NCBI GenBank assembly: GCA_036732245.1
Contig: DAINCT010000001.1
Coordinates: forward strand, 1 to 35,746
Reading direction: 5' to 3'
Length of the DNA: 35,746 bases
Source of the DNA: Chloroflexota bacterium
GTDB lineage: Bacteria > Chloroflexota > UBA5177
Below are positions 1 through 35,746 of the stretch, in pieces. How positions within the stretch are numbered: position 1 is the first letter of the stretch; each line of letters opens with the position of its first letter. Below the pieces are notes generated by a model. That model searched no databases and was not told the DNA's origin. It saw only the letters and a program-made list of their open reading frames with translations. The position numbers and the translations under genes were made by a program.

Positions 1-125
1 GGGCCAGCTCCCGCCACGACTGCTGCCGAAAGAGCGAGCACGGAACGACGACTCAGGCCACCGGTCTCGACGGTGGGTCGATCTTCGGACTTCCCCGATT
101 TTGCGCGTGACGAATACTGCTTCAT
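1..125 (-). CDS. 5' end of a gene running off the left edge; N-terminus looks like a twin-arginine (Tat) signal peptide
   Basis: Hand translation of the reverse strand from ATG (125-123): MKQYSSRAKSGKSEDRPTVETGGLSRRSVLALSAAVVAGAG... SRRSVL followed by a hydrophobic stretch is Tat-signal-like. It is absent from the ORF track because it is open at the window edge. Confidence 0.45.
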   Translation of the reverse strand, partial: MKQYSSRAKSGKSEDRPTVETGGLSRRSVLALSAAVVAGAG

Positions 126-1044
126 GTGCCCCCCAGTACGCCCGATGAAGATCGCTTCCAACATGCTATGGGTTCGCCATGCCCTTCGGCAATACTATGC
201 GAACGCATTGTTCCCCATCATCACGGGTGTGTACGCGCTCGACTGACATCCACACGCTCTCTATAGGTTGTCACGCTTCTGCGCACTGTTCACGCAGGCG
301 CGCAATCCCGTTCGTCTCCTACGAAAGTGTGGACTAAATGTCGGGTGACTTGCCCAGGGCGACGAAGAGGCCGCCCGAGAACGGGGCGACCCTCTTTTCC
401 GTCAGTCGGGCTGCGCCCCACCGGCACGGCCGTCACATCGCAGTCACCCAAGGGTGCGGGCACCCCGCGTTGCTGCGATGCGCCGGAACCGGCGCGGCAG
501 GGACCCCGCCTGATAACCCCGCCATGGCATAGAACAGAGCCGCCGGTTAAACGAAGAAGAGAGCCTGCCCGTTCGGGCGGCTCTCTTCTATGCCAGTGGG
601 CTGTACTAAGAACTGGATCAGCCCCGGAAACACTGGTGACTTTTCTGCAGCCCAGGAGCTCTTTCCTCTGCACCTCTTCGGGTTTTCCTCTTTTCGGTTT
701 CCTTCCATCCGCTATATGTGGAGGACGGTCGCGACAAGTTAGCCGACCAGACACCCGGTCGGCTGCGCTCCCCGCGCTAATGTCAGGATGGTGAGAAACC
801 ATCCGACGATCGACGTCGTTTTCGATCTTCGGTTGGTGACTCCAGCCGGCAGGGATCCGGAGACCCCTAATCTGAAGTTGAGGAAGTACCGCCAGATGCG
901 CGCGGTTCACATCGAGACGGCGGTCGGCCTCAGAGCCGCAATGGTCTGCGTCCTGGGCTACTCTCGCCCGGCGGCCGGCGTCCGTAGGCAAAATGCCCCA
1001 GTCCCCTGCACATTCCACCGAGCGACCCGGCTAGCGGGAATCTG

Positions 1045-1671
1045 ATGTTCGGTCGTGAGAGCCCTGAGCTGACTGGTCGTGCTTTCGCTCGGATTCTCGG
1101 GAAGCGAAAGGCCCATTATCCCGTCTCCGATGCCTACGAGCGGGACTATCTGTCCGGTCCAAGCCGGTGGACAAGCCAGCAGGAGCACGTGACTTCCTGG
1201 CTGGAAGAGCTAGATGGGCCCGGTGCGCATAACCGCTCGACTCGCGGCACCGGCAAATCGCACCTGCTCATCGCCCTCGGCACCGCGGCGGCCGAGAAAG
1301 GCTTCCGGGTCAAATACACCCTCGCCACACGCCTCGTGAACGAACTCGTCGAAGCCGCCGACGAAAAGAACCTGGCGCGCACCATCGCCCGCTACGGAAG
1401 AGTCGACCTGCTCATGATCGACGAACTCGGCTACATGGAACTCGACCGAAGAGGCGCCGAGCTGCTCTTCCAAGTCCTCACCGAACGGGAAGAAAACAAC
1501 TCGATCGCGATCGCCTCAAACGAGTCCTTCTCGGGCTGGACGAAGACCTTGACAGACCCGAGGCTCTGCGCTGCGATCGTTGACCGGCTGACATTCAACG
1601 GCACCATCATCGAGACCGGCACCGACTCCTACCGACTCGCTCACAGCCGACATCATCACGCCCAGCCCTAG
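1045..1671 (+). CDS. istB: IS21-family IstB-like AAA+ helper protein; N-terminal third degenerate, probably a relic
   Basis: Walker A-like GTGKSHLLIALG, Walker B LLMIDELGY, and the C-terminal ...NSIAIASNESFSGWTKT..DPRLCAAIVDRLTFNGTIIETGTDSYRL typical of IstB. Sequence upstream of the P-loop (DGPGAHNRSTR) does not fit the usual GPPGTGK context. No intact istA lies upstream. Confidence 0.75.
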   Translation: MFGRESPELTGRAFARILGKRKAHYPVSDAYERDYLSGPSRWTSQQEHVTSWLEELDGPGAHNRSTRGTGKSHLLIALGTAAAEKGFRVKYTLATRLVNELVEAADEKNLARTIARYGRVDLLMIDELGYMELDRRGAELLFQVLTEREENNSIAIASNESFSGWTKTLTDPRLCAAIVDRLTFNGTIIETGTDSYRLAHSRHHHAQP

Positions 1672-1762
1672 ATTCCCGGGCCGTGAGTGCCTTACAACTG
1701 GGCATTTGTCTTCCTCTGATCGAGGCTTCGCTCGAGGAAAACAGGAGATAGTCTGAGCCACT

Positions 1763-2326
1763 ATGAGAGGGGTCGACCGGGAAGTTGGTTACGTCCGGTT
1801 CGAGCATGTTGCCCCGGACGAAACTTGGGCTGAGATCGTGAGTCTCTTTGTCTCGAGCTTCGCGGCCCCTCCTTACAATGAATCACCAGACGAACTACAA
1901 AGCATCGACCAATGGGGCCCCGACAAACTGGCTAGTCCTGGTGGGCGACTTGTCGCGGCGAGCCACGATGGACACGTGATCGGCTTTGCGTTATCTCAGA
2001 GGCTTGACCAGGACAACTCCTGGCAGCGACGACTAAACGCAATGCTGCCAACGCTAGACGCGGCAATCACGCCATCGAGAACCGTTATTGTCCAGGAACT
2101 CGCCGTCGACGAAAGCTTTCGAGGCCGTGGGATAGCCAAACAATGCATCCGTGAACTCCTCTCGAACCGAACCGAACACGATGCCATCCTGGGTGTTTTT
2201 GGCCAAGCATCCCAGGTCCGAGAAATTTATGGACACTGGGGTTTTTCGGAGCTTGGGACCTCTCCCATTTACGGCGGAACCGTGACCCTGCATACCTTGC
2301 ATCACAAACTTCCCTGGCCGGCCTAG
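1763..2326 (+). CDS. GNAT family N-acetyltransferase
   Basis: 187-aa ORF. Acetyl-CoA binding motif A-like segment: IVQELAVDESFRGRGIAKQCIREL. Confidence 0.8.
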   Translation: MRGVDREVGYVRFEHVAPDETWAEIVSLFVSSFAAPPYNESPDELQSIDQWGPDKLASPGGRLVAASHDGHVIGFALSQRLDQDNSWQRRLNAMLPTLDAAITPSRTVIVQELAVDESFRGRGIAKQCIRELLSNRTEHDAILGVFGQASQVREIYGHWGFSELGTSPIYGGTVTLHTLHHKLPWPA

Positions 2327-2479
2327 TCATCCAGCCACGACCCGTCCCCGCAAAAGTCGCTTAGCTTGTCGAGCCGAATCGCCATAGTGACTGAATTGAG
2401 AACGCTGCTGCGGGGGACCCCCTGGACGCGATCGGAAGCGCCAGACGCGTCGTCATCGGCCGACCCATCACCTCTCGCC

Positions 2480-2529
2480 GGGTACGACTTAAATTGACTT
2501 CCTGGGTCCCATTTAGGTTGACATAGCCA
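2480..2529 (+). repeat. Copy A of a ~50-bp intergenic repeat (core CCTGGGTCCCA ... TTGACATAGCCA)
   Basis: Hand alignment with 5789-5838 gives 41 of 50 identical positions in the same orientation. Contains the 9-bp palindrome TGGGTCCCA. Confidence 0.7.
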
Positions 2530-2590
2530 GGACGCCGAGGATCGGTGCAGCCTCGCTCGATATCGATATACGAAACGGCCTCATTTTCGT

Positions 2591-3310
2591 CTAGAGCGAC
2601 TGGATCGTGATGATTGACTTTGCAGTCAGAGGTCCCCCGTGAGCCACGTATACGGTGGATTTCGCCGTCTGGGATATCCATTCGACACTTCGTTGCGCGG
2701 CTTGGCGGTCGGTCACAAACATTGGGCCGAGCGCGGTTCCTGGCCGGATTGCGCCGCCACTAATGGCATCCCCTGCGATAAGGGTGCCGTCGGCCAGCTG
2801 GATGGTAATCGAGCCTGCTGTGTGTCCGGGTGTCCAATGCGTTCGACCGATTCCTCCGAGGGTGGCGAGGTCTTCATCGTCTGTGAGTTGGATATCGGGC
2901 ATGGTGGCTGGGATGGAGTTGCGCACGACAATCTTTCGCAGGAGGCGCGCGAACGTGCGAGTGGGCGTGAGCTCGACACGATCGCCGCGGATGAGTTCCG
3001 GGGCGTCGAGGTGGTGAATGGCGATTCGCGCACCTGTCGCTTCTCGGAGAGCGTTGGCTGATCCGGAATGGTCAAAGTGATGATGCGTGAGAACGATCAA
3101 CTTGACGTCCGTGGGCTGGAAACCGATGGACTTGACCTTATCCAGGATGGCTTCCGACCGCCCGGGAGCGCCTGTGTCGACGAGCATGACGCGGTTGTCG
3201 TCCACCACGATGAAGGCCGTCGACATCATGTTTGAGACAGGAATGATTTCCAAGGAGTTCCTTCGCGCGGTCGACGTGCCGTCGATCATGGGTCGAATTG
3301 ATGGCGCCAT
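2591..3310 (-). CDS. MBL-fold metallo-hydrolase
   Basis: HHHFDHSG (HxHxDH) motif plus downstream His/Asp ligands. ATG at 3310 is preferred over the track start (GTG 3331) because AGGAAG lies 6-7 nt upstream. Confidence 0.85.
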   Translation of the reverse strand: MAPSIRPMIDGTSTARRNSLEIIPVSNMMSTAFIVVDDNRVMLVDTGAPGRSEAILDKVKSIGFQPTDVKLIVLTHHHFDHSGSANALREATGARIAIHHLDAPELIRGDRVELTPTRTFARLLRKIVVRNSIPATMPDIQLTDDEDLATLGGIGRTHWTPGHTAGSITIQLADGTLIAGDAISGGAIRPGTALGPMFVTDRQAAQRSVEWISQTAKSTVYVAHGGPLTAKSIITIQSL

Positions 3311-3359
3311 ATCGTGCTTCCTATTGGACACAGATCGGCCGGATTCTAAAAGTAAACAG

Positions 3360-3371
3360 GTGTAAGTACAC
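3360..3371. promoter_or_regulatory. Candidate TetR operator (palindrome GTGTA-AG-TACAC) in the divergent MBL/TetR intergenic region
   Basis: 12-bp dyad seen in the 3311-3451 divergent intergenic region. The role is inferred from position only. Confidence 0.3.
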
Positions 3372-3451
3372 TATTGTCAACTTTACAGCGCGCGAACCGG
3401 ACTCCTTGGGGCCTCGTGTATGTTTACGGGGGTAAAGTTGGGAATTTTGTC

Positions 3452-4111
3452 ATGGTTGAACGGCAACGGAACGCACGCGGCAGTGGAGCGCTGCTCCGGA
3501 GAGAGGTCCTCGACAGTGCTCAGCGCATCCTGGAGCGGACCGGCAACGAAGACGCGGTCACGCTCAGAGCTGTCGCACGCGAGGCGCGAATTTCAGCGCC
3601 CTCCATCTACTCCCACTTCGCAAGTAGCTCTGACATCCTCGACGCTCTGGTCGGAGAAACCTTCGCAAGCCTGATCGACATATTGACCGATGCCCGCGAT
3701 ACGTGGACTGCCCCCGTCGATCGACTCCTAGCGATTTCACTCGCCTACGTCCGGTTTGGGGACACGTACCCAGAACGGTACCTCACCCTCTTTGAGAGAC
3801 GGCGGAGCGTGGCGACCGCGAACCGCTACAAGGCCAACGGCATCGAATACGAAAGCACCCCAGGAGCGACGGCTTTCAACCTGCTGGCTGACGTACTGGA
3901 AGCCGCGATCCATCCCCATCCGTCGGCTGAAACCCCCAACGCGGTGGCGACGGAAGCAGCGATCTTTTGGTCCACGCTCCATGGCTACGTCACGCTCAAG
4001 GCCAGCTCACCCGGATTCCCATGGTTCCTGGACGCGGAGCAGATGTGCGCCGAACTCGTCACCCGGCTCCTGTTAACGCCGACCGAAAATAGGGCCAGTA
4101 TCGCCGATTGA
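3452..4111 (+). CDS. TetR/AcrR family transcriptional regulator
   Basis: N-terminal HTH TLRAVAREARISAPSIYSHFAS. ATG at 3452 (MVERQRNARG...) is preferred over the TTG at 3374 used in the track. Confidence 0.85.
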   Translation: MVERQRNARGSGALLRREVLDSAQRILERTGNEDAVTLRAVAREARISAPSIYSHFASSSDILDALVGETFASLIDILTDARDTWTAPVDRLLAISLAYVRFGDTYPERYLTLFERRRSVATANRYKANGIEYESTPGATAFNLLADVLEAAIHPHPSAETPNAVATEAAIFWSTLHGYVTLKASSPGFPWFLDAEQMCAELVTRLLLTPTENRASIAD

Positions 4112-4138
4112 AAACAGGGCCACCAACCAACATGGAGG

Positions 4139-4908
4139 GTGATCAATATGGATGATTGGGCGAGGATACGCCAGCTGTTTTCAACAGGCCAGCACTCGAA
4201 GCGGGAGATCGGTCGACTCGTCGGGGTCTGGCGGGGAACGGTTGATCGGGCGTTGGAATCGGATCGGCTGCCGAAGTATCAGCGGACGGCGACCGGCTCA
4301 AGTTTTGACGTGTTCGCGGCGCAGGTTCGGGTGTTGTTGGTCGCGATGCCGAGGATGGCCGCGTCGACGTTGGCGGAGCAGGTGGGCTGGTCGGGTTCGG
4401 CGTCGGTGTTCCGTGAGAAAGTTGCCGGGATTCGGCCGGAGTATGTGCGGCCGGACCCCGCGGACCGCTTCGTCCACGAGCCGGGCAAGCAGGCGCAGTG
4501 CGACTTGTGGTTCCCGCACGAGCCCCTGCCGCTGGGCCATGGCCAGGAGGGCACGCCACCGGTGTTGGTGATGACGTCGACGTTCTCTGGATTCTTCCAA
4601 GCGATCATGTTGCCGTCGCGGTCGACACCGGATCTGCTCGGCGGGATGTGGTCGCTGCTCCAAACCGCGCAGGCCGTGCCCCCCGCGGCTGCTCTGGGAC
4701 AACGAGACCGGTATCGGCCGGGGCAAACTCACCGAACGCGCGACCGCGTTCGCGGGCACGTTGGGCACCGAGATCAAGCTGCTCAAGGCCCGCGATCCGG
4801 AGTCCAAGGGCATGGTCGAGCGGCGCAACCGGTTCTTCCGCTCCTCGTTCATGCCGGGCCGGCACTTCGCGTCGCCGCAGGATTTCAACGAGCAAATGAG
4901 CCACTGGC
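4139..4908 (+). pseudogene. istA: istA transposase pseudogene (frameshift in C6 run at 4679-4684; 3' end deleted)
   Basis: The reading frame changes at the run gtgCCCCCCgcgg. DDE-region motifs (DNE...KG.VER) are only readable after a frame shift. Confidence 0.8.
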
Positions 4909-4911
4909 TGC

Positions 4912-5163
4912 ATGGAACTCGACCGACGAGGCGCCGAACTCCTCTTCCAAGTCCTCACCGAACGGGAAGAGAACAACTCCATCGCGATCGCCTCGAACGA
5001 GTCCTTCTCCGGCTGGACGAAAACCTTCACCGACCCGAGGCTCTGCGCCGCGATCGTTGACCGACTCACCTTCAACGGCACCATCATCGAGACAGGCACC
5101 AATTCCTATCGGCTCGCGCACACGAGGCAAAGCATCGCTGCCGGCTCCGCTTCAATGACCTGA
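4912..5163 (+). pseudogene. istB: istB 3' fragment (lacks Walker A/B region)
   Basis: The 83-aa ORF is homologous along its length to residues after LGYMELDRRG of the 1045-1671 copy, with numerous substitutions. Confidence 0.85.
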
Positions 5164-5168
5164 CAGTT

Positions 5169-5738
5169 TCAGGGCGTGACGACGGACCCTAGGGGCGGCA
5201 GATAGCCACGGGCCGCCGCGGCCGCCCGAGCCACGATCAGGGCCGGGTCGACGATTTCGCCATTCGCAATTGCAGTATCCAGGTCACTGACGCTCATGCG
5301 GACAAGCTGCACCTGTTCCGATGGGTCGGAACGGTCTGGGGTTCCTTTCCGTGTCCCGGCGTCGCAGACGAACACGTGGACAGGCCAGGCTGAGCGGCCC
5401 GGGTTGACGAAGAACGTGTGGAGCAAGGCAAGGTCATTGGGGACAAGCCCAAGTTCCTCTTCTAGCTCTCGACTCGCCGCCTCAGCTGGCATCTCGTCCT
5501 CGGCGCCCGCACCTCCCGGCAGGTCGTAGATCCAGCGGTTGATGGGATAGCGGTATTGCCGCGTCAGGAGCACAGCCCCGTCGTCGATGACGAGGGTGGC
5601 TACTGCGAACGGGATGCTCTCGTCGACTTCGTAGTGCGATCGAGAGCCGTCGGCGAACATCACCGCGTGATCCATGAGTCGAACGCGGCCTCGGTAAAGC
5701 TCTACTCGCTGCGTTGTCAGCCACGTCTGCTCGGTCAT
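5169..5738 (-). CDS. NUDIX hydrolase
   Basis: Complete Nudix box G-x5-E-x7-REUxEExGU: GAGAEDEMPAEAASRELEEELGL. Confidence 0.85.
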   Translation of the reverse strand: MTEQTWLTTQRVELYRGRVRLMDHAVMFADGSRSHYEVDESIPFAVATLVIDDGAVLLTRQYRYPINRWIYDLPGGAGAEDEMPAEAASRELEEELGLVPNDLALLHTFFVNPGRSAWPVHVFVCDAGTRKGTPDRSDPSEQVQLVRMSVSDLDTAIANGEIVDPALIVARAAAAARGYLPPLGSVVTP

Positions 5739-5788
5739 TGGACCACCGTATGACTAACGGAGCAAGAAGCTCTTCTGAACGCTCAAGT

Positions 5789-5838
5789 GGGTCCGGCTTA
5801 GATTGCCCACCTGGGTCCCAATTGGCTTGACATAGCCA
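5789..5838 (+). repeat. Copy B of the ~50-bp intergenic repeat
   Basis: See 2480-2529. Lies 51-100 nt upstream of the NUDIX start codon. Confidence 0.7.
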
Positions 5839-5983
5839 CCCCTTGACCCCCAGGGGCATTCGTTCGTGTACTCCCGTGCATTTTGCTGCGCTACGGACCT
5901 GTTATTTGCAGCGCCTTGCACTCCGGCGCACCGCAGGCTGTGCAAATTCTGTGCAATGGAGCGTGCGGTGCACAGGGCACACC

Positions 5984-6946
5984 TCACGCACGCGGATGCG
6001 GCCAGTCTGCGCCAGCGCTCTCGCGGATCAGACCGCGGACGAAGAACCGAAGTGGTCCGATGAAGGACTGGATAATCTCAACTTCGGGCCGCTCAACACT
6101 TCCATGAACGAGGTTGCTGCGGGCCGTGTAGCACCGAGTAAAGAACTTGTCCGGAGAGAGCTCAAGATAAGTCCGCTCCCCCAGCGAGCGAGCCAGGCGG
6201 CGACCAGCACTACCGATCGATTCATGCTTTAGCTGCCCGAGTGCTCCACGCAGCGAATTCGCGTCGTCGACTGCAGTCCCGCTCATCGAATCGAGGTGCG
6301 CACGGAGATGATCAATCACCGCGACCTGAGACACCGGGCGGTCGCCTGGGTCTATGAGCGCTTCGACCGCGATCATCAGCATGAGGAAGCGCGAGTCGGT
6401 GTCTCCGGGAGGCATGTTCTCCGCCGCTGAGAACATCTCGAAGGCAAGCTGCGTGCGAGAGTTAGGAACAAGCTCAGCGTCGTACGCGTCCTTGATCGCG
6501 TTTACTGTCCCGTTGGCATTCCGTCCGGCGATCACATCGGCTCTCATGCGCCCGAAGGTTGGCGGAGGGTACTCCGGAACCACCAGCAATCCCGGATCGT
6601 CGTTGTACGCGGCGACTTCCTGCCCCGCACTGATTGAGTCGAGCATGCCCTGAAAGAAGCCGCCACGCGGCGCTCTCATTTCGAAGTCGGCAGGAAGAAA
6701 CTCGGCAACAAACCCTAGGATCATGGCCCCTACCCATCGCTGACCGTCTTCGGTCGCGTCTTCGGCGGTCGCATATCCGAAGCCCCGGAGGGCGAACTCG
6801 CGGGCTTCCTTGACCGAGAGATCTGCATTCAGCGGGCGAATTGACACACGACGCTCGTGACCTTCACGGAGCACTAGTTCTGGTTCGTCGTGCTCGATGC
6901 GCTGTCCAACGGGGATTCGGAATCTGATCCGGAACGCGAACGTCAT
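5984..6946 (-). CDS. Hypothetical protein, 320 aa, with C-terminal HEPN-like R-x4-H motif (CYTARSNLVHG)
   Basis: Long ORF in a region visibly less G+C-rich than its surroundings (judged by eye). No family was recognised for the N-terminal two thirds. The C-terminal helical region carries RSNLVH, which matches the HEPN Rx4-6H signature. Confidence 0.55.
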   Translation of the reverse strand: MTFAFRIRFRIPVGQRIEHDEPELVLREGHERRVSIRPLNADLSVKEAREFALRGFGYATAEDATEDGQRWVGAMILGFVAEFLPADFEMRAPRGGFFQGMLDSISAGQEVAAYNDDPGLLVVPEYPPPTFGRMRADVIAGRNANGTVNAIKDAYDAELVPNSRTQLAFEMFSAAENMPPGDTDSRFLMLMIAVEALIDPGDRPVSQVAVIDHLRAHLDSMSGTAVDDANSLRGALGQLKHESIGSAGRRLARSLGERTYLELSPDKFFTRCYTARSNLVHGSVERPEVEIIQSFIGPLRFFVRGLIRESAGADWPHPRA

Positions 6947-6977
6947 GCTTGAGAGTAAGGCCCGCGACGAGAGCGGG

Positions 6978-7639
6978 CTAGAACCCGAAGTCCTTGTCGT
7001 CCAGCCACAGAGGCGCTGGCATGTTCTTTCGATACGAGGGGTGGATGAGGTCGAGGTGGTTGTAGAACTCCCCCCAGTTGCCGCTCAACTTCATGAGCGT
7101 AACGACAGACCCCAGGTGCTCGCGTAATTTTGGGTAGCCGATGTTCGAGGTGAGATGTTGGAACATCCCCGATCGAACGGCTTTCTTCTGCGCCTTCTTC
7201 AGTTCGTCCCGGACCCCTGGCGCGAGCCGGTCGTAGATGATGTCGTTCGTGAGGTTCGCGAAGTAGAGCGGGCGCTGCACCGAGGCTGGGTCGTAAGCGA
7301 TGTCGCGTAGCCGGAACAGTTCCCTGTAGAAGTCGTTTGGGAACGTCCTCACCCACGGCTGAAGCTCCTTGGCCACGAAGGCTTCGAGAATTCGACTGAG
7401 CGCATCTTTGGTCCTGATCTCCTGATAGCCGGTGGCCTCGTCCACGAGCGCGATAATTCCGACTGTGGCGAGCCCGCGCACGATCACTTCGGCCTGCCGA
7501 GCAATGTGCTGCTGGTTCGGCGGCAGGCTTCCGCCTTGGCGTGCAGCCAGGTATATCTCACAGATCACCGGAAGCAATTCCGCGCGGTAGCCGTCAAGGT
7601 CAACCAAACCGGGGGCAGTCCCGAACGGTATTGAGGCTA
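6978..7639 (-). CDS. P63C-domain-like (phage-associated) protein, N-terminally truncated; it is the 3' part of chimeric ORF 6978-8285
   Basis: The segment ...[60 protein letters not shown]...[16 protein letters not shown]... matches my recollection of the P63C family signature ([12 protein letters not shown].eFY). This is recollection, not a search result. Confidence 0.5.
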
Positions 7640-8236
7640 AGCCGGTGCGGAATCGACGAACCAGCAACGCCGTCACACCCTGGGCGATGTGGCAGCTCAT
7701 CAGGTGGTCGGCGATCGAGAGCCCGACCGGAACGGGACCGTCGTCCCGCGATCCGCTCAGCCACAGCATCCCCGACACCGACTGGGCCAGCAGGTCCTGC
7801 CCCGGGCGATCCTTCCACGGGCCGGTATCGCCGTAGCCCGTCGCGCTGGCGTAGACGAGGGCGGGATTGAGCGCGCGCACCGACTCGTAGTCGAGCCCGA
7901 TCCGTTCCATTACTCCCGGTCGGAAGTTCTGGATGATCACATCCGCCTTCGTGACGAGGTGCTTGACCCAGGCAAGGTCGTCCGCATCCTTCAGATCGGC
8001 CGCGACGCTCTCCTTGTTTCGATTCATCGCGTGGAACGAGATGGTGTCGCCGTCCGCCGACTTGCCGGCAAACGCCAGCGTGCGGCCAATGTCACCAACG
8101 CCGGGTCGCTCGATCTTGATGACCCGCGCCCCCAGGTCGGCGAGTCTCATGGCCGCGACGGGACGGGGCCTGCGAGAAACTGGCTGAAGTCGAGCACGAG
8201 GATGCCCTCGAGTGGTCGAACCCTGTCGTCCCCCAT
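7640..8236 (-). pseudogene. Family III (CaiB/BaiF-type) CoA-transferase, 5' half only, also frameshifted near its start
   Basis: The true N-terminus [25 protein letters not shown] is in another frame from ATG 8236. A 5-bp tandem duplication (ACGGG ACGGG, 8158-8167) shifts it into ...[22 protein letters not shown]... The family signature runs to ...[10 protein letters not shown] and then breaks into P63C-like sequence at about 7640. Confidence 0.75.
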
Positions 8237-8337
8237 CGGGCGTCGCCTCATCCAGTGATCTGTCGTTGCTCAATCGTTTGAGCACGGCTAGCGATTCACA
8301 CTGAAGAGGTCAACATCTTCGGCACGGTGACACGCAA

Positions 8338-8368
8338 GCGGCGCCGATCTTCTATAGATCGGCGCCGC
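8338..8368 (-). terminator. Perfect 13-bp stem / 5-nt loop hairpin downstream of the lectin-domain gene
   Basis: GCGGCGCCGATCT-tctat-AGATCGGCGCCGC. It lies 56 nt after the stop at 8424. There is no clear U-tract. Confidence 0.6.
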
Positions 8369-8423
8369 CTGGCGGCCCCCGAAGGCCGTTACGGAACTGG
8401 CACGGTTGCCCGCGGCGTACCCC

Positions 8424-10907
8424 CTACGCCACGGACAGCGTCCACTGCTGGTTGGACTGGTTCAGCGGAATCCACTGATCCACCGTGCCTCCGTTGCTGG
8501 TGGAGTTCCCACCGACCTCGAGCGCCTGCTTGCTCTGGAAGTTACGAATCACGTAGCTCCCGGCTGGGCCGGCCTCGAAGTACCACAGCTGGTCGCTGCT
8601 CGCCGTGTAGGTCTCCTGGTCGACGGCGGCGCCGTGCGCGAAGAGGCCGCCGTTGATGCCCAGAGCCAACCCGCTGTTGTGGTTGATGATCTCGTACAGG
8701 CCACCGCCCACCGAGTGGATCTGCCACTGCTGGTTCGTGCCGTTGTTCTTCGTCCACTGTTCGAGCGCCGTTCCATTGGCCGTCGAGCTGTTCGCGATGT
8801 CCCCCACGAGACCCGAGTTGACGTTCGTCAGGTAGTAGTAGCTGCTCCCGGAGGTACCGGGGTCGGCTGGCGCGCTGCCGGTCGCTCCCTCGGCGCCGAG
8901 TACGCGCACCTCGGCGATGAAGAAGTACTGCCCATCCGTCTTCTGAACGCGCAGGTAGCGGAAGGCTGCCGAGGTTCCGACCTTGAAGTCGGCACTGCCC
9001 GCGTTGGGGATCGACGCCGTCTCGCGCGCCACAGTTGTGTACGTGGCGAACGTTGGGTCATTCGATACCTCAACCTGGAAACCGGTTCTGGTTTGCGACT
9101 GATCGAGATCCTGCCGCGCAAGCACCTGAACCTGGTCGATCGAGGTGGCGGTGCCGAGGTCAACCTGCCACCACGAGTTGGTGTCTGCGCCGGTCGGCGA
9201 CCAGCCGGTGCTTCCCAGACCGTCGGCCGCGGCTGGTGCCGCAAACCCCGATGAGAAGGTCGAAGACGCCGACGTCGACTTGCCGTAGGCGAGGTCGACA
9301 GCGTTGCGCAGCCCTGCATACGCGGCCTCGAGGCCGGCACCCTGGATCACCGAGGTGCCGCTCGAAACGTTGTTGCTCAGGGTGACGGATGGGCCGTTCG
9401 CGTTCTGCACCACGGGGTTGTCAACGTTTGAAATCACGTTGTTCGAACCTGTGAGCTGAGACGAACCCTCATCGAAGTACAGTCCGCCCGCAGCGCTTGT
9501 GCACGCCGCTGCCGAGTGGTTGATGTCGTGAAGGTAGTTGTTCGAATACGTGCTACCGGGGTCAACGGAGAGGTGGTAAATACCGCCGGTGTCACACAGC
9601 CGGTTGACCGCGTTGCCGATCTCGTTGAACTTGACGGTGTTGTTGCTCGCGGCGCCCGTGTTGTGCTGCCAACCCCAGCCAACGGTGATGGCCGACCACG
9701 GCACATCGGAGATCTCGTTGTGCTCGATGATTGTGCCGCTCGTCCAGCCGGCGTTGATGCCCGCCGTCCCCAAATAGTCCGTGCCGATTCGCGTGATGAG
9801 GTTGTCGTTAACCGTGTTGCCGGTCGCGACCTCCCGCACATCCTCGCCAGCAGGGCTCGATGGCGGGTTGTAGAGGGTGTGATATTCGACGGTCGGGTCG
9901 GAGAATTTTCCGATCATGATGCCGTTGCCTGCAGCTCCATTGATGATGTTGCCGATGGCGGAGCTGGTGCGCGTGCCGTGGTCGAGCGCGGTCGATCCGA
10001 CACCCCGGAACCTGTTGCCCGTGATCTGGATGTTGTTGGCATCCGCCACGTGCACGGCAGCCGGCGGCCGAGCGACGTATTGCTGGTTCTGGAGGTTGGC
10101 GCTGACGTTGTACAGGCCGCCCTGTGCGTTCAGGTAGCCGGAGGTCGTTGGCAACATCCAGGTGGTTCCGGTAAACGTGATCCCCGAGAACGAGACGTTC
10201 TGCGCGGGGCTGTCCAGGTTCGCACCCGAGATGTCGACAAGGGTCTGGACCGACGGAGCGGTCACGGCTGCGCTCGACATGTTCTCCCCCGCCCGAGGCA
10301 GGTAGTAGACCGTGCTCGACGGGCTGTCCAGATACCACTCACCCGGCTGCGTCACGAAGGCGCCCTCGTTCTGCCACCGAAACGACGAGCCGTTGGCGAG
10401 GATCGGGTATGGGCGCTGGAAGAGGATGCCCGCCTCGGCGCCGTCGAATGAAACGGTGGCGCTTGAGCCGTTGACCACGATCGACGTGACTCTGAGGTAG
10501 CTCTCGCCCCACTGCGTCTCGAGAACCATTTCGGGGTTGCCCTGGCCCGCCCACGATCCGACCGAGCTCGCCGGCACCGTGATGGTCTTGTTCGCGCTCG
10601 ACGACGCGATGATCTGATACCAGCCGTTGTCGGGGCTCTGCGCGCGGGTCGCTTCGACGCCGTTGACATAGAGCTGGCGGAACGCAAGTGAACCGACGCT
10701 TGCCTTGAACTGGCCACCGCTGGCCGCGGTCCATCCGGAGATCGTTTGCGCGCCGGAGACGACAGGTGTTGCACCGCTCGCGGCCTGCCAGCGGACGAAG
10801 TTTCCGTTGGTACCGGAGTCGGAAGAATTCAGCGACAGGGTGGACGTCTGGGCGTATGTGCCGCTCATCAGATTGACGTCGATGTCCCCCGACATCGAAC
10901 CGTCCAC
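8424..10907 (-). CDS. Right-handed beta-helix (glycosidase/lyase-like) + F5/8 type C (discoidin) + ricin-type beta-trefoil lectin protein; the reading frame continues upstream to an in-frame TGA
   Basis: Parallel beta-helix repeats (NNIQITGNRF.., GNTVNDNLI.., NTVKFNEIGN.., SNNVISNV..). Discoidin-like block (WWQVDLG...YLRVQ...EVRVLG). Three QxW-type ricin repeats (NQQWQI, DQLWYF, NQQWTL). Confidence 0.85.
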   Translation of the reverse strand: MDGSMSGDIDVNLMSGTYAQTSTLSLNSSDSGTNGNFVRWQAASGATPVVSGAQTISGWTAASGGQFKASVGSLAFRQLYVNGVEATRAQSPDNGWYQIIASSSANKTITVPASSVGSWAGQGNPEMVLETQWGESYLRVTSIVVNGSSATVSFDGAEAGILFQRPYPILANGSSFRWQNEGAFVTQPGEWYLDSPSSTVYYLPRAGENMSSAAVTAPSVQTLVDISGANLDSPAQNVSFSGITFTGTTWMLPTTSGYLNAQGGLYNVSANLQNQQYVARPPAAVHVADANNIQITGNRFRGVGSTALDHGTRTSSAIGNIINGAAGNGIMIGKFSDPTVEYHTLYNPPSSPAGEDVREVATGNTVNDNLITRIGTDYLGTAGINAGWTSGTIIEHNEISDVPWSAITVGWGWQHNTGAASNNTVKFNEIGNAVNRLCDTGGIYHLSVDPGSTYSNNYLHDINHSAAACTSAAGGLYFDEGSSQLTGSNNVISNVDNPVVQNANGPSVTLSNNVSSGTSVIQGAGLEAAYAGLRNAVDLAYGKSTSASSTFSSGFAAPAAADGLGSTGWSPTGADTNSWWQVDLGTATSIDQVQVLARQDLDQSQTRTGFQVEVSNDPTFATYTTVARETASIPNAGSADFKVGTSAAFRYLRVQKTDGQYFFIAEVRVLGAEGATGSAPADPGTSGSSYYYLTNVNSGLVGDIANSSTANGTALEQWTKNNGTNQQWQIHSVGGGLYEIINHNSGLALGINGGLFAHGAAVDQETYTASSDQLWYFEAGPAGSYVIRNFQSKQALEVGGNSTSNGGTVDQWIPLNQSNQQWTLSVA

Positions 10908-11000
10908 CGCACGGACGGCGGTCTGCGCCTTCGCAAGCGTTTTGAACGCTGCGCCGGATGATGTTCCGGGGTTTGAGTCACTCCCGACGACGGGGTCAAC

Positions 11001-11108
11001 TCAGTAGTTGGTCGTGGACGCCGACGCGATCGCGGCGGGGCCGGTGACGGCGATTCCTAATCCAAAAACGATGGCCACAAATAGGCCCGAACGCGTGCGC
11101 ATTGCCAT
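11001..11108 (-). other. Signal-peptide-encoding leader of the beta-helix/lectin gene, separated from it by an in-frame TGA (11003-11001)
   Basis: AGGAGG (11124-11119), then ATG 11108: MAMRTRSGLFVAIVFGLGIAVTGPAAIASASTTNY-TGA-VDPVVGSDSNPGTSSGAAFKTLAKAQTAVRAV-(GTG 10907). All of this is in one frame with the downstream ORF. Confidence 0.7.
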
Positions 11109-11240
11109 TCTTGAATTGCCTCCTCATCGAGACGGCGACCCCCATTGGCCGCACCGGTTGATGATACATAACATGTCTTATCAATAGCAAGCGAACTTTC
11201 GAGCGGGTGATTCTCGGGCGCCCCGCGCCCGTTCTCGCCC

Positions 11241-12008
11241 CTACTCGCGTGGTCGGACCCGGAGGTTGTGGACGCCGCCGTCGACTTCGAGTGCGGTGCC
11301 GGTCGTGGAGGCCGACAGTGGGCTCGCCAGATACAGGATCGCACCCGCAACTTCCTCGGGGGTCACCATCCGCCCGGTCGCCTGCCGCGCATCCAGGGCG
11401 GCACGTTCCGCGACAGGATCATCAAATTTCGCCAGCATCCGGTCCACGAACGGGGTCGCCACGGTGCCCGGGCTGACACAGTTCACCCGAACACCCTCCG
11501 CAACATGATCGGTCGCCATCGCAAAGGTCAACGCCAACACGGCACCCTTCGACGCCCCATACACGGCCCGCTGCGGCAGACCATTCAGAGCCGCGATGGA
11601 ACACACATTCACAATCGACGCGCACGGGGATAACCGCAGCCACGGCAGCACGGCTGCGGACACCCGCGCCATGCCAATCACGTTAATGTTCAGAACGCGC
11701 GCCCACTCGGCATCATCGTTGTCTTCCACCGTTCCCACCGCACTGATGCCCGCATTGTTGATGAGGATGTCGATCCGCCCACATCGCTCCCCCACCGCAG
11801 CGACCGCGGCATCCACGGATGCCCGGTCCGAGACATCCGCCACAAACCCGACCAGTGACTCCGGGAGGCCGTCGAGGTTCAGGTCCAACACCGCAACCGT
11901 TGACCCTGCCGCAACCAAAGCCTGCGCTGTTGCGAGCCCAATCCCGGAAGCACCCCCGGTCACCACCGCAACTGTGCCATCGAATTCGGTGCCCACACAT
12001 TCGCTCAT
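11241..12008 (-). CDS. SDR family oxidoreductase (candidate 2-keto-3-deoxy-sugar-acid 4-dehydrogenase)
   Basis: TGGASGIG cofactor motif and YGASK catalytic motif. ATGA start/stop overlap with the upstream FAH gene. Confidence 0.85.
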   Translation of the reverse strand: MSECVGTEFDGTVAVVTGGASGIGLATAQALVAAGSTVAVLDLNLDGLPESLVGFVADVSDRASVDAAVAAVGERCGRIDILINNAGISAVGTVEDNDDAEWARVLNINVIGMARVSAAVLPWLRLSPCASIVNVCSIAALNGLPQRAVYGASKGAVLALTFAMATDHVAEGVRVNCVSPGTVATPFVDRMLAKFDDPVAERAALDARQATGRMVTPEEVAGAILYLASPLSASTTGTALEVDGGVHNLRVRPRE

Positions 12009-12871
12009 GCCTGCCTCAACTCCTGCCGGGCCCTGCCCAGCCCATCAATCTCCAGCACGACCACATCCCCTGCGCGCAAGTATGGTTTGGGTTCCGGCTG
12101 ACCCAACGCCACCCCGGCCGGCGTTCCGGTGTTGATGATGTCGCCCGGTTGCAACACCATGAACTGGCTCAAATACCAGACAATGTGATTCACGCCGAAA
12201 ATCATGGTCGCCGTGCTGCCGTTCTGACGCAGCACACCATTGACCCACAGCCGCATCCCCATGCCCTGCGGATCCGGGATCCCGGATGCCGCAACCAACA
12301 CCGGCCCGAACGGGTTAAACGTTTCGCAACTCTTGCCCTTATCCCACTGCCCGCCACGCTCCAACTGGAACTCCCGCTCCGACACATCATGCGACAACGC
12401 AAACCCCGCAATATGCGCCGGCGCATCCTCCGGGGAAGCCAAATACCGTGCCGTACTACCGATCACCACCGCAAGCTCCACCTCCCAATCCGTCTTCACC
12501 GACAGACGCGGCACCAACACATCATCATTCGGACCCACCAGCGTTGACGGGTCCTTCATAAACACCACCGGCTCCGCAGGGATATCCGCGTGCGTCTCCT
12601 CCGCATGATCCCGATAATTCAAACCAATGCACACGATCTTCGTCGGACGCGCGACCGGCGCACCCACCCGCAGGGAGCCCGCGTTCGCGAGCACCGGAAG
12701 CGAACCCGCCACACACGCCGCTTGCGCCCGCGCGAGACCACCACTAGCCAGAAACGCACCATCAATATCCGCCGTCAACAACCGCAAGTCATAGCTCACA
12801 CCATCCACCTGCAACACAGGGACCTCCGAACCAGGGGCACCCAACCGCGCAAAATCCATCGACTTCTCCAT
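12005..12871 (-). CDS. Fumarylacetoacetate hydrolase (FAH) family protein (candidate 2,4-diketo-3-deoxy-sugar-acid hydrolase)
   Basis: GLNYRDHAEE... and the C-terminal GD.I.TGTP.G-type segment (GDIINTGTPAGV). Start trimmed to ATG 12871 (MEKSMDFARLG...). The track ORF start at 13045 would overlap the divergent regulator gene. Confidence 0.85.
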   Translation of the reverse strand: MEKSMDFARLGAPGSEVPVLQVDGVSYDLRLLTADIDGAFLASGGLARAQAACVAGSLPVLANAGSLRVGAPVARPTKIVCIGLNYRDHAEETHADIPAEPVVFMKDPSTLVGPNDDVLVPRLSVKTDWEVELAVVIGSTARYLASPEDAPAHIAGFALSHDVSEREFQLERGGQWDKGKSCETFNPFGPVLVAASGIPDPQGMGMRLWVNGVLRQNGSTATMIFGVNHIVWYLSQFMVLQPGDIINTGTPAGVALGQPEPKPYLRAGDVVVLEIDGLGRARQELRQA

Positions 12872-13020
12872 ATTATTGCGTACCTGTAGTACGTATGATG
12901 TCTTGATGATATCGCGACCGCCGCCGGTCAGAATCAGCGGGATGCTCCCGTCTGGGTTATGACCGGAGACTAGACCATGTCTATACGTGTGACGTCCTAA
13001 CTCTGAACTAGAATCGACCA

Positions 13021-13794
13021 ATGACGACCGAAACCCGCACGCCATCCACCCGAGTGCGGGGGGCGCTCAGCAAGGAGCCTCGGATGCCCGCCGAGCGGCT
13101 GGGTATTGGGGTCGTGCGCGACCTCGTCGAGTCGATCGTCTCGGGTGCGGCTAAGCCCGGAGAGACACTCCCTCCCGAGGCGCTACTTGCCACCGAATTC
13201 GCGGTCAGTCGCACGGTCATTCGTGAGTCGATCAAACGCGTCGAGGAGAAGGGCCTGATCCAGGTCGAGCAGGGGCGGGGCACCATCGTGTCTCCGACGA
13301 ACAATTGGAACGTGCTCGATCCAGACGTGCTCGACGCCATGATCGCGCACGACGACTCGCTGGGAATCCTGGATGAAGTGGTGAGTGTGCGGGCGTTGCT
13401 GGAGTCCGAGATGGCGGCCACCGCAGCCTCGCTCGTCACGGACGCCCAAATTGACGAGTTGCGCGCAAGCCTCGAGAGCCAGAGTAAGAGCGTCAACGAC
13501 CTGGTCGCGTTTCCTGCAGGTGACGTTCACTTCCACGCCATCATCATGAGCATCTCCCTGAGCAGACTCGGCGCAAGCATTTCGCGAGTTCTGGTGGGCG
13601 CGGCTATGGAGAGCCATCGTTACCGGGGCGATTTCGGAGACAAGTACTACAAGGACACGCTCGACGAGCACGCGGCCATCCTCAAGGCCATCTCAGAGCG
13701 AGACGTCGCTGGTGCGCACGAGGCCATGCGCCATCACATCCTCGTCGCCTGGGAGCGTCGCCGCCCGCCGCTCGCTCGCAAGGACCAGCCCTAG
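13021..13794 (+). CDS. GntR family (FadR/FCD subfamily) transcriptional regulator
   Basis: Winged HTH LPPEALLATEFAVSRTVIRESIKRVEEKGLIQVEQGRGTIV, followed by an all-helical C-terminal domain. Confidence 0.85.
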   Translation: MTTETRTPSTRVRGALSKEPRMPAERLGIGVVRDLVESIVSGAAKPGETLPPEALLATEFAVSRTVIRESIKRVEEKGLIQVEQGRGTIVSPTNNWNVLDPDVLDAMIAHDDSLGILDEVVSVRALLESEMAATAASLVTDAQIDELRASLESQSKSVNDLVAFPAGDVHFHAIIMSISLSRLGASISRVLVGAAMESHRYRGDFGDKYYKDTLDEHAAILKAISERDVAGAHEAMRHHILVAWERRRPPLARKDQP

Positions 13795-13795
13795 C

Positions 13796-14779
13796 TCACT
13801 CGAGCGGCGCGTCGACGCGCAGCAACCCTGCGGCCTTGAGCTCGGTCCAGAGTTCCCTCGGAACAGTGGCTGCGTGGAGGTCGACGTTTCGACGCACCTG
13901 TGCGGCATTGCGCATACCCAGCGTTACGTTGACGACGGACGGATGGCACAGAGGGAAGGCGATCGCGGCCTGCGGCACGGTGACCCCGAATCGGGCACAC
14001 ACTTCGGCGATCGCGCTCACTTTCGCGATCACGCTCGCCTCTGCCGGCTGGTAGTCGTACTTCGCATCGGCCGCAGGGGTATGGTTCGCGAGCAGACCGG
14101 AGTTAAAGGCGCCCACTGCCACGATGCTCTTGCCCGTGGAGGAGGCCACCCGAAGCGCGTCGTCGAGCGAGTCCTGCTCGAGCAGCGTGTATCGACCGGC
14201 CAGCATTGCCAGATCCATATCGGTGCGCGAGAGCAGCCGTGCGGCCTCAGGACCGCTGTTGGTCCCGACCCCGACCGCGTTCACCACGCCCTGTTCTCGA
14301 AGCTCGACCAGGAACGGAGCCACGCGAATGCCAGCATCCGGGTCCGCCTGATCGGGATCGTGCGCATACAGGATGTCGACCCGGTCGAGCCCGAGCCGCT
14401 CGAGGCTGGCGTCCAGGGATCGACGCACGCCATCCCGGGAGAAGTCCCACTGGCGAACGACATCATCGGGCACCAGGAACCCGTCATTGTCCAGTCCGGT
14501 TCTGTGCTCATTGGGCACCAACAGCCGGCCCACCTTGGTCGAGATCACGTATTCGTCGCGTGGATACTTTCGCAACGCTCGCCCGAGCCGTCGCTCCGAC
14601 AACCCCAGCCCGTAGTGCGGCGCGGTGTCGAAATAGCGGATGCCGAGCGCCCAAGCTGCGTCCACCGCCTCCTCGGACTCGCCGTCGGTGGTCTCCCGGA
14701 AGAGATTGCCCAGGCTCGCTGCACCAAACCCCAGCTCGGTCAGGCGCAGTCCGGCGCGGGCCAGCGTTCTCTCATCCAC
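13796..14779 (-). CDS. Aldo/keto reductase (candidate L-fucose / D-threo-aldose 1-dehydrogenase type)
   Basis: AKR signature ...YFDTAPHYGLGLSERRLG... The specificity is inferred from operon context only. Confidence 0.8.
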   Translation of the reverse strand: MDERTLARAGLRLTELGFGAASLGNLFRETTDGESEEAVDAAWALGIRYFDTAPHYGLGLSERRLGRALRKYPRDEYVISTKVGRLLVPNEHRTGLDNDGFLVPDDVVRQWDFSRDGVRRSLDASLERLGLDRVDILYAHDPDQADPDAGIRVAPFLVELREQGVVNAVGVGTNSGPEAARLLSRTDMDLAMLAGRYTLLEQDSLDDALRVASSTGKSIVAVGAFNSGLLANHTPAADAKYDYQPAEASVIAKVSAIAEVCARFGVTVPQAAIAFPLCHPSVVNVTLGMRNAAQVRRNVDLHAATVPRELWTELKAAGLLRVDAPLE

Positions 14780-15644
14780 GGGCGCCCACCTCCATGTTGT
14801 ATAGGGAGCGCGCGGTTTCGGAAAAGATCGCCGCCCTCTCAGACTCGGCGAGACCGGCCACCAGTGTGCGCGCGGCGCTCAGCCATGAGCCGTAGCCTCC
14901 ACACAGTTCGACCAGGGGCCAGTCGGACCCGAACATCAGTCGCTGCGGGCCGAAGCACTCGAGCGCCACCGTGACGGCGCGCTCGAGGTCACCGAGGGTC
15001 CAGCTCGTCCAGTCCGCCTCCATGGTCAGGCCCGATAGCTTCGCATAAACATTCGGCAGCGCGGAAAGAGCGCGCAGCGCAGATTCCCAGGCCGAAATGT
15101 CTCCGCTACGCAGCGCGGGTTTCGCCAGGTGATCAAGGACAAACGTGAGGCCGGGATGCTCGGAGACAACGCTCGTGCAGTCCACGAGCTGGTCTGGTGT
15201 GACCACGAGGTCGAACGACAGGCCGGCCGCTTCCAGGGCATCCAGACCGTGCGAAACCGATGCCTTGATCAGCCAGTGCGGATCCGGATCGACGTGAGCG
15301 AGATGGCGGATGCCCGAGAGCAGCCGCCCGTTGGGTAGGGAGCGGGCGTCGGCGATCTCCCCCTCGACACCGGACGAAGCAAGATCGACCCAGCCAACGA
15401 GGGCACCGACCGAGGGCGGAAGATCCGCGCTCAGGAGGTCGGCCGTCTCCCGGCTCGAATTACTGGCCTGCACGACGACGGCCGCCTCGACGCCGTTGGC
15501 GGTCAGGACCTCGTCGAGATCGTCGAGCCAGAAGTCCCGGTCGATCGCGGACATGGTGCCCGGGTCAATCCACTCCTGTGGTGTGCGAAGCCGTTGCCAC
15601 AGGTGGACGTGCGCGTCGACAGTTCCGTGCGAATCCGCACCCAC
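14772..15644 (-). CDS. Amidohydrolase 2 / COG3618-type protein (candidate sugar lactonase)
   Basis: N-terminal VDAHVHLW metal-binding motif. GTG at 15644 is preferred: it shares one base with the TAG of the upstream mutarotase gene (cTAGTG). The longer track ORF overlaps that gene. Confidence 0.8.
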   Translation of the reverse strand: MGADSHGTVDAHVHLWQRLRTPQEWIDPGTMSAIDRDFWLDDLDEVLTANGVEAAVVVQASNSSRETADLLSADLPPSVGALVGWVDLASSGVEGEIADARSLPNGRLLSGIRHLAHVDPDPHWLIKASVSHGLDALEAAGLSFDLVVTPDQLVDCTSVVSEHPGLTFVLDHLAKPALRSGDISAWESALRALSALPNVYAKLSGLTMEADWTSWTLGDLERAVTVALECFGPQRLMFGSDWPLVELCGGYGSWLSAARTLVAGLAESERAAIFSETARSLYNMEVGARG

Positions 15645-15970
15645 TAGTCGAGGTGCCAGACGAGTGTCCCGTCGAACCACAGCGCACCCTCCGGAGCGCC
15701 AGGAGCGGGCACCTGGCACGGGTCGATGTGCGACCACCACTCCAGCGATACCGGGTCCGCCTCGATCACCTTCATGTCCGCCTCGTGATCCTCGCCGACG
15801 TACTCGTAGTATGCAATCAGGGTGTCGCCCGCGATGAAAATGGAGTAATTGGTGATGTTGCTCGCCGTGAGCGTCGCCTCGACCTGCGGCCACACAGCAG
15901 CGTGGAGCCGCAGGTACTCCTCGCGACGCTCGGGAACGACATTCACAATCAGTCCGTGACGCTCAATCAT
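15644..15970 (-). CDS. L-rhamnose mutarotase (RhaM) family protein
   Basis: 108 aa: ...EYLRLHAAVWPQVEATL..NITNYSIF....EYVG...WW... This is the pattern of the RhaM family. Confidence 0.8.
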   Translation of the reverse strand: MIERHGLIVNVVPERREEYLRLHAAVWPQVEATLTASNITNYSIFIAGDTLIAYYEYVGEDHEADMKVIEADPVSLEWWSHIDPCQVPAPGAPEGALWFDGTLVWHLD

Positions 15971-17984
15971 TGACGACTACACCTCCCTCGGCCGTGTCCC
16001 ACGGCGCCAGATAGGTTTGCGGATTGGCGTGAAGCACGGTCTTCAGGGTGAGCGTCACCCTGGTTCCGGCGGGCAGCTCGATCGTGAGGTACGAACTGTC
16101 AACCACGGAAACGGCGGTCACCGGATCGATGTCACCGCCAATGTATTGGTAGAAGCTCCCCGTCCAGTTCCCGTCGAACGAGTCGTACGAAACCGTCTCG
16201 ATCTGGTTTTCGGCGTAGGCGCCAGCCTGCAGGATGACCTTCCGGGCGTGAGACGCGGAGAGGTTGACCAGCTCAACCACGGTAGCCTCCGGATCAATAG
16301 AGGACACCAGTGCCGCCACGTCCGCCGGTAGCCCGGCTCGTCGCTCGATGCTGTCCCACCAGCGGATGCGCGTCTGCAGTTGACCGCCGTTGTAGATCAC
16401 CTGCGGACCGCCAAGGGTCAGCTGGGTCAGTGCCTCGGTCACAATCGGTTGCACGAGCTGCCAGATGTGGATGTCTGCCTCGTCGACCGGCTTATTGCCG
16501 AACTGCTCGATCAGCGCAAGGCGACGACGCACCTGATACTGGGCGGCAGCCAAAATCGTCTCAGGATAATCCGGATTATCGCCCTCGAGGTAGGTGAACC
16601 ACGCGTCCTCGTGACCGCCCTCTTCCTTTTCGCGCACCGGTCGGACCGTTCGCCAATCGAACCCACTGCGCTCGCGCAGCATCCGCAGTCGCGCAAGGTC
16701 TGCCGGGTCATTCGAGAAGTGCCAGAGAGCGAACGGGATGGAAACCTGCACGGGGTTCCAGTCGAAGCGCCCCTTGTCGCTGCGACGATAGGGGACCAGC
16801 AGCGTTGGAGTGTCGACGTCGGGTCCGAGGTGCGCGCCCCACCAGTGTTTGACCGACGAATCACTCGTTGCGAAGGCGGCGGTTCGACCGTGAGCGATCA
16901 CGTCATCGTATTGCGCTCGCGCGAGGTCGAGATAGGAGAGGTCGCCGGTGACAATGGCGGCCGCGATCGAGCCCACCGCTGCCGCCTGGCCAAGGCTGTA
17001 GATTCCGTGTGGCCACGTCCATCCGTAGTGGCCACCATAGGTGCGACCGTCAAGCTGCGAGCCCACGACTCCGTCGAGTCCGACGTTGTCGGGAATGATT
17101 CCCTCGTTGGCCTGTGCTCGAGCGCGCCACCCCGACACGTAGCGTTCGATCCACCGTGCATAGCGGGGGTCACCCGTCAGCACGTACGCGTTGAGTACGA
17201 GACCCGAGATGCTCAGGTTTGCGACGACGTCTCCCCGGCCAAGTCGTTGCTGCATTTCGGCGCCAAGCCGAGGATCGGGTGCGAAGTCGCGATGCGGCGC
17301 CGGGGCGCCGTCCATCCAGTCGAGCGGAAACCCGTACTTCCCCGCCTCGTCCGCGAGCCACGGGTAATACTCGGTGTCGGAGACGCCCTCGCGAGCTCCT
17401 CCGCTTCCGGTGTGGGGCGCCTTCACGATGTTGAGCGCCTCGTCGTAGTTTCCGTTTTGCGGGTCAACGTAGAGATCTGCGAAGCGGGTCGCACGTTCTC
17501 GCCATTCCGCAGGCGCGGCGGCCGAGAGAAAGTACATGAAGAGCATCGCTTCGCCCTGGTGGAACCAGTCGTAACCGATCTCGAAGTCGTTCTTCACGAT
17601 GTTCAGCCGGGTCAACTGGTCGGTGAGCGCTCTCCAGTGCTTATTACTCGCAGCCAGGATGCTCGAGTCACCGCCCAGCAGGTAATACTCGGGCCAATTG
17701 AAAAACGATTCGTAAAAGTCATCGCCACCGTCACGCGAACTGAGTTTGCCGGTGTAGCGAAGCGAGCCGTCGGTGTCGCAAAAGCCCGTTTCGAATTGCC
17801 GCCACGAGTCGTCAAGCAGCGCGAACAGCGCGCGCTCGGCGACGGCCCAGGCCGGCGGTTTCGTCAACGGCACTGAAGCCACGATCGTGGTCGAAGCACG
17901 GGAGTCGGCTGGGCTGGGAGTAGACATCGGGTGGCTTTCTGTGAAAATCGTCGGTGAGGGAAGAGTCGGCACGGAGTTTGTCAT
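15963..17984 (-). CDS. Uncharacterised 673-aa cytoplasmic protein inside the sugar operon (possibly alpha/alpha-barrel glycoside hydrolase-like; family not recognised)
   Basis: Long ORF with an ATGA overlap to the upstream permease gene and an 8-nt overlap to the mutarotase gene. No signal peptide. No motif I can assign with confidence. Confidence 0.75.
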   Translation of the reverse strand: MTNSVPTLPSPTIFTESHPMSTPSPADSRASTTIVASVPLTKPPAWAVAERALFALLDDSWRQFETGFCDTDGSLRYTGKLSSRDGGDDFYESFFNWPEYYLLGGDSSILAASNKHWRALTDQLTRLNIVKNDFEIGYDWFHQGEAMLFMYFLSAAAPAEWRERATRFADLYVDPQNGNYDEALNIVKAPHTGSGGAREGVSDTEYYPWLADEAGKYGFPLDWMDGAPAPHRDFAPDPRLGAEMQQRLGRGDVVANLSISGLVLNAYVLTGDPRYARWIERYVSGWRARAQANEGIIPDNVGLDGVVGSQLDGRTYGGHYGWTWPHGIYSLGQAAAVGSIAAAIVTGDLSYLDLARAQYDDVIAHGRTAAFATSDSSVKHWWGAHLGPDVDTPTLLVPYRRSDKGRFDWNPVQVSIPFALWHFSNDPADLARLRMLRERSGFDWRTVRPVREKEEGGHEDAWFTYLEGDNPDYPETILAAAQYQVRRRLALIEQFGNKPVDEADIHIWQLVQPIVTEALTQLTLGGPQVIYNGGQLQTRIRWWDSIERRAGLPADVAALVSSIDPEATVVELVNLSASHARKVILQAGAYAENQIETVSYDSFDGNWTGSFYQYIGGDIDPVTAVSVVDSSYLTIELPAGTRVTLTLKTVLHANPQTYLAPWDTAEGGVVVND

Positions 17985-18904
17985 TCTTTGGTACCGCCCG
18001 CCGTCATTCCACTGACGAGGAACCGTTGAGAAAACAGGAAGACGATCAGGACGGGCGCAATTGAGATGACCGTGGCGAGAGCCAGGGTTGGCAGCTCGAT
18101 CGTCTGCACGCCGATAGAGCTCGGGTTAAAAGCCGGAGTCGAACCAAGCAACGACGTCAGGCCGATCTGCATCGGATACTGGTTGCTCGACGGGAGCATC
18201 ACGAACGGCAGGAAGTAGTTGTTCCAGTTCTGCACGAAGCTGAAGAACGCTACGAGGGCAACCACAGGCGCGGCGAGCGGCAGGGCGATGCGCAGAAAGA
18301 CCTGAACCTCAGTACACCCGTCGATTCGAGCAGCGGCAAGGAGATCCCTGGGAACGCTGGTCGAGAAATAAATGTAGGTCAGATAGACGCCGAACGGAAA
18401 GAACGAGAACGGGAGAATGACCGCCAACGCGTTGCCGATGAGGCCCACCGAGTTCAACTCGAGAAAGACGGGCAGTACGAGCGCAGTGTTGGGAATCAGC
18501 ATGACAACGAGCGTGATCACCAGGAGGGCCTGTCTGAACCGGAATTCGGTGAGCGCCATAGCGTAGCCGGCAGGAATGCTGACCACGAGCACGATGACCA
18601 GTGCCGCAAATGCGTAGGAGGTCGAGTTGCCGAGCCAACCCACGATGGCACCTGACTGGAAGTCGACCAGCGATTTCCAGTTTGCAACGAACGCGTCCCA
18701 GCTTCCGAACGCGAACGGTGCCGCAGTAAGCAGCTCGTGCGGCGTCTTGCCCGAAGCGATGATCAACCACACGATCGGAGTTCCGAAGAAGAACGCGAAC
18801 GCGAGGAGCAGTAGCCCGGCCACGGCCTTGCCGCCGAGCGCGGCGGGATCGAAGCGCCGGGCGGCGTTTCGGTCCAGTCGAGAGATCTTCAGGGTCGCGG
18901 TCAT
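17981..18904 (-). CDS. Carbohydrate ABC transporter permease (MalG-like)
   Basis: Six predicted TM segments. EAA loop AARIDGCTEVQVFLRIALPLAAP. Confidence 0.85.
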   Translation of the reverse strand: MTATLKISRLDRNAARRFDPAALGGKAVAGLLLLAFAFFFGTPIVWLIIASGKTPHELLTAAPFAFGSWDAFVANWKSLVDFQSGAIVGWLGNSTSYAFAALVIVLVVSIPAGYAMALTEFRFRQALLVITLVVMLIPNTALVLPVFLELNSVGLIGNALAVILPFSFFPFGVYLTYIYFSTSVPRDLLAAARIDGCTEVQVFLRIALPLAAPVVALVAFFSFVQNWNNYFLPFVMLPSSNQYPMQIGLTSLLGSTPAFNPSSIGVQTIELPTLALATVISIAPVLIVFLFSQRFLVSGMTAGGTKE

Positions 18905-19839
18905 TACTGTTCTCTTTCAAAAAGGCCGCCACGGGCGACGAAGAATGCCGACAGGCCGAGAGATACAAGCAACAGCAGGATCGAGAGCGCGGCGGAGCCG
19001 TTGAAGTTGTTCTGCTGGAACGCGTACAGGTATGACAGCTGGTTCAGCGAATAGTCGTTACCGACAACGCCGATGCTCGCCTGCGATACGAGCTGCGGCT
19101 CGACGAAGAGTTGCGTTCCCGCCGCGAGCGACAGGATGACCATGTAGGTGATCCACTTGCGCATCATCGGAAGCTGAATGTGAATGGCCGTCTGAACCGC
19201 ATTCGCGCCGTCGATTCTGGCGGCCTCCATGACCTCAGTACTGATGTTGTTCAACGCGCCGTACATGATGACAATCCAGCCGCCGGCACCGGTCCAAAAG
19301 GCGATGATCGAGAAGACGACCGGCAGGTTTGCGGGAGAAATGGCCTGGACGAAGGTGTGCAATCCAAGAGCGTTGAGCAGAAATCCGACGGGACTGGCGG
19401 CGGGATCCAACACGAAGATCCACAGGACAACACTGGAAGCCCCAGCCAACGCCCCAGGGATATAGAAGATGAACCGGAAGGCGCTACTGAGCCAGCGGGT
19501 CTTGACGGCGTGCACCACGAGCGCGAGAACCACCACAAGCACGAGCAGACTGACGAGCCAGATGACGATGTACGCGGCGACGTGCCCGACCGCGGGCAGG
19601 AACCGGAAGTCCTTCACAACCTGCGTGAAGTTGGCGATCCCGGCGAATCCGCCGTCCGCCGTGGTCAGTGAGAGATACAGGGCGTAGAGGGCCGGCACGA
19701 TCCCAAATGCAAAGAGGAGCAGCGTGTAGCCGGAAACGAACAGGTAACCCATGGGAGACCGGGTGGGGTTTGAGCGGTGCGGCCGTGGCCGGCTCTGCTG
19801 TGAAACAGAGCCGGCCACGGTTGTTGGAACTGAGGTCAC
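18904..19839 (-). CDS. Carbohydrate ABC transporter permease (MalF-like)
   Basis: EAA loop EAARIDGANAVQTAIHIQLPMMR. Start set to GTG 19839, which overlaps the TGA of the SBP gene (GTGA). ATG 19752 is an alternative start. Confidence 0.8.
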   Translation of the reverse strand: MTSVPTTVAGSVSQQSRPRPHRSNPTRSPMGYLFVSGYTLLLFAFGIVPALYALYLSLTTADGGFAGIANFTQVVKDFRFLPAVGHVAAYIVIWLVSLLVLVVVLALVVHAVKTRWLSSAFRFIFYIPGALAGASSVVLWIFVLDPAASPVGFLLNALGLHTFVQAISPANLPVVFSIIAFWTGAGGWIVIMYGALNNISTEVMEAARIDGANAVQTAIHIQLPMMRKWITYMVILSLAAGTQLFVEPQLVSQASIGVVGNDYSLNQLSYLYAFQQNNFNGSAALSILLLLVSLGLSAFFVARGGLFEREQ

Positions 19840-21215
19840 TTCGTCGACACCGTGTATCCGAGGGTTTGGGCCTGATCGGAGATTGCCTGGCCCCACGCGG
19901 GAAGCAGGTCAACCACCTTCTTGCCGGCCGAGACTCCTGGAATCATGGTCTTCGACCAGATGCCTTCCTGGCTGAACTGCCCGGCACCCCATCCCGGCCA
20001 GACAACGCTCGCCGCGCTGGTCAGCTGGTCAAGGTTGGTGACGTAGTAACCACTCTGCGACTGGGCTGCAAGCCACGCCTTCTGAGCGCTGGCGTAGGCG
20101 GGAAGCCCTGGCGCTAGCTTGACCTGGTAGTCCGCTGCGGTCGTGACGAAGACGGCGAACTTCTTCGCCTCGGCGAGGTTCTTCGAGTGGCTCGAGATGA
20201 ACCAGGTCGCTCCACCGACGTCACCAGTCGCGGGTGCCTCAGAGCCCCACGTGAGCGGTGCGGCAACACCGATCTGGCCAGCGGGAACGTTGAGGCCGGT
20301 CTTCGAGTTGAAGATCGCGCCACCGAGCCATGCCGGTCCGGGGATCATCAGTACCTTGCCCGTGTACTTCTGCGCGAATGCCGGCGAGAAGAGGCTGTCC
20401 TGGGTGATCGAACCATTGGCAGTGAGGGTGTCCATGAGCTCGGCACCGCGCTTGCAGTTCGCGCTCGTCGTGTTGACCGTCACGGCCCGAGCACCCGTGA
20501 TGTCGTTCGCCTGGCACTTTGCGGCCCACATGTAAATCTCGGGACCCTCAAAGCTGTCGCCAACAGAACCGACGATGTATCCGGGGTGCTCAGCGGCAAG
20601 CTTGATGCCCAGCGCCTTGTACTCCTGCCACGTCTTCGGAACCGTATAACCGAACTGCTTGAACAACGTGTCGTTGTACCACAGCACGTTCGGGGCAAGG
20701 TCATTGCGGAGGCAGTAGATGTGTCCACTGACCGTGCACGGGTCAAGTGCTCCCGGGTTGAAGCCCGAGATCGTCGACTTGTCGATGTAGCCCTCGTCGA
20801 GGGGTGCGGCAAACGCCTGAGTCTTGCCGTCCTTCTGGCTGGCCCACGACGCGTCGTTGTTCTGCGAGGAGAACACGACATCCGGCCATCCGCTGTTCGC
20901 CTTATCGAACAGGTTCATCTTGGTCTGGAACGAGTTCGTCCCATTTGAGCTGCCGTCGTAGGTGACGATCTTGATCTTGTCTTTCGGGTAGGCCGTCTGG
21001 AACGCCTTGGCGGCCGGGACGCGCGTTGCGTCTACCCAGACCGTGATGGCACCCGTTGACTGCTTTGCCTCTGTGAAGCCGAAGCTGGACGATCCGCTTC
21101 CGGATGCGCCCGTACAAGCGGCGAGGAGTACTGCGACTGTTGCTGCCGAGGTGATGGCTGCGATGGTTCGTATCTTTCGAATGAAAGACGGTGGATTGGA
21201 ATGCTGGCTAACCAT
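19836..21215 (-). CDS. ABC transporter extracellular solute-binding lipoprotein (sugar type)
   Basis: Lipobox VLLAAC followed by an S/G-rich linker. The size and composition are typical of family 1 SBPs. Confidence 0.85.
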   Translation of the reverse strand: MVSQHSNPPSFIRKIRTIAAITSAATVAVLLAACTGASGSGSSSFGFTEAKQSTGAITVWVDATRVPAAKAFQTAYPKDKIKIVTYDGSSNGTNSFQTKMNLFDKANSGWPDVVFSSQNNDASWASQKDGKTQAFAAPLDEGYIDKSTISGFNPGALDPCTVSGHIYCLRNDLAPNVLWYNDTLFKQFGYTVPKTWQEYKALGIKLAAEHPGYIVGSVGDSFEGPEIYMWAAKCQANDITGARAVTVNTTSANCKRGAELMDTLTANGSITQDSLFSPAFAQKYTGKVLMIPGPAWLGGAIFNSKTGLNVPAGQIGVAAPLTWGSEAPATGDVGGATWFISSHSKNLAEAKKFAVFVTTAADYQVKLAPGLPAYASAQKAWLAAQSQSGYYVTNLDQLTSAASVVWPGWGAGQFSQEGIWSKTMIPGVSAGKKVVDLLPAWGQAISDQAQTLGYTVSTK

Positions 21216-21302
21216 GGCACTGTCCTTTTCTTGGTCGACGTCGTTGACGACTTGTGCCTGCCGGGATTGCAGGCGTTCGCAATTCCATCATACATGTGAC
21301 GT

Positions 21303-21860
21303 ATGCTGCAATCGCGATCTCGATTCGGCGATCGTCGTTATGCCTGGGCACGGGCACGCATCAACGGCGCACGCGACCCGGAGGTCGAGTACTGGCTCCT
21401 CGCTAGACGCAGCCTCGCCGACCCGACCGAGATCGCGTACTACCTCTGCCACGGACCCAAACGAGTAGCACTGGCCGACCTGGCCCGGGCCGCCGGAGCA
21501 CGGTGGGCGATCGAGGAAACCTTCCAGACCAGCAAAGGGGAGACAGGCCTCGATCACTACCAGGTCCGCCAGTACACGAGCTGGTACAGACACATCACCC
21601 TCTCGATGCTCGCGCACGCATTCCTGACCGTCACCCGGTCAAAAAACGGGGCTCTCATTCAGATGGCGGCGACCTCATCGCCCTGAGCCTGCCCGAGATC
21701 AGACGCCTACTCGTCTGCCTGAACTTCACCCAGCCACTTCGCCCCGAACACATCCTGATCCGCCAAGCGAATGCGGCACAGCAGGCTCCACGCGCTCCGC
21801 GGAGACGACCAGCCACGTTGGGTAACGAGTCGCGCCGCCTTTCGAGAATGCCGGCATTGG
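21303..21860 (+). pseudogene. IS701-like DDE transposase, C-terminal fragment with frameshift at A6 run (21641-21646)
   Basis: ...ARWAIEETFQTSKGETGLDHYQVRQYTSWYRHITLSMLAHAFLTV..., then continues in another frame (GDLIALSLPEIRRLL...PEHIL...). The N-terminal two thirds are absent. Confidence 0.7.
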
Positions 21861-21866
21861 CGATCC

Positions 21867-22841
21867 CTAGCCGCGCGTCCTCGAGGTGATGACGACTCGA
21901 TTCGCGCGAGAGAGGACGGGGCTGAGCCGTACGCTTCGCACCGCGATGCCGACCACCAGGGTGCTCACCGCGGCGACCAGCAGCCAAGCTAGTGCCTGCC
22001 ACCCGAACGGCTGGACGACAGCGAGCCATTCGATGATGTACATCGCGGCGGCGGCGACCGGGAAGGTGAACGACCAGAAGCCCATGCCGAACGGCAGCGC
22101 GAGGTATCTCGGTACGAGCGCGAGTTGCATCAGGATAACGATGACGGCCAACCCTGCGATCGACAGCGCCATGCGGTCGATGGTGTGCCCGTTGATCGCG
22201 AACCAGGCCAGCCCCGCCACCGCCGGTGGGGCCAGCAGGATCGTCAGCGTGGGGGTAAGCGCATCGGGAAGGGCCGCGTGGATCAGAATCCGGGCGATCA
22301 CGATCGCGCCGGTCACGATCCAGAAGAAGGTACCGATCGCGAACATGGCGATCGCCAGCCCGTCCAGCCGGATCATCGCCGCAGCCAGGGACCCGACAAA
22401 GCCGAGCGCTACGGTCGGAAGCAGGAATCCGCCGTGCGCCGACTCGAGCGCCACGTTCCCGCGGAGCCAGTGCGCGAGAATCCACCCCGCATAGGCCGTG
22501 CCTCCTGCAAGTGCCACCACCACGATCGTCGCCCCGACTGCGGGAACGTACGAGGCAACGTGGGCACCGACGAGCATGACGGTCACCGGGACAATCGCGG
22601 CAAGCGGTCCCTGCACGGGATGCCGCAATTGGTCGATCAGTCGCTCCGGCGCATCCGCCCCCGCCCGGGTGTGCGCGACGATGAGCCACACCACCGCCGC
22701 GACCGCCACTCCCCACAGCACCTCGGCGACGACCCCTGGGGCATGGAGGTAGGTGACGGCCGTCGACCAGATCTCGGCGAGACCTGTGAGGCCGAAGGCG
22801 ATGGCGAAGGTGAATAGTGGGATACGGGTCGGCATGGACAT
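21867..22841 (-). CDS. TehA/TDT (SLAC1-like) family anion/dicarboxylate transporter
   Basis: 324 aa with about 10 TM segments. The N-terminus ...FAIAFGLTGLAEIW... and overall pattern resemble TehA-type proteins. Confidence 0.7.
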   Translation of the reverse strand: MSMPTRIPLFTFAIAFGLTGLAEIWSTAVTYLHAPGVVAEVLWGVAVAAVVWLIVAHTRAGADAPERLIDQLRHPVQGPLAAIVPVTVMLVGAHVASYVPAVGATIVVVALAGGTAYAGWILAHWLRGNVALESAHGGFLLPTVALGFVGSLAAAMIRLDGLAIAMFAIGTFFWIVTGAIVIARILIHAALPDALTPTLTILLAPPAVAGLAWFAINGHTIDRMALSIAGLAVIVILMQLALVPRYLALPFGMGFWSFTFPVAAAAMYIIEWLAVVQPFGWQALAWLLVAAVSTLVVGIAVRSVRLSPVLSRANRVVITSRTRG

Positions 22842-22890
22842 AACTGTGAAACTAATGCATATTTCGAGATTAATCCATTAGCCTTGGCGT

Positions 22891-23481
22891 ATGAGTCCTT
22901 CAGAGGCCGTAATTCCCGCTGGGGCCGGACGCGCCGCTGGCTTCACTCTCGTCGGCGAACCGCTCGCCGTCGACCTGGCGAACACCGTGAAGGTGGCCGT
23001 GACGCCGCCCAGGGAGTTCCTGACGGATGATGACGCCAACGAGGCGTTCTGGTCGATCCAATCGCCACGACTCCCCTTTTCGGTCTCGCCCGGGCTATCG
23101 GCGACCCTGTCCCTGCGTTCCGCTGTGCGAGCGGTACTCGAAGCGACTAGAACTCGATCGGCACCGAATCCCACGGACCTGCGCATCATCAACGACACTG
23201 CGGCACTGACAACGATGACTCTTGAGCTGGACGCCACAGGCACCTCCGTCGAGCGCTGGTGGGCGGCCACGCCCGATACTGCAAACCTGGCCGCGGTAGC
23301 ACGGTCCGCGATCATGGTCGCGGGCGGGCCGCACGCTGATCGGCTCCGCCAGTGCGCATCGCCGACCTGCAGCCAGTACTTCGTAGCGACAAACTCGAAG
23401 CGGCAGTGGTGCACTTCCGACCTGTGCGGCAACCGTCAGCGCGTAGCCCGATTCGCGCACTCACAAATCGGGGACCGCTAG
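22891..23481 (+). CDS. CGNR zinc-finger domain protein (ABATE + zf-CGNR)
   Basis: C-terminal CASPTCSQYFVATNSKRQWCTSDLCGNRQRVARF. Confidence 0.85.
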   Translation: MSPSEAVIPAGAGRAAGFTLVGEPLAVDLANTVKVAVTPPREFLTDDDANEAFWSIQSPRLPFSVSPGLSATLSLRSAVRAVLEATRTRSAPNPTDLRIINDTAALTTMTLELDATGTSVERWWAATPDTANLAAVARSAIMVAGGPHADRLRQCASPTCSQYFVATNSKRQWCTSDLCGNRQRVARFAHSQIGDR

Positions 23482-23976
23482 GTCCGCCGCGCCCGCGCGC
23501 AGTTGTGTTACGCGTTCGCGAAGGACCATGACGCTGCCCGCGATCGCAAGGACACGTAAGGCCACCACCAGCGCGGCCACGGCGAGCAGACCGCCGGCAC
23601 CATCAGTCGCCTGGTGCTGGATCTCGGCGATGTCGAACGCACCCGCTCCGATCGAGAACGCAATCACCAGCACGGCCGTGGCTCGTGCGGGACGGAACCA
23701 GATCGTCGCCGCCAGCACGAGGGACCCGACGGCCAGGCCACCAATGAAAAGTGGCGACTCGAGCGGAATGCCGAGCAGCGTTGCTCCCTCGAGACCGGCT
23801 CCCGTGCCGGGCTCCACATGCCCGTCGCCGGATTCGGTGTGCTCGCTGGTCACGCTGGTTTCGGTGTGCCTTTGAGCCGACTCGACGGTGATACCGACAA
23901 TGACGGGAGCGGCGGCGAGCAGGAGCAGGATCGCCACGATGCGCGGCGGCCAGCGAACAGCGGTCGTCGACTGCAT
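23461..23976 (-). CDS. Membrane protein, ~171 aa, 4 TM, with His/Glu-rich extracytoplasmic loop (HTETSVTSEHTESGDGHVEPG)
   Basis: Start set to ATG 23976, which shares a base with the TGA of the upstream Cys-rich gene (TGATG). The longer track ORF (to 24177) overlaps that gene. Confidence 0.6.
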   Translation of the reverse strand: MQSTTAVRWPPRIVAILLLLAAAPVIVGITVESAQRHTETSVTSEHTESGDGHVEPGTGAGLEGATLLGIPLESPLFIGGLAVGSLVLAATIWFRPARATAVLVIAFSIGAGAFDIAEIQHQATDGAGGLLAVAALVVALRVLAIAGSVMVLRERVTQLRAGAADLAVPDL

Positions 23977-24317
23977 CAGCAGACGCAGTTCACGTCGCCG
24001 CACCCGGTTACGCCCGCAGCCGCGGCACGCTTGGCCAGTTGCCGGCGCCGCAGCCACCACATCCCCAGGGCGAACACGCCCAGGCCGATCGCCCCGGCGA
24101 TCAAGCCCTGCTGCAGCACCGCCACTCCGGCACCCGTGATCAGGCCCCCGACGATGAGATACGGGAGCGCGCAACAACGCCTCCGTGCAGGCGCAAGGTG
24201 AGGTGCGTGGATGAATCGCGGTTGGCGCTGTGCCCCAAGCGGGTCAGGACCTCGTCGAAGCCGAATCGGTCGATCGGCGGTTGGCAGCGTGCATGTGTCG
24301 GGGATATCGAAGGCCAT
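23976..24317 (-). CDS. Small Cys-rich membrane protein with vicinal CC at the start of TM1 (RRRCCALPYLIV, MerT/MerF-like) and C-terminal CGDVNCVC
   Basis: ORF in track. CC-x2-P at the TM1 entry is the hallmark of Hg(II) importers MerT and MerF. The central part of the ORF shows a codon-position anomaly (see findings). Confidence 0.5.
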   Translation of the reverse strand: MAFDIPDTCTLPTADRPIRLRRGPDPLGAQRQPRFIHAPHLAPARRRCCALPYLIVGGLITGAGVAVLQQGLIAGAIGLGVFALGMWWLRRRQLAKRAAAAGVTGCGDVNCVC

Positions 24318-24324
24318 GTCACAG

Positions 24325-24355
24325 AGGTAAGCCCGTACCTAGGTACGGAATGCAA
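24325..24355 (-). promoter_or_regulatory. MerR-type promoter/operator: -35 TTGCAT, 19-bp spacer containing dyad TCCGTAC-CTAG-GTACGGG, -10-like TTACCT, 7 nt before the ATG (leaderless)
   Basis: Reverse-strand read: TTGCAT TCCGTACCTAGGTACGGGC TTACCT CTGTGAC ATG. Compare the Tn501/Tn21 Pmer as I recall it: TTGACT CCGTACATGAGTACGGAAG TAAGGT. The perfect 16-bp palindrome CCGTACCTAGGTACGG is at 24333-24348. Confidence 0.55.
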
Positions 24356-24641
24356 GTCTTTGGATCGACATCGATCGTGCGAAAGCGGATTGGGCGCCTT
24401 TGCGTCACCGGAGCGCATACACATGTTTACTTATTGAAAACATGTATCGACACAACCCACGCGAAATGCCCAATATCATAAATCTCTAATGCGCACAGTG
24501 ACCGGCCGTGGCCGAACGTCTTTGCGTGCGAGATTTCCGAGGATTTTGCCTCCCGCTGCGGCTAAACCTCGGGTGTAACACACTGTTAATAACAAATATC
24601 TATGCTGGGCAAATTCAATAACGCTGTGCTGGGGGCGGTTA

Positions 24642-26054
24642 ATGTCTATTCGTAAGTTGGGGATCCTCCTGGCTGTCTTGCTAATCGGTTCGTGCGTTGT
24701 TGTTAGCGCCTTGAGCGCACCAAGATCATCAGTCGCCACCCCTTCTTCAAGCAAAACGTTCGCGACGGGCAACGGCTCGACTCCTGGCGGTAGCCCCGCG
24801 AAGGGCGGCAGCGCCACGAACAGCAGCACCCCCACGAACAGCAGCACCCCCACTCCAAGCAGCAGCACCCCCACCCCAAGCAGCAGCGGTACCCCCACTC
24901 CTGGCAGCAGCCCCGCGAAGGGTGGCGGAACAAAGCCGGGCACCGCGAGTAGCAGTGGCGCGAGTAGCGGTGGCGCGACAAAGAGTTTCATGGGCAGTAA
25001 GACGGTGCTCATCGGCGGATCGATGAATGACACCTCGGCGGATGCCGCGCCTTTCGACGTGCGTTATGTCTATCTGCACAGCCCACCCGCCGCCGATTCG
25101 AGTTACTACACGGCCGCGAAGTGCCAGAGTGCATGGACGAGTTGGTGGGGATGCTGGCCCGGTGTCACCACGGCGCCGGGATATTACGTGTCCTGGTGGG
25201 ACAGCCATGTTGCCCAGGCAACCTACAAGGGCAGCCCGCGCCCCCAGACAATGTTCTGGACCTGGTACTCACTGCGGGACCTTGGGGATCTGGCGGGCTC
25301 CGGTGACGGTCCGGGCGAGGTGGTGGCCATCAACAGGGCTGACCTGCTCACCCGGTATTTGAACGACTACCGTTTCTTCCTCCAGAAGGTCGGCACAACG
25401 CGCAGCATGATCGACCTCGAGCCCGATTTTTGGGGTTACGTGAAGTCGCTTGGTAATCCGCATCAGGTTGCCGCGCAGGTCGCGGCTGCAAACCCGACCG
25501 ATTGCGGATCGCAGGAAAACAGCGCCACCGGGCTCGCCCAGTGCCTGATCGCCATGACGCACAAATATGCGCCGAACACCACTGTGGGCATGCACCTTTC
25601 CTGCTGGGACTGGCAGTCCAACCTTCAGGGGTGCAAAACGTTCTACGCGAACCTCGGTGCGCAAAACGCCGACTTCCTCGCTGGCGACGTGACGGACCGC
25701 GACGCAGGCTGGTACGCGCTGCCGGCCAACGGAGGCTACAACAACTTCTGGACCGACCAGAAGGCAGCTGCCTCGCTTGCTTTCGACAAGGCAATGACCG
25801 AGAGCGTAGGCAAACCGCTGGTCCTGTGGCAGATCCCGCTAGGGAACATGTCGCAGAACAACACCCTCAACCACTACCAGGACGACAAGGTGGACTGGTT
25901 CTTGGGGCATATGGACCAGGTGGCGAACGCGCATATCGCCGCCCTGCTGTTCGGTGCGGGGCAGGGAGAACAGACATCGGTCGAGACGGACGGCGGCAAT
26001 CTGATCAGCAAGACGATCGCCTATCGCAACGCGGGTGGTGTCGCGCTCAAGTAG
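24642..26054 (+). CDS. Secreted protein: signal peptide, S/T/P-rich repeat linker, ~340-aa Trp-rich domain (possibly glycoside-hydrolase-like; family not recognised)
   Basis: MSIRKLGILLAVLLIGSCVVVSALSAP signal. Linker SSTPTNSSTPTPSSSTPTPSSSGTPTPGSS. An AT-rich upstream region precedes the gene. Confidence 0.75.
   Translation: MSIRKLGILLAVLLIGSCVVVSALSAPRSSVATPSSSKTFATGNGSTPGGSPAKGGSATNSSTPTNSSTPTPSSSTPTPSSSGTPTPGSSPAKGGGTKPGTASSSGASSGGATKSFMGSKTVLIGGSMNDTSADAAPFDVRYVYLHSPPAADSSYYTAAKCQSAWTSWWGCWPGVTTAPGYYVSWWDSHVAQATYKGSPRPQTMFWTWYSLRDLGDLAGSGDGPGEVVAINRADLLTRYLNDYRFFLQKVGTTRSMIDLEPDFWGYVKSLGNPHQVAAQVAAANPTDCGSQENSATGLAQCLIAMTHKYAPNTTVGMHLSCWDWQSNLQGCKTFYANLGAQNADFLAGDVTDRDAGWYALPANGGYNNFWTDQKAAASLAFDKAMTESVGKPLVLWQIPLGNMSQNNTLNHYQDDKVDWFLGHMDQVANAHIAALLFGAGQGEQTSVETDGGNLISKTIAYRNAGGVALK
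24790..24930 (+). repeat. In-frame tandem 18-24-bp repeats (CAGCAGCACCCCCAC...) bracketed by two copies of AGCCCCGCGAAGGG(C/T)GGC
   Basis: Read directly from the sequence. Encodes the S/T/P linker flanked by two SPAKGG motifs. Confidence 0.8.
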
Positions 26055-26114
26055 CGTCGGATTTGCGCCAGGGAAACGGGCGGTCGTGACCGTCGCTTTC
26101 CCTAAGCTGGGCTG

Positions 26115-26720
26115 ATGCTGGTTGAACACCGTGGCCATATACCCGTAGTTTCGAACTCCGCGTTCGTTGCATCCACTGCGGTAGTCAGCGGCGCCGTGAC
26201 TCTCGGCGACGGAGTACGTGTGCTGCACGGCGCGGTCCTGAGCGCTGAAGATGGCGAAATCCACATCGAGCAGAACTCGATCATCATGGAGCACGCCCTC
26301 GTGCGCGGCCGGGCCGGTCATGACGTGCGAATCGGCCATTCTGTCATGGTCGGACCTCACGCCCACATCAACGGGGCCGTCATTGAGGAGGGCGCGTTTA
26401 TCGCAACGGGAGCATCCTTGTTTCCGGGCTCCGTGATCGGTGCGGGCGCAGAAGTCCGGATCAATGGGGTGGTCCAGGTCAATACCGAGGTCGCGGCCGG
26501 GACGGTAGTGCCGATCGGCCGGGTAGCCGTCGGAAGTCCCGCGCAGTTGTTTTCGCCCGATCGTCATGATGACGATTTGGGAAATTCAACGGACGCTGAA
26601 TTTTGTCGGAACGGTGTACGGCATCGGGCCGGAGACCACGATGCCGGAGCTCATGCGTCAGCAGTCCGACTGCTACGGAGCCCATCGCGACGATCGCGCG
26701 ATCGAGTAGCTGAAACCTAG
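26115..26720 (+). CDS. Gamma-carbonic-anhydrase-like / left-handed beta-helix (hexapeptide) protein, probable frameshift near 26566-26580
   Basis: Hexapeptide repeats run through ...VGSPAQLFSPDRHDD. The tail in the track frame is Arg/Ser-rich nonsense. The +1 frame instead reads MMTIWEIQRTLNFVGTVYGIGPETTMPELMRQQSDCYGAHRDDRAIE, with a stop at 26706-26708. Confidence 0.7.
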   Translation: MLVEHRGHIPVVSNSAFVASTAVVSGAVTLGDGVRVLHGAVLSAEDGEIHIEQNSIIMEHALVRGRAGHDVRIGHSVMVGPHAHINGAVIEEGAFIATGASLFPGSVIGAGAEVRINGVVQVNTEVAAGTVVPIGRVAVGSPAQLFSPDRHDDDLGNSTDAEFCRNGVRHRAGDHDAGAHASAVRLLRSPSRRSRDRVAET

Positions 26721-27069
26721 CCGGCTGTGACGATGTCGACCGAGATCTCCACGGCCGGTACCGTCCCACGGTTCTCCAGCCAGTGAAGGGTGTTGTGATC
26801 CTCGGGCCAGCCCACACCCGGACCATACTCCGTGGCGACGCCATTTCTATGGTCGGTTATCGTGCCTTGCAGAACGTACACGGTTCCCGGCCTTCCCTTG
26901 TGGTCGTGCACCGGGCCAAACACTCCCCCGGGCTCGATGGTCACCAGACGCATCCGAAGCTGGCGCCCTGTCAAACCGGGATTTCCGGGCCGAGATCAAC
27001 CGTGGCGAGTGGCTGCACCGTCACTCCCCTGGTTTCGGGTACCGACTGCTCAGCGCTCATCGCTCATCG
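26717..27069 (-). pseudogene. Cupin domain protein interrupted by a 1-nt frameshift at about 26972-26982
   Basis: ATG 27069: MSAEQSVPETRGVTVQPLATVDLGPEIP(V-stop). It continues in the adjacent frame as LTGRQLRMRLVTIEPGGVFGPVHDHKG.. (track ORF 26717-26974). One extra G or T in ATCCCGGTTTGACA would restore ...EIPGLTGRQL.... Confidence 0.65.
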
Positions 27070-27189
27070 ATGACGACAGTGTTGCCCGGCTTGATCCCCA
27101 GCTTCCGGGCGACTGTGCTCATTCGTTTCGACCTCTCGTCTTCGTAGTACGTTAACGACTCCAGATCGCGATCGTAGTGAAGGAACAGC

Positions 27190-27375
27190 ATGGATGACAA
27201 GGAACTGCTTGATGGATTTCGCGCGGGCACTCTCGCTACGTTCCCGCATCGAGACCACGCGCGCACCGCTTACCTGCTTCTCGGAAGCCACGGGGTGGAT
27301 GAGGCCACGCATGTGCTCTCAGACCGCATCCGGGCGATGGCCGTTGCTGTGGGCGCCCCCGGCAAGTTCCATGTC
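27190..27375 (+). pseudogene. N-terminal ~60 aa of a small conserved hypothetical protein, truncated by the Tn3 fragment
   Basis: MDDKELLDGFRAGTLATFPHRDHARTAYLLLGSHGVDEATHVLSDRIRAMAVAVGAPGKFHVT looks protein-like. The remainder of the 130-aa ORF is antisense to Tn3-transposase sequence. Confidence 0.4.
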
Positions 27376-27587
27376 ACGGACAATCGGGCGCGGGTCAGCG
27401 CCGGCATGCTTGGCCGGGTGACGGGCTCGAGGCCGATGTTGCAGGCTTCAGCCAATAGAACGGCGCAAATACTGACATCGAGATCATCGGCCCGTGCGGC
27501 GCCTTCAGAAACGTGGGTGAACTCGGTGAGGAAACCAGTCCAGCCGGCAACTTCGAGGAGCAGTTCGGGCAGATCTATGTGAGGCAC
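27365..27587 (-). mobile_element. Tn3-family transposase internal fragment (~70 aa)
   Basis: IDLPELLLEVAGWTGFLTEFTHVSEGAARADDLDVSICAVLLAEACNIGLEPV...PALTRARLS matches the conserved central region of TnpA(Tn3) proteins. This is from recollection of the family. Confidence 0.65.
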
Positions 27588-27672
27588 TTCGCGGTGACGT
27601 CGGCACGGACGGTATTTCGGAGACCGTTTACCGGCCAGTGGTTTTTGTCATGATGATTCATCGACGAGGTTC

Positions 27673-27690
27673 GATTTGAACCTGGGACCC
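27673..27690. repeat. tRNA T-arm-like 18-mer GATTTGAACCTGGGACCC, direct repeat of 27916-27933 (17 of 18)
   Basis: Hand comparison. No acceptor stem or CCA is adjacent, so it is not a tRNA gene. Confidence 0.6.
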
Positions 27691-27900
27691 GTCGACTCCC
27701 AATCAAATCGGAGTGCTTGAGACCCAGCAATTTGACGGACAATCGCAGGCTGACCCCCGAGAAATCAACGATCTGAACCTTTCGTCCGCCGCCGAGAATG
27801 AAAAAAAACAGCGGCGAGAATGGGAGTTTGTAAATTTCAGCGATGCGTCAAGGCAGTAAAAAAGCCCCGATAAACCGCAGTTCATCAGGACTTTTTCTTT

Positions 27901-27934
27901 TGGTCGGGCTGACAGGATTTGAACCTGCGACCCC
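27901..27934 (-). other. 3'-terminal fragment of a tRNA-Pro gene (variable-loop end, T-arm, acceptor 3' strand, ACCA); att-like scar, not an intact tRNA
   Basis: Reverse strand: GGGGTC GCAGG TTCAAAT CCTGT CAGCCCG A CCA. G72 (implying C1:G72) and A73 are bacterial tRNA-Pro hallmarks. The expected 5' strand CGGGCTG and the D and anticodon arms are absent upstream (27935-27980). Confidence 0.7.
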
Positions 27935-28230
27935 TTGGAGGCTCTGACCAAATCTGGTGGTCTCCGGATGTCTCGGGAACTCTCGGATTCCCTTGCGTTC
28001 GCAGGGAACCGGACGGTTCGCTTTCCCCGATTGTACGCGGTCAAATCCGGTTGGTCTCAATTGATTCCGGTGGGAAAGTGTTGGGCATCGCATGGCTCCG
28101 TCAGGATTGTTCGTCTGCCATCCAGCCCAATTCTGCTGCGGCCGCGTGACTTGCGGTCCGGCGTTCGATACGCGCTAAGGTTGCGCGCCGTAAGCCGAGT
28201 CCGACGTCTCACAATCTTTACGTGCCCGCC

Positions 28231-29433
28231 CTACTCGACAGCGTCAAGCAACAGATCGAAGCGACGTGAAACAGCTGCGCCCCGACCGAGCACCTTTTTG
28301 AAATCAACGTCTGTTGCAAGCGCCTCGAGGAGTGGCTTCGCTACTGGCGCGCTCTCTTTGATCAAGTCGACTATCAGCGGAGCCGCACTGTTGCTATAAA
28401 AAACTGGGCGCCCAACGCCCGCACCATATCCGCCAGGCTCCCCGACAAAGCAGAGCGCCATCCACTTGATGATGCCCGGAAGCTGAGTCTCCGGTACGGA
28501 GGCCAATCCGCCGTACTCTCCAAGTTGCCGTAGAGGCTCGCCGTGTTCGGCATTGTTACGCCAGCTATAGGTGGTTGCCTCAAGGCCGGCTAGGTAAGCC
28601 GCAAAAAAGTCGCGTCGCTGGGCCTTGCGAAGATAGATGAGGATTCCGGCTTGCTGCGCGACTCTCACATCGGCATCAGTCAGCAGGTTGCGACCCAGTT
28701 TATTTTGAAGATGCTTTGCCAATTCGACCTTGACCGCATCTCGAGAATGCATTGAGAGCGTTCCAAGTACGTTGTAGGCGTTCTGCCGCACGATATCGAG
28801 TTCAGCGAGGTTCAGTGCCCCGGAAACAAGGAGCTTCAGAATCTCCAGTTGACGAGTGTCCGGTGCGTGCCGAAAATCTTCTACCAGACGCCCATCGGCG
28901 GTCACCAATGCCCCAGTCTGAATGATGTCTTTCACTTCAGTTACTTTGATTAGGGTGACCGGATCCTTCGAAAGAACCGCCTCAATGCAAGTGTTGAAAA
29001 TGTAAACACAGTCTTCAAGAGTCGCCTCGTACTCGGAGTCTTCATGCTCGAGATCCTTCCGAATGTCGTATGCGCGGCCGAGGCGTCTCCATTCCGGACG
29101 AGTAAGCAGCCCTATTCGATACGAAAGCTCAATAATCTTGGCGGTCGAATAATTGTCAACGTCTTCGGCACGGTTGACTGGAGGAAGCCCGTGGCTAGCA
29201 GCAGCCTCTTTGGCGATGTCCAGGCCAGCGATATTGATCTTTTCGCGAAGGTCTTGAATTGCCGCATTAAGAAGGCGCTGACAGGCGCTACTCGGATCCA
29301 CAGGAAGCAGTCGCCTGACGCGGTCGATTAGCCCCTTGGCCTGCCACGCTGGTCGAATCCGCAACATAAGTGACGATATATTGCCGTCGGATACAACGTC
29401 TGTTGTGTTACGTGCAGCTTCTAACTGGCTCAT
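28231..29433 (-). CDS. Hypothetical 400-aa all-helical protein, lower G+C than neighbours; family not recognised
   Basis: Long ORF. ATGA overlap with the upstream 82-aa ORF. Contains one R-x4-H (IRKDLEHED), which is weak evidence on its own. Confidence 0.7.
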   Translation of the reverse strand: MSQLEAARNTTDVVSDGNISSLMLRIRPAWQAKGLIDRVRRLLPVDPSSACQRLLNAAIQDLREKINIAGLDIAKEAAASHGLPPVNRAEDVDNYSTAKIIELSYRIGLLTRPEWRRLGRAYDIRKDLEHEDSEYEATLEDCVYIFNTCIEAVLSKDPVTLIKVTEVKDIIQTGALVTADGRLVEDFRHAPDTRQLEILKLLVSGALNLAELDIVRQNAYNVLGTLSMHSRDAVKVELAKHLQNKLGRNLLTDADVRVAQQAGILIYLRKAQRRDFFAAYLAGLEATTYSWRNNAEHGEPLRQLGEYGGLASVPETQLPGIIKWMALCFVGEPGGYGAGVGRPVFYSNSAAPLIVDLIKESAPVAKPLLEALATDVDFKKVLGRGAAVSRRFDLLLDAVE

Positions 29434-29678
29434 CGTTCCCTCAGACTGTTGGCAAGCCCCACGTTCAACAAATTTGAGTGTAACTTGATCTTTCCGCCAA
29501 AGCGCGCCAACATCGGCGAGATGCGCACGTGATGCTCGTCGAAAAGGTCGGGCTTCGATAAAGGGCGTTCTTCAAGCCAAAAGGCGTTCTTCGAGGCGCT
29601 TCCTAGTACCAACTTGTACAGGGACAGTCCGCCGAGTTCGCCGTCTTGGTAGCAAGTTCTTCTGAATGTGGTCGGCAT
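29430..29678 (-). CDS. Hypothetical 82-aa protein, translationally coupled to the 400-aa gene
   Basis: ORF in track. Its stop overlaps the next start (ATGA at 29430-29433). It lies 60 nt downstream of the hsdR stop. No homology was recognised. Confidence 0.45.
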   Translation of the reverse strand: MPTTFRRTCYQDGELGGLSLYKLVLGSASKNAFWLEERPLSKPDLFDEHHVRISPMLARFGGKIKLHSNLLNVGLANSLRER

Positions 29679-29738
29679 TTCCCACAGATGAAAGACGCCC
29701 CTAGCATCCCACCCGCGCCCAGCGAAGCCACCGCCGCC

Positions 29739-32700
29739 TCATGCGCCCGAACCCCGGTCGTCGGCGTACCGCGGCGCCATCGATTCCATCTGATCCATTA
29801 CGAGCTTGATCGCATCGGGCTGCTTGTCCGGCGGGTACTTGTATTTGACGAGGAGGCGTTTGATCGATGACCGCAGCTTCGCCCGTACGTCGTCGCGAAC
29901 TGTCCAGTCAGTGCGCACGTCGCGGCGCATCACTGATACGAGTTCACGTGCGATCTGCGCCAGCACGTCTTCTCCCTGGCCGGTGACAGCGGATTCGTTC
30001 TGCGCAACCGCGTCGTAGAAGGCAAGTTCGTCGTTCGAGAGCGGGGGCGAGAAGCGCCCGCCGCGGGATGCCTCGGCAGCAACTTCCTTCGCGAGCTCGA
30101 CCAGCTCTGCGATGACCTCCGCCGCGGAGAGCTGCTGGTTCGTGTATCGCTTCATGATCTCGGCTATGCGCTCCGAGAATGCGCGCTGGCGAATGAGGTT
30201 CCCCTGCGTTACGCCGGACCCGGCGTCGACGAGCGACTTGCGCAGCGCCTCGATCGCAAGGTGCGCGTTCGGCGTTGCCTGCGCCTTCGCGAGGAACTCC
30301 GGACCGAGATCGTCGAGCGAAAGTCGCGGCAGCCCGGCGGCGTCGTAGATGTCGAGCACGTCGCCGGTCGACATCGCCTCGGCGACCAGGCCGCTCAGCA
30401 GGCGCTCGATCTCCTTTGGCACCGGCTCGTCGCGCGACTGCCTTTCCATGGCATCGAACTTCGCCATCCACACACGCACTTCTTCGTAGAAGGCGATCTC
30501 ATCGTGAATCTCGGCGAGCCCAACTCGGCCCGAACTCAGCGCCCACGCGCGAGCGAGCGGACCGCTCGCGGCGCGGTAGCGATTCGCGAGCCGGTCGGCG
30601 CCGAGCTCGGGGTCGTTGAGTGGGTTCGCCGCATCCCGCAGAAAGTTCGTCACCGTAGTCGCCGCCGTGAGCATGGCGCGCGGCCCGCCGCGTCGGATGA
30701 CCGCACGCCAATCGCAGTCGGCGAGCATGCCACGGATCTGCGCGACGAGTTCGGTCGCGATCGCCACGGCCTCGTCGACGTCGCGACCGACCGGCCGATT
30801 CGCTTGATCGGCGACCGTGTACTCAGAGAGGGCTTTGGCGAGGTTCTCGGCGAGCGGCGCGTACGCGACGAGCAGACCGTCCTCCTTGCCCTCGAAGGTG
30901 CGGTTCACACGGGCGAGCGTCTGCATGAGCAGCGCGCCCTTGAGCGGGCGATCCAGGTAGAGGGTGTGCAGTGGGGGCGCGTCGAAGCCCGTGAGCATCA
31001 TGTCCTTGACTATGACGAGTTCGAGTTCGTCCGAAGCGTCCTTCAGACGGTCCTTGATCGCCGCGTTCGCGGAGTCCCGACGCACGTGGTCGATGACCGG
31101 CGGATGGTCGGTCGCCGATCCTGAGTAGACCACTTTGATCTTTCCGCCGTCGAGTGTGTCGGAGTGCCAGTCGGGTCGCAGCGCAACAATCGCCGAGTAC
31201 AGGCGCGCGCAAATCTCGCGTGTGCCGCCCACGATGAGCGCCTTTCCCGGAGATCCGACAAACGGGAGCATGCGAGCGCGGCGCTCTTCCCAGTGCGTGA
31301 TCAGATCACCAGCGAGAGTCTCAATGCGCTCTGGTGACCCGTACACGGCATTGACGACAGCGACGGACGCCTCGATCCTGGCGCGCTCGGTGTCGTCGAG
31401 TCCGAGGGTGTACTCGTCAGCGGCGCGATCGATATCCTCGTCGGTCGTACCCTCGGCGAACGACACCTTGATGAGACGCGGCTCGAAGTACACGGGAACT
31501 GTCGCCCCGTCATCGACTGCCCGGGTCAGGTCGTAAATGTCGATGTAGTCGCCGAAGACGGCTTGCGTGTCGCGCTCGGCGAACGAGATCGGAGTTCCAG
31601 TGAATGCGATGAGGGTAGCATTCGGCAACGCGTCTCGCAGGTGGCGTGCATAGCCATCGAGGTCGTCGTAGTGGCTTCGGTGCGCTTCGTCAACGATGAC
31701 GATCACGTTGCGTCGATCCGTCAGCAGGGGATGCTGAGTGCCCGACTGTTTCTCCGATTCGGTCAGCCCGAACTTCTGTAGCGTCGTGAAGTAGATGCCG
31801 CCGGTCACTCGCTGACTGAGCTCGTCGCGCAGCTGCGCGCGATCCCGCACCTGCACCGCCTTCTCGGCGAGCAGCAGGCTCCGGTGGAACGAGCCAAAGA
31901 GCTGACCATCAAGTTCGTTTCGGTCAGTCACAACGATGACGGTGGGGTTCCTGAGCTTCGGATGGCGCGACACCAGATTCGTGTACAGCTCCATCTCCAT
32001 CGACTTGCCCGAGCCCTGAGTGTGCCAGACGACGCCGGCCTTGCCGTTGGTCTCGACTGCCTGGATCGTGCTCCCGACCGCTTTGGTCACGGCGAAATAC
32101 TGGTGGGGCTTCGCGATGCGCTTGACGAGCCCGTCGGAGCCCTCGTCAAAGGCGGTGAAGCTGCGCACGAGCTGCAGAAAGCGCTCCTGGTTGTAGAGGC
32201 CATTGAGCGCGTCGTCGAGAGGAAGCACGTCAAGATCGCCTTCGATGCGCGGTTGCTTCAGCGGAGCACCGTCATCGTCAACATTCCACGGCGCGAAGTG
32301 GTTGAGCGGCGTGAACGGCGTACCGTACCTCGCATCAAGTCCATCGCTCGCGAGAGTGAAGGCGCAAAACCGGAACGCCGTGGGGAACTCGCGCAGGTAG
32401 GTCTGCAGCTGCGCGTGCGCCGGAGCGACCCCGGTGGATGCCGAACCGGCCTTCTTGAGCTCGATAATACTCAGCGGCATGCCGTTGACATAGAGCACGA
32501 TATCGAACCGGCGATGCAGATCGGCGTGCCGGATCGTGACCTGGTTGACCGCCAGCCAGTCATTCTTTTCCGGCGCGCCGAGCAGCCGAATGCGCGGGTT
32601 CTGCTCGAGGCCGTCGCTATCGATGTAGCTGAGCGGATAGCCGCCAACTAGATACTCGTGTATGCGGTGGTTCTCGGTGATCGCGTCGAGCGATTTGGGT

Positions 32701-32924
32701 GCAGCAATCTCAGCGACCGCCTGTTGCAAGAAGGGTGTCGGCACGTCGGGGTTCAGCCGCCGCATCGCGTCGAGCAGGCGGGGACGAATAAGTAGTTCAT
32801 CCCAGGTCTCGCGCTCGGCACTTCCGGGGGCGATCTCTTCGCCGCGTTTCGGCACCCAGAGAAGCGGCTCGGCGAGGGCTTCGAGAGTCGCCTGCTCCCA
32901 GTCGGCTTCGGAGATGCCGGTCAT
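29739..32924 (-). CDS. hsdR: Type I restriction enzyme R subunit (HsdR)
   Basis: N-terminal PD-(D/E)xK region (RFDIVLYVNGMPLSIIELKK). Helicase motifs HTQGSGKSMEM, VIVDEAHRSH and FTGTPI. Start trimmed to ATG 32924 (MTGISEADWEQ...), which overlaps the TGA of the GTPase gene. The 1208-aa track ORF is an Arg-rich upstream extension. Confidence 0.9.
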   Translation of the reverse strand: MTGISEADWEQATLEALAEPLLWVPKRGEEIAPGSAERETWDELLIRPRLLDAMRRLNPDVPTPFLQQAVAEIAAPKSLDAITENHRIHEYLVGGYPLSYIDSDGLEQNPRIRLLGAPEKNDWLAVNQVTIRHADLHRRFDIVLYVNGMPLSIIELKKAGSASTGVAPAHAQLQTYLREFPTAFRFCAFTLASDGLDARYGTPFTPLNHFAPWNVDDDGAPLKQPRIEGDLDVLPLDDALNGLYNQERFLQLVRSFTAFDEGSDGLVKRIAKPHQYFAVTKAVGSTIQAVETNGKAGVVWHTQGSGKSMEMELYTNLVSRHPKLRNPTVIVVTDRNELDGQLFGSFHRSLLLAEKAVQVRDRAQLRDELSQRVTGGIYFTTLQKFGLTESEKQSGTQHPLLTDRRNVIVIVDEAHRSHYDDLDGYARHLRDALPNATLIAFTGTPISFAERDTQAVFGDYIDIYDLTRAVDDGATVPVYFEPRLIKVSFAEGTTDEDIDRAADEYTLGLDDTERARIEASVAVVNAVYGSPERIETLAGDLITHWEERRARMLPFVGSPGKALIVGGTREICARLYSAIVALRPDWHSDTLDGGKIKVVYSGSATDHPPVIDHVRRDSANAAIKDRLKDASDELELVIVKDMMLTGFDAPPLHTLYLDRPLKGALLMQTLARVNRTFEGKEDGLLVAYAPLAENLAKALSEYTVADQANRPVGRDVDEAVAIATELVAQIRGMLADCDWRAVIRRGGPRAMLTAATTVTNFLRDAANPLNDPELGADRLANRYRAASGPLARAWALSSGRVGLAEIHDEIAFYEEVRVWMAKFDAMERQSRDEPVPKEIERLLSGLVAEAMSTGDVLDIYDAAGLPRLSLDDLGPEFLAKAQATPNAHLAIEALRKSLVDAGSGVTQGNLIRQRAFSERIAEIMKRYTNQQLSAAEVIAELVELAKEVAAEASRGGRFSPPLSNDELAFYDAVAQNESAVTGQGEDVLAQIARELVSVMRRDVRTDWTVRDDVRAKLRSSIKRLLVKYKYPPDKQPDAIKLVMDQMESMAPRYADDRGSGA

Positions 32925-34123
32925 GGCTTTGCCGTGTGTTGTGCAGTCATCTTTCGGATGACGTCGAGGAAGGACGGGGCGTATGCTCCCCAGGATTCTG
33001 TGATCTCGTCCAGATCGAGCTTGCCGGTGTGGACCTGTTCGCATAGTCGCACCCACCCCTCTCCGGTGGCGGCCGTGAGCGCGAATGCAACGCCCGCGCC
33101 CACGACGCTTCCTGCGCCGGGGATCAGCTTGAGGAAGCTGCGCGCCAGCGCCTGCCCCGTAATCTGGACACCTAGCTGCGCGAGGGCTCCAGCGGAGAGC
33201 ATGGTCTTGAGCTCGAGGTCGTAAATGGCCGCAATGCGCCCCATCATCGTCAGTTGGATCGGCGCCAGAATTGCGGCGTCCGCGACAGGAACGGGAATCG
33301 CGGCGGCAGCGGCGGCTGCCGACGCGGCTGCCACGATGGCGGGCCGAGCCATCTCGCGCTTCCACGGGAGGTTGAGTCGCTGAGCAACGCGAAAGGCATC
33401 CTTCTCGTTGTCGGGCGAGAGCGCGAGGGTCTCGGTGACGAGCTCACCGAGGCCGTGCCCCGTGCCCTTTCCGTGCTTTCCGGTCGCTGAAGTCAGGATG
33501 ACCCGCTGGATGGGGATGTCGAGCGTCACGCCATGCTCGTCGACCGGATTTTCTAACCAGTCGCGGAACTCTTCGACGTCCTTCGGGGCCGTGCGCTTGC
33601 CTGTCACCGGGTTCTTGGTCCAGTCGACCTTGGTCAGAACGAGAATGACCGGCAGACCCGCGGCATCCATTTCCCTGATCATTTCGATGTCGGGAGCCGT
33701 GAGACGCGGGAGCTGAGACAGCACACAGTACCAGACGACCGAGACCTGCTCGATGGCTGGTCTCTCCGAGATCGTCTTCAGGTGCTTTCGGAGGATGTCG
33801 GCCGGGGCTTCGCGCGACCCGATCTCGAAGCCTTCAAGATCCCAAATTCCGAGCGAGTCATCATCGAAGTAGTGCACTCCCCGGGTCACAGGCAGTCCTT
33901 TGCCTACTTTCGCCAGGTCACGCCCGAACACCGCGTTGACGAGTGACGACTTACCGACGCCCGTTCCGCCGACGATAGCGAGATTGAAACGGCCATACTT
34001 CGACTTCGCCTGCGAATTCGCCTCGATAAATGGTGTGTCATCGATTTCGGCCGCATCGTCCGCGCGATCTTCTGGCTCGGTCGCCATGTTGGGGTTCTCC
34101 TTCTTTTCGTTTTCTGAAGTCAT
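32921..34123 (-). CDS. GTPase (MMR_HSR1/YfjP-like G domain) fused to a DUF697-like Ala/Gly-rich membrane-associating C-terminal domain
   Basis: G1 GGTGVGKSS, G3 WDLEG, G4 TKVD. The C-terminus ...AAIPVPVADAAILAPIQLTMMGRIAAIYDL...LKLIPGAGSVVGAGVAFALTAATGEGW... resembles DUF697 (YcjF-type) by recollection. Confidence 0.8.
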   Translation of the reverse strand: MTSENEKKENPNMATEPEDRADDAAEIDDTPFIEANSQAKSKYGRFNLAIVGGTGVGKSSLVNAVFGRDLAKVGKGLPVTRGVHYFDDDSLGIWDLEGFEIGSREAPADILRKHLKTISERPAIEQVSVVWYCVLSQLPRLTAPDIEMIREMDAAGLPVILVLTKVDWTKNPVTGKRTAPKDVEEFRDWLENPVDEHGVTLDIPIQRVILTSATGKHGKGTGHGLGELVTETLALSPDNEKDAFRVAQRLNLPWKREMARPAIVAAASAAAAAAAIPVPVADAAILAPIQLTMMGRIAAIYDLELKTMLSAGALAQLGVQITGQALARSFLKLIPGAGSVVGAGVAFALTAATGEGWVRLCEQVHTGKLDLDEITESWGAYAPSFLDVIRKMTAQHTAKP

Positions 34124-34193
34124 TTCCTGAACTCAGGGCCAAGGGGGCTCCCTGAGCGAATCGTCGTGAGGACATTGTCATTTGTCGACCGGA

Positions 34194-35474
34194 TCAGGAG
34201 CCCGCGGCGGATGCTGCGGCTTCAGCATCGCGGACGCGGAGCCGGCCCGACATGAGATGCGGGAGTAGTGCGTCGCGTGTCGCGGCGAGGGTACGGTTCT
34301 CTTCGGATGTAGCGAACACCGCCTCGCGAAGTGGCGCGGCGATCAACTCGAAGCCTTCGATCACCTCTGCCGATGCCGCGGGAGCGGGCGCGCCGAGAAA
34401 GCGGTCTGCCCGAACGGCGGGGTAGGCGCTACCCTCTGCAACGTTCTCGAGGTAGGCGGTGAAATCGGGCCGCTTTGTCACCTCATAGAGGTATGCGAAG
34501 CCGACTCGTTTTGGAGTGAGCACAGCAAGTCCAGTTGAAGCCACGAGCATCGGGTCGTCGGCAAGGTTGAGCGCGTGCGATCGGCGATTTGGACGGACGG
34601 TGGACCAAATGACATCGCCGCGCCGGAGGGCCCGCCGGGCGCGGCCTGGCGCCTCGTCCCAGTCAGTGACACTTGGGTACTCAAAAACGCCGACACCGAC
34701 CGACGCGATGTCTACGTAACGCAACTGGCCGCCGACGATCGGCTTAACTGCCAACTCGTTCACGGCCGCGATGTGGCCCAGGTTTGTCTTGTCTGGCGTC
34801 TGGCCCAGCAGTTCCTCGAGCAACGTCGCGAGGTAGCGGTCCACAGTCTCGGCGAGGGCGGAGTTGGCGGCGATCTTGTCATCGAGCGAACCCAGCACCT
34901 GGGCGACCGCCTGCTGCTCCGTCGGCGAAGGAAGCAATCCATGAAGCGCTTTTGCGTCGGGGTAGTACATAGTCGCGTGCACCGACCCGTGGGCGAATCG
35001 CCGCACGCTATCTGACTCGGACATGAGTAGGTAGCGGAGGTAATTGGGGTTGAGACCGGGGCCGCACACCCAGTTCACGAAGTCTTGGCTTGTCGCCATC
35101 GGACGTCCGAGTTGCACCACATAGCCGACAGACGCCGTGCGGGAGAGGCACACTGTGCCAGTAGGAAGCAATCTGGCCGAAGAGTTGTCGATTCCGGACT
35201 GGCTGACATGCTGATCCGTGTCGAATATGACGCGACCATGGTTGCCGGTTGCGTCTCGGATTCCGACCCAAGGAATGCCGTCGTCCCAATAGTCAGGACG
35301 ACTCCGCGACGGCGTGTGACCACTCTCCAACCGGGCGACCTCCGAGAGTGGTGTCCAAGCGAAGCCGTCGGGTTCGGGGAGGGTCGTAGGGCGGCCGATG
35401 CTGAGAGACGCGATGCCTGGCACGACGGCATCAGTTGCGCGGCGGCCTCCAGTGGCTGTTTCTCGGCGGGCCAT
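34194..35474 (-). CDS. hsdS: Type I restriction-modification specificity subunit (HsdS), two target-recognition domains
   Basis: Two TRD-like halves separated by a conserved helical spacer (...EQQAVAQVLGSLDDKIAANSAL...). C-terminal ...LLPHLMSGRLRV. ATG 35474 shares a base with the hsdM TGA. The track uses GTG 35477. Confidence 0.9.
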   Translation of the reverse strand: MARRETATGGRRATDAVVPGIASLSIGRPTTLPEPDGFAWTPLSEVARLESGHTPSRSRPDYWDDGIPWVGIRDATGNHGRVIFDTDQHVSQSGIDNSSARLLPTGTVCLSRTASVGYVVQLGRPMATSQDFVNWVCGPGLNPNYLRYLLMSESDSVRRFAHGSVHATMYYPDAKALHGLLPSPTEQQAVAQVLGSLDDKIAANSALAETVDRYLATLLEELLGQTPDKTNLGHIAAVNELAVKPIVGGQLRYVDIASVGVGVFEYPSVTDWDEAPGRARRALRRGDVIWSTVRPNRRSHALNLADDPMLVASTGLAVLTPKRVGFAYLYEVTKRPDFTAYLENVAEGSAYPAVRADRFLGAPAPAASAEVIEGFELIAAPLREAVFATSEENRTLAATRDALLPHLMSGRLRVRDAEAAASAAGS

Positions 35475-35746
35475 CACACTCGGCCCAGCTGTTCGCGCAC
35501 GACGTCGGCCAGCCGTGACGACTCGGCGAACTGGGCTTCCAACTCTGCGAGGAGCCGTGCGAGCTTCTCCTCGATCGGCTCGCCGTCATTTACTTCGTCC
35601 GGGGCGCCGACGTAGCGGCCAGGTGTGAGGGCGTAGTCGGCTGCCTTGATCTCGGCAAGCGTCGCGGTGTAGGCGAAGCCTGGAACATCCGCGTACTCGT
35701 CGAGCGCGGCGTCCGATTCGATTCCTCGCCATGCATGGAACGTGCC
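35474..35746 (-). CDS. hsdM: Type I R-M DNA methyltransferase subunit (HsdM), C-terminal end only (gene continues beyond the window)
   Basis: Hand translation: ...GTFHAWRGIESDAALDEYADVPGFAYTATLAEIKAADYALTPGRYVGAPDEVNDGEPIEEKLARLLAELEAQFAESSRLADVVREQLGRV-stop. The ...GF...EI...DY.LTPGRYVG block is the classic HsdM C-terminus. Confidence 0.85.
   Translation of the reverse strand, partial: GTFHAWRGIESDAALDEYADVPGFAYTATLAEIKAADYALTPGRYVGAPDEVNDGEPIEEKLARLLAELEAQFAESSRLADVVREQLGRV

Follow-up and report, generated by a model that had tools for sequence, protein, structure and literature searches.

A GTPase-DUF697 gene in the hsdS-hsdR junction of a type I restriction-modification operon is a candidate anti-phage module

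In a type I restriction-modification (R-M) operon, a gene encoding a GTPase-DUF697 protein, here called X, lies between hsdS and hsdR, in a slot where related operons accommodate accessory genes. We tentatively read X as an embedded accessory anti-phage module that would act at the membrane under GTP control and travel as cargo of this slot, a reading that in our judgment falls just short of an even chance. X is thus a plausible new anti-phage candidate.

GTPase-DUF697 proteins form a large family in which no member has an assigned function, and the genomic context of this locus and its relatives offers the first clue to it. In one branch of the family, members are found again and again within or next to restriction and other defense systems, and also in phage-plasmids. 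If X is anti-phage, then a membrane GTPase mechanism would be added to those encoded within type I R-M operons, DUF697 and DUF4230 would acquire a testable function, and a structural likeness to eukaryotic IRG proteins would merit further study. Should X turn out to have no role in defense, the locus would remain a clear-cut instance of an hsdS-hsdR cargo slot.

Organization of the operon

The operon lies on the reverse (-) strand of the window, the whole 35,746-nucleotide stretch of DNA that was analyzed, and ORF reading and Pfam give the gene order hsdM-hsdS-X-hsdR. The window end clips hsdM and leaves its 3' end (35474..35746, stop at 35474-35476), the partial product of which shares 60-87% identity with the C-termini of HsdM proteins from related loci. 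The specificity subunit gene hsdS (34194..35477) is recognized by Pfam Methylase_S (E 5e-10) and PADLOC Specificity_I (E 1e-55). The restriction subunit gene hsdR (29739..32924) encodes 1061 amino acids with Pfam HSDR_N, SWI2_SNF2, T1R_D3-like and T1RH-like_C matches and a PADLOC REase_I match (E 2e-235).

Gene X (32921..34123) is found as the intact 400-amino-acid ORF that the original prediction described, and the junctions listed there can all be read from the sequence: the stop codon of hsdM and the start codon of hsdS overlap, a 70-nt gap separates the hsdS stop (34194) from the ATG at 34123, and the TGA stop of X overlaps the ATG of hsdR in an ATGA (32921..32924). The true start is probably Met13 (ATG at 34087), which would give a protein of 388 amino acids and an hsdS-X spacer of 106 nt (34088..34193). 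This start is favored because an AAGGAG Shine-Dalgarno sequence (34097-34102) lies 9 nt upstream of it and because most homologs are 384-388 amino acids long; the first 12 codons of the longer ORF are missing from most of them. The same -4 overlap with hsdR occurs in loci L001, L003, L008, L012 and L015, which brings the number of loci to six with the window. A scan of positions 28000-35746 found no promoter- or terminator-like sites in the hsdS-X or X-hsdR junctions, with counts at chance level and with sigma-70 rules that guide Actinomycetota poorly. On our favored reading, X would be cotranscribed with hsdR and translationally coupled to it.

Domains and motifs of X

Judged from its sequence, X is a two-domain protein in which an Era/EngB/septin-type GTPase domain precedes a helical, Ala/Gly-rich DUF697 domain. 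The original prediction had named both domains, and a Pfam check bears it out. MMR_HSR1 matches amino acids 48-165 with 36.7 bits (cutoff 21.9). DUF697 matches amino acids 246-363 with 27.1 bits, slightly below its cutoff of 27.7, and the same profile is matched by 71/71 aligned family members (best E 2e-12). The precomputed Pfam annotation of an identical database protein carries both domains.

The acidic N-terminal tail that was also predicted (amino acids 14-31, 34031..34084) is present, with 8 D/E against 1 R in the 18 residues after Met13, and the 22 residues preceding F32 have a net charge of -7. It is poorly conserved and predicted to be disordered; pLDDT is <50 at residues 11-23 of an AF2 model that has an overall pLDDT of 80.7 and a pTM of 0.79.

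The G domain (amino acids 46-223, 33455..33988) is assigned to the Era/EngA/EngB/septin-like TRAFAC class from Pfam MMR_HSR1, from PDB profile matches to EngA, EngB, septins, Era and IRG proteins, and from the strand/helix pattern of the model. Its best PDB sequence matches are EngA (3e-11) and EngB (1e-8). Motifs G1-G4 (G52-S59, T80, D95-G98, T164-D167) are invariant or nearly so over the 71-80 homologs of alignments A1 and A2. Within the G1 P-loop GGTGVGKS (amino acids 52-59, 33947..33970), no variation is seen at G52, G55, G57 or K58 in either set of homologs (80 and 71), and G2 is T80. D95 and G98 of the G3 motif DLEG (amino acids 95-98, 33830..33841) are invariant; F99 follows, and then E100, which is invariant or nearly so. 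We take the hydrophobic F99 after DxxG to be the HAS-GTPase trait, as in the Era/EngB/septin group. In the G4 motif TKVD (amino acids 164-167, 33623..33634), T164 varies little or not at all, alignment A2 shows V166 without exception, and the wider family has TQ at this position. Unlike Era-like GTPases, X has no KH or other RNA-binding domain and carries a membrane-type C-terminal domain instead. An identity as a named ribosome-biogenesis GTPase (Era, Der, EngB, YlqF) was rejected, with NCBIfam equivalogs scoring 16-37 bits against cutoffs of 116-953 (for example, 37 against 124 for YsxC).

The DUF697 region (amino acids 246-363, 33035..33388) consists of Ala/Gly-rich helices and is all-helical in the model. 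It has three uncharged stretches of 21-22 residues each (261-281, 307-327 and 333-354), the hydropathy maximum (1.97) falls at amino acid 262, and P277, P279, D282, Q290 and P335 are invariant. The domain is most likely located within the cytoplasmic membrane or on its surface, a prediction drawn from the hydropathy and from a weak alignment to YcjF. YcjF, a DUF697 (PF05128) protein of the E. coli inner membrane, is paired with the NTPase YcjX, and X similarly combines an NTPase with a DUF697 module. The NTPase of X is fused, however, and it is an Era/septin-type GTPase rather than a DUF463/YcjX protein. Direct similarity between X and YcjF is marginal: hhalign pairs 41 columns, at a probability of 9.8%, with the third of the TM regions predicted for YcjF. 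Literature mentioning 'DUF697' yielded no functional account of the domain.

A likeness to YfjP and LeoA-type proteins had also been proposed. It stands for the G domain and does not extend beyond it. Amino acids 24-174 of X align with 16-159 of YfjP from the CP4-57 prophage (hhalign probability 96%), and the PADLOC profile for LeoBC of Eleos is matched (9e-8) only at positions 67-187 of 601. Just ~120-140 residues of these GTPases from defense or prophage settings align with X. YfjP has no DUF697 domain. X in turn lacks the stalk and paddle of dynamin-like LeoA/LeoBC, and Pfam Dynamin_N reaches 21.1 bits, under its cutoff of 27.

The hsdS-hsdR junction as a cargo slot

The hsdS-hsdR junction was compared across 69 metagenomic loci of this Microbacteriaceae type I R-M lineage, of which 37 are empty at this position, 12 hold X and 20 hold other genes. 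Within the subclade whose HsdR is at least 80% identical (queried from HsdR), X is present in 12/26 slots and 7/26 are empty. A gene designated c9, which encodes a DUF4230-like single-pass membrane protein, is found in 15 of these slots, and X is the most common protein-coding cargo after it. At least 10 unrelated cargo types occur, including a YhcG PDDEXK nuclease, AbiEi of AbiE, Fic, an RNase_T-BRCT exonuclease, DUF3037 with HipA_2, and the PADLOC families PDC-S08 (E 3e-132) and PDC-S19 (E 8e-84). In several loci other genes intervene between X and hsdR. The junction works as a general slot for accessory cargo, mostly recognizable defense, Abi or toxin-type modules, and a PrrC-like specificity is not supported: X shares only its position with PrrC.

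According to the guilt-by-embedding analysis of Payne et al. (bioRxiv 10.1101/2024.01.29.577857), defense genes make up most of what is embedded in type I R-M operons, and X has the properties used there, being located between core defense genes, on the same strand, and not part of the mobilome. TgvAB of V. cholerae VPI-2 is a precedent for defense genes embedded in a type I R-M operon (PMC11411939). Like PrrC in EcoprrI, TgvAB and the PDC candidates, X is a same-strand, presumably coexpressed gene between core hsd genes, and the corresponding slot of related loci holds PDC-S08, PDC-S19, AbiE, Fic and YhcG nuclease genes. It differs from these embedded genes in having neither a nuclease nor an ABC-ATPase domain and in not belonging to a PADLOC candidate family. 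X is absent from the PADLOC v2 candidates and draws only weak, partial PADLOC matches, to the LeoBC G domain (9e-8) and to PDC-S30 (0.002); PDC-S29 and PDC-S30 likewise match X-like proteins poorly (E 0.001-0.002). The paper by Payne et al. makes no mention of a GTPase or DUF697, and we found no anti-phage activity data in the literature for any GTPase-DUF697 family member. These searches agree with the earlier view that a GTPase-DUF697/type I R-M system had not been described.

X is frequently accompanied by c9, although this DUF4230-like partner is absent from the window. An AF2 model of c9 (pLDDT 83) gave no PDB match below E 0.28 in Foldseek. Two other slot proteins that are paired with c9, of 441 and 386 amino acids, were considered as hidden relatives of X and rejected because hhalign assigned both a probability of 0.2%.

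If X is an anti-phage module, it would act independently, much as the embedded TgvAB and BrxU-type defense genes do, instead of serving as a component of that enzyme. A GTP-controlled change that X would bring about at the membrane could lead to growth arrest or abortive infection, or it could exclude incoming DNA. In many relatives, X may act jointly with the DUF4230-like membrane protein.

Relatives of X and their maintenance

X is under purifying selection and has been selectively maintained, with a dN/dS of 0.12-0.20 against its orthologs. Its divergence also parallels that of hsdR: when the two genes are compared over matching pairs of loci, their dS values are about equal (for example, 0.72 for X versus 0.61 for hsdR, and 1.01 versus 0.99). 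This pairwise comparison is preferred over the correlation of X and HsdR distances (Spearman 0.27, 120 pairs) because the latter includes one unrelated HsdR, that of locus L006. The hsd-linked cases of X share one HsdR lineage and co-diverge with HsdR, and they may trace to few insertion events.

Close relatives of X occupy the hsdS-hsdR slot in 14/75 species-level loci, and most are found outside hsd loci. A second hsd lineage adjoins X at L019, a type ISP R-M system with PDC-S08 lies beside it at L069, DEAD+MZB and SNF2 helicases do so at L068 and L070, and GmrSD and NERD-UvrD occur nearby at L005, L066 and L070. Such defense-island neighbors recur independently in deep branches of the X subfamily. 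Elsewhere, ~30 close relatives from the M. testaceum clade share one chromosomal site adjoining pdxH and a HEAT-repeat gene, and several others are located among ABC transporters, amylases or a P-type ATPase. Distant relatives (35-40% identity) are in core chromosomal contexts in 8/8 sampled cases, none near hsd; these contexts include bipA, a YkuD-SLT-X-PAC2 synteny and ccm genes. The association with R-M or defense loci that had been anticipated is thus seen for close relatives, through the slot and through other defense systems, but most close relatives are outside hsd loci and the distant ones do not share it. A complete lack of such an association, which the original prediction had named as evidence against itself, is not what the close relatives display.

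A full-length homolog (hhalign probability 100%, E 5e-51) is encoded by SSU5-like phage-plasmids, where its gene stands alone and is oriented divergently. A tblastn search of 50,697 phage records with X returned one partial G-domain match, BFVD returned giant-virus GTPases only, and PHROGs returned G-domain matches only. The GTPase-DUF697 family numbers 3133 representative clusters when the threshold is E<=0.001, and 174 when it is E<=1e-30.

Alternative roles for X

The strongest competitor of the anti-phage reading, although we regard it as unlikely to be the better account, is that X is a housekeeping or stress GTPase that rides as a passenger. It would perform the same envelope or membrane-stress job as its widespread actinobacterial relatives, and the slot would simply be a recombination hot spot. 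The 174 clusters at E<=1e-30 are mostly full length, the wider family lies in conserved core synteny where it was sampled, and the M. testaceum clade keeps X at its single chromosomal site, all of which would fit such a role. In Enterobacteria, YcjF and YcjX are connected with psp operons and with a sigma-32 promoter (PMC3041696), which would fit as well. No psp linkage was seen for X. Against a passenger stand the purifying selection on X and its co-divergence with hsdR over a dS of ~1, the defense- or toxin-type nature of nearly all other slot cargo, the repeated independent defense-island neighbors in deep subfamily branches, and the homolog in a phage-plasmid.

A guard function modeled on PrrC is improbable in our estimation. 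Here HsdMSR would hold X inactive and release it as a membrane-damaging suicide effector when an Ocr/ArdA-type anti-restriction protein blocks the enzyme. PrrC and RloC combine an N-terminal ABC-ATPase-like domain with a C-terminal anticodon-nuclease domain. By sequence X is not a relative of the PrrC suicide nuclease: Pfam, NCBIfam and PADLOC give GTPase and DUF697 matches only and no PrrC, RloC or AAA_13-type match, and this dissimilarity argues against a guard. The prrC-like position between hsdS and hsdR is real, as is the operon order hsdM-hsdS-X-hsdR with its ATGA, and the coupling to hsdR is kept in 6 loci. The guard concept is moreover established for PrrC and PARIS (PMC12707154). Yet PrrC is almost exclusively hsd-embedded (bioRxiv 10.1101/2024.01.29.577857), whereas X is not confined to hsd loci and some of its relatives lie beside unrelated defense systems. 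The many unrelated slot cargo genes, and those that separate X from hsdR in several loci, also speak against a guard. Tail charge appears at first to favor it, with a mean of -3.9 in hsd-embedded and c9-linked copies (n=28) versus -1.1 in others (n=59). This difference is carried by one large clade and is phylogenetically confounded, and acidic tails occur outside hsd loci as well, so the tail was rejected as a marker of hsd linkage.

It is very unlikely that X is a modulator that tethers, assembles or regulates HsdR at the membrane (for example, in restriction alleviation or HsdR supply) without defense activity of its own, since its coupled translation and its rank after c9 in the closest HsdR subclade are outweighed by the empty slots (37/69 in the lineage, 7/26 in that subclade), by the occurrence of X without hsd in most genomes, and by a sequence in which no feature pointing to DNA or HsdR binding was seen.

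Structural resemblance to IRG proteins

Foldseek searches with the model of X return the membrane-targeting immunity-related GTPases (IRGs) Irga6, Irgb6 and Irgb10 as the best full-length structural matches (TM 0.45-0.47, E ~1e-8, ~390 columns). Vertebrate IRGs act on membranes in immunity. These IRG/p47 proteins share the plan of X, an N-terminal helix, a G domain and a C-terminal helical domain, but the TM scores are <0.5, the rmsd is ~10 A, and sequence similarity to X is confined to the G domain; homology between the two helical domains is only putative. In a highly speculative extension of the anti-phage reading, to which we give little credence, X and its DUF4230-like partner would form a new immune effector. 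The IRG-like GTPase would assemble on the cell's own membrane and abort infection once the type I R-M enzyme encoded alongside it is blocked or overwhelmed, and its helical domain would be related to that of vertebrate IRGs. The Pfam IIGP profile (PF05049) is matched by 3/71 members of the X family, with a best E of 0.013.

Gene X and its operon

An intact ORF (X, window 32921-34123, minus strand) lies between hsdS (34194-35477, minus) and hsdR (29739-32924, minus) of a type I restriction-modification (R-M) operon. The minus-strand order is hsdM (truncated by the window end), hsdS, a 70-nt gap, X and hsdR, with the X stop codon overlapping the hsdR start in the sequence ATGA. The sequence confirms this arrangement as originally predicted, and Pfam and PADLOC both identify the flanking genes as hsdS and hsdR. 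HsdR contains HSDR_N, SWI2_SNF2 and T1RH-like_C domains (Pfam) and matches the PADLOC REase_I model (E 2e-235). The predicted length of 400 aa agrees with the ORF, but the annotated start at 34123 probably lies 12 codons upstream of the true one (window 34085-34123, minus). The first 12 residues are absent from most homologues, which begin at the position of a second in-frame ATG (34087) and are 384-388 aa long. A strong Shine-Dalgarno sequence, AAGGAG, occurs 9 nt before this ATG, so the protein probably begins at Met13 and has 388 residues. The acidic N-terminal tail that had been described is seen after Met13 and is predicted to be disordered.

Domains and predicted structure

The proposed GTPase and DUF697 domains both match Pfam models, MMR_HSR1 at aa 48-165 (36.7 bits versus a cutoff of 21.9) and DUF697 at aa 246-363 (27.1 bits versus a cutoff of 27.7). 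The DUF697 call is sound because all 71 members of the family alignment match this profile (best E 2e-12). In homologues down to ~27% identity, little or no variation is seen in the G1 motif (G52-S59), T80, D95-G98 or T164-D167. The AlphaFold2 model (71 input sequences, pLDDT 80.7, pTM 0.79) shows an N-terminal helix (aa 30-43), then a G domain (aa 46-223) and finally an all-helical C-terminal half (aa 225-398). The latter includes three uncharged Ala/Gly-rich stretches of 21-22 residues each and conserved Pro/Asp turns (P277, P279, D282 and P335).

The G domain is closest by sequence to EngA, EngB, Era, septins and immunity-related GTPases (IRG proteins). X is an orthologue of none of the named ribosome-biogenesis GTPases. 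The best full-length structural matches to the model are the IRG proteins Irga6, Irgb6 and Irgb10 (~390 columns, TM 0.45-0.47, E ~1e-8). This resemblance is a lead and does not prove homology: TM stays under 0.5, and only 3 of 71 family members match the IIGP profile. YcjF of E. coli shows a marginal, local similarity to X. The prophage GTPase YfjP and LeoBC resemble X in the G domain but not beyond it.

Relatives and their neighborhoods

The X family is large, with 3133 representative clusters at E<=0.001; the stricter threshold of E<=1e-30 leaves 174, most of which are full-length (360-400 aa). A scan of close relatives with one genome per species yielded 78 loci (49-86% identity), almost all from Microbacteriaceae; genes were called by GC3 bias, neighbors were clustered, and cluster representatives were annotated. 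In 14 of 75 loci X occupies the hsdS-hsdR junction next to an HsdR of the window's lineage (81-92% identical to the window HsdR), and its 4-nt overlap with hsdR occurs in six loci, the window included. These hsd-embedded copies are dispersed over the X tree and form no single clade. When the window copy is compared with six hsd-embedded orthologues, dN/dS for X is 0.12-0.20. Synonymous divergence of X follows that of hsdR for the same pairs (0.72 versus 0.61, 1.01 versus 0.99 and 1.43 versus 1.10), so X has long been carried with this operon, where it is kept functional. At ~30 loci of the Microbacterium testaceum group, X sits at one chromosomal site adjoining pdxH and a HEAT-repeat gene, and other close relatives lie among transporters or sugar enzymes. 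Before X in 16 loci, usually with a 4-nt overlap, is a gene for c9, a weakly DUF4230-like protein of ~210 aa with one transmembrane helix; the window lacks this partner.

Deeper branches of the subfamily adjoin other defense systems. X neighbors a second hsd lineage at locus L019, PDC-S08 together with a type ISP enzyme at L069, giant helicases of the DEAD+MZB and SNF2 types at L068 and L070, and GmrSD and NERD-UvrD genes at L005, L066 and L070. Of the distant relatives (35-40% identity), 8/8 sampled lie in ordinary core contexts. A YkuD-SLT-X-PAC2 synteny common to three actinobacterial lineages among the distant relatives (L167:6334-9675; likewise L166 and L169) hints at an envelope-related ancestral role. 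The flanking genes there encode a YkuD L,D-transpeptidase and an SLT transglycosylase upstream, and a small uncharacterised protein and a PAC2-family protein downstream.

SSU5-like phage-plasmids of Klebsiella and Enterobacter carry a full-length GTPase-DUF697 homologue (hhalign probability 100%, E 5e-51) as a lone gene in divergent orientation. The copy in Enterobacter hormaechei plasmid pECL189-2 (NZ_CP047967.1; L171:6944-8050, plus strand) neighbors nrdAB, thyA, dhfr and phage Dam genes. Matching plasmid records number 62 (36 from Klebsiella), with host replicons of ~105-128 kb.

The hsdS-hsdR junction as a cargo site

A reverse scan of metagenome contigs with the N-terminal 400 aa of HsdR gave 69 loci in which the end of hsdS and the beginning of hsdR were both visible. 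The junction is empty (under 200 nt) in 37 of these, holds X in 12 and holds other genes in 20. All 12 X-bearing junctions fall within a subclade with HsdR at least 80% identical to that of the window, where X fills 12 of 26 junctions. Other cargo includes a YhcG/DUF1016 nuclease (7 loci), two PADLOC candidates (PDC-S08, a 5'-nucleotidase, E 3e-132; PDC-S19, a DUF3644 protein, E 8e-84), an AbiEi pair, Fic, an RNase_T-BRCT exonuclease, and DUF3037 with a HipA-like kinase. In the same junction c9 is also found followed by either of two proteins that are not related to X, one coiled-coil (434-441 aa; L092:2727-4031, L096:8674-9999 and L110:8340-9656, plus strand) and one Ala/Gly-rich (386-399 aa; L113:8844-10004 and L114:8805-10004, plus strand), neither of which has a Pfam match or hhalign similarity to X. 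The small membrane protein c9 may be a common partner for interchangeable second components. Given the varied cargo and the pairing of c9 with non-X proteins, the junction is a general docking site for accessory genes, mostly of defense or toxin type.

Most hsd-bearing loci of this type I lineage also have a conserved gene just upstream of hsdM (~650 aa, HTH-like N-terminus, no Pfam match) and a divergent DUF2130 gene (L035:4529-6505, plus, and L026:2973-4211, minus). Both are outside view here because the window ends inside hsdM.

Possible roles of X

Type I R-M, BREX, DISARM and Hma operons often embed defense genes, usually in the orientation of the host operon, and the majority of those put to the test were defenses (10.1101/2024.01.29.577857); TgvAB in V. 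cholerae illustrates this (PMC11411939). Such embedding is already described, and X fits as a family not yet listed. A PADLOC v2 search with X gave weak partial matches only, and a literature search found no paper linking DUF697 or an X-type GTPase to defense. Because X fits the embedded pattern, we tentatively favor, at somewhat under even odds, an accessory defense module that would act at the membrane under GTP control. We infer its membrane location and its defense activity, as well as any connection with the restriction complex. The locus offers a specific and testable way into a large protein family of uncharacterised function, with the caveats that X is one of very many embedded candidate families and that members of the wider family resemble ordinary chromosomal genes.

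A possible but doubtful alternative is that X is a GTPase with a housekeeping or stress role that the operon carries as a passenger. A guard of the R-M enzyme like PrrC is improbable. The interpretation in the original prediction is thus supported in part. It likened X to prrC, which has the same position in EcoprrI, and the analogy is correct in position but no further: PrrC is an ABC-ATPase-type anticodon nuclease that is nearly always hsd-embedded (PMC12707154; Payne et al. 10.1101/2024.01.29.577857), and X has neither property. Least probable of all is that X serves as an HsdR modulator.

Other features near the hsd genes

Two ORFs of 82 and 400 aa with a 4-nt overlap lie directly downstream of hsdR (window 28231-29678, minus) in a low-GC patch (0.56 versus ~0.63). 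Both lack matches in Pfam, NCBIfam and PADLOC, and at no related locus does the pair occur next to hsdR; the 400-aa protein matches phrog_27609 (function uncharacterised, E 7e-12). This pair may be another accessory or toxin-antitoxin-like module. A Tn3-family transposase fragment (window 27270-27587, minus), which matches the first 64 profile positions only of DDE_Tnp_Tn3 (E 2e-14), is a mobile-element scar at the island edge.
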